Source of the DNA: an uncultured delta proteobacterium
GTDB taxonomy: Bacteria > Myxococcota > UBA727 > VGSZ01
DNA length: 64,000 bases
NCBI GenBank assembly: GCA_963775425.1
Contig: CAVZJB010000018.1
Span: 192,001-256,000 of the forward strand
Reading direction: 5' to 3'
Part shown: positions 1 to 64,000 of the stretch, in pieces
Layout of the letters: every line of letters starts with the position of its first letter
How positions within the stretch are numbered: position 1 is the stretch's first letter
Made by a program: the position numbers and the translations under genes
Notes under the pieces: model-generated
Told to the model about the DNA's origin: nothing
Database searches by the model: none
Seen by the model: the letters and a program-made list of their open reading frames with translations, nothing else

Positions 1-465
1 GAGATGACCGGCGAGGTGGTCGCCGACGAAAAGACGCCGGAGACGGCCAAGGTCACCGTCACCATCAAGACCCGGACCCTCGTCAACGACGACCCGCAGA
101 CGCGCCGCAAGTTCGGCCTCGATCCCACGGTCCCCGAGAAGGACCGCAAGGCCGTGGAGCACTCCATGAAGGGCGACACGCAGCTCGACGTCGCGCGCTT
201 CCCCACCATCTCGTTTTCGTCGACGTCCGTGGAGAAGGCCGGCGACAAGCTCACGCTCGTCGGCGACTTCACGCTCCACGGCGTCACCAAGCGCATCAAG
301 ATGCCCGTCACCGTCGGCGTCGACGGCGACACGCTCACCGGCGACGGCAAGGTGCGCTTCCTCCAGAGCGACTACAACATCACGCCGTACTCGGCCTTCC
401 TCGGCGCCGTGAAGAACAAGAACGAGGTGGTGTTGAACGTTCACCTCGTGGCGGTCGCCAAGTGA
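1..465 (+). CDS. YceI-family lipid/polyisoprenoid-binding protein (5' end probably outside the window)
   Basis: YceI motifs 'LDVARFPTISFSS', 'GDFTLHGVTKRI', 'GKVRFLQSDYNI'; stop overlaps the next GTG start. Confidence 0.85.
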   Translation, partial: EMTGEVVADEKTPETAKVTVTIKTRTLVNDDPQTRRKFGLDPTVPEKDRKAVEHSMKGDTQLDVARFPTISFSSTSVEKAGDKLTLVGDFTLHGVTKRIKMPVTVGVDGDTLTGDGKVRFLQSDYNITPYSAFLGAVKNKNEVVLNVHLVAVAK

Positions 466-953
466 GCCTCGCTGTTCGCGAGCTCCGCTTGCGAACAGCC
501 CTCGGCGCCCTCGTGTGGCTGGCCGCGTGCGCGAGCGCCCCGGCGCCGGCGCCCGCGACGACGACGACGGCGACAGCGCCGCCGCCGGCGCCGCACAAGA
601 GCCTGTATGAGCGGCTCGGCGGCAAGAACGCCATCGAGGCCGTCGTCGACGACCTCATCGGCCGCGTGAAGGCGGACCACCGCATCAAGATGCGTTTCCT
701 CTTCACCGACTTCAAGAACCTGCGCGCGCAGCTCGTGGACCAGCTCTGCGCGGCGACGGGCGGGCCGTGCACCTACGCCGGCCGCGACATGAAGACCGTG
801 CACGCGGGCATGCACATCCACGGCGCGGACTTCGACGCCCTCGTCGAGGACCTCAAAGGGTCGTTGGCCGCTTTGAAGGTGCCGGACCGCGAGCAGGGCG
901 AGCTGCTCGCGTTGCTCGCCCCCATGCGCGCCGACGTCGTCGAGGAGCCGTGA
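462..953 (+). CDS. Group I (N) truncated haemoglobin with predicted lipoprotein signal
   Basis: 'SLYERLGGKNAI', 'TGGPCTYAGRDMKTVHAGM' are 2/2 globin signatures; N-terminal hydrophobic stretch ending LAAC, then an Ala/Pro/Thr linker. Confidence 0.9.
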   Translation: MSLAVRELRLRTALGALVWLAACASAPAPAPATTTTATAPPPAPHKSLYERLGGKNAIEAVVDDLIGRVKADHRIKMRFLFTDFKNLRAQLVDQLCAATGGPCTYAGRDMKTVHAGMHIHGADFDALVEDLKGSLAALKVPDREQGELLALLAPMRADVVEEP

Positions 954-954
954 G

Positions 955-3018
<2,064 letters not shown>

Positions 3019-3022
<4 letters not shown>

Positions 3023-4447
3023 CCGGCGTGCTCCTGCTCGCGGCGTCGCTGGCGGCGGCGCCGGCGGCGTTCTCCTTGAAGTCCGGCGAGGTGACGTTCG
3101 AGATCGACGCCCCGCTCGACACCATCAACGGCGTCTCGCGCGGCGTCAGCGGCACCGCGTCGTTCGATCCGTCGGCGTGGACGGCGGCGGTCCGCGCCAG
3201 GATCGACGTCGACCTCGCGAGCTTCCGCACGGGCATCTCGCTGCGCGACGAAGACCTGCGCGATCAGTTCTTCGAGACGTCGAAGTTCACCGAGGCCACG
3301 CTCACCGTCGACGCGCTCGAGCGCCCGAGCGCGCCCGCGCTCAAGGACGGCGAGGCGGCGGAGGCGGTGGCGTCGGGCACGCTGTCTTTGCACGGCGTGG
3401 ACAAGCCCGTGAAGATCCCGCTCAAGGCGGTCCTCGACGAGACCCCCGCCGGCCCGCGCGTCGTCGTCACCGGCGACTTCGTCGTGCCGCTGCTCGACCA
3501 CGCCATCAAGCGGCCCAGGCGGCTGATCTTCAAGCTCGGCACCGACGTGAAGGTCCACGTGCGCGCCGTCTTTCGCGCGCCGCCGCCGGCCACGGCCACG
3601 ACGTCGACGGCCCCGTCGACGGCCGTCTTTGGGGGCGCCGGCCGCGGACGACGTCATCCCCGCGGGGCCGCCGCCGCCGCCGCTGGTCGCGCACGCCGTC
3701 GTCGACAAGCCCAAGCCGCGCTGGCAGTTCGCGGCCAACACGCCCGAGGGCCGCGGCGAGCGCGCCTTCGCGAGCCCGAAGATCGGCGGAGAGCACAACG
3801 CCATGCCGTGCCGCGCGTGTCACGCGGTCAGCGACGAGCGCAAGGGCATCTTCGAGCACGGGCACGTCAAGCCGAGCTCCACGATGTTCGGCGCCGCCGC
3901 CCGCGCCACGCTGTGGCAGGGCATCGCGACCTCACCGGGCGAGGCCGCGGACATCTGCGCGCGGATGTACATGCTGCGCCCCGCGGGCCTCGCCCCTGCG
4001 GTGAGGAAGGACGTCGAGGCGTACCTGAACAAGCTCGCGCCGGACCCGCAGCCGCCGCTCGACTGGGACACGGTCTTCCTCACGTTCCACAGCCCCGTCC
4101 CCGACGCCGGCAAGGGCGACGCCCGGCGCGGCAAGAAGCTCGTCGGCGTCTACTGCAAGAGCTGCCACAGGAAGGGCGGCGTCCGCGCCGAGCTCACGCC
4201 GGGCCTGTACGAGGCGGACATGCTCGTCGCCCGCGTGCGCCACCAGCCGGGCAGCGACAACCGGCAGATGCCGTTTTTCACCGTCACGCGCCTGCCCGAC
4301 TCGGAGCTGCGCGACATCGTCACCTACCTCGTGGGCACGCCCAGGGAGCGCATCTTCACGCGCCACCGGGGCGCTGAAGCGCCCGTCAGCGACGGCGGGG
4401 CCGCCGCCGCTGCGCCCGCCGCTCCGGGCGCGGCGCATCCCCGGTGA
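3019..4447 (+). CDS. Secreted YceI domain fused to a dihaem cytochrome c (one +1 frameshift at TTTGGGGG, about 3628-3635)
   Basis: ATG 3019 overlaps the kinase stop (ATGA); signal peptide; YceI motifs 'TGISLRDEDLR', 'GTLSLHGVDK'; downstream frame has CRACH and CKSCH plus a distal 'QMP' Met. Confidence 0.75.
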
Positions 4448-4511
4448 GCGCCCCGGCGCGGGGTGAAGTGCAGCGTCGTGCGCTTTTTGCGCGGAGACGT
4501 TCACAAGCGTA

Positions 4512-6401
4512 GTGTCGGAGACGATGGGAGCCCAACGAGATCGGGACGCCGGGTCGACGACGCACGCGACGCACGCGACGGCGTTGAACACGATGGCGAG
4601 CGGCGAGGGGCCGGCGGGCTCGGTGCGCCTGGTGGTGCTCGGCAGCGGGCTGCCGGTGACGCACGCGCTGTCGTCGGAGGGCGAGGTGCTCGTCGGGCGC
4701 TCCGACAACGTCGACCTCAAGATCGACGAGGAGTCCATCTCGCGCAAGCACGCGATCCTGCGGGTCGGCGAGCGCATCACCGTCGAGGACCTCGGGTCTT
4801 TGAACGGGACCCGCGTGCGCGACCGCAGCTTGAAGAAGGGCGACGTCGAGGAGATCGTGCCCGGCGAGGCCTTCGAGCTCGGCAAGGTGATGTGCATCGT
4901 GCAGCGCCGCGGCTCGCCGGAGCCGCCGCGCCGCCGCGTGCTCCGCCCGCACAGCTACGTGGAGAGCCGCCTCGACGAGGAGCTCGAGCGCTCGGGCGCG
5001 CGCGTCGCGCTCGCGCGCTTCCACATCGAGGGCCACCTGCCGAGCGGCTCCCTCGAGCAGACGCTGCAAAGGGTGCTCGCGCAGACGGACATGGCCGGCG
5101 AGTACGGCCCCGGCGAGCTCGAGGTGCTCTTCCTCGACGCCGCCCCCGACGAGGTCGAGCAGCGCTGCGACCGCCTCGTCCTCAGCTTGCGCGCGCACGT
5201 CAAGAAGGTGTCGACCGGCATCGCGCTCTCTCCGCAAGACGGCCGCTCCGCTGCCGCGCTCTTCGACGCCGCCAACGAGAAGGTCCGCGGGGCGCGCGCG
5301 CCCGCGCCGGAGGAGCCGCAGCTCGTGAAGGGCGCGATGGAGCGCCTGAAGAAGCTCGTCGAGCGCGTGGCCAAGAGCGACATCTCCATCGTGCTCCACG
5401 GCGAGACCGGCGTGGGCAAGGAGGTGCTCGCCCGCGAGATCCACCGCGCCAGCGACCGCGCCAAGAAGCCCTTCGTCGGCATCAACTGCGCCGCCATCAC
5501 CGAGACCCTCCTCGAGAGCGAGCTGTTCGGACACGAAAAGGGCGCGTTCTCCGGCGCGGTCGCCACCAAGCCCGGGCTGCTCGAGGTGGCGGAGGAGGGC
5601 ACCGTCTTCCTCGACGAGATCGCGGACATGTCGCCGGCCATCCAGGCCAAGCTCCTGCGCGTCATCGAGGAGCGGCAGGTGATGCGCGTGGGCGGCCTGC
5701 AGCCGCGCTCCATCGACGTGCGCTTCGTGGCGGCGAGCCACCGCGACCTCGAGGAGGCGGTCGAAAACGGCAGCTTCCGCCAGGACCTCTACTTCCGCCT
5801 GAACGGCATCACCCTCGAGATCCCGCCGCTGCGCGAGCGCACCGACGAGATCGAGGGCCTCGCCCGCACCTTCCTCCTCGACGCCGTGCGCCGCAGCAAG
5901 CGCCTGGACACGCCGCGCGTCCAGAGCGACGCGCTCGAGCTGTTGAAGAGCTACTCGTGGCCTGGGAACGTGCGCGAGCTGCGAAACGTCATCGAGCGCG
6001 CGGTGCTGTTGTGCACGGGGAGCGCCATCACGCTCGAGCACCTGCCCGTCGAAAAGATGCTCGCGCAAAAGCGCGCGCCCCGCGCCGGCTCGGTGCGCCT
6101 GGCGTCGCCGCGGCCGCCGCCGGTGTCGATGGAGGGCCCCGCCTTCGACACCCGCCCCGTGCGCGCGCCGCGGTCCGGCGCGTCGTCGAGCTTCGACGAC
6201 GTCCCGCAGACCACGCCGGGGATGCCGGCGGCGTCGGGGTCCTTGAAGAACGCCGTCGAGGAGGTGGAGCGCGAGCGCATCCTCGAGGCGCTGCGCTTGT
6301 GCGCCGGTAACCAGACCAAGGCGGCGCAGATGCTCGGCATCTCCCGGCGTACGTTGCTGAACCGGCTCGACCAGTACGGGCTGCCCCGGCCCCGCAAGTA
6401 A
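4512..6401 (+). CDS. FHA-domain sigma54-dependent enhancer-binding protein (FHA - linker domain - AAA+ - Fis HTH)
   Basis: FHA motifs 'GRSD...ISRKHA...DLGSLNGT'; Walker A GETGVGKE; ESELFGHEKGAFSGA; FLDEI; WPGNVREL; 'GNQTKAAQMLGISRRTL'. Confidence 0.95.
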   Translation: MSETMGAQRDRDAGSTTHATHATALNTMASGEGPAGSVRLVVLGSGLPVTHALSSEGEVLVGRSDNVDLKIDEESISRKHAILRVGERITVEDLGSLNGTRVRDRSLKKGDVEEIVPGEAFELGKVMCIVQRRGSPEPPRRRVLRPHSYVESRLDEELERSGARVALARFHIEGHLPSGSLEQTLQRVLAQTDMAGEYGPGELEVLFLDAAPDEVEQRCDRLVLSLRAHVKKVSTGIALSPQDGRSAAALFDAANEKVRGARAPAPEEPQLVKGAMERLKKLVERVAKSDISIVLHGETGVGKEVLAREIHRASDRAKKPFVGINCAAITETLLESELFGHEKGAFSGAVATKPGLLEVAEEGTVFLDEIADMSPAIQAKLLRVIEERQVMRVGGLQPRSIDVRFVAASHRDLEEAVENGSFRQDLYFRLNGITLEIPPLRERTDEIEGLARTFLLDAVRRSKRLDTPRVQSDALELLKSYSWPGNVRELRNVIERAVLLCTGSAITLEHLPVEKMLAQKRAPRAGSVRLASPRPPPVSMEGPAFDTRPVRAPRSGASSSFDDVPQTTPGMPAASGSLKNAVEEVERERILEALRLCAGNQTKAAQMLGISRRTLLNRLDQYGLPRPRK

Positions 6402-6404
6402 CGG

Positions 6405-6525
6405 TCCGCGCCGCCTGGTACGGCGGCGAGGCCCTTCCCGTTCGGGCGCCCTGGTTCTCTTCGCGCCGAGAGTGAGCGTGAGCAATGCCACGAAGGTGCC
6501 GGTGGCGGGCGCCCTGCGGGGACGA
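6405..6525 (+). repeat. Intergenic hairpin repeat family A, copy 1
   Basis: 'ccgcgccgcctggt..ggcg.cgaggcccttccc..cgggcgccc.ggttctcttcgcgccgaga...aggtgccggtggcgggcgccctgcgggga' is shared with 44325-44779 and with the reverse complement of 47195-47329. Confidence 0.85.
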
Positions 6526-6632
6526 GCGCGTGCTTCGAGCGAGCTTGCAGCGCCATCATCCGTCAGATCCCGTCGTCACGCATGGATGCGCGGCGAGCCA
6601 CAATCGATGGCCGTCGGGCAGTCCTTCCCCGC

Positions 6633-7187
6633 TCATCCCTGTTTGCGACGGAAGTGGAGCGCCTGCACGCCGGACTTGAACCGCTGCGTCGACAGGAGCT
6701 CGAGGTGCCGCGCACTCGACAGGCCATGAAACAACGTCGGCCCGTGGCCACTGATGACGGGATGAAGGACGATGCGGTACTCGTCGATGAGCCCCAACTC
6801 CTCGAGCGCAGCCGAGAGCTTGGGCGCTCCGACGAGGACACCCTGCTCGGTCTTCGCTTTCAGCGCCGAGATCGCCTCGCGAAGGTCACCCTCCACCTTG
6901 ATCGTGTTCTGCCACGGAAAGTCGCTCCGCGAGCCCGACACGACGTACTTCGCCTTGGCCTCGAGCTTCTGCGCCCACTCGCGCATCGCGCGCGGCGCCT
7001 CCTCGTCGCGCGCCACCGCGGGCCAGGCTCCCTCCATCAGCTCGTAGGTGTTGCGCCCGAAGAGCATCGCCCCGCTCTGATCCATGAGCTGCGTCCAATA
7101 GTCGTGCAGCTCGTCGTCCACGATCCCCTGGGTGTGGTCGACGCAGCCATCCAAAGTCACGTTGAGACCGAAGGTGAGGAGGCCCAT
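6633..7187 (-). CDS. Dihydrofolate reductase-like (RibD C-terminal) family protein
   Basis: 'NVTLDGCVDH', 'LFGRNTYELM', 'GLIDEYRIVLHPVISGHGPTLF'. Confidence 0.9.
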   Translation of the reverse strand: MGLLTFGLNVTLDGCVDHTQGIVDDELHDYWTQLMDQSGAMLFGRNTYELMEGAWPAVARDEEAPRAMREWAQKLEAKAKYVVSGSRSDFPWQNTIKVEGDLREAISALKAKTEQGVLVGAPKLSAALEELGLIDEYRIVLHPVISGHGPTLFHGLSSARHLELLSTQRFKSGVQALHFRRKQG

Positions 7188-7281
7188 GGCGTGAATCTAC
7201 CAAAAGCGCGCCCGAGCACGCAGCCTCGCCATCGGCGCGCCTCGACCGCGATCATCGACCGACTTGTTCATTCGAGGGCCC

Positions 7282-7818
7282 TTACCCAAGGAGCTTCTCG
7301 ATGGCCACCGTCAGCTCCGGCGACTCCGGCGTCACCTTGGACGGGAAGTGGCCGACGACGTTGCCCTTCTTGTCGACGAGGAACTTGGTGAAGTTCCACT
7401 TCACGCTGCCGGCCTTCTCGAGCTCCCGGTAGATCGGCGCGATGTCGTCGCCCTTGGTGCTGATCTTGGCCATGAGCGGGAACGTCACGTGGAACTCCTC
7501 GCTCGTGAACTTCTTGATCTCGTCCGGCGTCCCCGGCTCCTGGCCGCCGAAGTCGTTGGAAGGAAAGCCGATGATGAGGAAGCCGCGCGCCTGGTACTTC
7601 TCGTACATGGACTCGAGCCCCGCGTACTGCGGCGTGAAGCCGCACTCGGAGGCGACGTTGACGACGAGGACCACCTTGCCCGCGTAGTCCGCGAGCTTCA
7701 CGTCGTGGCCGTCGATGTCCTTGACCACGAAGGCCGCGACGTTGGGCGTGTCCTTTTGCGGCGCGGCGGTGCAGGCGGCGGCGAAGAAGATGACGGCGGC
7801 GACCAACGGGAGTCTCAT
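7282..7818 (-). CDS. Glutathione peroxidase family protein, predicted lipoprotein
   Basis: 'VVNVASECGFTPQY', 'GFPSNDFGGQEPG', 'WNFTKFLVD'; ATG 7818 gives signal MRLPLVAAVIFFAAAC. Confidence 0.92.
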   Translation of the reverse strand: MRLPLVAAVIFFAAACTAAPQKDTPNVAAFVVKDIDGHDVKLADYAGKVVLVVNVASECGFTPQYAGLESMYEKYQARGFLIIGFPSNDFGGQEPGTPDEIKKFTSEEFHVTFPLMAKISTKGDDIAPIYRELEKAGSVKWNFTKFLVDKKGNVVGHFPSKVTPESPELTVAIEKLLG

Positions 7819-7890
7819 GTCGCCCTTCGTACCACGAGGCTCGCCGCCGCGCAGGCGCTGTGGCAGCGTCGAGGATGGAGGAGCAGCCGC

Positions 7891-8340
7891 GTGGCGTCTC
7901 ACCGCACCAAGCCGTACTTCGCCTACGGCTCGAACATGTGGCTCGAGCAGATGGCGCGCCGCTGCCCCGCCAGCCGCGTGCTCGGGCCGGGGAGGCTCGC
8001 CGACCATCGCTGGACCATCTCCGCGCGCGGCTACGCGAACGTCGTGTCGTCGCCGGGGGACCACGTCCTCGGCACCGTCTTCGCGCTCACCGTCGAAGAC
8101 GAAGACGCGCTCGACCGCCACGAAGGCGTTCACCTCGACCCGCCGTCGTACCTGAAAAGGACGCTGCCGGTCTCCCTCGAGCCGGGCCGCGAGGCGTGCC
8201 TCGTGTACGTCGATCCGCGGCTCGAGGAGGGCGAGGCCTGGCCCGAGTACCGGGTGCGCATCCGAAACGGCCTGCGCGACGCCGCGCTCCCCGCCGCGTA
8301 CGTCGAGCGCTACCTCGCGCGCTTCCTCGGCGCGCCGTGA
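7891..8340 (+). CDS. Gamma-glutamylcyclotransferase family protein
   Basis: 'YFAYGSNM', 'ALDRHEG'; GTG 7891 preceded by GGAGGA. Confidence 0.88.
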   Translation: MASHRTKPYFAYGSNMWLEQMARRCPASRVLGPGRLADHRWTISARGYANVVSSPGDHVLGTVFALTVEDEDALDRHEGVHLDPPSYLKRTLPVSLEPGREACLVYVDPRLEEGEAWPEYRVRIRNGLRDAALPAAYVERYLARFLGAP

Positions 8341-8353
8341 TAGACGCTCGGCG

Positions 8354-9930
8354 ATGTCGCACTACGACACCGTCGTCATCGGCGCCGGCATGGGCGGGCT
8401 CACCGTCGGGATCGCTGCTCGCGCACGCCGGCGAGCGCGTCTGCGTCCTCGAGGCGCACGAGTACCCGGGCGGCTGCTGCCACACGTTCCCCATGGGCGA
8501 GCACTATCGCTTCTGCGCCGCCGTCCACTACATCTTCTCGTGCGGCGAGGGCGAGCCCGTCTTCAACCTCTTGAAGAAGCTCGGCCTCGAGCGCGAAGCT
8601 GACCTTCGAGCGGCTCGAACCCGAGGGCTACGACCACTTCAGTTGCCCGGCGGCGTCGCTGCGCTTCCGCATCCCCAACGGCCTCGGCAAGTGGCGGGAG
8701 CGCTTGTGCGACCGCTTCCCCGAGGAGGCTCCGCGCATCCGCGCGTTCTTCCACGTCGTCACCACGCTCGCCGAGCAGCTCGACCGCGTCCCCGACGAGC
8801 TCGGCGCCGCCGCCGTCGTCGACACCATCCTGCGCGGACCGCAGGTGCTCCAGGTGCTGCGCTACCGCGGGCACACGCTGCAGCGGCTCTTCGACGAGCA
8901 CGCGCTGTCGGCGCCGGTGCAGGCCATCCTCGCCACCCAGCTCGGCGACGTCGGCCTGCCCCCGCGCGAGGTGTCGCTGCTCATCTGGGTCGCGCTCATC
9001 TCGCGCTACGGCGACGGCGCCTTCTATCCCACCGAGCACTTCAGCACGTTCGTCGAGCGCGTCGCCGGCGTCATCGCGCGCGCGCCCGGGTGCTCGCTCG
9101 AGACCAACGCCGTCGTCAACGAGGTGGTCTTCGAGCGCGGCCGCGTCGCCGCCGTGCGCACCGCCGACGGCCGCGAGGTGCGCGGCGCGCGCTTCATCTG
9201 CAACGCAGACCCCAGGTGGTTCGTGGACACCGTCGGCCGGGAGCGCTTCTCCCGGAGCTTCCTCGACAGGATCGACTACGAGTACTCGGCGTCGTCGTTC
9301 TCGCTCTACCTGGGCCTGCGCGGCGTCGACCTGCGCGAGCACGGCTTCGGCAACTTCAACGTGTGGCACTACCCGCGGCTCGACATCAACGCCACGTACG
9401 CGGCGCAACACGAGCGCGACGACCTCTCGGATCCGTGGCTGTTCATGTCCACCCCCACGCTCTGCTCTCCGCACGCAAAGACGCGCCACGCGCCCGAGGG
9501 CGAGCAGATCCTCGAGGTCATCACCACCTGCGCCTGGCGCCCGTTCGAGGAGCGGCGGGGGCGCGGGCTGCGCGAATACACCGCGCAGAAGAACGCCGTG
9601 CGCGATCGCATCCTCGAGATCGTCGAGGAGCACTACGTGCCGGGCCTGCGCGAGCACGTCGTCATGCGCGTGGCGGGCACGCCGACGACCAACAAGCGCT
9701 ACCTGTGGGCGCCCCGCGGCCACATCTACGGCGCCGCGCTCACACCGCAAAACGTCGCCGGGCGCCTGGGTTGGCGCTCCCCCGTCGACAACCTCTTCTT
9801 CACCGGCGCCAGCGCCGCGTTCCCGTCCATCGGCGGGACGGTGGGCGGCGGCGAGCGCCTGTACACGGCGCTCACCGGCGACCCGGTCAACCCGGCGCGC
9901 GACGGGGCCGGCGTCAGGGGGCCCCCGTGA
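8354..9930 (+). CDS. Phytoene desaturase / retinol saturase-like FAD-dependent oxidoreductase (two +1 frameshifts near 8410 and 8597)
   Basis: 'VVIGAGMGGL' dinucleotide fold continues as 'LAHAGERVCVLEAHEYPGGCCHTF' in the next frame, then as ORF 8704-9930 ('SASSFSLYLG', 'GTPTTNKRY', 'PVDNLFFTGAS'). Confidence 0.82.
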
Positions 9931-9994
9931 GCTCGCGCGGCGTGGACCTGTGTCTCGGGTGGATCCGCAGGGCCGCCTCGGCGACACTGCGGCG

Positions 9995-12577
9995 ATGTCG
10001 CAGCGGGTCCTCCTGGTGGAGCTCGACGGTCCCCTCGCCGGGGAGGTGACCGAGCGGCTCAGCGCGCTCGGCTTCGAGGCGCAGCCGGCGGCAGCCGAGG
10101 GGCTCCTCGAGCACCTCGTCGCCGAGCCGCCCGACCTCGCGATCGTGAACCTCGAGCTGTCCCAGGGCAGCGGCTTCGGCCTGGTCAACCGCGCTTCGCG
10201 CATGGAGGCGCTCGTGGGCCTCAAGATCGTGCTCGTCGCCGAGAAGGCCACCGAGGAGGCGCTCGAGGCGCACCGCACCGGGCCGACGCCCGCGGCGGCG
10301 TACGTGCGACGCCCCGACGGCGCCTCGGACGCCGCCGTCGCCGGCGACGTCGCCGGCGTCGTCGAGCACCTGCTCGCGGAGCCGCTGCCGGAGGCCGACG
10401 CCGGCGATCTCGTCGAGGTCGACCGCAAAGACGCCGCGCCGCCGGAGGGCGCCGCGGACGCACACGAGGAGGGCGACCCCCAGGCGCCGCTCACCGACGT
10501 CATCGCCGAGCTCGGCTATCGCGTGCTGCGCCGGCTGCGCGACGAGGCCGGCGGCGCCGTCTTCGCCTGCATGGACGACGAGCTTCATCGCGCCGTCGCC
10601 GTCAAGCTCTTGCCGCCCCTCGGCGCCGGCGACGACAGCGAGCGCCTCCTGCGCTTCGACCGCGAGCGCCGCATCCTCGCGCTCCTGCACTCACCGCACG
10701 TCGTCAGCATCTACGGCGCCGGCACCGTACGCGGCATCCCCTACCTCGCGCGCGAGCTCATCGACGGCGAGAGCGTGGCGGGGCTCATCGCGCGCGAGGG
10801 TCCCCTCGACGTCACCACCGCGCTGCAGCGCGCGCGCGACACCGCGGTCGGCCTGAAGCACGCCGCCGCCGCCGGCGTCATCCACAGGGACGTCCGCCCC
10901 GACAACATCTACGTCTTCGACGGCAACGCCAAGCTCGCCGGCTTCGGCATGGGCAAGCGCAACGACCCGGACGAAAAGCGCATCACGCAGGCCGGGCTGT
11001 CGCTCCCCGACACGGTCTATGTCGCGCCGGAGCGCGCGCGCGGGCAGGAGGACGCGCGGGGCGACATCTACGCGCTCGGCGTCACGTTGCACACGATGAT
11101 CGCGGGGGCGCCTCCGTTCACGACGCCCACGCCCATCGACCTCATCACCGGCCGGCGCGTAGAGGAGCCCGTTTCGCTGGCGAGCGCGCGGCCGGGGACG
11201 CCCGCCACCGTCGTGTCGCTCGTGGCGAAGCTGATGGCCGAGGACCCCGCGGCGCGGCCGCAGGACTACGACGAGGTGTTGCTGCTCATCCACGAGGCCA
11301 CGCGCGCGGCGCTCGTGGGGGAGGACGCGCCGGACGCGCCGGAGCCGGTCGACGAGCCGTCGGCCGTGCACGGCACGCTCCGCTTGATGAGCGTCGTGGA
11401 GATCGTACAGAGCCTCGAGCTCGCCAAGCGCACGGCCACGGTGTCGGTGCTCCCCGCCGACGGGCCGGAGGGCAAGCTCGCGTTCGACGCCGGCCGCCTG
11501 GTGCACGCCTCGTTCGGAGGGCGCTCCGGCGAAGACGCGTTCTATGCGCTCGTCGACCGCAAGCAGGGCGCGTTCCGCGTCGAGTACGAGCCCATCGCGC
11601 TCGAGCCCAACACGCAGATGCCCACGGCCGCGCTGCTGCTCGAGGCGGCGCGCCGCAGCGACGTCGCGTCCATGGAGCCGCGCGACGCCGGCCCCACGCC
11701 CACGCCGCTGGCCACGCAGGCGCCGGGGTTCTTCGACTTCGCGTCCGATGCCGCGCCGGCCGCCGACAGCGCGCCCTCTCCCGCGCGCGCCGCGGCCACG
11801 GCCGCCGACGACGACGACGACCTGCCGAAGATCCCGCCGCGGCAGGTGTCCACCGGCGTGGGCTTCGCCGCGCTCGCGGTGGCCGCGGTGCTCTTCACCT
11901 GGGCCGGCCTCCACATGCCGGTCATCGTCCCCCTGCTGCGCGAGGACGGCGCCGCGCAGTCGCAGATCGCGGAGCGCATCGCCAAGGCGCGCCTGAAGGC
12001 CTACGCGGCGCGCGCGGCGCGCGCGGGCCTCGAGAAGAAGCTGGCGGCGTTCGAGGCGTCGGCGGCGTCGACGGCGTCGGCGCATGAGGCGGCGCACGCG
12101 CGCGCCGAGGAGGCGCGGACGGTGCTGGAGGCCGCGTTGAAGCCGGAGCTGGCGGCGGGGCGCTTCACGCTGCGCATGTCCGACGAGGGCGACGCCGCGG
12201 TGCTCGAGATCGGCGAGCGCGCGCTCTTCGCCGCCGACGGCGACGAGGTCATCGCCGACGGCAAGAACACGCTCGCGCGCATCGCGGGCGCCCTCGCGCC
12301 GCTCGCCGACCTGCAGGTGCGCGTGGAGGGACACACCGACAGCGCGGATCCTCCTCGACGCCACAACAACAACTGGGGCTTCTCCGGCGCGCGCGCCATG
12401 GCCGTCGCCCGCTTCCTCACCGCCCAGGGCCTCGCGCCCGCGCGCGTGAGGGCCGTCGCGCTCGCCGACACCAAGCCGCTCGCGTCCAACAAGAGCGCCA
12501 AGGGCCGCGCGCGCAACCGGCGCATCGAGCTGCACCTCTTGCCCCAGCTTGACGTCGCCGGCGCGCCGTCGCCGTGA
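9995..12577 (+). CDS. Multidomain membrane protein: degenerate receiver - probable pseudokinase - DUF4388 - TM - coiled coil - OmpA/MotB peptidoglycan-binding domain
   Basis: VAVK present but HRDVRPDN and LAGFG (no DFG Asp); 'GTLRLMSVVEIVQSLELAKRTA' DUF4388; 'VEGHTDS...NWGFSGARAMAV...RARNRRIEL' OmpA-like. Confidence 0.85.
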   Translation: MSQRVLLVELDGPLAGEVTERLSALGFEAQPAAAEGLLEHLVAEPPDLAIVNLELSQGSGFGLVNRASRMEALVGLKIVLVAEKATEEALEAHRTGPTPAAAYVRRPDGASDAAVAGDVAGVVEHLLAEPLPEADAGDLVEVDRKDAAPPEGAADAHEEGDPQAPLTDVIAELGYRVLRRLRDEAGGAVFACMDDELHRAVAVKLLPPLGAGDDSERLLRFDRERRILALLHSPHVVSIYGAGTVRGIPYLARELIDGESVAGLIAREGPLDVTTALQRARDTAVGLKHAAAAGVIHRDVRPDNIYVFDGNAKLAGFGMGKRNDPDEKRITQAGLSLPDTVYVAPERARGQEDARGDIYALGVTLHTMIAGAPPFTTPTPIDLITGRRVEEPVSLASARPGTPATVVSLVAKLMAEDPAARPQDYDEVLLLIHEATRAALVGEDAPDAPEPVDEPSAVHGTLRLMSVVEIVQSLELAKRTATVSVLPADGPEGKLAFDAGRLVHASFGGRSGEDAFYALVDRKQGAFRVEYEPIALEPNTQMPTAALLLEAARRSDVASMEPRDAGPTPTPLATQAPGFFDFASDAAPAADSAPSPARAAATAADDDDDLPKIPPRQVSTGVGFAALAVAAVLFTWAGLHMPVIVPLLREDGAAQSQIAERIAKARLKAYAARAARAGLEKKLAAFEASAASTASAHEAAHARAEEARTVLEAALKPELAAGRFTLRMSDEGDAAVLEIGERALFAADGDEVIADGKNTLARIAGALAPLADLQVRVEGHTDSADPPRRHNNNWGFSGARAMAVARFLTAQGLAPARVRAVALADTKPLASNKSAKGRARNRRIELHLLPQLDVAGAPSP

Positions 12578-12621
12578 GGGTGGCGTGACCGGTTCCGCTG
12601 TATAGTCGCCGCGGAGGGGCG

Positions 12622-13659
12622 ATGGCAGCGGCGCGGAAGCGGCGGCGGTATGCGTGGACGCGCTCCTCCGACCAACGTCTGTTGGACATGCGCTTCAAGG
12701 ACCTCGACCTCACGCTCAAGGGGTCGTGGTTGGAGCACCGCCTCTACGACCTCTACGAGGAGCTCGAGCAGAAGGGCATTCGCCTGAGGCCCCACGCCTG
12801 GGTGAGCTCGGAGTGGTTCAGCCCCGCGGGCGTCCCGGGCATCGGGGTGCCGTTCTACCTCGTGCACCCCCGGCTCATGCGCCTCGAGAAGAGCCAGATG
12901 ATGGAGGTGGAGGGCGGCACCACGGTGGAGTGCATGCGCATCCTCCGTCACGAGGCCGGGCACGCGGTGCAACACGCGTGGGAGGTGCAGCGTCGGCCGC
13001 GCTGGCGCCAGCTCTTCGGCAGCTCGCGCAAGAAGTACCCGGAGTACTACCGGCCACAGCCGACGTCGAAGCGCTACGTGGTGCATCTCGGATCGTGGTA
13101 TGCGCAGGCGCACCCGGATGAAGATTTTGCCGAGACCTTCGCGGTGTGGTTGCGTCCTCGCTCGGATTGGCGAAAGCGCTACGCGGATTGGCCCGGGGCA
13201 CTGCGCAAGCTCGAGTACGTCGACGAGCTCATGGCCGAGATCGGAGATACGCCGCCGCTGCGCAAGAGCAGGGCGCGCCCCGACGCGCTCGCGACGATGC
13301 GCAAGACGCTCCGCCAGCACTACGGCGAGCGCCAGTCCCACTACCAGACGGACCCACACAGTTGGGACCGCGAGCTCAACCGGCTGTTCCCGCACCACTC
13401 CACCCGTCACGGCGAGACGGCGGCGGCGTTTTTGTGGCGCAACCGCGTCGAGATTCGCACCACCGTGGGCAAGTGGACCGGTGAGTACCAGTTCACCCTC
13501 GACTCGGTGTTGCGCGAGATGATCGTGCGTTGCCGCGAGCTGAAGCTCCGCGCCGTCGGCTCCGAGCGCCAGCTCAAGCTGGACTTCACCGTGCTGCTCG
13601 CCGTCAAGACCATGACCTTCCTCTACGCGGAAGGGCGCAAGAACTGGATTCCGCTGTGA
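12622..13659 (+). CDS. Putative zinc metallopeptidase (Peptidase_Mx1-like)
   Basis: HEAGH zincin motif; 'YAQAHPDEDFAETFAVWL'. Confidence 0.85.
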   Translation: MAAARKRRRYAWTRSSDQRLLDMRFKDLDLTLKGSWLEHRLYDLYEELEQKGIRLRPHAWVSSEWFSPAGVPGIGVPFYLVHPRLMRLEKSQMMEVEGGTTVECMRILRHEAGHAVQHAWEVQRRPRWRQLFGSSRKKYPEYYRPQPTSKRYVVHLGSWYAQAHPDEDFAETFAVWLRPRSDWRKRYADWPGALRKLEYVDELMAEIGDTPPLRKSRARPDALATMRKTLRQHYGERQSHYQTDPHSWDRELNRLFPHHSTRHGETAAAFLWRNRVEIRTTVGKWTGEYQFTLDSVLREMIVRCRELKLRAVGSERQLKLDFTVLLAVKTMTFLYAEGRKNWIPL

Positions 13660-14669
13660 AGCGCTTGCGCGTCCTCGGGCTCATGCACCCAGAGCTCATC
13701 CCTCCGCGGTCCAAGGACGGGTTCTCGGAGCGGGAGGCCTTCGAGTGGAAGACGGAGTTCGACGTCGTCAGCACGCTGCGCGAGATGGGCCACGAGGTGC
13801 TCCCGCTCGGCGTGGCCGATGAGCTCCTCCCCATCCGCCAGGCGGCAGCGAGCTTCAAGCCGCACATCGTGTTCAACCTGCTCGAGGAGTTCCACGGCGA
13901 GGCCTTCTACGACCACGCCGTGGTGAGCCACCTCGAGCTGTTGCGCATCCCGTATACGGGCTGCAACCCGCGGGGCCTGGTGCTCGCGCGCGGCAAGGCC
14001 GTGAGCAAGAAGCTGCTCGCGTACCACCGCATCGCCACGCCGCGCTTCGCGGTGTTCCCGATGAACCGGAAGGTGAAGCGCCCGCCCAAGCTCGCCTTCC
14101 CGCTCATCGTGAAGAGCTTGAGCGAAGACGCTTCGCTCGGCATCGCGCAGGCGAGCGTGGTGGACAGCGACGACAAGCTCGCCGAGCGCGTGGCCTTCAT
14201 CCACGACACGGTGATGACCGACGCCATCGCCGAGCAGTACGTCGAAGGGCGCGAGATCTACGTCGGCGTGCTCGGCACCGATCGTCTGCAGGTGCTGCCG
14301 CCCTGGGAGCTCCGCTTCGGCGACATCCCGCGCAACGTGCCGCACATCGCCACGGCCAAGGTGAAGCACGATCCCGTCTACCAGCGGGACCAGCACATCA
14401 CCACGGGCGCCGCGGACCTCCCGCCCGCGTTGGAGAAGCAGGTCGTCGGAGTCTCCAAGCGCGTCTATCGCGCCATCGAGCTCAGCGGGTACGCGCGCCT
14501 GGACTACCGCATCACGGAGTCGGGGCAGATCCACTTCATCGAGGCGAACCCCAACCCGGAGATCGCCAGGTCCGCCGAGTTCGCCGAGTCGGCCGCGCAC
14601 ATCGGCGTCACGTACCCGCAACTGCTGCAGCGCATCTTGAACCTCGGCCTGCAGTGGGGCCATCGCTGA
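13656..14669 (+). CDS. D-Ala-D-Ala ligase-like ATP-grasp amidoligase
   Basis: 'LRIPYTGC', 'FPLIVKSLSEDASLGI', 'EQYVEGREIYVG', 'GYARLDYR', 'IEANPNP'; GTGA overlap with the peptidase. Confidence 0.9.
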   Translation: MKRLRVLGLMHPELIPPRSKDGFSEREAFEWKTEFDVVSTLREMGHEVLPLGVADELLPIRQAAASFKPHIVFNLLEEFHGEAFYDHAVVSHLELLRIPYTGCNPRGLVLARGKAVSKKLLAYHRIATPRFAVFPMNRKVKRPPKLAFPLIVKSLSEDASLGIAQASVVDSDDKLAERVAFIHDTVMTDAIAEQYVEGREIYVGVLGTDRLQVLPPWELRFGDIPRNVPHIATAKVKHDPVYQRDQHITTGAADLPPALEKQVVGVSKRVYRAIELSGYARLDYRITESGQIHFIEANPNPEIARSAEFAESAAHIGVTYPQLLQRILNLGLQWGHR

Positions 14670-14681
14670 CGGCGCGTCGGT

Positions 14682-15239
14682 TCAGGGGTGCGCGGGCTCC
14701 AGGCGCGCTCCCAGGCTGCGCAGGCGCAAGCCCAGCGCGACGAGCACGACGCCGTAGAGGATCGCGTACAGCCCGAGGGTCCACACGATGGCCACGGACG
14801 CGGCGCTCGGCAGGAAGAGGAAGACGAAGCCGGCGAGCATCTGCAGGGCGCCGGCGATCATGAACAGCCACTCGTTCTTCACCTCGCTGCGCAACTGCCA
14901 GGCGCCGATCACGGTGAGCAGGCCGGCGAAGAGCGCCCAGGCCGCGACGAGGTAGACGAACGCGAGCGCGGCGAGCGCCGGGAAGAAGAAGGCGGCGACG
15001 CCGGCGGCGACGCCGATGAGCCCGTGTGTCATGAGCGCGGCCCAGCGCTCGTTGTGGGCGACGCCGCGGATGGCGAGCACGAGGCTGCCGGCGCCGTCGA
15101 CAATGGCGTAGATGGCGAACGCGTAGATGAGCGCGACGAGGGTGAACCCGGGGATGATCACGGCCAACAGGCCGAACACGACCGCGGCGACGCCGCGCAA
15201 CGCGAGCGCCCACCATGAACGTGCGAGCAAGGAGAGCAT
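14682..15239 (-). CDS. HdeD/DUF308 family membrane protein
   Basis: 'WWALALRGVAAVVFG', about six hydrophobic helices. Confidence 0.88.
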   Translation of the reverse strand: MLSLLARSWWALALRGVAAVVFGLLAVIIPGFTLVALIYAFAIYAIVDGAGSLVLAIRGVAHNERWAALMTHGLIGVAAGVAAFFFPALAALAFVYLVAAWALFAGLLTVIGAWQLRSEVKNEWLFMIAGALQMLAGFVFLFLPSAASVAIVWTLGLYAILYGVVLVALGLRLRSLGARLEPAHP

Positions 15240-15320
15240 GAGGTCCTCCGACGAGAGGTGAAGCCCCCTGGGTCAAGGTAGGGATGGGGGGCGCGCGCGC
15301 CGCCGGAAGATCAGGCGCGC

Positions 15321-16073
15321 TCAGACCGCGTCGCGCAGCCGCCGGGCCTCGTCGCGCACGTCGCGCAGCGCCGCGACCACATCGGCGGCGGGCGGCGCAG
15401 GCGGGAGCGCGGCGCCGTCGTGGCCGTCGTGAACGTCGTGGTCGTGCTCATGCTCGTCGGCGTCGCCGAGGCCCGTGCCGCGGCGCTGCTGGACGCGCTT
15501 GGCGATCTTCTCCTTGAGGTCGCCGCCACGGTCCACGCCGCGCAGCACGCCGTGGTGCCCCGCGATGCTGCCGCGCCGCGCCGCGGGCGACGAGGCGCCG
15601 CCGGCGGTGTCGACGAGGAGGTCCATGATGCCGAGGGCGCGCTGGATGGGTCCCTGCATCACCTTGAGCTCCTGCACGTTCGCCAGCGTCAAGGTGACCT
15701 CGCGCGTGAGCACGATGCCTTCGCGGATGCGCAGCGAGCGGTCCGTGAGCACGTACCAGCGCATCTCCCAGTCGATGCGGATGGCGGCGTAGGCGCACAC
15801 GACCACGATGAGCCAGCCCACGGAGAACGTCGCGGCCAACGCCGCCGCCCAGCCGGTGTGGTCGTCGTGCAGCAGCCCGGCGACGCCGGCGCCCACGGAG
15901 ACGAGCACCGCGAACGTGCCCGCGGCGTGGCGCAACGCCCACAGCGCCAGCAGGTACGTGAGGTGCTTGGTGGAGGCGCGGAACACCTCGGGGTTTTCGC
16001 CGAGCGGCACCTCGGGCGGCGCCTCGTTCACCTTGAGCACGCGCTTCAAGAAGCGCCGCACGAGCTCAAGCAC
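15321..16073 (-). CDS. Membrane protein with bacterial PH (bPH_2) domain
   Basis: Two TM helices, then 'YVLTDRSLRIREG...VQELKVMQGPIQRALGIMDLLVDTAGG'. Confidence 0.85.
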   Translation of the reverse strand: MLELVRRFLKRVLKVNEAPPEVPLGENPEVFRASTKHLTYLLALWALRHAAGTFAVLVSVGAGVAGLLHDDHTGWAAALAATFSVGWLIVVVCAYAAIRIDWEMRWYVLTDRSLRIREGIVLTREVTLTLANVQELKVMQGPIQRALGIMDLLVDTAGGASSPAARRGSIAGHHGVLRGVDRGGDLKEKIAKRVQQRRGTGLGDADEHEHDHDVHDGHDGAALPPAPPAADVVAALRDVRDEARRLRDAV

Positions 16074-16647
16074 CCGCGCCTCCGCCGCGCGCGGCCTCGA
16101 GCTTGTCGCGGACGGCCTTGAGGTCGTCGCGGATCTCGACGAGGAGCTTCACCGCCTCCGTGTCGACGCTCGCGCCGGCGGCCGTGAGCGCGGCGGGGCG
16201 CGCGGGGGCGCGCGGCCGGGAGGTGGCGCCGCGCATCTTGGCGTAGAGGAAGTCGCGCACCTCGTCGAACGCGGTCAGCCCCTCGATGACGAGGTCGGAC
16301 GCGCCGGCGCCGGACGCGGTCTGGATCTGCACGCTCCCGAGCCCGAGCCAGCGCTCGAAGAGGCCGCGGCGCAGGTGGATGTCCTGGATGCGCGCGTAGG
16401 TGAGGCTCACCTCGCGACGCAGGAGGATGCCCCACGACGCGTGCACACCGTCGTCGTCGAAGCGGTACTTCAGCGTGTGATAGTGGAAGTACATCGGCAG
16501 AAAGATGAACGGCGCGGCCGGGAACACCAGCAGCATCTGGATGATGTAGAGCCACAAGAGGTTCCTGTGCGGGCTCTCGATGGCCTTCACCGTGGCTTCC
16601 ACCGCCTCGAGCGGCTTGGGCTTCACTGCGGGGGCGAGGTCGCTCAT
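16066..16647 (-). CDS. Membrane protein with bacterial PH (bPH_2) domain
   Basis: 'YRFDDDGVHASWG...RIQDIHLRRGLFERWLGLGSVQIQTASG'. Confidence 0.85.
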   Translation of the reverse strand: MSDLAPAVKPKPLEAVEATVKAIESPHRNLLWLYIIQMLLVFPAAPFIFLPMYFHYHTLKYRFDDDGVHASWGILLRREVSLTYARIQDIHLRRGLFERWLGLGSVQIQTASGAGASDLVIEGLTAFDEVRDFLYAKMRGATSRPRAPARPAALTAAGASVDTEAVKLLVEIRDDLKAVRDKLEAARGGGAGA

Positions 16648-17438
16648 GACTTTCCCTCAGGCGTTACGAAGAACTCCGCCGCGCCGAGGCCGTCGACGCG
16701 GACGCGCACGTGGTCGCCCGGCGCGAGCGCGATGGCCGCGGTGGCGCCGCCGGTCATCACGATCATCCCGGCCTTGAGCCGCTCTCCGACGAGGGCGAGC
16801 AGGTTTACGAGCTTGGCCAGGGAGCGCGCGGGGTGGTCGTAGATGGCGGCGGACGAGCCGATCTCGACGACCTCGCCGTTCTTTTCGAGCACCATGCCGA
16901 GGTTGCCGCAGTCGAAGTCGCGCGGCCGCCGCGCGCTGCCGAGCACGAAGCGCGACGAGGAGGCGTTGTCGGCGACGACGTCCTCGAGGGTGAACTTGAA
17001 GTCCTTGTAGCGGCTGTCGATGAGCTCGAGGGCGCAGCAGCAGCACTCGACGGCGTCGAGCGCCTGCGCCGGCGTCACCGGGCCCTCGAGATCGCGCGCG
17101 AGGATGTAGGCGACCTCGGGCTCGGTGCGCGGGTGCACGTGGTGCTCGCGCTGCACCGTGCCGCCGTCGTCGAGGATCATGGCGCGCGTGAGGTGTCCGT
17201 AGATGGGCTCGAACACGCCCATCTGGGCCGCCTTGGCCTTGGAGGTGAGGCCCATCTTCATGCCGACCAATTCGTCGGCGCGCAGCTTGCGCATCGCGAC
17301 GCCCGCGCGTTGTACGGCGTAGGCCTCCTCGACGGTGAAGCGCGTCTCCGCGCTGAGCTGCGGCACCGCGTCGGCGGAGAGCATCGCCTCGTCGAGCCTG
17401 GCCGCGAGGCGGTCGATGTCGTCGCCGGAGAGCGTCAC
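16644..17438 (-). CDS. dmpH: 4-oxalocrotonate decarboxylase / 2-keto-4-pentenoate hydratase family (FAH superfamily)
   Basis: 'GMKMGLTSKAK', 'HPRTEPEVA', 'IDSRYKDFKFTLEDVVADNASSSRF'; GTG 17438 with GGAGG upstream. Confidence 0.8.
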   Translation of the reverse strand: MTLSGDDIDRLAARLDEAMLSADAVPQLSAETRFTVEEAYAVQRAGVAMRKLRADELVGMKMGLTSKAKAAQMGVFEPIYGHLTRAMILDDGGTVQREHHVHPRTEPEVAYILARDLEGPVTPAQALDAVECCCCALELIDSRYKDFKFTLEDVVADNASSSRFVLGSARRPRDFDCGNLGMVLEKNGEVVEIGSSAAIYDHPARSLAKLVNLLALVGERLKAGMIVMTGGATAAIALAPGDHVRVRVDGLGAAEFFVTPEGKS

Positions 17439-17959
17439 AGCCACCTCCCCGCGCGCGCCGCGCGCGCGCCGCCGTCGTCGTCGTCGTCGTCGCCGTCGCC
17501 GCTCCCGTAGTCGCAGCGATCGTCGAGCTCGCAGCGCACGATGCCGGGCAGGTCGAAGCAGAGGTCGACGGCGACGCCGTCGTCGGCGAAGGCGATGGCG
17601 AGCGGCTCGGGGTCGCGCTGGCCCTCGCTGAGCTCCCAGGTGCGCACGATGAGGCCGTGCTCGGCGCCGTCCTGAGAGGGCTCGCCGAGGGCCGCCTTGA
17701 CGTCGTCGTAGGTGGAGCGGCAGAGCTGGATCTTGTCGAGGGCGGCGCCGGGCGCGGGGGCGGCGGTGGCGGCGTCGTCGCCGCCGCTGGTGACGTGCTC
17801 GGTGGTGGCGCACCCCGCCGCGGCGAGCGCGGCGCACACCACGAGGGGCAGGCGGGACACGTGGGGCAGGCGGGACACGAGGGGAAGGCGGGACACGAGG
17901 GGAAGGCGGGGCGGGCGGGGGACGTCGTCGTGGAGCAAGCGAGACCTCCGGCGCCGCAC
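17435..17959 (-). CDS. Hypothetical lipoprotein, possibly SmpA/BamE-like fold (start uncertain)
   Basis: Lipobox AAGC; 'STYDDVKAALGEPS' resembles the SmpA_OmlA motif; stop overlaps the dmpH start. Confidence 0.55.
   Translation of the reverse strand: MRRRRSRLLHDDVPRPPRLPLVSRLPLVSRLPHVSRLPLVVCAALAAAGCATTEHVTSGGDDAATAAPAPGAALDKIQLCRSTYDDVKAALGEPSQDGAEHGLIVRTWELSEGQRDPEPLAIAFADDGVAVDLCFDLPGIVRCELDDRCDYGSGDGDDDDDDGGARAARAGRWL
17841..17910. repeat. 18-bp tandem repeat (about 4 copies) encoding (LPLVSR)n
   Basis: acgagggg(c/a)aggcgggac units visible. Confidence 0.85.
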
Positions 17960-18050
17960 TACTGCCGTCGACGCGACCTGCGTAGGGGGAATACGCGAAA
18001 CGGGCGCCGCGTGATCTGCGTCCTAGGGCACCCGCCGGGGCGGTGGGAGC

Positions 18051-18839
18051 ATGCCGGCCATGCCCCCGAACAACGCCACCGCCGTGCCCGCCGACGCGCG
18101 CGCCGACTACGGCATCGACGCGCCCACCGTGGTGCGAAACCTCCTCATCGCCGGCGTCGTCTGCATCGCCGCCGGCGTCCTCGGCCGCTCGGGGATCCCG
18201 CTCGTCGTCGACGGCGCGCTCGCCGGCGTCCGCGGCCTGCTCGCGGCGCTGTTTTGGCCCGGTGTCGCCTGGCTCGCGACGGGCGCGTGGATGATCTTCG
18301 GCAGCAAGGTGCTCAAGCTGCGCGCGCGCGACCGCATGCTCGACGCCACCGCGCCCAAGCCCGGCGAGCGCGTCCTCGACGTCGGCTGCGGCCGCGGGCT
18401 CCTGCTGCTCGGCGCCGCCAAGCGCGTGGGCGACGAGGGCCGCGCGGTGGGCCTCGACCTCTGGCAGAAGGTGGACCAGTCGGGCAACGACCCCGAGGTC
18501 ACCCGGAGAAACGCCGCCGCCGAGGGCGTGGCCGCGCGCATCGAGCTCGAGACCGGCGACATGACCAAGATGCCGTTTTCGGACGCGAGCTTCGACGTGG
18601 TGGTCTCGAGCTACGCCATCCACAACGTGCCGTCGAAGGGCGGGCGCGCGCAGGCGCTCCGCGAGATCGCGCGGGTGCTGAAGCCGGGCGGCCGCGTGGC
18701 GCTCCTCGATATCGGCCCCGGCCTCGGCTACGGCAAGGAGCTCGCCGCCGCCGGCCTCGCGGAGGTGAAGACCGGCCTGGATGACGTCGCCTTCCTCATC
18801 CCGGCGTGGGCGACCACGGCGCACAAGCCCGCGGGTTGA
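18051..18839 (+). CDS. Class I SAM-dependent methyltransferase with N-terminal TM helices
   Basis: 'YGIDAP', 'VLDVGCGRG', 'MPFSDASFDVVVS', 'RVLKPGG'. Confidence 0.92.
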   Translation: MPAMPPNNATAVPADARADYGIDAPTVVRNLLIAGVVCIAAGVLGRSGIPLVVDGALAGVRGLLAALFWPGVAWLATGAWMIFGSKVLKLRARDRMLDATAPKPGERVLDVGCGRGLLLLGAAKRVGDEGRAVGLDLWQKVDQSGNDPEVTRRNAAAEGVAARIELETGDMTKMPFSDASFDVVVSSYAIHNVPSKGGRAQALREIARVLKPGGRVALLDIGPGLGYGKELAAAGLAEVKTGLDDVAFLIPAWATTAHKPAG

Positions 18840-18864
18840 GCGGCGGGCGCCACGTCGACGGCGC

Positions 18865-19875
18865 TCACGCAGGCTTGCCGTGCTTGAGCTCGAGGGCGAC
18901 GTCGACGATGAGGTCCTCCTGGCCGCCGACGAGCTTGCGCCGGCCGATCTCGAGGAGGATGTCGCGCGGGTCCACGCCGACCTTCTTGGCGGCGCGCTCG
19001 GTGTGCAGCAGGAAGCTCGAGTACACGCCCGCGTAGCCCATCATCAGCGCGCGGCCGTCGACGATGACCGGGCGCTCTTGCAGAGGCCGCACGAGGTCGT
19101 CGGCGCAGTCGATGAGCGGGTAGAGCTGCGCCCCGTGCTCCACGCCCATCTTGTTGAGCACCGCCACCAGCACCTCGAGCTTGCAGTTGCCGGCGCCGGC
19201 GCCCATGCCGGCGACGCTGGCGTCGGCGCGGTGGACGCCGGCCTCGACGGCGACGATGGTGTTGGCGACGCCGAGCGAGAGGTTGTCGTGGTTGTGGAAG
19301 CCGACCTCGCACTGGAGCGCGTCGAGCAGCGCCCTGGCCTTGTCGCGCGCCTCGCTCATCAACATCGCGCCGGCGCTGTCGACGACGTAGACGCACTGGG
19401 CGCCGTAGCTCTCCATCTTCTTGGCCTGCACCACGAGGTCCTTGGTGGAGATCATGTGCGACATCATCAGGAAGCCGACGGTGTCGAAGCCCATCTCCCG
19501 CGCGCTCTCGATGTGCTCGTGCGCGATGTCGGCCTCGGTGCAGTGCGTGGCGATGCGGATGGTGTCGACGCCGCACGCGCGCGCCATCTTCATGTCCTCG
19601 ACGGTGCCGATGCCGGGCAACAGGAGCGCCGCCAGCTTGGAGTGCGTGAGCACCGCCTTCACTGCGCGCAGGTACTCCTCCTCGGTGTGCCGCGAGAAGC
19701 CGTAGTTGAACGAGTTGCCGTTCAAGCCGTCGCCGTGGCTGACCTCGATGAGGTCGACGCGCGCTTCGTCGATCTTCCTGGCGATGCTCGTCATCTGCTC
19801 GAGGGTGTACTGGTGACCGAGCGCGTGCATGCCGTCGCGCAGCGTCACGTCGTTGAGGATCAATCGCTTCGCCAT
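18865..19875 (-). CDS. dmpG: 4-hydroxy-2-oxovalerate aldolase
   Basis: 'DVTLRDGMH', 'IEVSHGDGL', 'IATHCTEAD', 'GFHNHDNL', '[10 protein letters not shown]', 'VGGQEDLI'. Confidence 0.95.
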
Positions 19876-19943
19876 CGCGGCACGCTACCGTCGCCGCCGC
19901 GGGGGGCAAGCCCCCGCCCGACGATGGGGGCCGCCCGAGCTCA

Positions 19944-20704
19944 GAGGCTGACGCGTAACGTGTTGATCCGAGCCACCCGGAAGGGGCCGGTGCTACGGCC
20001 ACACGGCGGAGCGGAAAGGAGCTCCGAGCTCGGCGACGAAGACGCGCGCCGAGTTGAGCGCCGGGGCGCCGAGCTCTCCGCTCCTTTCCGCTCCGGCGGT
20101 GGCGACGTTGTCTAGCCTTCGCTGATTCCGAGCGCCCAAGCGCTCGCAACTCACCGAGATTTGCGCGCCAAAAGTGCGGCTCGAGCTGATCCGCCTTGCA
20201 TGGTGAAGCTCAAGCGCGGCCGCGCGGGGCCGGCGATCGCCGCAAGCACCAGAAGCCTGATCCACGGCTGGACCAGTACAGGGCGTGGATGAAGTGCGCC
20301 GCAGCGAAGGCGCGATACCGCACGCGCCCTGGTCTCGCCGAGCACGCCAACGCCGTGCTCAAGGCCCAGCTTGGCGTCGACACGCTCTACGTACGGGGCT
20401 AGCGAAGGTGACGACGGTCGCCCTGATGGCAGCCGTGGCCTTCAACCTGCTGCAGAACCTCGCGAAGCTCACCGCCTGAAGTCCGCGCCGACGTCGCATC
20501 GAGGCACGTCGGCGCGCACACGACCCGCACGAACCCGCCACGTGCGCTGATAGCGGGATCACAACACCGCTCGGACCCGCCGTTTCCTCACAACCTGCAG
20601 CGGTTCTTGCGCGCCGACGTGCCTCGCCACGTACTCCGCGCGGCGAGCCACCTTGTGGGCGGCTTCGCCGAGTGCTGCTACGAGCCCTATTTTTCGTCAG
20701 CCTT
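19944..20704. mobile_element. Non-autonomous composite element, family B copy 1 (two conserved arms around an IS1182-like remnant)
   Basis: Terminal IR aggctgacg...cgtcagcct, flanked by TCA(G) direct repeats (19941, 20705); both arms recur inverted at 60368-60747. Confidence 0.7.
20250..20479 (+). pseudogene. C-terminal remnant of an IS1182/IS5-like DDE transposase with a 1-nt deletion
   Basis: 'KARYRTRPGLAEHANAVLKAQLGVDTLYVRG' | 'LAKVTTVALMAAVAFNLLQ' fits the YxxR..E..F..K...G......RGL.KV.......AxNL pattern; frameshift near 20396. Confidence 0.7.
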
Positions 20705-22045
20705 TCAGTGCGCGGGCTTCATGGCGTCCCACATCTGCTGGTTGCGGAAGCCGATGCGCCTGCCGATGGCGTCGCTGTTTGGGTCGTTGTCCTGGTCCAC
20801 CTTGGGCCACAGCGCGATGCCGAAGTGGGTCTCGTCGACGGTCTCGCCGGTCTTGTCGTCCTTCTTCAGCGAGCGCCACCAGGAGGAGTTGTCCTCGTCG
20901 TCCTTGTAGGGGGCGAACGCGTCGGCGTCCTTCATCTTGCGCGAGATGGCGGAGGCGTCGACGTCGCTCGTCGCCTTCACGTCGCCGTAGACGATGCAGG
21001 GGTACTCGTCGCAGTCGATGTGGGTGACGTCCCCCTCGATGCCGGCCTGCGTGAGCGCCGCGGTGAACGACCGCAACAGCGACTGCTGCGAGAACCGCGG
21101 CGGGAGGTCGTCGGGGAAGGGCAGGGGCTCGCCCTGCGTCGCCTTGCGGTCCTGTTCGGCGCGCGCGAGCTGCTCCTCGTCCTTGCGCAGCTTCTCGCGG
21201 AGCGACTCGTTTTCGGCGAGCACCTTCTGCACGTCGCCGCTGCCGGCGGCGTGGCGCGCGTTGTCGAGCGCGGCCTTGAGGTCCTCGTTCTGGGCCCGCA
21301 GCCGGTACACGAGCGGCGACTCGCGCGGCGCCTTCACCTGCACCACGGGCGCGGAGTCGGCGTCGGCGGATACGACCTCGCCGGGGGCGACGTCGACGTG
21401 GCCGCGGGCGTTTCTCACCTCCACCGCGCCCTCGAGGACGGCCACCGTGAGGATGACGCCCGCGGCGGCGCCGGCGATGGCGGAGACCCGCGGTGTGAGG
21501 CCGGAGCGAAGGGAGGGGGCGGCGCGCGTGACGACGGGCATGATCGGTTTCTCCTGGAGATCGACGGTGAAGCAGGTGCCGTGCACGAGCACGTCGCCCG
21601 CGGGGGTCTGGACGGTGACGGGCGTCCCCTTGTCGACGCGGTAGAACGCCTTCCCCGCGCGCTGCTCGACGACGACGGGCCGCGCGCCGAACAGGCCGGC
21701 GAACGCGGGCGCCTCGTAGCGCACGCGCGCCTGCGGCTCGAGGACGGCGATGACGTCCTTGCCGATGGCAACGCTCTCGCGCGCGGCGGCCACGAGGTCG
21801 CCGTGGGCGCCGGCGCCCGCGACGACGGCGGCGCAGGCGAGGGCGGCGACGCCGGCGCAGGCCGCGGCGGCGCGGCGCCAAAGCGTGCGGCCCGCCGCGC
21901 GGCGGCGGTGCGCGGCGACCACGCCCGCGGCGAACCCGGGAGGCGGCGCGGCGACGTCGAGGCCGGCGACGAGGGCGTCGATGCGTCCGGCGGCCTCGTC
22001 GTCCGCCCGCGCCTCGCCCGCGAAGGGAGCTCGCTCGTCCGTCAT
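20705..22045 (-). CDS. FecR-like anti-sigma factor
   Basis: TM helix, FecR-like 'GKAFYRVDKG...VQTPAGDVLVHGTCFTVD', 'VAVLEGAVEVRN'; directly downstream of the ECF sigma. Confidence 0.8.
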   Translation of the reverse strand: MTDERAPFAGEARADDEAAGRIDALVAGLDVAAPPPGFAAGVVAAHRRRAAGRTLWRRAAAACAGVAALACAAVVAGAGAHGDLVAAARESVAIGKDVIAVLEPQARVRYEAPAFAGLFGARPVVVEQRAGKAFYRVDKGTPVTVQTPAGDVLVHGTCFTVDLQEKPIMPVVTRAAPSLRSGLTPRVSAIAGAAAGVILTVAVLEGAVEVRNARGHVDVAPGEVVSADADSAPVVQVKAPRESPLVYRLRAQNEDLKAALDNARHAAGSGDVQKVLAENESLREKLRKDEEQLARAEQDRKATQGEPLPFPDDLPPRFSQQSLLRSFTAALTQAGIEGDVTHIDCDEYPCIVYGDVKATSDVDASAISRKMKDADAFAPYKDDEDNSSWWRSLKKDDKTGETVDETHFGIALWPKVDQDNDPNSDAIGRRIGFRNQQMWDAMKPAH

Positions 22046-22046
22046 C

Positions 22047-22667
22047 TCACACCTCTCCGATCTGCGCGCGCAGCTTCTCTCTCGCCCGCGACAACCGCGA
22101 CTTCACCGTGCCCGTGTCGACGCCCAACGCGCGCGCGGTGTCGTCGACGCTCAATTCGCCGGTGACCCGCAGCGCAAACGTGGCGCGCAGCTCCGGCGAC
22201 AGGGACGCGAGCGCGCGCTCCACGCGGCGCTTGAGCGCCTGCTCGAGGACGACGGCCTCGCCGAGGGCGGGCGAGGCGAGCCCGGCGTCGTCGACGTCGA
22301 GCATCTCCGGGGTGCGGCGGCGCCGTCGCAGCTCGTCGAGGCACAGGCGCGTCGCGATGGTCAGGATCCACGTCGACAGCCGCGCGGGCCCGTCGGGGTC
22401 GAAGCGCCGAAGCGACGAGAACACGCGCAAGAAGCACTCCTGGCACACGTCCTCCACCCGCGCTCCGCCCGTCGACGACGGCCGGCCGAGCGTTCGGCCC
22501 ACCACGGCGAACACCCGCGCCTGGTACGTCTCCACCAGCGCGCGGCACGCGGCCTCGTCGCCGGTGCGGGCGCGGGCCAGGGTGGCGTCGTCGAGCTCGC
22601 GCGCCCGCGGCGCGGGCGGCGGCTCGGGATCCTTGACGAGGGCGAGAGGGGCCACGTCCTGTTTCAC
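22047..22667 (-). CDS. ECF RNA polymerase sigma factor
   Basis: 'EDVCQECFLRVF', 'LSTWILTIATRLCLD', 'GTVKSRLSRAREKL'. Confidence 0.95.
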   Translation of the reverse strand: MKQDVAPLALVKDPEPPPAPRARELDDATLARARTGDEAACRALVETYQARVFAVVGRTLGRPSSTGGARVEDVCQECFLRVFSSLRRFDPDGPARLSTWILTIATRLCLDELRRRRRTPEMLDVDDAGLASPALGEAVVLEQALKRRVERALASLSPELRATFALRVTGELSVDDTARALGVDTGTVKSRLSRAREKLRAQIGEV

Positions 22668-22716
22668 GCCGCCGCCGCCCCGAGGTTCCCGCTGATCCGC
22701 GGGCCGCGGCCTCGCG

Positions 22717-25350
22717 TCACAGGCGGCGCTTGATGGCCTTGTACGCCGCGCTGATGTCGGCGGTCTCGAAGCAACTGTCGCCGGCGCGGCCGACGCGGTC
22801 GACGACGTCGAGCGCCGCGCGCGTCTTGCCCGCAGCCGCCAGCGCCGCCATCGCGGCCCGGCGCGAGGCGCACGAGCCCTCGCGCGGCATCAGGTCGAGG
22901 ATGGCGGTCTGCTCGAGGTCGAGCGGCGCGAGGTTGCCGCGCTCCACCAACACCGCCGCCGCGTTGGTGCGCATCGCGGCGCGTACGTCGAGGGTCTCTG
23001 CGGCCAGGCGCTCGTCGACGGAGGGGTCGGGCCACAGCACGAGCATGTCGATCTCGTCGTCGGGCGCCGACGCGTCGAGCCGGTCGAGCAGGAAGTCGGC
23101 CTCGAGGGCGTCGGTGGCCGCGGGGAAGGCGTCCTCGTACAGCTCGAGCGCGCGCCCGGGCTCGCCGAGGGCCGCGTAGGCGTCGGCGAGCACGAGGTCC
23201 TGCGCGGGCGAGCGCTCGCCGTCGCCGTCGAGCGCCTGGATCACGTCGGCGGCGTCGCCCGCCTGCACCTTGGTGAGCGCGACGTCGTAGGGCATGGTCG
23301 CGTGCTGCGTGTGCGCCGCCGCGGCCACACCGAGGACGACGGCCAGCACCGCCCCGAGCGCCACCGCCACCACCGCCACGGGCGGCACCTCGCCGAGCTT
23401 GGGGTGCACCTTCGAAAGCGCCGGGCGCAGCGGCTCGAGCGCCGCCGGCACCTCGCGCGCCGTGGTGGCCCACATTCGCCGCGCCGCCGGCGTCACCTTC
23501 GCGGACGCCCCGCGCAGCGCGGGCGCCACCCGCGCCCACAGGGCGCTCGCCCGCTCCTTGGCCACCATGAGCGGCGGGCGCTGCACCACCAGCGGCTCGC
23601 GCAGCGTGACGTCGTCGATGTCCGCGCCGGCGCCGTCGACGAACTGGATGCCGTCGCCGATGCCGCTCACCGGCTTGGGCTTGCCCGCCTGCGTCGGCTC
23701 CGCCCGCTGCGCCGGCGGCTGCTGCGGCCACACCGGCGCGCCCTCGCCCGTGCGCACCCGCGGCTTGGCCAGGCTCGGCAGCGGCGTCCCCGCGCGCGGC
23801 GGCGGCCGCGGCGTCATCGTGGGCTTGGCCGGCGTGTCGGCGCCCGAGTGCGGCGCCGTCAGCGGCGGCACCGGCGACGACGTCACCGGCCCCGCCGCCG
23901 GTGCCCGGGCCGCCGCGGGCGCATGGGCTGCCGGCGCCGGGGCCGGCGCGCTCGACGACGTCTCGTCGATGTGCCGCATGGCCTCGAGGAGGACGAACGT
24001 CGTCGGCCGGTGGATGTTTTTTTCGCAGGGCTCCTTTTCGTAGTGGATGCGAAAGAAGCCCTCCTTCTGCGTGCACAGCGTGACCACCGCGGGCTCGCCG
24101 GTCTGCTCGTTGGCGGTGCACGCGACGAGCTGCCCGTCGTGCACGTGGACCACGCCCTTGAGCGGCACGCCCGTCTCGGGCGCCGTGTGCACCTCGATGC
24201 TCGCGCTCTTCTTGCCGATTTCGAGCATCTGGATGATCTCGGTGACCGACATCTGCTTGAGCGTGCCCATCACCCCCGTCGGCTGCGCCGCGTACGGGTT
24301 CGACACCTCCATCTCCGACGACCCCGCGTCGAACGGCGACGACACCTGCGGCGGCGCCGCGCGCTCCTCCCGCTGCTGCGCCGCGCGCGGCTTGGGCGCG
24401 GGCCTCGGCGGCGCCATGGTCGGCCACTGCGGCTCCGACGGCGCGGGCGCCGCCGCCACCGGCCCCGACGCCGTGCCGCGCAGCGCGCGCGCGACGGCGT
24501 CGTCGAGGAGCTTGGCCACCTCGCCCGCGGTCTGCGGGCGCCGCGACGGGTCCTTGTGCAGGAGGCGGTAGAGGATGTCGACGACGGCGATGCCCGCGTC
24601 CGGCACCATGGTGGCGATGGAGGGCACCGGCTTTTTCTGGTGCGCCGCCAGCACGTCGGGCGTGGGCCCCTCGAACAGCGGCCGCGCCGTCACGAGCTGA
24701 AAGAGGGTGGCCCCGAGCGCGTAGATGTCCGTGCGGACGTCGGCGGGGGCGCCCCGCACCAGCTCGGGCGCGACGAACGCCGGGGTGCCGTAGACGCCCT
24801 CGGGCCCGCCGAGCCGCGACAGGGGCGCGGCGAAGCCGAAGTCCGTGAGCTTGACGCTGCCGTCGTCGAGGAGGAACAGGTTCGAGGGCTTGATGTCCCG
24901 GTGGGCGACGCCCACGTGGCTCGCCGCCTCCACCGCCCGTGCGGCGTCGCGCACCGCCGACAAGGCCTGGGACACGGGGAACCGGCCGTTCTTCACGAGG
25001 AGCGTACGCAGGTCCCGCCCTGTCGGCAGCCGCTCGAAGGCCACGTAGGGGCCCGCCGCGGCCTCGCCCACGTCGACGACCCGGGCGACGTTTTCGTGGG
25101 CGCGCAGCCCCGCGATCACCCGGTTTTCGCGGAGCATGCGCTGCACCGCGTTGCGGTCGAGGGCCGCCTGCTTGGTGAGCACCTTGACGACGACGATCTC
25201 GCCGCTGCGCTCGGCGCGGCACTCGTACGCCCGGGCCTGCGTGCCCTCCGCGAGCACGCGGATGAGCGTGTAGCCGGGCACGGCCTCGAGCGCGTCGGCG
25301 CTCCGGAGGGTCGGCAGATCGGCCGTGGAGTCGGCATCGCGCTCGGACAT
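22717..25350 (-). CDS. Ser/Thr kinase - DUF4388 - Pro-rich linker - TM - helical-repeat extracellular domain
   Basis: HRDIKPSN, DFG, GTPAFVAPE; 'MGTLKQMSVTEIIQMLEIGKKSA' DUF4388; one TM. Confidence 0.9.
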   Translation of the reverse strand: MSERDADSTADLPTLRSADALEAVPGYTLIRVLAEGTQARAYECRAERSGEIVVVKVLTKQAALDRNAVQRMLRENRVIAGLRAHENVARVVDVGEAAAGPYVAFERLPTGRDLRTLLVKNGRFPVSQALSAVRDAARAVEAASHVGVAHRDIKPSNLFLLDDGSVKLTDFGFAAPLSRLGGPEGVYGTPAFVAPELVRGAPADVRTDIYALGATLFQLVTARPLFEGPTPDVLAAHQKKPVPSIATMVPDAGIAVVDILYRLLHKDPSRRPQTAGEVAKLLDDAVARALRGTASGPVAAAPAPSEPQWPTMAPPRPAPKPRAAQQREERAAPPQVSSPFDAGSSEMEVSNPYAAQPTGVMGTLKQMSVTEIIQMLEIGKKSASIEVHTAPETGVPLKGVVHVHDGQLVACTANEQTGEPAVVTLCTQKEGFFRIHYEKEPCEKNIHRPTTFVLLEAMRHIDETSSSAPAPAPAAHAPAAARAPAAGPVTSSPVPPLTAPHSGADTPAKPTMTPRPPPRAGTPLPSLAKPRVRTGEGAPVWPQQPPAQRAEPTQAGKPKPVSGIGDGIQFVDGAGADIDDVTLREPLVVQRPPLMVAKERASALWARVAPALRGASAKVTPAARRMWATTAREVPAALEPLRPALSKVHPKLGEVPPVAVVAVALGAVLAVVLGVAAAAHTQHATMPYDVALTKVQAGDAADVIQALDGDGERSPAQDLVLADAYAALGEPGRALELYEDAFPAATDALEADFLLDRLDASAPDDEIDMLVLWPDPSVDERLAAETLDVRAAMRTNAAAVLVERGNLAPLDLEQTAILDLMPREGSCASRRAAMAALAAAGKTRAALDVVDRVGRAGDSCFETADISAAYKAIKRRL

Positions 25351-25459
25351 GGGTCTCCGAGGGGAGCATTGCGCGTCGACGCAGGTTTCGGAAAGTCCCG
25401 GGCCCCGTCGTCCCGCCGAGTCGTTGGCATCGCCGCCTCAGGCCGCTAACGACGACCCC

Positions 25460-26658
25460 GTGCAGCTCCGACGACTTTTCCCGCTCCCCTCGCCTGTCTC
25501 GCGCTTGCCCTCGGGTGTGCGCCTCCCCTCGAGCCGTTGCCGTTCGAGCCCGCCGGGCCCGACGCCGCGCCCGACCCGTCGACCTTCGGCCCGTTCCCCG
25601 TCGGGGTGCGCACCGTGACGTTCGTCGACGACACGCGCCCCGCGCCCCCGAACGGTGACGGCACGCCGCGGGACCACGACCACCGCACGCTGGTCACCGA
25701 GATCTGGTACCCCGCCGACGAGTCCGCCCGGGGAAAACCCGGCGAGGACTACGTCCTGTACGACGCCCTCCCCGCCGACATCCAGGCGCAGCTCGGGCCC
25801 GCCGACCTCGGCACGCTCGAGACCACCGCCGTGCGCGACGCCGCCCCGCGGCCCGATCGCGGCCCGTTCCCCGTCGTCCTGTTCTCCCACGGCAAGGGCG
25901 GCATCCGCATGCAGTCGACGTACTACACGGTGGCGCTGGCCAGCCACGGCTACGTCGTCGTCGCCCCCGACCACGAGGGCGACACCATCGTCGACCTGCT
26001 CGAGACCGGCGACGTGGACTTCACCACCACCACCGACAGCTACATCGACCGCCCCATCGACATCGAGTTCATCGCCGACGAGCTCGCCGCGCTCCCCGAC
26101 GACGACCCCGTCAAGCCGCTCATGGACCTCGACAACATGGCGGTGACGGGCCACTCCTTCGGCGCGCTGACGTCGATGATCGTGGTCGGCGAGGATTACC
26201 GCTTCCACGCCGCCGTCGCGCAGTCGCCCGTGGGCGTGACGCTGGTGACGGCGTCGACGCCGGGGCCCCTGGAGGAGCTCGGCAAGCCCCTGATGATCCA
26301 GTCCGGCGGCGAGGATCGCACGCTCCCCGAGGACGTCGACGCCCAGTCGCTCTGGGACCACATGGTCGCGCCGCGCGCCTGGGAGTCCCTCGTGCGCGCC
26401 GGCCACTTCACCTACAGCGACCTGTGCATCCTCGACGTCGCCGCCATCGACGACGCCCTCGCCATCGACGCCAGCAACGTCCTCGAGGACGGCTGCGGCC
26501 CCGAGAACATCCCGCCCGACGAGGCGTTCCCGCTGATCCGCGACGGCGCCATCGGGTTCTTCAACATCCACCTGCGCGGAAGCGCAGGCTCGAAGAAGTG
26601 GCTAACCCAATCGGCACTCGACGCCCTCGCCACCGGTGAGGGCACCCTGCAGGAGTGA
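25460..26658 (+). CDS. Alpha/beta hydrolase (PAF-acetylhydrolase/dienelactone hydrolase-like) lipoprotein; probable 1-nt deletion near 25487
   Basis: 'FPVVLFSHG', 'LASHGYVVVAPDH', nucleophile GHSFG, 'AGHFTY'; in-frame lipobox LALGC upstream of 25537 has a start only if GTG 25460 is joined by one added C. Confidence 0.8.
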
Positions 26659-26660
26659 TC

Positions 26661-26918
26661 ATGTCCGTGCGCTTCCCCGCCCTCGTCCTCGCCCTCCTGC
26701 TCGCGGGCCTCGCCGGCTGCGCCGGCCGCACCGTCGTCGACACCGTCACGCCCTCCGAGGGCGAAGGCGAGGGCGAGGGCGAGGGCGAAGGCGAAGGCGA
26801 AGGAGAAGGCGAGGGCGAGGGCGAGGGCGAAGGCGAGGGCGAGGGCGAAGGCGAAGGCGAAGGCGAAGGAGAAGGAGAAGGCGAAGGCGAAGGAGAAGGA
26901 GAAGGCGAAGGAGAGTGA
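26661..26918 (+). CDS. Small lipoprotein whose mature part is almost entirely a (Glu-Gly)n repeat
   Basis: MSVRFPALVLALLLAGLAGC lipobox, then about 12 residues and more than 25 EG units; synonymous codon variation; AGGAG upstream. Confidence 0.8.
   Translation: MSVRFPALVLALLLAGLAGCAGRTVVDTVTPSEGEGEGEGEGEGEGEGEGEGEGEGEGEGEGEGEGEGEGEGEGEGEGEGEGEGE
26757..26915. repeat. 6-bp period coding repeat GG(C/A)GA(G/A)
   Basis: Directly visible; variation confined to third codon positions. Confidence 0.95.
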
Positions 26919-26952
26919 CCCGCAAGGAGCGGTGCGTCCCCCGAGGGCGTCC

Positions 26953-27861
26953 CTAGGCGGCGAGCAGCTCTGCCGTCCGCAGCGCCGCCGACGTCATGAT
27001 GTCGAGGTTGCCGGCGTACTTGGGCAGGTAGTGCGCCGCGCCTTCGACCTCGAGGAAGACCGTGACCTTCAGGCCCTTTCGCGGCGCCGTCCCCGGCATC
27101 TTCAGCTCGACCTCGTCGAACACCGGGTCCTGCTTCAGGCGGTACCCGGGCACGTATTGCTGCACCTCGGCCACGCGCTTCTTCACGCTCTGAGCGACCG
27201 CGTCGTCGTCGGTGGTCTCGGCGAAGCAGTAGACCGTGTCGCGCATGATCACCGGCGGCTCCGCCGGGTTCAGCACGATGATGGCCTTCCCGCGCGCGGC
27301 GCCGCCGACCTTCTCGATGGCCCGCGCCGTCGTCACCGTGAATTCGTCGATGTTCGCGCGCGTCCCCGGGCCCGCGCTCTTCGACGCGATAGAGGCCACG
27401 ATCTCCGCGTACGGCACGGTGGCCACGGAGCTCACGGCGTGCACGATCGGGATGGTCGCCTGGCCGCCGCACGTCGTCATGTTCACGTTCATCGCGCCCT
27501 CGCGGGCGACGTCGGCGAGGTTCACCACCGGCACCACGTACGGCCCCAGCGCCGCCGGCGTCATGTCCACCACGCGCTTGCCCCTCTCGGCGAGCAGCTT
27601 GGCGTGGTGCAGGTGCGCCTTGGCGCTGGTGGCGTCGAAGACCACCGCGACGTCGGAGAAGCGCGGGTGCGCGAGCAGGCCCTCGATGCCCTCGTGCGTG
27701 GCGTCGACCTTCATGCGCCGCGCTCGCGCGAGGCCGTCGCTGTCCTTGTCGATGCCGACGAGCAGCGCGACGTCGAGCTTCTCCGACGTGCGCAGCACCT
27801 TCACCATCAAGTCGGTGCCGATGTTCCCCGAGCCGATAATCGCGCAGAGCTTCTTGGTCAT
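26953..27861 (-). CDS. dmpF: Acetaldehyde dehydrogenase (acylating)
   Basis: '[13 protein letters not shown]', 'FDATSAKAH', '[14 protein letters not shown]', '[13 protein letters not shown]', '[13 protein letters not shown]'. Confidence 0.95.
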
Positions 27862-28934
27862 CGAGGCGGAGGAGGCACGAAGTGGACGACCGGCGCAATG
27901 CGGGCCGGGGCGTCGGGCTCGCCGCGCACGGCGTACAGGCAGCGCGCCGCCGCTTCTTGCCACGGGCCGACGCTGCGGCCCGGGTTGAAGGCGGCGAAGT
28001 TGATGAGCTCCCGGGCGCACGGCATCCCGCTGTCGCGCATCGCCTCGACGTATTCGCTCTCGCCGACGATGCCGCGCCGCGGGTGCACGAGGTCGAAGCG
28101 CATCACGCTGACGTCGCTGCCCGCGCCGGACGTGGTGTTGAGGGCCTCGACCATCCAGAACACGCCGTCCCGGTAGGTCCACAGGCGGAAGCGATCGACC
28201 TCGCCGCTCTTGATGTGCTCCCCGCGCGGCGCGTCCGCGCCGAAGACGCGGGCGGCGGCGTCGGCGAAGGCCTCGCGCGGCGGGTGCGGCGCATACCAAC
28301 CGCATTGCCCCGCCTCGACGAGGCCGGTGTTCCCCCGATGACCGCGCATGACGGCGTCGTCGGGAGCGAGCAGGAAGCGCACGCCGACGTCGCAACTGTG
28401 CGACCCGGCCTCGCGCGGCGGCTCGTCGGCGCCGGGCACCAGCCGGCGCTTGACCTCGAGGGCGTACGAACGAACGGAGCCGGTGCCGCCGTCGGGGGCG
28501 GGCGCGAGCAACACGAGGGACTCGTCGCCGGGGGTGGCGCAGCCGAGGGCGCGCTGCTCGACCGACTCGTCGACGCTCATCCCCGCGCTGCACGGGGCGA
28601 GCGCCTGCCGCACCTTCTGCTCGAGGTCCCAGACCGAGCCGTCGACGCGGCCGCTCTCGACCCCCGTCGCCGGGAAGCTCCCGCGGTCGGTGGCGAAGCC
28701 CGGAAACGGCGGCGCCACGAACACCGCCGAGACCGCGCGCTCGTCATGCGACGCGGTGGACGCCGCCTGCGTTGTCGTCACCGACGTCGACGGCGCGGGC
28801 GCGGCGGCGGGTGGGGCGTGGCGCGCCGAGAGGGCGCCGACGACACCGACGACGACGCCGGCGACGAGGCCGCACAGGCCCCAGGAGGGGCCATGCAGCG
28901 GGATGGGGCGATGGTCGATCTCGCTGGGGGGCAT
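27858..28934 (-). CDS. Hypothetical membrane-anchored protein with several Cys
   Basis: Single N-terminal TM, Ala/Pro/Thr linker; stop overlaps the dmpF ATG. Confidence 0.65.
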
Positions 28935-28999
28935 CGCGCGAGTCTAGTCCAGCGCGCGCGGGCCGTGCCGGAGCGGACAGATCGGCGACGCCCCCGGCG

Positions 29000-30418
<1,419 letters not shown>

Positions 30419-30528
30419 GGAGTCCTCCGGCCCCCGTCTGCCCGGCGTTGGCAGCGGGCGCAAGGGCATGACGAGGTAAAATTCCTGCCCGAGGTACCGG
30501 CCGTGCTCGATCGCTGTGACAAGCGCGC

Positions 30529-31038
30529 TCAGACCGGCGCCCAGTGCTGGAGGAACGCGAGCACCTTGTCGGGGTCGTGGCCGACGCTCTTGTCCTCCTT
30601 CTCGAGGGCGCCCGTCTCCTGCGTGTGCAGGACGGTGCCGTCGGCATCGAGCACGAGGATGACGGGGAAGCCGTTGGAAAACGGGTTGTTGTACTTGACG
30701 TTCAAGCGGGCGTTGGTGTCGCTGTCGACGTGGACGACCACGAAGCTCTTGTCCAGGAGCGCGTGGACGGGGCCGTTGCGCGCCATGAGGTCGTCGAGGG
30801 CGTGGCACCACTTGCACCAGTTGCCCCCGAAGATGAGCAGGACGCGCTTGTTTTCGGTCTTGGCCTTCTGCTCGGCGGCGGCGATGAGCTTGTCGCCGTC
30901 GGCGGCGGGGTCGTAGGCGTCGTAGCCGGCGAGCGCGGGGTGCTGCGGCTGGCCCGCGGCGGCCGCCTCCCCCCGGGTGCAGCCTCCGGCGGCGGCGGCG
31001 AGGACGACGACGGCGGCGAGGGCGGGGAGCAAGCGCAT
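30529..31038 (-). CDS. Thioredoxin-fold lipoprotein
   Basis: '[10 protein letters not shown]', cis-Pro 'GFP'; signal ending AGGC. Confidence 0.88.
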
Positions 31039-31158
31039 GCGCCGGTCCTAGCGGCGCGGGCGCCGGGTGCCAACCGCCCGGGCCCCGCATGCGCACGGAC
31101 GTCTCAACAGAGCTCTCGTCGCCGCGGCGCGGTAGAGTCCGCCGCGAGGAGAAAGCAC

Positions 31159-31731
31159 ATGCGATTGCATCCGGGCTTCATCGCCGCCGCCGTCGTCGGC
31201 CTCACGTTGGCGACGCCGTCGCGCGCGGGCGACCACGGGAAGGCGCACTTCGACAAGGCGAAGGCCGTCGCCAAAGACAAGGCGAAGGCGAAGGCGAAGG
31301 ACAAGGACAAGGACCACAGGGGCAAGGACGACGACAAGCGCCGCGGCGACGACGAGGAGCACGGCGACAGAGGTCACGACGGGGATCACGACGCCGCGGC
31401 CGACACAGGGCGCGGCGAGGGCGCCGACAAGCTCGCGCACGAAAACGACAAGCACGAGCGGCGGATGGCGCTCATCGCCAAGCTCGACAAGATCGCGGCC
31501 GACGGCATGAAGGCCGACCTGGCGGCGAAGGCGAAGGGCCTGCGCGACAAGGAGGACACCCGCCACGCGCGCGTGCTCGCGCGGCTCAACGGCGACGAGC
31601 ACGGCAAGGCGGGCGACGAGCACGGCAAGGCCGGCGACGAGCACGGCAAGGCCGGCGACGAGCACGGCAAGGCCGGCGACGAGCACGGCAAGGCCGGGGA
31701 GCACGGCAAGCACAAGGGAGGTGCCAAGTGA
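31159..31731 (+). CDS. Hypothetical secreted, highly charged His/Lys/Asp-rich protein
   Basis: ATG 31159 with GAGGAG RBS, signal peptide, C-terminal (GDEHGKA)x5. Confidence 0.75.
31591..31710. repeat. 21-bp tandem repeat (5+ copies) encoding GDEHGKA
   Basis: ggcgacgagcacggcaaggc(c/g) units. Confidence 0.95.
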
Positions 31732-31958
31732 AGGAGCTCATGCTCGCGACCCTGACGGCGGCGGCGCTCGCGTCGTGCAGCAGCAGCGACAAGGCCCCCG
31801 ACGCGGCGCCCTCCGGGGCTGCGTCCGGGGCTGCGCCATCCGCTGCTGCCGCTGCTGCGGCGGCGGCCCCGGCGACGACGCCCGAGGCCGTCACCGCCGA
31901 CAACGCCGAGGCCACCGCCGATGCGCTGGCCAAGGAGATCGACGCCGACACCGACTAG
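31728..31958 (+). CDS. Small Ala-rich lipoprotein
   Basis: GTGA overlap, GGAGG RBS, lipobox LASC. Confidence 0.7.
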   Translation: MKELMLATLTAAALASCSSSDKAPDAAPSGAASGAAPSAAAAAAAAAPATTPEAVTADNAEATADALAKEIDADTD

Positions 31959-32065
31959 AGAAGTGATCCGCACAGCGGAACAGGGTCAGTGCCGGCACGC
32001 GCGGTGGTCCCGCCGCCGGTGCGCGACGATGCACGACGGCTCGCGCGTGCCCGCGGAGGTCGGGC

Positions 32066-35247
<3,182 letters not shown>

Positions 35248-35270
35248 CCGCCTGACCTCCGCAAGGCCGC

Positions 35271-36296
35271 TCAGATCCCGCACTCGAGGAAGGCGCGGGC
35301 GAAGGCGGCGCGGGCGCGATCGTCCATGTGCTCCCAGAGGTAGCGGCGCGAGGCGCACACCGCGGCGGCGTGGGCGTCGCGGGCCGCGAGGGCGGCTTTG
35401 ACGTCGAGGACGCCGACGGGGACGGCGCCGTCGTCGCAGCGCCAGGCGCGCGCGCCGAAGCCGTCGTCGAAGAGGGTGGCGGCGCGGCCGCCGGGGCACT
35501 CGAACGAGAGGAACGGATCGCCGGCGTTCACGTCGCGCGGGCGGTGGGTCTCGACGGGCACGGCGTCCTCGAGCACCGACTGCGGCACGAAGAAGCCGTC
35601 GTCGTCGGTGGCGCGGTGGATGGCGTGCGGGTCCTTGAGGTCCACGGGCTTGTCGGCCGTGTGGCAGCGGGCGCAGGCGTTGTTGCGCTTGTACTCCTCG
35701 ATGAGCACGCGCTTGTTCACGCGGGCGTCCTGCAGCGTGCGCGTGCGCCGGAGGCGTCCTGCGAGGAGGCCCGTGGCGACGCGCTGCGCGTCGTCGTCGC
35801 CGCTGCGCCAGCGAACCCCCGCGAGCGGCGCGGCCGTCGACGCGGCGGTGGGCACGAGCACGTGAAAGATCGCGCCGCCTGCAGCGAGCGTGGTGCCGCG
35901 CACGTCGATGACGGCGTCGCCGAAGGACTCCACGCGGTCGGCTTCGGTGCCCGGCGGGAAGCGCAGGCGCGGCCGGCCGTCGACGGTGCGCACGGTGACG
36001 CGGCCGCGTTCGGGCACCTTGAGCCAGACGGCGATGCGATCGCTCTCCGCGGCGTCGGTCGGCAAGCGCACCGGGGGCACCATGCGCGCGTAGCCCCGCC
36101 GCGACCAGTGGTCGGCGGGGTGGTCGATGCGGACGCGGGCGACGGCCCGCTGTGGGCGCGCGTCGGCGCGGTCGAGGAACATGAGCGCGACGGAGAAGCC
36201 GAGCACGGCGCCGGCGGCGGCGACGACGACGAGGGCGACCCCCGCCGCGCTCGTGTCTCTTCGGGTGGGGCTCTTGCCGTCGTCGTCGGGCATCAC
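35271..36296 (-). CDS. Membrane-anchored hypothetical protein with one c-type haem motif
   Basis: N-terminal TM; CARCH motif; last gene of the 42177-35271 run. Confidence 0.7.
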   Translation of the reverse strand: MMPDDDGKSPTRRDTSAAGVALVVVAAAGAVLGFSVALMFLDRADARPQRAVARVRIDHPADHWSRRGYARMVPPVRLPTDAAESDRIAVWLKVPERGRVTVRTVDGRPRLRFPPGTEADRVESFGDAVIDVRGTTLAAGGAIFHVLVPTAASTAAPLAGVRWRSGDDDAQRVATGLLAGRLRRTRTLQDARVNKRVLIEEYKRNNACARCHTADKPVDLKDPHAIHRATDDDGFFVPQSVLEDAVPVETHRPRDVNAGDPFLSFECPGGRAATLFDDGFGARAWRCDDGAVPVGVLDVKAALAARDAHAAAVCASRRYLWEHMDDRARAAFARAFLECGI

Positions 36297-36306
36297 TTCG
36301 TCGGGG

Positions 36307-37071
36307 TCAGGAGGGTACGTCGCGTCCCATCACGGTCTTTCGTCCGTCCTTGCGTGCGGTCTCGATGGCGAAGTGCGCGATGCGCCGAAGCTCGTTCGAG
36401 ATCACGGCAGGGACTTCGTCGGATGTACGCATGTCGGAGCGGGCGCGCACGTACTCCTTGAGCCTGGAGACCACCACGAGCACGTCGCCGGTCCCTTGCG
36501 GCCCCGGCCGGGGCACATCGCGCCCGAGGAGGGTCTTCCGGCTGTTGCGCCGGGCCTCTTCGATGGCCGCGTCGGCGAGCCGGCGCACGTGGACGCTGAA
36601 GGGCTGCAGCACCTGGTCCGAGGTGGACATGCCGTTGGACGCCGACTTGATGAAGTCCTTCAGGCGAGACACCACGACGAGCACCTCGCCGTCCCCGCTC
36701 GTCGACGCGGGGCTCGATGACGGCGCGCTCGATGGGGCGCTCGCCGGCACGCTCGATGGGGCGCTCGATGGGGCCGGCGCGCTCGAGGCCGGGCGCGGCG
36801 CGCTCGACGACGACGGCGACGGGCGCGGCGGCGACGACGGGCGCGGCGCGGCGGCCTCGGCGCGCGACGGGGCCACCTGTTCCACGGCCCACGCGTCCTT
36901 GTGGTTTTCGATCTCGTTGTGCACCGCCCAGCAGTCGGGCGAGCAGAACTGCGTGGGCGCGCGTACCTTGGTGCACGACGCCACGCTGCACAGGGAGTAC
37001 TTGCTGCCGAAGGGGATCTCCTTCTTGCAGTTGCTGCAGCGGCGCCAAAAGGTCTGCTCGGTGGACGTCAT
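36307..37071 (-). CDS. Bacterial histone: ZZ-like zinc finger + Ser/Pro linker + two tandem Bd0055-type histone folds
   Basis: CSNC/CSVASC/CSPDC/H/H ligands; repeats 'EVLVVVSRLKDFIK...MSTS...ARRNSRKTLLGRDV' and 'DVLVVVSRLKEYVR...MRTS...ARKDGRKTVMGRDV' carry the histone RKT-x3-RD signature. Confidence 0.88.
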   Translation of the reverse strand: MTSTEQTFWRRCSNCKKEIPFGSKYSLCSVASCTKVRAPTQFCSPDCWAVHNEIENHKDAWAVEQVAPSRAEAAAPRPSSPPRPSPSSSSAPRPASSAPAPSSAPSSVPASAPSSAPSSSPASTSGDGEVLVVVSRLKDFIKSASNGMSTSDQVLQPFSVHVRRLADAAIEEARRNSRKTLLGRDVPRPGPQGTGDVLVVVSRLKEYVRARSDMRTSDEVPAVISNELRRIAHFAIETARKDGRKTVMGRDVPS

Positions 37072-37080
37072 GGCCGGAAG

Positions 37081-44779: not shown

Positions 44780-46811
44780 ACTCGCCGCCGAACAGCGCGC
44801 GCACCGTCGAGGGCGCGGCCAGCGCCGCGCTGACGTCGAGGCTGCCGGCGGCGAACGACGCCGACGCGTGGGTGGTGACGGACCACACGCGGTCGACCTC
44901 GTCGAGGCCCGTGTCGGCCTGCGTGGTGTCCGGCCCGAGGTACACGCGCGCCGGGCCGCCGTCGAGGACGCCGTCGACCGCGATGAGCTCGCCGCGGCGC
45001 GGCGGCACCGTCACCTGCGCGCCGTCGATGTCCGCGCCGCCGGCCGCGGGGAAGGCGGGGAGCGTCACGCGGCTCGTCGTCACCGGCGCCGCCGCCCGCT
45101 CCGTGGCGAAGAGACCGTCCCCCATGCGCGCGCGCGTGGTGCTGCCGGCGACGGCGATGAGCGGGCGCCCCGCGGTCCACAGCGTCGGCGGCACGAACAG
45201 CCTCACCAGGCCCGGCGGCGCGAGCTGGCCGCCGGCGGTGGGGACGTCGAGGAGGCCGTCGCCGTCGTCGTCGACGACGAGGCGCAGCGACACCAGCACG
45301 AGGCCGCGGCCGGGCACCTGCGCGTAGAGCGCCACCCACGCCGCGTCGTCGCCCGGCAGCAGCGGCTGCACGCTCACGTCGACCTGGTCGGAGGCGTCGA
45401 GCCGCGGGCGCACCAGCGGCGCTTCGCCGGCGCTCGCGAAGGCGCCGAGGTCGGCGGCGGTCGCCGGCAACGGCGCCGGGACCGTGCTCACGGTCCCGGC
45501 GACGTCGAACGCGGTGGCGTCTTCGGCGCCGCGCCAGAGCGCGACGATGAAGTCGAAGGGCCGGTGCCCGCCGTCGACGGGCCCCAGGGCGTCCGAGACG
45601 GCGCTGATCCGCGCGCTTCCGCCCGTCATCGACAACAGCCGCGCGCCGGGCGCGCCGAAGGCGACGCCGCCGGAGAAGAGGTCGGCGGTGTCGAGCGACA
45701 GCGCCCCGCCGCTCGGCCGGCTGACGATGTCGCCGCCGGACGCGGTGATGCCTTCGATGTCGAGCCTGTCGTCGACGGGGACCCCGATCACGGCCGCGGC
45801 CGTGAGGGCCTCGACGAGGTTCGGCACCGACAGCGTGGCGATCCCGACGCGGAGCTCGCCCGGCAGGGCCACGGCGTCGAGGTCGGAGCTGAAAGCGGCG
45901 CCGTCGGCGAGGCCGCCGGGCGTCGCGCGGGGGAGCAGGAGCTCGAGGTCGTCGCCGCCGGGCTCGAAGAGCCCCACCGTGCCGTAGCCCGCGGCGGCGG
46001 CGCGCACCGAGTGGACCCCTGCGCCGCCCGCGTCGACCGCAGCGACGCCGTCGCCGTCGGCGACGAGGTCGACGGGCGCGCCGGCGGCGAGCTCGAACGT
46101 CACCGCAGCACCTGCGAGCGGCTCGCCGGTCTCGGCGTCACGCACGACGACGCGCGCGCCGCCGCCGTCGACACGCGGCAGCGCCACGAGCGGCGCGCTG
46201 CACGAGACGCCGCCGCCCGCGGCGCTCACCGTCCCGGCGCACGAGCCCGGGCCGGCGCACGAAAGCGGCGGCACGTCGAGCGTGGCGTCGACGGGCAGCG
46301 GGCGGCCGGCGTCGTCGAGGAAGAGCACGTCGATGTGCGGCGCGGGCGCCCCGTCCACGGAGACGACGACGTGAGGCACGATCTCGCACGACGAGGGAAC
46401 GGGCGCCACGCACTGCGCGCCGGTGTCGACGGGCGCGCACAGCGCCGGCGCCTCACAGCCCTCCTCGGGCGCGAAGACGTCGCAAGCGCCGGCGTCCTCG
46501 CACCGCCCGCGGACCACGTCGCAGACGGTGCCTCCGACGCAGTCGCGGTCGCCGAAACACACCGACGGGACGCAGGCGCCGCACGCGTCGCCCTCCGACG
46601 CGCGCACGCACTGGGAGCCGCCCGCGCACTCGCGCGCTGCGGTGCACACCGGCCGCCCGTCGCTCCGCGCCGCGCACGGCGACGTCGGGCTCGGCGCCGG
46701 CGCGGGCGCGCAACCGCCGCCGACGCCGACGACGCCGCCGCCGACGACGAACGCGACCCACGGGACAAGCCAGGCGAGGCCGGCGGGCGCCGGAGAGTGC
46801 GGGCGATTCAT
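44778..46811 (-). CDS. Large extracellular Cys-rich lipoprotein with Ig/carboxypeptidase-regulatory-like domain
   Basis: Signal ending GGGC; Cys-rich N-terminal repeats; 'VVVRDAETGEPLAGAAV'. Confidence 0.75.
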   Translation of the reverse strand: MNRPHSPAPAGLAWLVPWVAFVVGGGVVGVGGGCAPAPAPSPTSPCAARSDGRPVCTAARECAGGSQCVRASEGDACGACVPSVCFGDRDCVGGTVCDVVRGRCEDAGACDVFAPEEGCEAPALCAPVDTGAQCVAPVPSSCEIVPHVVVSVDGAPAPHIDVLFLDDAGRPLPVDATLDVPPLSCAGPGSCAGTVSAAGGGVSCSAPLVALPRVDGGGARVVVRDAETGEPLAGAAVTFELAAGAPVDLVADGDGVAAVDAGGAGVHSVRAAAAGYGTVGLFEPGGDDLELLLPRATPGGLADGAAFSSDLDAVALPGELRVGIATLSVPNLVEALTAAAVIGVPVDDRLDIEGITASGGDIVSRPSGGALSLDTADLFSGGVAFGAPGARLLSMTGGSARISAVSDALGPVDGGHRPFDFIVALWRGAEDATAFDVAGTVSTVPAPLPATAADLGAFASAGEAPLVRPRLDASDQVDVSVQPLLPGDDAAWVALYAQVPGRGLVLVSLRLVVDDDGDGLLDVPTAGGQLAPPGLVRLFVPPTLWTAGRPLIAVAGSTTRARMGDGLFATERAAAPVTTSRVTLPAFPAAGGADIDGAQVTVPPRRGELIAVDGVLDGGPARVYLGPDTTQADTGLDEVDRVWSVTTHASASFAAGSLDVSAALAAPSTVRALFGGE

Positions 46812-47194
46812 GCGGCGCGTTGTGCCAGGTCAGGCAAGCCCCCGCCGCCTGACAAAGGCGGGCGCCGAGCGAAAAACCGCGATGAGGGCGGCGCGCTCGT
46901 CGACGGCGGAGCGCTCGCGCTTCGATGGGCGCCGCCGTCGACGTCCGTCACGCCGTCGTCGAAAACGCTCCACCGCGCCCTCCCGGGCGCTCATCACGGC
47001 GCAGCTACTCAAGATTGCGAAGGGTCCTTCGACGCATCGCCAGACGAGGCTGCACTTGCGCGAGTCGTCGTCGGCGCCGTCGCATGACAATAGGTGCGGG
47101 CGTCCTCATAGAGGGGATGTCCAGGGGAGCCTGAACAAGCTCCTGCGCGACCGCGCCCGTGTGCTCGCCGTCGCGCGCGCCCTCGGCGAGCGGG

Positions 47195-47329
47195 CCGCGC
47201 TTGCGCCCGCCACCGGCACCGTTTCGGCATTGCTCGCGCGCACTCTCGGCGCGAAGGGAACCAGGGGCGCCCGAAGGGGAAGGGCCTCGTCGCCGGACCA
47301 GGCGGCGCGGCCCATCCCTTTGGGTACCT
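47195..47329 (-). repeat. Family A copy (inverted) just downstream of the cyclase stop
   Basis: Reverse complement reads cccaaagggatgggccgcgccgcctggtccggcgacgaggcccttccccttcgggcgcccctggttcccttcgcgccgagagtg... Confidence 0.88.
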
Positions 47330-48811
47330 TCACGTCGTCGAAAACAGCTCGACGGCGCCCTTGCCCTTCAGCTCCACCGGCCCGAGCGACGCGAACGTCG
47401 CCGCGTCCTTGGCGCCCTCGACCACCGCGTGCGTCACGGCAATCTGCCCCGCGCCGGCCTTGCTGCAGCAGCGGCTCGCGACGTTCACCGTGTCGCCGAT
47501 GACCGCGAACTCCACCACCCGATCGTTGCCCAGGTTCCCCATCACCAGCGGCCCGGTGTTGATGCCCACGCCCATCTCCACCGCGCGCGGGCCGAAGGCG
47601 CCGGCGGCGTTGGCGCGCGCGAGCTCGGCCTGCATCTCGACGGCGCAGCGCACGGCCCGCGCCGCGTGGTCAGGCTGGTCGAGGGGCGCGTTCCACACGA
47701 CGACGATGGCGTCGCCGATGAACTTGTTGATGTACCCGTCGAAGCGCGACACCACGTCGATGAGCAGCGACATGTAGCGGTTCAACAGCGCGATCACCTC
47801 TTCGGGCGCCAGCGCCCCCGACATCGCCGTGAAGCCGCGGATGTCCGTGAACATCACCGTGGCCACGCGCCGCTCGGTGCCGAGCGCGCCCGCCTCGCGC
47901 TGCGCGCGCAGGTGCTCGAGCACCACCGGCGAGAGGTACTTGCCGAACGCCGTCTCCAGGAAGTGTCGCTCCCGCGCGGCCTTCAACATCTCGTTGAAGC
48001 CGCGCTGCATGTCGGCGATCTCGTCGTTGCCGTCGACGTCGATGGGGTTGTCGAGGTCGCCGGCGCCCACGCGCTCGAACGCCTCGCTCAATTCCGAGAT
48101 GCCCACCGTCGCGTTCTTGCCGAACCGCCACGCCAACAACAACACGAAGGGCAATTCGAGGCCGACGGTGGCGCCCGCCATCACCCCCAGGTAGTCGCTG
48201 GCGAGGTGGTAGACCTTGTCGAGCGTAGTCACGTAGTTCTCGAGGTGACCCTGGTCGAGCGCCCACTGGATGATGTTGTGGGCGCGCGCGCTCAGGTAGC
48301 CGATCCACAACACCGTCCCCGCCGACATCGTCAGGATGAGCGCGATGAGCCGCGTGGACACGTGGCGGAAGCCCTTGGTCGTCGCGTACAGCAGGTCCGC
48401 CATGGCGAGCCCGAGCAGGATGAGCCCCGCGAACACCGCGATGGACAGGAACACCGCCGTGAGCTCGAGGACGCGCCCGATCCACAGAAGCGAGGAGCGC
48501 CCGAGCAGCGAGTAGACCTGCGGCACCGCCGTGATGAGCGCCACCCCGAGCGCCAGGCGCAGCAGCGCCCCCACCACCGACGTCGGCTTCAGCGCGCGCT
48601 GGATGACCCAGTCCACCGCGCGCGACAGCTCCCACGCGCAAAACGGCACCGCCAGAAAGCCCATGGCGGTGGCGGCGATGGCGAAGCCCATGCGCCCCTG
48701 CGTGAAGCCCGCGACGAACATCCCGATGAGGTGCGCGCCGAGCAGCGTCAACGCCACCGGCACCAGCACCGCGCGGCGCTTGAGGGTCGCAGGGACGCGA
48801 GCGACGACCAT
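47330..48811 (-). CDS. Membrane class III adenylate/guanylate cyclase with HAMP domain
   Basis: About six TM; HAMP 'GNDEIADMQRGFNEM'; 'MFTDIRGFT', 'NKFIGDAI', 'GINTG', 'IGDTVNVASR'. Confidence 0.93.
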   Translation of the reverse strand: MVVARVPATLKRRAVLVPVALTLLGAHLIGMFVAGFTQGRMGFAIAATAMGFLAVPFCAWELSRAVDWVIQRALKPTSVVGALLRLALGVALITAVPQVYSLLGRSSLLWIGRVLELTAVFLSIAVFAGLILLGLAMADLLYATTKGFRHVSTRLIALILTMSAGTVLWIGYLSARAHNIIQWALDQGHLENYVTTLDKVYHLASDYLGVMAGATVGLELPFVLLLAWRFGKNATVGISELSEAFERVGAGDLDNPIDVDGNDEIADMQRGFNEMLKAARERHFLETAFGKYLSPVVLEHLRAQREAGALGTERRVATVMFTDIRGFTAMSGALAPEEVIALLNRYMSLLIDVVSRFDGYINKFIGDAIVVVWNAPLDQPDHAARAVRCAVEMQAELARANAAGAFGPRAVEMGVGINTGPLVMGNLGNDRVVEFAVIGDTVNVASRCCSKAGAGQIAVTHAVVEGAKDAATFASLGPVELKGKGAVELFSTT

Positions 48812-48904
48812 GCCCGCTTCTTATCCCACGCGCGTCCCCGTCAAAGGGGCCACAAACGCGGCCCCGCCGCGAATGGGGTCACGCCGCGAACGGGCTCAAG
48901 GGCG

Positions 48905-51034
48905 TCATTGGAACGTGGCGGTGATGTACAGCTCGCGGGCCGCGACGATGTTCGCCTTGAGCGCCACCTCGCTCGCGCCCTTCTTGACCACCACCTTGTG
49001 CGGCCCGGCGTAGAGCTGGATGGCGGGCATGGGCGTCTTGCCGATGCGCTTTCCGTCGACGAAGACGTCGAGGCCGTCGGCGAGCTGGTCGAAGGTCAAC
49101 GAGCCCTTGGCGGCGGTCAGCTCCACCTCCTCGGTGCCGCCGCCGCGCAGGCGCACGGTCTTTGACACCTGCGCCCCCAGCGCCCGATCGCGCGCCACGA
49201 CGTGGTGCCGGCCGGCCTTGCCCTCCCAGGTGCCCTTGCCCTTGCCGATCTCCTTGCCGTCGACGGTGATGACCATGCTCGACGGATCCGTGCTCACCAC
49301 GATCTTGCCCGGCCCCGCCGGCGCGCTCGCGTGGTGCTCGCCGCCGGCGCGCTCGTGGCCCTCGTGCGTCGGGGTGTCGCTCGGCTTGAGCGGCTCGATG
49401 GGCAGATCGGCGGGCGCCGTCGGAGGCGGCGGCGCGGGCGGCGGCGCGGGCGGCGGCGCCGGCTGCTGCACGATCACCTGCGGCGGCGGCTCGTCGCTGC
49501 GCGTGACGACGTAGACGACGAGGGCGACGGCGAGGGCGCCGCACGCGCCGAGCGCGACCAGGGTGATGGGCGAGCTGCGGTACACCACCGGCGGCTGCGA
49601 CGAGTACGGGTACGCCTGCGGCTGCGGCGGCGGCAGCGTCGCCGCCGGCGGCACGGTGGGGTTCGCCTTCCACGACGGCGGCGCCGGGGCCGCGCGCTGC
49701 TTCTCGGACGGCTCGCGGGGGAGCGCGCCCGCCACCGCCGCCGCCGCCGCCGGCGACGCCAACGCGTTGTTGGGCACGGTGGGGACGTCCGAGATGGGCG
49801 TGGGCGGTCGCGTCTCCTGGTTGTGGACGTCGACCTCGCCCGTGGGCTCGGCCCCCGCCGACGCCGGCAGCCCGCCGTCGATGGCGACGGAGCGCGGCAG
49901 CGGGCCGCTGCCCCCCGACGAGGACGGCGGCCCTCCCGGGGGCCGCTGCTGGTGCACCGGCGTGACCTCGACATGGGTGCCGTGCGCCGCCTCGATCTCG
50001 TCGTCGCTGGGGGCCGGCGCGCGCGCCTTGGTGGCCTTTTGCAGCTCGGGCGGGATCTCGGTGAGCAGGCGCCCCGTGGACGCCGGCGGCTTCTCCCGCG
50101 CGGCGATGAGCATCTGGTCGCGTGTGGCGCGCGGGACGGTGTCCGGCGGGAACAGCTCGTCCATGAAGCGCCGGATCTCGAGCTCGGTGGCGAGCTCGCA
50201 GTGATCGAGGATCTGGTGGCGCATCTCGAGGGCGGTGGCGAAGCGCTCGGCGCTCTTTTTGCGCGTGGCCTTGAGCACGATGAGCGCCATGGCGTCGGTG
50301 ACGCCCTCGTACTTGGGGTTCGACAGCTCGTCGCGGATCATGGCCTCGGCGAGGTCGTTGTCGGCGGCGAAGGGGGCCTTGCCCGTGAGCGCCTCGTACA
50401 TGACGCAGCCGAGGGCGTAGACGTCGGTCTGCACGGTGGCGGCGTTCCTGCCGCCGTAGGACTGCTCGGGCGCGCTGTAGGCGTCCTTGACGTTCTCCGT
50501 GCCGCGGCTCTTGCGCTGCACCTCGGCGATGGTGGTGGCGCCGTAGCCGGTGACCTTGCCCATGCCCTTGAAGGAGATCTGCAGGGTCTCCGGGCGGATG
50601 CCGCCGTGCACCATGGGCTCGCCCGTCTCCATGGTGCCGAGCTCGTGGGCGTAGTGCACGCCCATGCAGGCGTCGGCGACGAGGGCGCAGGCGACGTTCG
50701 GCGGGATGGGCTTTTTGAGGGTGGTGGCCCGGCGGTACACCGAGCGCAGCGACTCCGCGTCCGCGTACTCGACCACACGGGCGTACCCCTCGTCGAGGCG
50801 GGCCAGGCCCATGACGCCGATGACGTTCACGTGGTCGATCTGGCTGCCGAGCTCGGTCTCGGTCCACACGCGCTTGAACAGATCGGGGCTGTCCACGATC
50901 TCGTCGGGGAGGAACACCATGACCGCCGGCTTCACGAGGCCGTCGGCGTGGAGACACCCGAGGAACGCCTGGGATCCGAAGCCGCCCATCAGGGGGCCCA
51001 GCACCGAGAACTCTGTCGGCTTCACGACGCGCAT
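48905..51034 (-). CDS. Pseudokinase - Pro-rich linker - TM - two PEGA-like domains
   Basis: Kinase fold ('YSAPEQ', 'DVYALG') but VHGGIRPET, VTGYG and no VAIK Lys; C-terminal 'VFVDGKRIGKTPM..IQLYAGPHKV'. Confidence 0.85.
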   Translation of the reverse strand: MRVVKPTEFSVLGPLMGGFGSQAFLGCLHADGLVKPAVMVFLPDEIVDSPDLFKRVWTETELGSQIDHVNVIGVMGLARLDEGYARVVEYADAESLRSVYRRATTLKKPIPPNVACALVADACMGVHYAHELGTMETGEPMVHGGIRPETLQISFKGMGKVTGYGATTIAEVQRKSRGTENVKDAYSAPEQSYGGRNAATVQTDVYALGCVMYEALTGKAPFAADNDLAEAMIRDELSNPKYEGVTDAMALIVLKATRKKSAERFATALEMRHQILDHCELATELEIRRFMDELFPPDTVPRATRDQMLIAAREKPPASTGRLLTEIPPELQKATKARAPAPSDDEIEAAHGTHVEVTPVHQQRPPGGPPSSSGGSGPLPRSVAIDGGLPASAGAEPTGEVDVHNQETRPPTPISDVPTVPNNALASPAAAAAVAGALPREPSEKQRAAPAPPSWKANPTVPPAATLPPPQPQAYPYSSQPPVVYRSSPITLVALGACGALAVALVVYVVTRSDEPPPQVIVQQPAPPPAPPPAPPPPTAPADLPIEPLKPSDTPTHEGHERAGGEHHASAPAGPGKIVVSTDPSSMVITVDGKEIGKGKGTWEGKAGRHHVVARDRALGAQVSKTVRLRGGGTEEVELTAAKGSLTFDQLADGLDVFVDGKRIGKTPMPAIQLYAGPHKVVVKKGASEVALKANIVAARELYITATFQ

Positions 51035-51076
51035 TCTTTCGTGGCACCTTCGGCCCCGTCAAACGCGGAGGCTCCC

Positions 51077-51616
51077 GTGGCCCACATCATCGAAGTCGCA
51101 AAGTCCGGACGCGCCAGTTGCCGTACGTGCAAGAAGTCCATCGCCAAAGGAGAGCTCCGTTTGGGGGAGGAAGTTCCCAACCAATTCGCGGCCGGCGAGA
51201 TGACCTACCAGTGGCATCACCTCCCCTGCGCCGCCAAGAAGAAGCCCGGTCCCCTGAAGGCGGCGCTCGACAGCACCGAGCTCGACGTCCCCGACAAGGA
51301 CGAGCTGTTGAAGACCATCGCCGAGGCCGCCAAGCACGTGAAGCCCTCGACGTTCCCCTACGCCGAGCGCGCGCCCTCGGGCCGCTCCTCGTGCATGCAG
51401 TGCAACAACGCCATCGCCAAGGGTGAGCTGCGCGTCGCCGTCGAGCGCGAGGTGGACACGGGGTCGTTCGTCACCAAGAGCGCCGGCTACCTCCATCCCG
51501 CTTGCGCCCTCGCGCACACCGGCGAGGAGGCCGGGCCGTTCTTCGACAAGCTCAAGGAGAGCTCCTCGTCGCTCGAGCCCGGCGACCTCGAGACCCTCAA
51601 GAGCGAGCTGCACTGA
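51077..51616 (+). CDS. Stand-alone protein with two PARP-type zinc fingers
   Basis: 'EVAKSGRASCRTCKKSIAKGELRLG...WHHLPC' and 'ERAPSGRSSCMQCNNAIAKGELRV...YLHPAC'; GGAGG RBS. Confidence 0.9.
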   Translation: MAHIIEVAKSGRASCRTCKKSIAKGELRLGEEVPNQFAAGEMTYQWHHLPCAAKKKPGPLKAALDSTELDVPDKDELLKTIAEAAKHVKPSTFPYAERAPSGRSSCMQCNNAIAKGELRVAVEREVDTGSFVTKSAGYLHPACALAHTGEEAGPFFDKLKESSSSLEPGDLETLKSELH

Positions 51617-51702
51617 GCGGCGCGCCCGGGGTCCGCGCCGTGCTTCGTGGCGCGGCGGCTCGTCCGCCGCCGTCCCGCCGCGAGGTGCGCTACGCTCGGC
51701 CC

Positions 51703-53448
51703 GTGGACAATCGCGCACCGCGCATCCTCATCGTCGACAACAACGCGGAGAGCGCCGCGGAGGCGCGCGCTCACCTCGAGAGCGAGGGGTTTCGCGTCGA
51801 GGTCAGCGAGGGCGCGTCGGGCGCCGCGCTCTGGCTCGCGCAGGCGTTTCGCCCGTGGGTCGTCGTGGCCCGCCACCAACTGCCGAGCACCGACGGCATC
51901 GAGGTCTGCCGGCTCTTGAAGAACGAGTCGGAGACCAGCCACATCCAGGTGATCCTCGCCGTGGCCCCGTCGGTAGCGCGAAAGAACGACGACAAGCTCA
52001 CCGTGCGCGCCCTCGAGGCCGGCGCCAGCCTGGTGTTGCCCGCGGGCTTTTCGAAGGATCTCCTGGTCGCCCACGTCTACGCGCAGCTCAACGTCTTCCA
52101 GATGGTGATGGAGCTCCGCGAGCGCAACCACTTCCTGCGCGACCTCGTGCAGCGCGACCCGATGACGGGCCTGTTCAACCACGCGTACCTGCACGAGCTC
52201 CTCGACCGCGAGCTCGCGCGCTCGGGCCGCACGCGCTCGCCCGTGTCGCTGCTCCTCGTCGACGTCGACCACTTCAAGAAGGTCAACGACACCCACGGCC
52301 ACCAGGCCGGCGACTACGTCCTCAAGACCGCCGCCGAGCTGCTCACGAGCGGCGGGCGCCGCGCCGACGCCGTCGCCCGCTACGGCGGCGACGAGTTCGC
52401 CCTCGTCCTGCCCGACACGCCGCGCGCCGGTGGCGCCGTGCGCGCCGAAGCCCTGCGCGCGAGCATGCAGAGCCGCGCGTTCGCGGACCGGAACCTCCCC
52501 GGCGTCACGCTCTCGATCGGCGTCGCCACCTTTCCCGACGACGGCGACGACCGCACCGAGCTCCTGCAGTGCGCCGACCGCGCGTTGTACGCGGCCAAGC
52601 GCATCGGGCGAAACCGCGTCGTCGCCTACCACGCCGACCTCGGCGGCGAAGACACGCCCACGGCGGAGACCGGGCCCGAGCTCGAGCGGCTGCTGGCGCT
52701 CGGCGACGTCATCCGCGGCCGCATGGCCACGTTCGTCTACCAGCCCATCCTGTCCGCGGAGACCGGCGCCGTCTTTGCGCACGAGGCCCTGTGCCGGCCG
52801 CAGCACCCCGCGTTCCCGCACGCGGGCGCGCTGTTTTCGTCGGCGGAGCGCGCGGGTCGCGTCGCCGAGCTCGGCCGCGAGCTGCGGCAGGTGGCGGTGG
52901 CGCCGCTCGACGAGCTGCGGCCGCCGGCGCTGATGTTTTTGAACCTCCACCCGCTCGAGCTCTCCGACGCCCTCGTCGACGAGGCGCTCACGCTCCACGC
53001 GCGCAACGCCGAGCGCATCGTCTTCGAGATCACGGAGTCGTCGCAGATCCACGACTACCGGCGCATGCGCAACGTGATCTCCACGCTGCAAGGCGCCGGC
53101 TTCCGCGTGGCCATCGACGACCTCGGCGCGGGCTACGCGGGCCTCAACTCCGTGGCGATGCTGCGCCCCGACATCGTCAAGCTCGACATGGGGCTCGTGC
53201 GCGGCATCCAGCGGGACACCACCGCCGCCCGCCTCATCCGGCACATCCTCGACTTCGCCGCCGGCGAGGACATCCTCGTCGTCGCCGAGGGCGTGGAGAC
53301 CGCCGACGAGCGCCGCGTGGTCGGCGACCTCGGCTGCCCCCTGCTGCAGGGCTTCTACTTCGCCAAGCCCGGCCCGCCCTTCCCCGAGGTGAAGGCGCTC
53401 AACGCCTGGCTCTCGACCACGAGCCGCAAGAAGAAGCGGCGCGCGTGA
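51703..53448 (+). CDS. Receiver-like - GGDEF - EAL c-di-GMP turnover protein
   Basis: 'DPMTGLFNH', 'DVDHFKKVNDTHGH', RxxD + GGDEF, 'HEALCR', 'DDLGAGY', 'AEGVET', 'LQGFY'. Confidence 0.95.
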   Translation: MDNRAPRILIVDNNAESAAEARAHLESEGFRVEVSEGASGAALWLAQAFRPWVVVARHQLPSTDGIEVCRLLKNESETSHIQVILAVAPSVARKNDDKLTVRALEAGASLVLPAGFSKDLLVAHVYAQLNVFQMVMELRERNHFLRDLVQRDPMTGLFNHAYLHELLDRELARSGRTRSPVSLLLVDVDHFKKVNDTHGHQAGDYVLKTAAELLTSGGRRADAVARYGGDEFALVLPDTPRAGGAVRAEALRASMQSRAFADRNLPGVTLSIGVATFPDDGDDRTELLQCADRALYAAKRIGRNRVVAYHADLGGEDTPTAETGPELERLLALGDVIRGRMATFVYQPILSAETGAVFAHEALCRPQHPAFPHAGALFSSAERAGRVAELGRELRQVAVAPLDELRPPALMFLNLHPLELSDALVDEALTLHARNAERIVFEITESSQIHDYRRMRNVISTLQGAGFRVAIDDLGAGYAGLNSVAMLRPDIVKLDMGLVRGIQRDTTAARLIRHILDFAAGEDILVVAEGVETADERRVVGDLGCPLLQGFYFAKPGPPFPEVKALNAWLSTTSRKKKRRA

Positions 53449-53466
53449 GGCCCGCCCGCACGCGAG

Positions 53467-54285
53467 CTACCGCTGCATGGCCTCCTCGGTGAAGTCGGCC
53501 TCGGTGAGCTTGGCGGCGGGGTTGATCTTTTCAATCTCCAGCTCGGTGCGCGAGCCGGACTCCGTCTTCATCTCGACGTCGACGGGGACCTGCTCGCCGT
53601 TCACCTTCTGGAGCTTTCGGACGCGCAGGGTCTTCAAGGCCTTGCCGGCGTTGTCGAAGAACTCGATCTTGAGCGGCACCAGGAACTTCTTGTGCACGTA
53701 GGCGATCACGCGGCCGTAGGGGGAGCCGTCGATCTTGGGCGTCACCTTCAGCACGTAGACGGGCTGGCCGCCGATGTCGCTGTCGTCGAGGCGATCGATC
53801 TGGACCTTGTCCTTGGTGGACATCGGCAGCGGCATGAGGTCGCCGTAGGTGAAGTCGGAGCCGAAGAACGTCGAGGTGGCGTTGCCCGCGGCGATGCGGC
53901 GGACCACCTTCATCTTGGGCGTGTACACGTACTGGTCGGGCAGCGCGTCCTTCTTCTGGAGCACCAGGAACGCCGTGCCGTTGACGTCGGCGGGCTTGGT
54001 GAATTTCACCATGCTCTTCAGCATGCCGTCGTCGCCGCGCATGGCCTCGATGTCGAGGGTGCGCTCCTTGGCGTCGCCCTTGGTGGTGACGATGGTCATG
54101 CGCAGCGTGGCCGTCCCCTCCTTGAAGCCGACGGCGCCCTTGTCGAGCGCCTTTTGCACGATCTCCTGGGGGGTGAGCGTGTCCTTGTCGGGGATCTTGT
54201 CGCCCGCCCCGAGCGCGCTCCCCGCGAGCAAGGTGGCGGGGAGCAAAGCGACGGCGAAGGCGGCGGCGGGGTGTGCGCGGACCAT
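53467..54285 (-). CDS. Outer-membrane lipoprotein-sorting (LolA-like) protein
   Basis: Signal peptide; '[14 protein letters not shown]', 'VRRIA....[13 protein letters not shown]'. Confidence 0.88.
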
Positions 54286-54384
54286 GGGCTCCTCTTTCGA
54301 CGTTGGACGGTCAGCGTCAACGCCGCATTCGATCTCGCATCACGCTCTGTACCAACGAGCGCCCAGGCAAGCTAGAAGCGCCCC

Positions 54385-55758
54385 ATGCGCGTTTATCGTG
54401 GACTCGTCCTCGCCGGCTTGTTCGCCGGTTGTGTGTTGCCCACCGACCGCACACAGGATCTCGGCGACGGCGAGATCCACGGGGCGGTGAAAAGGGAGGA
54501 CAAGAGCCCCGCGAAGGGCGCCCTCGTCCACGTCGCCGGCAGCGACCGCGTCACCCGCGTCGACGACGCGGGCGCCTTCGTCGTCCGCGGCCTCGTCCCG
54601 GGCACCTGGGTGCTCTCCATCACCGAGGACGACGAGGGCGACGGCGTCGCCGAGCGCGCCGCCCTCGTCCCCGTCACGCTCGCGCTCGCCGGCATCCCCA
54701 GGAACCTCACCGACGGCTGCACCGGCGCCCCGCCGCAGGCCGTGACCAGCTTCCTCCTCGGCGACGTCACCCTCGCCCCCACCGTCACCCTGCGCGGCAC
54801 CGTCACCCTCGGGGCCGCGGCGTCCGGCGACTTCGCCCGCGTCGTCGTCTGGCGCGACGTCGACGTCGGCGGCGAGGCCCACGCCGGGCCCATCGAGGGC
54901 GCCGCGGGCGTCGGCGCGGACGGCAGCTTCGCCGTCGCCGGCATCGCCCCGGGGCCCGTGCACGTCGCGGCCTTCGCCTTCGATCCCCTCGAGGGCGCCG
55001 ACAAGCCGCTCTTCTTCGGCGTCGCCGACGCCGACGCCGCCGACGCGAACGTCGCGGTCACCGTCGACCAGAGCGCGCGCACCGCCGCCGACCCCACGCG
55101 CCAACAGACCACCCCGGTGCAGATCGACACCCAGTGGAACGTCCCCGCCACGCCCGCGGTGCAGCTCACGCTCGCCACGTTCCTCGCGCCCGACGGCGAC
55201 ACCGAGGTGCTCCCGCCCGACGGCACCGGCTGGGACCTCGACGAGCAGACCCACGCCTTCGTCCTCGACGCGCCCATCGGCGTCGTCGACATCGCGTTCG
55301 AGAGCGCCACCGACGGGGCCGTCGGCAGCACCCTGCGCGGCGCGGTGGTGGTCCCCGGCGTGGCCGTGCTCGGGCCGCTCGAGCTGCCGGTGCTCGCCGA
55401 CCCCTGCGTCGTCGACGGCGGCGGCCGCGACTGCGACCACGACGGCGTCCCCGGGCTCGCCCTGCCCGACAACCCCGACGTCGTGCAGCAGTACCACGCC
55501 TGCGCGGCGTCCTGCGGCGCCGCGTTCGGCGCCGACAAGGCGGGCGCGGTCTGCGACGGCGACGGCTCCGACTGCGACGACGACGGCGACGGCCAGCCCG
55601 ACGTCACCGAGCCCGTGCAGTGCCTCGGCCCCGGCCGCGGCACCGACCTCGACGGCGACGGCCTGTGCGAGCCCGCGTCCGATCCCTTCCCCTCGTGCGC
55701 CGACAACGATCCCGCGACGTGCCCCCAGGCGTTCGCCGCGCCGACGCCGCAATACTAG
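54385..55758 (+). CDS. Lipoprotein with carboxypeptidase-regulatory-like domains and Cys/Asp-rich (DxDxDG) C-terminus
   Basis: Lipobox FAGC; '[13 protein letters not shown]'; 'DCDHDGVP', 'DDDGDGQPD', 'DLDGDGLC'. Confidence 0.78.
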
Positions 55759-55766
55759 AGGAACCC

Positions 55767-56321
55767 GTGAGCATCCTGAGCGACAAGCGCATCCGCGAGC
55801 TGGTGAAGTCCCACGGCATGATCGAGCCGTTTGTCGAGGGACAAAGGCGCGACGGCTGCATCTCCTACGGGCTCAGCTCGTACGGCTACGACGCGCGCGT
55901 GTCCCCGGAGTTCCTCATCTTCACCAACGTCGACAGCGCCGTCGTCGACCCCAAGGCGTTCTCCGACAAGGCCTTCGTCAAGCGCGAGACCGACGTCTGC
56001 ATCATCCCGCCCAACAGCTTCGCGCTCGCGCGCACCGTCGAGTACTTCCGGGTGCCGCGCGACGTCATGGTCATCTGCCTCGGCAAGTCCACCTACGCCC
56101 GCTGCGGCATCATCGTGAACGTCACGCCGCTCGAGCCGGAGTGGGAGGGGCACGTCACCCTCGAGTTCTCGAACACCACGCCGCTGCCCGCCAAGATCTA
56201 CGCGAACGAGGGCGCCTGCCAGTTCCTCTTCCTCGAGGGCGACCAGCCCTGCGAGGTGAGCTACCTCGACCGCAAGGGCAAGTACCAGGGCCAAAAGGGC
56301 GTCGTCCCCCCGCGGCTGTGA
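55767..56321 (+). CDS. dcd: dCTP deaminase
   Basis: '[11 protein letters not shown]', 'GKSTYARCG', '[10 protein letters not shown]', 'KIYANEG', 'KYQGQKGV'. Confidence 0.97.
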
Positions 56322-56330
56322 GACGTCCTG

Positions 56331-56336
56331 TGTCAA
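56331..56336 (-). promoter_or_regulatory. -35 box (TTGACA) of the IS110 circle-junction promoter
   Basis: Perfect TTGACA at the right end; lies 17 nt from CAACCT (57818-57813) only after circularisation. Confidence 0.75.
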
Positions 56337-56359
56337 CCACCGCGCTGCGTCACGCCATC

Positions 56360-57565
56360 TCAGGCGGCGAGCGCGGCGGCGCGGCCGTGAAGGGCCGGGT
56401 CGTACGGGACGCGGGCTTTCCAGCACGCGTACAGCACCCGGAGCCACGCACGAGCGAGGATGCGGGTCGCATGCGGGTGGTCGTGGCCGCGAGCGCGGGC
56501 AGCGTCGTAGAGGGCGGCGGCCCATGGCGAGCTGTGTCGCGAGTTGTCGGCCCAGAGGGTCACGGCGGAGCGCAGGTGCTTGTTGCACGCCCACCGGAAC
56601 GCGACGCCGACGTGCTTGCCGGACGCGAACGTTACGGGGCACACGCCAGCCTCGGCCTCGAGGTGCTCGTGGCTGTCGAAGCGCGCGCGCTCGTCGCCGA
56701 GCTCGCTGAGAATCTGCGCGGCGTTGATGCGTCCGCTGCGCGGAAACGACATCACGATGTGCCCGTCGGGGTGCGCCTCGACGGCGTGTTCGACGGCGGC
56801 GTTGAGCTTCTTGAGACGTGCGACGACGATGTCGAGGACCGCGACGAGGTGCTGCACGGCTTCCCCCTTCGCCTCGGCCTCCATCTCGCCGCACTTGCCG
56901 CTGGGCGCACCTCGCAAGCGGCCCAGGAGCTCGGCGACGTCCCTGCGACCGGAGTAGTGGTTGCGCGCCAGGAACGCTTCGAGCCGCTTCTCGCCGACGC
57001 GCTCGGCGTGCTGCGGTGTCGGGTACCTCCCGAGGAACGCCAGCGCGATGGGCGAGTCGATGTCGCGGAAGATGCACGCGGCGCCGGCCCAGAAGCTCTC
57101 AACGAGCGCGCGCAGCTGGTTCGCCAGTGCAACCCGCTCGGCAACGAGGTCGCCGCGTGCGCGAACGAGGGCACGCAGCGCCTTCGTCTCGTCTCCGAGC
57201 GGCGTGAGCGTCTTGAAGCGATGCCCATCGGTGCGCAGCAAGTCTGCCAGCAGGTAGCTGTCGCCGGGGTCGCTCTTGGCGCCAACGCTCGAGTAGCGCG
57301 GACGCGTCGCTTTCACGACGTTCGGGTGAATCGGCACGACGTGGAATCCCGCATCGACCAGCGTGTCGACGACGAGCCCCGTCGGCCGCTCGATGGCGAT
57401 GCGCAGCGGCGCTTCCTCAGTGAACCTACGGAGCTTCGCCACAGCGCCGGTGAGACCCTCCTCGGTGTGCTTGACGACGAGGCGGAGCACGACGCTGCCC
57501 TTGTCGTCGATGACGCAGACGGCGTGTTCGTTCGCCGCCCAATCCAAACCTGCAAAGTACGACAC
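56360..57565 (-). CDS. IS110 family DEDD recombinase/transposase
   Basis: 'AGLDWA', 'IAIERP', 'KSDPGDSY' (D-E-D-D); 'AGVCPVTFASGK' Ser loop; AAGGAGG RBS before GTG 57565. Confidence 0.95.
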   Translation of the reverse strand: MSYFAGLDWAANEHAVCVIDDKGSVVLRLVVKHTEEGLTGAVAKLRRFTEEAPLRIAIERPTGLVVDTLVDAGFHVVPIHPNVVKATRPRYSSVGAKSDPGDSYLLADLLRTDGHRFKTLTPLGDETKALRALVRARGDLVAERVALANQLRALVESFWAGAACIFRDIDSPIALAFLGRYPTPQHAERVGEKRLEAFLARNHYSGRRDVAELLGRLRGAPSGKCGEMEAEAKGEAVQHLVAVLDIVVARLKKLNAAVEHAVEAHPDGHIVMSFPRSGRINAAQILSELGDERARFDSHEHLEAEAGVCPVTFASGKHVGVAFRWACNKHLRSAVTLWADNSRHSSPWAAALYDAARARGHDHPHATRILARAWLRVLYACWKARVPYDPALHGRAAALAA

Positions 57566-57594
57566 GACGGACCTCCTTGTTGCGGTACCGTCCC

Positions 57595-57806
57595 CCGGGC
57601 TGGGAGCCTTGATCGGTTGCTCATTGACAGGCGCTCCGTCGTCGTCAGCAAACATCGTCGGGCGCAACGTCCTGTAGCCGCTTCAAGGCTCCCGGCTTCG
57701 TCGAGGGGGCGGGTCTCACAGGGGCCGTTCACCGGCAAGCGAGCGCGGCCCTCCCCGACGAAGCCCGGGAGACGGCGCCGGGAAGATCGCTCAACCCGTC
57801 ACCGCG
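57595..57806 (-). ncRNA. IS110 bridge RNA (5' stem-loop, target-binding loop, donor-binding loop); ends approximate
   Basis: Stems 57694-57703/57756-57765 and 57602-57612/57683-57693 enclose guides matching the flanks and the element ends. Confidence 0.88.
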
Positions 57807-57931
57807 GCGTAGAGGTTGTCCAATGAGCGCGGCAGGCGGCCCGCCGCGCCTGCAACCGGAATCCCCCGTCGTCAAGCGAGCGCTCGTCCGGCGTCCGGCG
57901 TGAGACACGCCCGCGGCGCGCGCCCTTTGTC

Positions 57932-59452
57932 GTGCCACAACCAGACGAGATGTCCGGGACCTACGCCGCCGTCCAGAAGCACCCGCGCTACCCGCTGGAG
58001 GTCCCCGTCGACGTCGTCACCCCGGCGGCGGAGGTGCAGCAGCTCGCGCTCGTCGACATCTCCCTCGGCGGCGTCTTCATCCGCACCGCGCGGCCGCCGC
58101 CGCCCGGGAGCGCCCTGCGCCTGCGCATCCGGACCGGGGAGGCCGCCGCGAGCCTCGGCCTCACGGGGCGGGTGGTCCACATCCTCGACGAGGACGAGGC
58201 CCGCAGGAAGGCGCACCCGCCCGGCATGGGCGTGCAGTTCGAGGGCATCTCGGAGCAGACGCGCGCCCAACTGCAGCGCCTCGTCGACGGGCTCGTCGAG
58301 GCCGCCCGCCGGGAGCGCGCCCGCCGCGGCGCCGTGCGCTTCGCGCCGCCTGCCGCGATCGTGGTGAGCCCCGAGCGCGGCGCGGTCGCCGCGCTGTGGG
58401 AGCAGGGGCTCAAGCACGGCGGGGTGTTCGTCGAGTGCCCGCAGGGGCCCCCGTTCGGCGCGCGGGTCGGCGTGTCCATCGGGCCGCTCACGCTCAAGGC
58501 CGACGTCGTGCACATCGACGCCGGCCGCGGCTTCGGCGTGCAGGTGCTCGACCTCGACGAAAAGAAGCGCGAGGCCCTGCTGCGCTTCGCCCAGGGGACG
58601 GCGGAGCACATCGCCGTCGAGGAGGTGCGCGTCGTCGGCCCGCCGCTCGGCAAGGTGCTCGCCGCCGCCCGCCGGCTCTTCACGGGCATCGACGAGGGCG
58701 ACCTCTTCGGCGGCGCCGGCCTCCCCGACACCGCCGGGGCCGACGAGGTCAAGGTGCGCGTCGCCGGCCTCGTGCGGCTGTTCTCGACCAGGCGCCCCGA
58801 CGCCACGCCGCCGCAGCAGGCGCGCATCGAGGCCGCGTCACGCGCCGCCGCCAAGCTCGAGCCGCTTCTGCTCGCGCGCGTGGCGGCGCTGCGCAAGGAG
58901 GCGGAGCTGGCGCCGGCGCAGCTCGACGAGAGCGATCGCGTGCGGGAGCTCGTCGCCGAAGCGCAGCGGCTCATGGCGAAGGAGCCTGCGTCGGCGCGGC
59001 GCGTGTTGTTGAGCGCGCTCGAGATCGCCCCCGATGACGACGACGTCATGCGGCGGCTCGCGGCGCTCAACGAGACCATGGACTTCGCCCGCGCCGTGGA
59101 CCTCGTGAAGAGCGCCGACGTCTTCGTGCAGGGCGTGGGCATGCGCGCGGAGGCGGTGCAGCGCGCGCGCGAGGCCGCGCGGCTGACGCGGCGCCGCGAG
59201 GTGCGCCTGCTCGCGGTGCGCGTGCTCGCCAAGGCGGGCGAGCCCGACGACGCGGCCCTGCTCGCCGAGGAGCTGGTCGACGCGGACCCGCGGGACGCGC
59301 TCGGGTGGCAGGCGCTCCTCGCCGTCAACGAGCGGCGCGAGGACTGGCGCGGCGCCGCGCGCGCCGGTGAGGCCCTGCTGCGCCTGAAGCCCGGCGACCC
59401 CGCCTTGAAGAAGCGCGTGGCCAAGGCGGTGGAGCGGGCGCGCCGCGGCTGA
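57932..59452 (+). CDS. PilZ-domain protein (PilZ x2, J-like helical region, TPR-like repeats)
   Basis: 'QKHPRYPL', 'DISLGGVFI', 'PPGMGVQF'; C-terminal TPR-like helices. Confidence 0.85.
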   Translation: MPQPDEMSGTYAAVQKHPRYPLEVPVDVVTPAAEVQQLALVDISLGGVFIRTARPPPPGSALRLRIRTGEAAASLGLTGRVVHILDEDEARRKAHPPGMGVQFEGISEQTRAQLQRLVDGLVEAARRERARRGAVRFAPPAAIVVSPERGAVAALWEQGLKHGGVFVECPQGPPFGARVGVSIGPLTLKADVVHIDAGRGFGVQVLDLDEKKREALLRFAQGTAEHIAVEEVRVVGPPLGKVLAAARRLFTGIDEGDLFGGAGLPDTAGADEVKVRVAGLVRLFSTRRPDATPPQQARIEAASRAAAKLEPLLLARVAALRKEAELAPAQLDESDRVRELVAEAQRLMAKEPASARRVLLSALEIAPDDDDVMRRLAALNETMDFARAVDLVKSADVFVQGVGMRAEAVQRAREAARLTRRREVRLLAVRVLAKAGEPDDAALLAEELVDADPRDALGWQALLAVNERREDWRGAARAGEALLRLKPGDPALKKRVAKAVERARRG

Positions 59453-59474
59453 CCCGCCGCGTTAGGCTGTCCGC

Positions 59475-60371
59475 ATGTCCGAGCCGGGCCCGACGGAGCG
59501 CCGCCTCGCCGCGCGCCACGACGTCGAGATCGACGTCGATCTGCACACCAAGAGGGAGCGCATCCCGCTGCGCGCCCTCGACGTCAGCCGCCACGGCCTG
59601 TTCGTCCAGACCAAGGACCCCGCGCCCGTGGGCCACGCGGTGCTCCTCACCGTGCGCTTGCGCGGCGGCCCCTTCGAGGCCATGGCCACGGTGGCGCGCA
59701 GGGAGACGGACCTGCGCCACGGCCCCATGGGCATGGGCCTCAAGCTCTTCTGCCTCGGCGCCGACGCCAAGGCGCGCTGGGACGGCTTCGTGGCGTCGCT
59801 CGAGAGCCCGGGCGTGGCGCTGCCGACGAGGACGAGCGCCCGCGGCGCGTGCTTCCTGGTGCAGCCCGACGACCCACAGGACCTGCTGTTGTTCTTCCTG
59901 AAAAACGTCGTCGGCGCGAGCACGTTTCATTGCGCGCCGGCGGTGCGCACGATCGGCGCGCCGGTGAGCGTGGTGCTCGTGCACCCGAAGACGCACGCGG
60001 AGTGGGCGCTGCCGGCGAGGGTCGTCGAGTGGAGCGCCGACCACCCGCTGCGCATGGGCATTCGCTTCGACCCCGTCGACCGCGAAGGCCGCGGCGCCTT
60101 CAAGGAATTCCTCGGCGACGTCGCGGGCGCAGCGGCCCTCTCGGGGACGCCGCCGGCGCCCGCCGCGCCGCTCGTCGCGCAACAGCGCCCGCGCTGGACC
60201 GAGTACGCCCTGTACTCCCCCAAGCTGCGCGTGCAGCCGCCCGAGGAGGTGCTGCTCCTCGAAGAGGAGGCCCTCGACGTCATCGAGGGCGAGCTTCTGG
60301 ATCTCGAGGAGCTCGAGCTCATCGACAAAAGAGAGCTCTTCGACTTCTCCTGGAGCAACGACGACGACTGA
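59475..60371 (+). CDS. Tandem PilZ-domain protein with acidic tail
   Basis: 'ERRLAARH' (RxxxR), 'DVSRHGLF' (DxSxxG), second 'ARVVEW....RMGIRF'. Confidence 0.85.
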   Translation: MSEPGPTERRLAARHDVEIDVDLHTKRERIPLRALDVSRHGLFVQTKDPAPVGHAVLLTVRLRGGPFEAMATVARRETDLRHGPMGMGLKLFCLGADAKARWDGFVASLESPGVALPTRTSARGACFLVQPDDPQDLLLFFLKNVVGASTFHCAPAVRTIGAPVSVVLVHPKTHAEWALPARVVEWSADHPLRMGIRFDPVDREGRGAFKEFLGDVAGAAALSGTPPAPAAPLVAQQRPRWTEYALYSPKLRVQPPEEVLLLEEEALDVIEGELLDLEELELIDKRELFDFSWSNDDD

Positions 60372-60747
60372 AAGGCTGACGAATTACAAGGCTCGTAGCA
60401 GCACTCGGCGAAGCCGCCCACAAGGTGGCTCGCCGCGCGGAGTACGTGGCGAGGCACGTCGGCGCGCAAGAACCGCTGCAGGTTGTGAGCCGACGATCCA
60501 ACGGAAGGCGTCGTCGTTCGTCGTCAGCCGGGTGCTCGGGGCCGATGAGGTCGTCCACGGCCCTGGGTCTTCAGCTTGGGCGCTCGGAATCAGCGAAGGC
60601 TAGACAACGTCGCCACCGCCGGAGCGGAAAGGAGCGGAGAGCTCGGCGCCCCGGCGCTCAACTCGGCGCGCGTCTTCGTCGCCACCGCCGGAGCTCCTTT
60701 CCGCTCCGCACCGTCCCCTTCCGGGTGGCTCGGATCAACGCGTCAGC
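60368..60747 (-). mobile_element. Family B element copy 2 (inverted, with a different core of about 85 bp)
   Basis: 60368-60489 is the reverse complement of 20588-20708; 60574-60747 is the reverse complement of 19947-20141 with small indels. Confidence 0.8.
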
Positions 60748-60756
60748 TTCGCTGCT

Positions 60757-61113
60757 TCAGGCGGTGAAGCCGCGCCGCGGCCGCGGCGGCGGGGGGCGCC
60801 CGGTCCCCTGGCACCTGCCGCCGCGCCCGCAGTGCCCCTGGAGCCCGACGAGCTCGAGGTTCGCCGCGGGGAGACGGTCTGCGCTGCCGCCCTGGAACTG
60901 CTGGCGGATCGCGTCCTCCGCGCTCTTGGCGAGCGAGCGGGCGCTGTCGACGATGCTCTGGGCGACGTTGGTCTTGGTGTCCGCCTTGGGGTCCACCGGG
61001 GTCGCGGTGGCGCCCACGGCCGGCGCGGCGCCGTCTGCGTCGGGCTTGGACGGGAGCGAGGACAGGCGCTGCTGCTGGGCCACCGAGGTCTGCGAGGTGC
61101 GGTCGATGCTCAT
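60757..61113 (-). CDS. Hypothetical protein
   Basis: GGAGGA RBS, GC3-biased codons; no recognisable motif. Confidence 0.6.
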   Translation of the reverse strand: MSIDRTSQTSVAQQQRLSSLPSKPDADGAAPAVGATATPVDPKADTKTNVAQSIVDSARSLAKSAEDAIRQQFQGGSADRLPAANLELVGLQGHCGRGGRCQGTGRPPPPRPRRGFTA

Positions 61114-61217
61114 GGGTCCTCCCGGGCGCGCCTGCGCCGCCCTCGGATTGTCGGCTCAGATCCGGGCGGCGCCCTTCGGCCAAGCTGTTGAGCGAGCCGC
61201 CCCTACAGCGGCGCAGC

Positions 61218-63125
61218 TCAGTGGGTCGCCGGGGCCTGGCCGGCCTGGGGCGTCCAGGTCGACGGCGGGTATTCGTAGAGCGGGTCGAAGTCGTCCGGGC
61301 TCGACACCGTATGGAAGGCGATGTCCGCGATCGCGGCGCCGAGGGGGGCGCCGACGGCGACGGTGAGCCTGGCCTTGCCCGCGTCCTTGAGGGCCGCGAT
61401 GCGCCGGAAGAGCGCCAGGAGATCTCCGGCCGGCGCGGTGGTGGCCTGCTCGATCAGCCGCTCGCGCTCGAGCACCAGCGGGTCGAGGAGCCCGTGGACG
61501 ACGGCGCGGTCCTTATGCCCCGCGTCGATGAGGTGGTCGACGGCGCGCCGGCGCAGCTCGGCCTGGGCGCGCAGGTACTCGAGCCCGCCCTGCGCGAGGC
61601 CCTGCTGGATCACCTCGGGCGTGTCCGGCGGCAGCCAGCGCACGGGGGCGGAGGAGTCGTAGTCCCACATGTCGAGCTCCTCGGTGGCAAGCTTGGCGTT
61701 GCCGAGGTCCTTGAGCACCGCGCGGGCCTCGTCGACGGCGCCGGCGTCGCTGCCGTGCCCGCGGAGCTTCTTCAGGCGCGCGCGCAGCAGCGCGATGAGG
61801 CGGTCCGCGACGGCCGCCGAGGTGTGCTCGTCGACGTGGGCCATGTCCGCCATGGCCAGGAACACGGCGCGGTGCACGATCGGGTTTTCGACGAGGGCGG
61901 TGTCCAGGTACGCGTCGGTGCGCTCCTGCGCCGACGGCGCGCGCAACAGGAGGAAGACGACGGCGCAGACGGCGGCGGCGCACAGCGCGGCGCCGGAGAG
62001 CGCGGCGACCAGGCGGCGGGGGGCGGCGCGCTTGTTCGGGCCCGGCGCCGGCCGGTCCTTCTTGGTGATGGCCTCCGTGCCGCCGAAGACCGAGCGCGTC
62101 ACGGGCGTCGCCGACGGGGTGCGCTCCCGCCCGGAGGACGACGACGTGATGGGCGGGTAGTCGCGCACCACGCGCATGGTCTGATCGGGCCCGGCCTCGA
62201 TGCGCTCCTGCCGCTCCCGCAGCGCGTCGCCGGCGACGGCCTCGACGAACGCCGCCACCGCGCGCTGCCCGAGCTCGGCGCGCGTCTCCGGCAACGTGGC
62301 CTCGATGGCGGCGGCGACGTCGGCGAGGGAGCGGTAGCGCTTGCCCGGGTTGCGGTCGAGCATGCGCATCACGATCTTGTCGAGCGGCGCCGCGTCCGCG
62401 CGCTTCGACGACGGCGGCGGCACCTTGCGCGCGAGCACGCGCCGCAGCGTGTCCTGCGGCGAATGCGCCTTGAACAGCGGCTCGCCCACGAGCAGCTCCC
62501 ACAGGACGATGCCGAGGGAGAACTGGTCCGCCGCCGCCGTGGTCTCGTCGCCGCGCGCCTGCTCCGGCGCCATGTACGACAGAGTTCCTGGCACCTGGCC
62601 CGTGGCCGTGTGCGAGAGCCGGTGCTCGCTCTTGGCGATGCCGAAGTCGCCGATCTTGGAGACGCCGTCGGTGCGCACGAAGATGTTCTTGGGCGCGACG
62701 TCGCGGTGAACGATGCGCAGCGGGCGCCCGTCGACGTCGTGCGCGTCGTGCGCGTGGGCGAGGCCGCGGGCGGCGTCGGCGATGATGCGCGCGACGACGA
62801 CGATGGGGAAGCGGATCTCCTTCTTCTTGGCGAGCCGCCGGAGCGCGCCGGCGTTTTCGCCGTGCACGTACTCGAGGGCGAGGAAGGGACCGTCGTCGTC
62901 GCCGACCTCGAGGATGGACACCACGTTTTCGTGCGAGAGCGCGGCGGCCACGCGCGCCTCGTCGAGGAAGCGGTGCATGGCGTCCTCGTCGCCCTCGACC
63001 TGCGGCAGCAGGCGCTTGAGCACCACCGTGCGCCGGAAGCCGCCCATCCCCTCCTGGCGCGCAAGGAACACCTCGCCCATGCCGCCGACGGCGATGCGCT
63101 CGAGCGTCGTGTACCTCACTCCCAT
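61218..63125 (-). CDS. Membrane Ser/Thr kinase with helical extracytoplasmic domain
   Basis: GGMGEV, VVLK, HRDVAPKN, DFG, GTLSYMAPEQ; one TM 'ALCAAAVCAVVFLLL'. Confidence 0.92.
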   Translation of the reverse strand: MGVRYTTLERIAVGGMGEVFLARQEGMGGFRRTVVLKRLLPQVEGDEDAMHRFLDEARVAAALSHENVVSILEVGDDDGPFLALEYVHGENAGALRRLAKKKEIRFPIVVVARIIADAARGLAHAHDAHDVDGRPLRIVHRDVAPKNIFVRTDGVSKIGDFGIAKSEHRLSHTATGQVPGTLSYMAPEQARGDETTAAADQFSLGIVLWELLVGEPLFKAHSPQDTLRRVLARKVPPPSSKRADAAPLDKIVMRMLDRNPGKRYRSLADVAAAIEATLPETRAELGQRAVAAFVEAVAGDALRERQERIEAGPDQTMRVVRDYPPITSSSSGRERTPSATPVTRSVFGGTEAITKKDRPAPGPNKRAAPRRLVAALSGAALCAAAVCAVVFLLLRAPSAQERTDAYLDTALVENPIVHRAVFLAMADMAHVDEHTSAAVADRLIALLRARLKKLRGHGSDAGAVDEARAVLKDLGNAKLATEELDMWDYDSSAPVRWLPPDTPEVIQQGLAQGGLEYLRAQAELRRRAVDHLIDAGHKDRAVVHGLLDPLVLERERLIEQATTAPAGDLLALFRRIAALKDAGKARLTVAVGAPLGAAIADIAFHTVSSPDDFDPLYEYPPSTWTPQAGQAPATH

Positions 63126-63266
63126 CTCGACCGAGGATATCGCCAATCTCCGGGCAGCGGTCGGGCCGCTCCGCCAATCTCCGGATGCCGCGGCGCCGGC
63201 ACCCACCCGCCCGCCCGCCCGGCGCGCCGCTTGCGGCCGGTCGGGCGCATCGCCAAGACCAGACGG

Positions 63267-63968
63267 ATGCGCGTCGCCACCTTCAACATCTGGGGCCTGC
63301 CCCCGCCCTTGTCCTGGCCGCCGCGCCGACGCCGCTACCCGCGCGTGCGCGGCTTCCTCGCTCAAGGCGCCTTCGACGTCGTCGGCCTGCAGGAGCTGTG
63401 GCGCCCGCACCCGAGGAGCTTCCCCGTCTCCGCCTGGAGCGCGCACCTCGTCGTGCCCGGCGACGACGACGCCAACTCCGGCCTCGCCCTCGCGCTGCGC
63501 GGCCCCGCGCTCGAGGTCGTGCACCGGCCCTACGACGCGGGCGCCCGCTTCTTCGAGGCGGTGTGGACGCGCAAGGGCTTCCTGCACGCGCGCCTGCCCG
63601 ACGTCGACGTGTTCACCACGCACCTGCAGGCCTACGACACCATGAAGGACGCCGCCGTGCGCGCGCGCCAGGTGGACCTGCTGCTCGAGGCCGTGGACGC
63701 CGTGAGCCGGCCCACCGTCGTCATGGGCGACTTCAACCTCCACGGGCAAAACCGCGAGGACCGGGCCACGGTGAAGCGCATCGAGGGGGCCGGCCTCGTC
63801 GACGCCGTGCTGCCCTTCGATCCGTCGCCGACCTGGTCGGTGCTCGGCCGCAGCCAGCGCTACGACCGCATCTACGTGAAGGGCCTCGAGCCGGTGTCCG
63901 CCCACGTCGACCGCACGCGCTTGTCTGACCACCACCCCGTCGTCGCCGAGCTCAGGCCGGCCACCTGA
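63267..63968 (+). CDS. Endonuclease/exonuclease/phosphatase (sphingomyelinase-like) family protein
   Basis: 'ATFNIWG', 'GLQE', 'TTHLQ', 'MGDFN', 'YDRIY', 'LSDHHPV'. Confidence 0.92.
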   Translation: MRVATFNIWGLPPPLSWPPRRRRYPRVRGFLAQGAFDVVGLQELWRPHPRSFPVSAWSAHLVVPGDDDANSGLALALRGPALEVVHRPYDAGARFFEAVWTRKGFLHARLPDVDVFTTHLQAYDTMKDAAVRARQVDLLLEAVDAVSRPTVVMGDFNLHGQNREDRATVKRIEGAGLVDAVLPFDPSPTWSVLGRSQRYDRIYVKGLEPVSAHVDRTRLSDHHPVVAELRPAT

Positions 63969-64000
63969 GCGTCGCGTCTTGGTCACGCGCGGAACCTGGC

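Follow-up and report, generated by a model that had tools for sequence, protein, structure and literature searches.

The stretch of DNA analyzed here (the window, 64,000 nucleotides from an uncultured delta proteobacterium) contains a minus-strand reading frame in which a finger-like domain precedes two tandem histone-fold repeats. Bacterial histones have been recognized only recently. The locus raises the question of whether one such chain can serve as a complete DNA-binding histone unit, and what a finger would do in it. We consider it likely that the product is a single-chain, pseudodimeric HBb-like histone, with DNA binding and bending as its most probable activity and with one tethered ZZ-like finger per unit.

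Layout of the protein and its histone folds

The reading frame 36307..37071 on the minus strand begins with an ATG start codon and encodes 254 aa. Its third-position GC content is 0.91, that of the neighboring genes is 0.95, and it is a real, conserved gene. The following features were assigned.

36307..37071, minus strand: whole coding sequence, 254 aa plus stop (P0001); ORF list, translation, GC3 and relatives
36874..37050, minus strand: predicted cross-brace zinc finger, residues 8-66; ligand conservation, offset to D0LYE7, AF2 and VIA
36691..36873, minus strand: disordered Ser/Pro/Ala linker, residues 67-127; composition and pLDDT
36511..36690, minus strand: histone fold 1, residues 128-187; AF2 pLDDT 95-97 and match to PDB 9f2c
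36490..36510, minus strand: connector joining the folds, residues 188-194 (inside PRPGPQGTG, 187-195); translation
36313..36489, minus strand: histone fold 2, residues 195-253; phmmer match to HBb chains and Foldseek match to 9f0e_A

A preliminary description of this DNA had listed CxxC, Cx4C and Cx3C motifs with two His in the N-terminal domain, and the translation contains them as C12-x2-C15, C28-x4-C33, C43-x3-C47, H51 and H57. The Ser/Pro/Ala linker, which it had put at about 60 aa with SP motifs, comprises 61 aa, of which 52 are Ser (22), Pro (16) or Ala (14); it holds three SP and eight PS dipeptides. Linker length ranges from 21 to 69 aa among 48 proteins with a finger and two folds (finger-doublets). 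Also as described, the two repeats start with E129-VLVVVSRLK and D196-VLVVVSRLK, end with RKTLLGRDV (178-186) and RKTVMGRDV (244-252), and are joined by PRPGPQGTG. The repeats are identical at 33 of 60 positions (55%; E 5e-21), a similarity that, at the sequence level, far exceeds chance. The length of the connector differs among relatives in an alignment of 39.

Both halves resemble HBb (Bd0055) of Bdellovibrio bacteriovorus. In phmmer searches of PDB sequences, residues 195-252 aligned without gaps to the HBb chains 8cmp/8fvx (E 3e-8), the sequence of which is that of 9ezz/9f0e, and residues 131-185 matched 9f2c (E 6e-4). Furthermore, the NCBIfam archaea_histone profile matched in two stretches (E 1e-7), and Pfam PF00808 scored 21.4 bits, exactly at its cutoff.

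Structure prediction, which the preliminary description had named as a check, returned a histone fold. In the AF2 model, built from an alignment of 39 full-length relatives, the block-mean pLDDT was 87-97 over residues 131-254, and over both folds the values reached 95-97. Fold 1 consists of alpha1 (134-144), alpha2 (152-175) and a short turn (183-185), with RKT at 178-180; fold 2 consists of alpha1 (201-212), alpha2 (219-242) and a turn (249-251), with RKT at 244-246. In both halves alpha3 is truncated, a three-residue helical turn standing in its place. The linker had pLDDT values mostly below 50 (sub-50 stretches at 75-83, 87-93, 95-100 and 105-125), and because of it the whole-chain pTM was only 0.52. 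Foldseek superimposed one fold on HBb 9f0e_A over 59 residues with a TMt of 0.93, an rmsd of 0.9 Å and 39% identity. In line with the phmmer matches to both halves, this agrees with the assignment to Bd0055-type folds with a short alpha3 that had been made from the letters alone.

The top Foldseek match of the model in the PDB was the Methanopyrus kandleri HMk doublet 1f1e (E 4e-5; 138 columns; TMt 0.60), and the next were single-chain H2A-H2B chimeras, the SOS histone domain, Melbournevirus doublets and 1wwi. Alignments with single-chain doublets extended over 138-183 columns, and the connector has 7-9 aa. Since the best whole-model matches are single-chain histone doublets, an intramolecular pseudodimer is predicted, the two folds of one chain pairing with each other in a single AF2 model. 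The earlier proposal of such a pseudodimer with one finger per unit is thereby upheld as a prediction. When the complex of two copies of residues 126-254 was predicted, the score was 0.23 against a mark of 0.42, a result that weighs neither way on self-association.

The DNA contacts listed for HBb are N22, R57, S9, T53, T8, S24, K10, K12, K52 and K16 in the text of PMC11317129. We mapped them by the ungapped phmmer alignment and the internal repeat alignment. In each half, 8 of the 10 are identical or K/R-conservative (S135, R136, K138, K142, S151, K179, T180 and R184 in fold 1; S202, R203, K205, R209, S217, K245, T246 and R250 in fold 2). T8 of HBb is replaced by V in both halves, and N22 corresponds to S149 in fold 1 and to R215 in fold 2. 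The basic alpha1 residues K10, K12 and K16 of HBb are thus represented by R136/K138/K142 and R203/K205/R209. Among the 39 relatives, 7 of the 8 kept contacts show, in either half, 97-100% conservation or K/R exchange only; the exception is the K16 equivalent (K142/R209), which varies. The RKTxxxD motif is present as RKTLLGRD (178-185) and RKTVMGRD (244-251), of which R, K, T and the closing R and D reach 97-100% conservation in these sequences. Invariant residues are S135, R136, K138, S151, R178, K179, T180, R184 and D185 in fold 1 and V201, S202, K205, R215, R244, T246, R250 and D251 in fold 2.

The differences between the halves are few. Aligning the halves gives 59 position pairs. Conservation of 80% or more on both sides is reached by 13 pairs that share one residue and by a single pair with differing residues (G147 vs D213). 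R215, E227 and R230 are invariant in fold 2 only; the fold-1 equivalent of R215 varies between S, R and N. With so few half-specific conserved positions, the halves are only mildly asymmetric.

The N-terminal finger

All six Cys and both His occur without exception in the 39 full-length relatives and in the 18 finger domains compared (window plus loci). R10, K16, W61, E64 and P68 are likewise invariant in the 18 finger domains, and these non-ligand residues suggest a conserved binding surface on the finger. We propose that C12, C15, C43 and C47 form one site (Zn1) and C28, C33, H51 and H57 the other (Zn2). For the ZZ histone D0LYE7, the main text of PMC11390915 gives C20, C23, C51 and C53 as the C4 site and C36, C41, H59 and H65 as the C2H2 site. 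When 8 is added to the ligand positions proposed here, seven of the eight coincide with those printed for D0LYE7; the eighth is expected at 55 and printed as 53. As judged by sequence comparison, this finger and the one in the published ZZ histones are homologous. We infer that it binds zinc and that it probably serves to engage a partner, either a protein or a nucleic acid.

The pLDDT of the finger was 67-90 in the full model and 73.9 when it was modeled alone. With the finger model, the best Foldseek match was the p62 ZZ domain, a weak one (E 1.2). In a VIA comparison with 48,161 chains, which is independent of Foldseek, ZZ-bearing chains filled most of the top ten rows (Z 4.0-5.6). They included RSC (two rows, 5.6 and 4.9), p300 (5.1), p62 (5.0), Ada2 (4.7), BIG and Nbr1 (4.3 each), HERC2 (4.2) and KCMF1 (4.0), all below Z 8, where a match possibly reflects common arrangement alone. 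The matched regions of RSC, Ada2 and Nbr1 are, we assume, their ZZ domains. Further down the list were the ZZ domain of CBP (Z 3.6) and ZZZ3 (Z 2.9).

None of the 18 fingers matched Pfam ZZ (PF00569) at E ≤ 1, and the whole protein gave no PF00569 match. The finger fold thus appears weakly ZZ-like in the model and, by profile, lies outside the Pfam ZZ family. Other Pfam families were matched as well, zf-MYND by 7 of the 18 fingers (best E 4.4e-4, all below threshold) and zf-FCS and FLZ by 6 of the 18 each. MYND fingers, which the subthreshold Pfam matches had suggested, were absent among the 50 VIA matches listed. A profile of the 18 fingers found nothing significant among PDB sequences, its sole match being a MYM-type finger (E 1.3).

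Relatives, fusion history and published counterparts

A word-indexed search with 8000 scored candidates yielded 77 proteins at E ≤ 1e-3 including the query (76 others), in which single-fold relatives were matched at E 1e-45 to 1e-18. The relatives carry "hypothetical protein" labels and come from Myxococcota and Nannocystaceae MAGs; the taxon labels include "Deltaproteobacteria bacterium," "uncultured Myxococcales bacterium" and, for one protein, "Myxococcota bacterium." Among 1.84 billion representatives, a profile search found 1018 matches at E ≤ 1e-3, 498 at 1e-10 and 90 at 1e-30.

How often ZZ histones have two folds, a survey that the preliminary description had suggested, was addressed by a census of 224 proteins, including the best 150 of the 1018 profile matches. 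Domains were assigned with our own HMMs for the finger and for each fold. A finger and two folds were found in 51 of the 224 proteins, distributed as follows.

Best 150 of 1018 representatives: finger and two folds, 12; finger and one fold, 71; two folds without finger, 19; finger only, 22; one fold only, 26
Other 74 proteins: finger and two folds, 39; finger and one fold, 31; two folds without finger, 4, some of which are N-terminally cut fragments; finger only, –; one fold only, –

These shares are biased towards doublets because the query is itself a doublet, and a length filter removes P0195 (115 aa) from the two-fold class. Among the best 150 of the 1018 matches, the finger-less doublets correspond to about 19 representative clusters. 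In a sample of 301 genomes of the phylum, at least 54 matched, at least 45 of these over the finger, and at least 6 of the 301 contained a single match spanning both folds. The doublet genomes are five of the window's family (G000, G001, G002, G004 and G006) and one of another family in the same order (G013).

We compared the halves of 41 main-clade proteins (P0002-P0042); proteins with a second fold match of less than 50 aa, such as P0087 and P0089, were left out. In all 41, fold 2 was nearer to fold 2 of the window's protein than to fold 1 of that protein, and fold 1 was nearer to the window's fold 1 in 38, with one tie and two reversed cases. In a tree of 273 fold domains, the fold-2 domains of 42 finger-doublets formed a clade with four fold-2 domains from fragments (support 0.934). 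The halves are orthologous within this clade of about 40 members, which fits a single ancient duplication after which they diverged. The halves of one protein are 41-61% identical in the main clade and orthologous halves are more alike across species, which bears out the suggestion that a doublet leaves its halves room to diverge.

Elsewhere the halves showed no such orthology, and in some proteins they are very similar, with identities of 64% (P0080), 84% (P0134) and 78% (P0159). This similarity speaks for separate, later fusions, and the sequence comparisons together point to more than one fusion or duplication event. On a tree of 148 finger-domain sequences, the one-fold and two-fold states interchange 13 times by Fitch parsimony; this tree is too poorly resolved to count duplications. 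The pattern suggests that HBb-like folds were fused several times, with and without a finger, which bears on the origin of histone heterodimers.

The nearest published proteins are the ZZ histones (Schwab et al. 2024), which have a single C-terminal histone domain according to the main text of PMC11390915, where "doublet" and "double histone" are used of viral and SOS proteins only. That single-fold ZZ histones were already described, as the preliminary description had stated, is therefore in print. D0LYE7 from Haliangium ochraceum has, likewise, an N-terminal C4 plus C2H2 finger, a linker and a bacterial-dimer-like domain with a short alpha3. The protein studied here differs from the ZZ histones of that main text in having two tandem folds instead of one. 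Its DNA-binding unit would thus be one chain with one finger, whereas that of a ZZ histone is a homodimer with two fingers. HBb (Bd0055; 8cmp, 8fvx, 9ezz, 9f0e) shares the fold, the truncated alpha3, RKT...RD and 8 of 10 contacts per half at 39-40% identity, but it is a single fold of 60-odd residues that forms a homodimer and has neither finger nor linker.

Two HBb-like folds per chain have been reported from another phylum: Bacteriovorax sp. ICPB 3264 has a histone doublet said to be structurally like the HBb dimer (PMC11789641), which we compared by its description only. A zinc finger is not mentioned for it, and the word "zinc" occurs 0 times in the text of PMC11789641. HMk (1f1e), the DUF1931 proteins (1wwi, 1r4v), the Marseilleviridae doublets and SOS also place two folds in one chain as an intramolecular pseudodimer. 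However, they have no detectable sequence relationship to the present protein (12-19% identity in structural alignments), and their alpha3 is full length, not truncated. The DUF1931 proteins, moreover, lack DNA-binding residues, whereas the contact residues are kept here. DUF1931 is described as the bacterial pseudodimers without DNA-binding residues in a text that distinguishes five alpha3 histone subfamilies (PMC12701072), and the bacterial entries in a 2026 review of double-histone-fold proteins are of the 1WWI/1R4V type only, with "zinc" absent from its text (PMC13088155).

The zinc finger and the HBb-like doublet have thus each been published, and their combination, as recognized here by sequence, was found in no main text; supplementary lists might hold unremarked members. 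The novelty is smaller than that implied by the preliminary description, given the published finger-less HBb-like doublet (PMC11789641) and the roughly 19 further clusters among the best 150 of the 1018 matches. Because both ingredients were already published, the gain is incremental. It adds a predicted DNA-competent member to the bacterial double-histone-fold proteins, of which the solved DUF1931 examples lack DNA-binding residues.

Proposed function and genomic surroundings

In the reading that we favor, the paired folds of one chain would form a DNA-binding surface equal to that of the HBb homodimer. The N-termini of the alpha1 helices and the L1/L2 loops would contact the minor groove, and the protein would bind DNA without sequence specificity and bend it. 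An HBb-homodimer-like surface in one chain makes a DNA-bending nucleoid protein the most likely role, and we infer that it acts as a monomer. The finger would be tethered to the doublet by the disordered linker of about 60 aa, and since both folds lie in one chain, there would be exactly one finger per DNA-binding unit.

The histone gene belongs to a minus-strand run of genes from 42276 to 35271, on which an SNF2 helicase gene converges. In the order of transcription, the run contains the following.

Minus strand, start of the run: two Ser/Thr kinase genes and a DUF455 gene
Minus strand, upstream of the histone gene: two paralogous genes of 337 and 326 aa, without a Pfam or NCBIfam match
36307..37071, minus strand: the histone gene, after a gap of 9 nt
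Minus strand, downstream and last of the run: a gene of 341 aa

These surroundings bear on a possibility compatible with the HBb-like explanation, namely that DNA binding is switched by phosphorylation of linker Ser/Thr residues through kinases encoded nearby, which would be a bacterial parallel to the modification of histone tails. The two Ser/Thr kinase genes are located on the strand of the histone gene, upstream of it by 3 to 5 genes, and 22 of the 61 linker residues are Ser. Three related loci (L021, L022 and L024) have a kinase-AAA_16-TPR gene of about 1160-1190 aa immediately upstream and in the same orientation, and a fourth (L023) has the TPR tail of a similar gene. However, L021-L024 all come from the window's own family, the only one with a kinase neighborhood, and are not independent. 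Moreover, kinase domains were matched at least 150 times in the genome, including 5 times within the window's span, so that chance adjacency is not rare. No kinase match was found within about 8-9 kb of the doublet gene of G013, from another family, or within about 7 kb at the single-fold loci L028, L030 and L031. Furthermore, Ser/Pro/Ala linkers of low complexity are widespread in genomes with high GC. We therefore treat the kinase link as a lead only and regard the phosphorylation switch as unlikely. A specialized, low-abundance regulator, in which the finger recruits the unit to a partner or locus and the doublet provides generic DNA affinity, seems to us a possible, though clearly less probable, alternative to a DNA-bending histone. 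According to the main text of PMC11390915, the single-fold ZZ histone of B. bacteriovorus is of low abundance and ranks only within the top 43-70% of genes by expression. With such very weak expression, a global nucleoid role is doubtful. Three HU/IHF-family genes in the present genome and the conserved surface suggested by the five invariant non-ligand residues also speak for a regulator. Against it, no partner is indicated, and the neighboring genes differ between families.

The preliminary description had supposed that the finger reads peptide N-termini. Reading of peptide N-termini or histone-like tails, as by the eukaryotic ZZ domains of p62, HERC2, p300 and ZZZ3, would agree with structural neighbors that include the peptide-binding ZZ domains of p62, BIG, HERC2, KCMF1 and ZZZ3. 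This supposition was not sustained: the ZZ likeness is weak (Z ≤ 5.6; Foldseek E ≥ 1.2), Pfam ZZ matches none of the 18 fingers, and the residues of the eukaryotic pocket are not conserved according to the main text of PMC11390915. The same text finds a second histone in only 50% of proteomes with a ZZ histone, and in the present genome no second histone-fold gene rose above noise. We consider a reader function very unlikely. Slightly less likely still is a scaffold role of the kind proposed for DUF1931 pseudodimers and the SOS histone domain, in which the histone folds would not bind DNA. The solved bacterial pseudodimers (1wwi, 1r4v), which lack DNA-binding residues according to the texts of PMC12701072 and PMC13088155, do appear among the fold matches. 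However, the PF09123 (DUF1931) profile reached only E 0.19 and 12.4 bits, below its cutoff of 21.8, each half retains RKT...RD and 8 of the 10 HBb contacts, mostly as invariant residues, and the doublet is strongly basic (pI 10.5). A bolder version of the HBb-like explanation combines several of these elements into an obligatorily asymmetric unit, with one finger, two nonequivalent DNA sites (R215), tuning by linker phosphorylation from the adjacent kinases, and the finger as reader or recruiter. We think it improbable, to about the same extent as the reader function; if true, it would be a bacterial counterpart of histone-tail signaling.

The single-chain DNA-bending histone that we prefer would be of use beyond this locus. 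By locking the dimer into one chain that carries a single finger, a conserved clade of this kind separates finger stoichiometry from dimerization, as a natural experiment. Furthermore, a doublet allows each DNA-contact site to be mutated independently, which a homodimer does not.

Next to the doublet gene of L010-L025 and L034, nothing corresponds to the 326/337-aa paralogues, the 341-aa gene, DUF455 or SNF2. Between 35000 and 42600, a promoter scan found no promoter-like sites, and three terminator-like sites (1.5 expected) were found, none on the strand of the histone gene. For the 337- and 326-aa paralogues, the nearest named atlas clusters were ATP-grasp, a weak lead.

Gene neighborhood of the histone doublet

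The gene encoding the finger-containing histone doublet is flanked by the following features.

32479-35247, forward strand: SNF2-family helicase, 922 aa (SNF2-rel_dom, E 4e-57; Helicase_C, E 2e-24)
35271-36296, reverse strand: 341-aa protein, starting 10 nt past the histone gene
37081-38061 and 38058-39071, reverse strand: two paralogues (326 and 337 aa) lying just upstream of the histone gene
39090-39980, reverse strand: DUF455 (ferritin-like) gene (E 6e-41), between the kinase genes and the paralogues
39977-40819 and 40822-42276, reverse strand: two Ser/Thr kinase genes, upstream of the histone gene and co-oriented with it

The paralogous pair is separated from the histone gene by 9 nt. Neither paralogue matched a Pfam or NCBIfam family; the nearest named protein-atlas clusters were ATP-grasp families (scores 0.94-0.95), a faint hint of a possible ATP-grasp relationship. 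The 341-aa protein, which has a hydrophobic stretch at its N-terminus and one CxxCH motif (CARCH), also gave no family matches. The helicase gene is convergent to the histone gene run. At the related loci (L010-L025, L034), no SNF2-family helicase was found in the flanks, nor were the paralogues found next to the doublet gene.

Kinase genes near related doublet genes

A kinase-AAA_16-TPR gene was located immediately 5' of the doublet gene in three genomes belonging to the window's family (L021, 165-3638; L022, 1402-4965; L024, 2377-5913). In another family of the order (genome G013, locus L034), no kinase gene was found within approximately 8-9 kb of it.

Histone architectures in relatives

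Doublets of the HBb-like histone fold lacking the finger formed about 19 representative clusters among the best 150 of 1018 matching representatives (e.g., proteins P0134, P0159, P0182, P0161, and P0166). Since the halves of several of them are 64-84% identical, their sequences suggest that the HBb-like fold was fused repeatedly and recently.

A single-fold finger histone (145-219 aa) was detected in six small genomes (1.6-3.4 Mb; G015, G019, G022, G027, G029, and G034) from another family of the same order. Three of the six additionally harbored a separate stand-alone histone-fold match; G022 and G029 have open frames of 65-86 aa for it, and G034 has one of 176 aa.

Follow-up and report, generated by a model that had tools for sequence, protein, structure and literature searches.

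An IS110-family bridge-RNA element with copies at gene ends in the genome of an uncultured delta proteobacterium

Results

The element, its boundaries and its copies

The window (the whole stretch of DNA that was analyzed, 64,000 nucleotides of contig CAVZJB010000018.1 from an uncultured delta proteobacterium) carries an insertion sequence with a single recombinase gene on the minus strand, directly behind the convergent dCTP deaminase gene dcd (Table 1). In the window copy, a left end of 260 nt precedes the recombinase gene and a right end of 39 nt, core included, follows it. Four full copies were observed directly in the genome, three of them identical and the fourth with a single base change, together with one truncated copy that stops after 932 nt; the flanks all differed. 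The four full copies occupy separate sites, and their frames are intact and of equal length. The boundaries are settled by these four copies with different flanks. A CT core was present at both junctions in 4/4 full copies, the window copy included. The window copy lies on the minus strand, as originally predicted.

Table 1. Features of the element and its insertion site (positions in the window)
Feature	Position	Strand	Remarks
dCTP deaminase gene dcd	55770-56321	+	TGA stop 56319-56321 overlaps core; start approximate; Pfam DCD 5.9e-34; GC3 0.99
IS110-family element	57825-56321	minus	about 1.5 kb; left end CATTGG..., right end ...GACGT plus right CT core 56322-56321
Right CT core (56322-56321) and right target CACAG	56316-56322	minus	+ strand CTG TGA G is the last codon and stop of dcd
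Left donor, element right end	56323-56331	minus	read by left donor guide
TTGACA in right end, putative -35	56331-56336	minus	8 nt before core; TTGAC context in 62/69 right ends
Recombinase gene, 401 aa	56360-57565	minus	D8, E59, D99, D102 and S315 located
Non-coding left end, encodes bridge RNA	57566-57825	minus	260 nt; fold -141.6 kcal/mol, z -5.9, 0/200 shuffles equally stable
Shine-Dalgarno AAGGAGG	57572-57578	minus	6 nt upstream of GTG start
Bridge RNA core, target-binding and donor-binding loops	57601-57759	minus	covariance model R1, 135.9 bits, sole match in window; this sequence is one of the rows used to build R1
Donor-loop outer stem, 3' arm	57602-57612	minus	pairs with 57683-57693; covariation
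Donor-loop handshake guide CA	57618-57619	minus	C complements G at target position -1
Right donor guide CAAUGAG	57620-57626	minus	5 nt right donor plus core
Left donor guide ACAGGACGU	57667-57675	minus	donor positions -9 to -1, core excluded
Donor-loop outer stem, 5' arm	57683-57693	minus	pairs with 57602-57612, 11 bp perfect; covariation
Target-loop outer stem, 3' arm	57694-57703	minus	pairs with 57756-57765; covariation
Target-loop handshake guide AC	57713-57714	minus	complements GT preceding donor core
Right target guide CUGUGAG	57715-57721	minus	5 nt right target plus core; exact match, relatives
Target-loop inner hairpin GCCG / CGGC	57724-57736	minus	helix 2, 100% of cells paired
Left target guide, canonical register (probable), GCGCUCG (57746-57740) plus core CU (57739-57738)	57738-57746	minus	homology; 1-nt linker at 57737
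Left target guide of the original prediction, GCCGCGCUC	57741-57749	minus	its initial GCC is invariant
Target-loop outer stem, 5' arm	57756-57765	minus	pairs with 57694-57703, 10 bp perfect; covariation
-10-like hexamer CAACCT	57813-57818	minus	17 nt from right-end TTGACA after joining; putative junction promoter
CT core, left junction	57826-57827	minus	CT at both junctions, all four full copies
Left target flank, 7 nt before core	57828-57834	minus	varies among genome copies

No empty site for the window locus was recovered from the genomes of relatives, among which the 3' end of dcd was found in 12 of 20, and the flank beyond the element gave no DNA match in the seven relatives' loci searched. 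The sequence after dcd differed in all six relatives compared, so the exact locus cannot be rebuilt from a relative; CTGTGAG is retained at the dcd stop in L030, one of the six. A search of sequencing runs returned no RNA run and nine DNA runs, the latter each with 0.05-0.09 of the words and uninformative on habitat and expression.

The recombinase and the bridge RNA

The recombinase matched both IS110 domains of Pfam above the curated cut-offs (DEDD_Tnp_IS110, 1.5e-32; Transposase_20, 2.3e-14) and the NCBIfam model 'IS110 family RNA-guided transposase' with 183 bits (cut-off 140). A DEDD RuvC-like domain makes up its N-terminal part, and the catalytic serine lies in a C-terminal Tnp domain. 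Its match to the IS621 transposase in the PDB (3.8e-07) covered the C-terminal domain. The D..D pair and the serine aligned with the IS621 residues named by Hiraizumi et al., the PDB chain numbering being apparently offset by +2. D8, E59, D99 and D102 were invariant across seven aligned proteins, and with S315 they leave the predicted D-E-D-D and serine catalytic residues intact.

The RNA of the left end was modeled together with those of relatives. Covariance model R1 found a two-loop RNA upstream of the gene in 85 of 91 sources, and in each case on the gene's strand; in the six sources that gave no match, the gene begins no more than 114 nt from the contig end. Covariation was observed directly. 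In the relatives' alignment, 84.3% of cells were paired, compared to at most 49.2% with slid partners, and compensatory changes on both sides were found in 17 of 31 pairs; 0/500 shuffles attained the score of the real alignment. RNAalifold recovered the four helices. The 10-bp target-loop stem and the 11-bp donor-loop stem of the original prediction are both perfectly complementary, and the check it proposed, an RNA covariance model, gave covarying stems. A permissive Rfam scan of 55800-58300 yielded one chance-level snoRNA match (E 0.59) and no family that fits the bridge RNA. Membership in the IS1111 group, with its seekRNA 3' of the gene, was ruled out, as the RNA is encoded ahead of the gene and the right end behind it measures just 39 nt.

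Guides and target choice

Each of the four guide strings matched its site exactly where it had been placed. The + strand at 57741-57749 equals 57825-57833 (left target), and 57715-57721 is the reverse complement of 56316-56322 (right target); 57667-57675 equals 56323-56331 (left donor), and 57620-57626 is the reverse complement of 57821-57827 (right donor). When 248 nt of the left end (the first 12 nt left out) were shuffled 20000 times with dinucleotides preserved, the four words arose in 136, 318, 20 and 82 shuffles, respectively; two or more arose in 6, and all four in none.

Among the relatives, the right target guide fitted the flank at 5/5 positions in 57 junctions, 4/5 in 8 and 3/5 in 1 (n = 66), compared to 0.32-0.46 at the three variable positions in mismatched-pair controls, and the right-guide core agreed with the junction core in 66/66. 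Left donor positions -9 to -2 agreed in at least 0.97 of 69 right ends. The target-loop handshake guide was complementary to the donor in 66/66 and 64/66 at its two bases, and the donor-loop handshake guide to the target in 66/66 at the first base and 27/66 at the second; paired changes were seen in relatives L014 and L097, and the agreement is low in information because these positions vary little. The predicted right target, left donor and right donor guides are thus upheld, with exact matches here and covariation with the flanks in relatives. Two features that had been put forward as possibly new are not. Right guides of 7 nt fall inside the range of 4-7 nt that the text of Durrant et al. 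(2024, PMC11208160) gives for orthologues, and a donor guide halting before the core is common to all 69 relatives' right ends examined.

The sequence CG-CT-CACAG is common to all four full copies. Further left, they fit the guide at just 3-6 of 7 positions, and at positions -7 to -3 neither register of the left guide considered below fits above chance across the genome copies, so the reading of this guide rests on the relatives and not on this genome. The test originally proposed, whether the other copies fit GCCGCGCTCACAG, came out only half in favor: CT-CACAG and the CG before the core recurred in 4/4 each, and the remaining left bases were at chance. Two free sites share the 13-mer of the window target, yet they are unoccupied. 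Target recognition at these sites is asymmetric, with the core, the right target and CG strict and the distal left target loosely read.

A target-side stem-loop as in ISPpu10 was considered and found no support: in 63 relatives, left flanks of 40 nt lacked excess structure (mean z 0.29; mean energy -12.3 vs. -11.9 in 100 control windows). The left flanks of the element's own copies gave z values of 0.49, -2.22, -0.89, 1.14 and -2.19, two of the five below -2.

Insertion at gene ends

Read on the other strand, the T of the core and the first two bases of the right target form TGA. As CT-CA thus corresponds to TGA-G in antisense, each copy begins one base past the stop of a convergent gene, where it is harmless. 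This location was observed directly in 4/4 full copies, compared to 33/208 free CTGTGAG sites, and in three of the four target genes, Pfam domains extend close to that stop. Among relatives, 28 of 47 junctions were gene-end-like compared to 10 of 170 control TGAG sites, by a crude criterion (an open frame of at least 60 codons, GC3 of at least 0.80 over the last 80 codons and GC3 minus GC2 of at least 0.2).

Nearly an even chance attaches to the explanation that this location reflects survivorship only, any CG-CT-CACAG-like site being used and in-gene copies being lost, with no targeting of stop codons. Selection against gene-disrupting insertions could yield much of the enrichment; by rough composition arithmetic, selection alone would give about one third gene-end copies. 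The donor right end also starts with CA, in 68/68 distinct left ends, so CT-CA may be preferred for mechanical reasons, its TGA reading on the other strand being a coincidence. A stop codon is missing at that place in seven of 69 right junctions, and 19 of the 47 testable junctions were not gene-end-like. Both enrichments, in this genome and in relatives, point away from survivorship, but neither separates targeting from selection.

We offer more tentatively the possibility that this IS110 clade has a built-in rule that directs its insertions to the position one base past a stop codon, a place chosen by the RNA beyond what selection gives. Under such a rule, the constant UGAG of the right target guide might read TGA and the G behind it in antisense, the variable triplet of the same guide might read the last sense codon of the convergent gene, and the left guide might read the first bases past the stop. 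The literature searched, with supplements and older subscription papers outside its scope, held no report of a stop-codon rule for IS110, and the term 'stop codon' was absent from those papers whose text was checked for it.

Register of the left target guide

The 9-nt match to the left flank of the window copy stood as exact, and the register originally assigned to this guide was probably off by 4 nt. Judging by homology, the guide probably occupies the canonical register 57746-57738, 4 nt 3' of the one proposed originally. The left strand of the target loop consists of CC, 7 nt, the core and 1 nt in 77 of 85 aligned RNAs; loop lengths were 12, 14, 12 and 14 in 77/85 rows, lengths that lean towards the structure supplied by the analysts, to which model R1 and alignment A4 were fitted. 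The left-guide core equaled the junction core in 65/66 relatives. Their left targets fitted the canonical guide at a mean of 4.18/7 positions vs. 2.76 in controls, with positions -6 to -2 above control, and the fit reached 6/7 in L012, L014 and L019.

It is unlikely that the original register works, with GCCGCGCUC (57749-57741) pairing with the left target alone or in alternation with the canonical guide. This would imply a 5-nt linker before the inner hairpin, which is possible because CGCU occurs twice in the loop; in IS621, the linker that follows the guide is 1 nt long (Hiraizumi 2024, PMC11208158), and the fixed loop form and the relatives' fit likewise point to the canonical position. 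The exact 9-nt match, a word that arose in 136/20000 shuffles, speaks for the original register and is of low weight, because its GCC (three of the nine bases) was invariant in 9/9 RNAs of the first alignment and five further bases, CGCTC, recur since CGCT occurs twice in the target loop. At the window's own left target, the original register fits 6/7 and the canonical guide 3/7. Against the four full copies, the two score 6, 5, 4 and 3 of 7 and 3, 6, 4 and 3 of 7, respectively, and 6/7 in the original register was reached by chance at 3/208 free CTCACAG sites.

Discussion

The element is almost certainly an IS110-family bridge-RNA system of a known kind, and the protein domains, model R1 and the covariation of the guides bear out the IS621-type architecture of target loop, donor loop, CT core and DEDD/Ser recombinase that was originally proposed. 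Taken together, the results very probably describe an intact, recently active IS110-group insertion sequence with an IS621-like mechanism, asymmetric targeting and copies at gene ends. That the copies are inactive relics whose RNA region is out of use is highly improbable: one copy is truncated, but against this the full copies, three identical and one a single base off, keep same-length intact frames at different sites, and the recombinase keeps its catalytic residues.

Judging by its homology to IS621, the element would excise as a circle, and the right-end TTGACA and a weak left-end -10 would join into a promoter. The junction -10 of this element is weak, as CAACCT matches TATAAT at only 2/6 positions; among 68 distinct left ends, A10, C11 and C12 recur in 64, 65 and 68, respectively (a conserved xACCyT motif). 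A search for sigma-70-type promoters in the integrated copy found none. In the RNA made from the junction promoter, the donor loop would hold the joined ends and the target loop a genomic site, and the recombinase would then swap strands at the CT core.

Like IS621 as described in the main accounts (PMC11208160, PMC11208158), the element combines a DEDD and Ser recombinase, a long left end encoding the RNA and a CT core. The target loop precedes the donor loop in both, the 5' guides equal the top strand and the 3' guides complement it, the left target guide in its canonical register is followed by a 1-nt linker, and each right guide is followed on its 3' side by a 2-nt handshake guide that matches the other DNA. 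The differences are that the recombinase is only distantly similar to that of IS621 (E 3.8e-07, C-terminal domain), that the right target guide has 7 nt here and 4 nt in IS621, and that the left donor guide covers donor positions -9 to -1 or -2 without extending into the core (69/69 relatives), whereas the IS621 left donor guide is described as reading positions 1-8, the first core base included (PMC11208160, PMC11208158).

In ISPpu10 of Pseudomonas putida, the left guide is reported to tolerate distal mismatches and to be strict near the core, and the right guide to be strict (10.64898/2026.03.19.712850). The element resembles ISPpu10 in this asymmetry of a loose distal left arm and a strict right arm, and in its putative circle-junction promoter, with the -35 from the right end and the -10 from the left end. 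ISPpu10 hits a repeated intergenic sequence in which a GC-rich stem-loop adds specificity, according to the same report (10.64898/2026.03.19.712850), whereas the sites here are gene ends and not repeats, with left flanks free of excess structure.

Half-match recombination, in which the core and one arm can suffice for insertion, has been described for IS621 (10.64898/2026.08.31.748434) and would explain the copies with a poor left-target fit. Right-target-only sites could not be scored in that study because the right guide of IS621 is 4 bp (10.64898/2026.08.31.748434). In contrast, the 7-nt right guide here reveals natural right-target-only sites, of which just four are available.

Other members of the IS110 family also settle at translation signals. 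The IS900/IS901/IS902 group inserts between the ribosome-binding site and the start codon. The present clade is like that group in sitting at a translation signal in one orientation, and unlike it in that its sites are gene ends rather than gene starts.

The known bridge-RNA mechanism is unchanged by the present results, and the left/right asymmetry of recognition is already reported for ISPpu10 (10.64898/2026.03.19.712850). The gene-end location of the copies is a new observation beside the known architecture. The element is a further natural bridge-RNA system, GC-rich and multi-copy, whose right guide has 7 nt and whose handshake guides are clear. Its natural sites mirror the asymmetry found for ISPpu10 at the bench, which bears on off-target prediction for bridge recombinases. 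If the gene-end location is targeted beyond selection, it would be a simple way to spare the host and would add a consideration to the choice of guides in design. If the stop-codon rule is true, a reprogrammed triplet would redirect insertion to other gene ends, where the element could land safely.

Anatomy of the element and its recombinase

The recombinase gene of the minus-strand element was identified together with its non-coding ends and flanking cores, as listed in the table. The encoded protein matched the Pfam families DEDD_Tnp_IS110 (1.5e-32) and Transposase_20 (2.3e-14) and scored 183 bits against the NCBIfam model 'IS110 family RNA-guided transposase' (cut-off 140). Its closest solved structures were the transposases of IS621 (E 3.8e-07) and ISCro4 (E 9.7e-07). 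The D-E-D-D and Ser residues, described as intact in the original prediction, were found as D8, E59, D99, D102 and S315. In the alignment with IS621, the D..D pair and Ser fall on residues D102, D105 and S241, named in a section of Hiraizumi et al. 2024 (PMC11208158), a correspondence that relies on a chain-numbering offset of +2 that we inferred.

Features of the element in the window
Feature	Position	Length	Strand	Basis
IS110-family element	57825 to 56321	1.5 kb	minus	CT on either side
CT cores flanking the element	57827-57826 and 56322-56321		minus	sequence
Non-coding left end		260 nt	minus	sequence
Recombinase gene, GTG start	57565-56360	401 aa	minus	AAGGAGG 6 nt upstream of start
Right end of the element		39 nt	minus	sequence

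The left end folded at -141.6 kcal/mol (z -5.9), far more stably than its shuffles. The four guide strings and two stems first proposed were all exact in the sequence. When the left end was shuffled 20000 times with dinucleotides preserved, the four guide words arose in 136, 318, 20, and 82 shuffles, with two or more together in 6/20000 and all four in 0/20000. The element is a real IS110 bridge-RNA element, of an already known type.

Bridge RNA structure in relatives and a putative junction promoter

Relatives were obtained from a scan of genome contigs (10 loci, 45-67% protein identity) and from a metagenome scan (80 more loci, 52-68% protein identity). Nine aligned upstream regions showed invariant blocks surrounding variable stretches, and RNAalifold recovered two outer stems and two inner hairpins. 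With the structure written down by the analyst, 84.3% of cells in eight sequences were paired, compared with at most 49.2% for slid partners; 17 of 31 pairs had changes on both sides, and the observed score was reached by 0/500 shuffles. The covariance model suggested as a check, built from this same structure, matched 85 of 91 sources (80 at full length), all on the strand of the gene and upstream of it, and in the six sources without a match the gene started no more than 114 nt from a contig end. The four loop strands measured 12, 14, 12, and 14 nt in 77 of 85 rows of an alignment fitted to the model and thus biased towards it.

The right end carries TTGACA 8 nt before the core, in a context that 62 of 69 right ends share. 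In the left end, a conserved motif has A10, C11, and C12 in 64, 65, and 68 of the 68 distinct left ends. Joining the ends places the two 17-18 nt apart. The second hexamer of the element is CAACCT, a weak -10, and a simple scan of the integrated copy detected no sigma-70-type promoter. A promoter at the junction of joined ends is described for IS621 and ISPpu10 in sections of Durrant 2024 (PMC11208160) and of the ISPpu10 preprint (10.64898/2026.03.19.712850). By analogy, we infer that the element has such a promoter, which would form from the right-end TTGACA and the left-end CAACCT once the ends join.

Agreement between guides and flanking DNA

Guides were compared with flanks after duplicate junctions were removed, giving 66 junctions and 69 right ends. 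The right target guide agreed at 5/5 positions in 57 junctions, 4/5 in 8, and 3/5 in 1, and the three positions that vary gave 0.46, 0.32, and 0.36 in mismatched-pairing controls. The core of the right guide agreed in 66/66, and that of the left guide equalled the junction core in 65/66. Match rates of the left target guide from -7 to -1 were 0.20, 0.44, 0.56, 0.55, 0.67, 0.79, and 0.98, compared with control rates of 0.17, 0.29, 0.32, 0.29, 0.30, 0.50, and 0.90; the mean was 4.18/7 versus 2.76 in controls, with 6/7 in 14 junctions and a perfect match in 0/66. The left donor guide agreed at rates of at least 0.97 at -9 to -2 and 0.58 at -1, and never covered the core in the 69 right ends.

The handshake AC, 3' of the right target guide, complements the GT before the donor core (66/66 and 64/66). 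In the donor-loop handshake, 3' of the right donor guide, the first base complements target -1 in 66/66 and the second base in 27/66. The IS621 architecture described in sections of Durrant 2024 (PMC11208160) and Hiraizumi 2024 (PMC11208158), handshake guides included, is the one seen in these relatives.

A 7-nt right guide and a donor guide ending before the core had been offered as new. Neither is special to the element, because 3' guides of 4-7 nt, and longer right guides in some orthologues, are given in a section of Durrant et al. 2024 (PMC11208160), and the relatives share both features, the second across the 69 right ends; they are clade features and small variations. The loose left arm is likewise already reported. 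In the relevant section of the ISPpu10 preprint (10.64898/2026.03.19.712850), mismatches far from the core are tolerated by the left guide, which is strict beside the core, and the right guide is strict. For IS621, a section of another preprint (10.64898/2026.08.31.748434) describes insertion at sites matching the core and only one arm, where right-arm-only sites cannot be scored since the right guide is 4 bp.

In the Actinomycetota relative L019, the core is GC at the left junction (near 2242) and GT at the right junction after the gene; its left target guide reads GC and its right guides read GT. Junctions of this kind would be expected from a target core that did not share its second base with the donor core. 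In the element, the triplet UGU on the 5' side of the right donor guide (window 57618-57630) could, with a bulge of one DNA base, pair with the ACA of left-end positions 7-9, which recalls the discontiguous right-donor pairing of IS621; read by eye, this pairing was not kept in the relative L015.

Register of the left target guide

Three of the four guides had been read correctly, the exception being the left target guide. The target loop of relatives has a 5' strand made up of CC, seven variable bases, the core, and one base, followed by the inner hairpin. Applied to the element, this canonical register gives GCGCUCG-CU (57746-57738) with a 1-nt linker, as in IS621 (a section of Hiraizumi 2024, PMC11208158). 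The guide first proposed, GCCGCGCUC, begins 3 nt further 5' and stops 3 nt short; CGCU occurs twice in the loop, and therefore both registers read CG-CT. Left targets of three relatives (L012, L014, and L019), read by eye, each fitted the canonical register at 6/7, and because relatives' left targets fit it, the element's left target guide probably lies in that register. The proposed register may nevertheless be the working guide, alone or with the canonical one, since it fitted the four full genomic copies at 6, 5, 4, and 3 of 7, compared with 3, 6, 4, and 3 for the canonical register, although it takes in the GCC that never varies and its linker would be 5 nt long. Neither register beat chance in these four copies over positions -7 to -3. 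The element may use both.

Copies in the genome and their target sites

The assembly (18 contigs, 8.26 Mb, 71.9% G+C) contains four full copies, of which three are identical and the fourth differs at a single base; those besides the window's copy are at C12:322651, C12:77274, and C4:511133. The expectation that other copies would fit GCCGCGCTCACAG was borne out by the right arm, by the core, and by two bases on the left and failed at the remaining left bases, because the copies share CT-CACAG at the right and CG-CT at the left (4/4) and differ from one another in the 7-nt stretch before the core. Of 212 CTCACAG sites, 4 were occupied and 208 free, and CG preceded the core in 44/208 free versus 4/4 occupied sites. 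The 13-mer GCCGCG-CT-CACAG of the window's target was also present at two unoccupied sites, C16:572119 (-) and C17:303363 (-).

A Pfam search of the genome returned the same five element places and a second IS110-like gene on a different contig. The fifth place, C18:86451-87382 (on the window's contig, outside the window), is a copy that ends after 932 nt within the recombinase gene; its left junction is TG-CT, compared with CG-CT in the full copies, and Pfam hits mark a ParB gene about 1.4 kb beyond it. The second gene is split on C13 into an N-terminal piece (290974-291072, L028) and a main part (293930-294244, L027), about 2.9 kb apart, and may be interrupted.

Insertion at gene ends

On the plus strand, the right target and core (56316-56322) read CTG TGA G, the last codon and stop of dcd (Pfam DCD, 5.9e-34). 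Each of the four full copies lies one base past a TGA stop that closes a convergent gene whose last codon is Leu (CTG), and the core T with the first two right-target bases is the antisense of this TGA. The frames ending there were long, with GC3 of 0.94-0.99, in 4/4 copies, and Pfam domains reached near the end in three (DCD, FG-GAP with ASPIC/UnbV, and FemAB-like). By one fixed criterion, gene ends were found at 4/4 occupied versus 33/208 free CTGTGAG sites of the genome. Among relatives, a stop codon was present on the other strand at the right junction in 62/69, and where enough flank was available, 28/47 junctions were gene-end-like versus 10/170 of the remaining TGAG sites in those flanks. 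Because junctions coincide with gene ends, the constant part of the predicted right guide reads TGA-G and its variable triplet the last sense codon.

The gene-end position may reflect targeting by the element, or it may be the outcome of harmful insertions being lost. The CT-CA itself may be a mechanical preference, because the donor right end also begins with CA (68/68 distinct left ends). Just past the dcd stop, 4 nt left of the core, a GC-rich hairpin (7-bp stem, 8-nt loop) occupies window 57832-57853. It lacks a trailing T run but might serve as the terminator of dcd; left flanks as a class showed no excess structure.

Our literature search found no report of stop-codon insertion by such elements, though one may already be in print. 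The term 'stop codon' is absent from Durrant 2024 (PMC11208160), the ISPpu10 preprint (10.64898/2026.03.19.712850), and a further preprint (10.64898/2026.08.14.744561), and the occurrence found in a section of the seekRNA preprint concerns the stop of the transposase gene itself. Three points from this analysis are worth keeping: the corrected left guide, a natural pattern of a strict right and a loose left arm, and the insertion site one base past stop codons.
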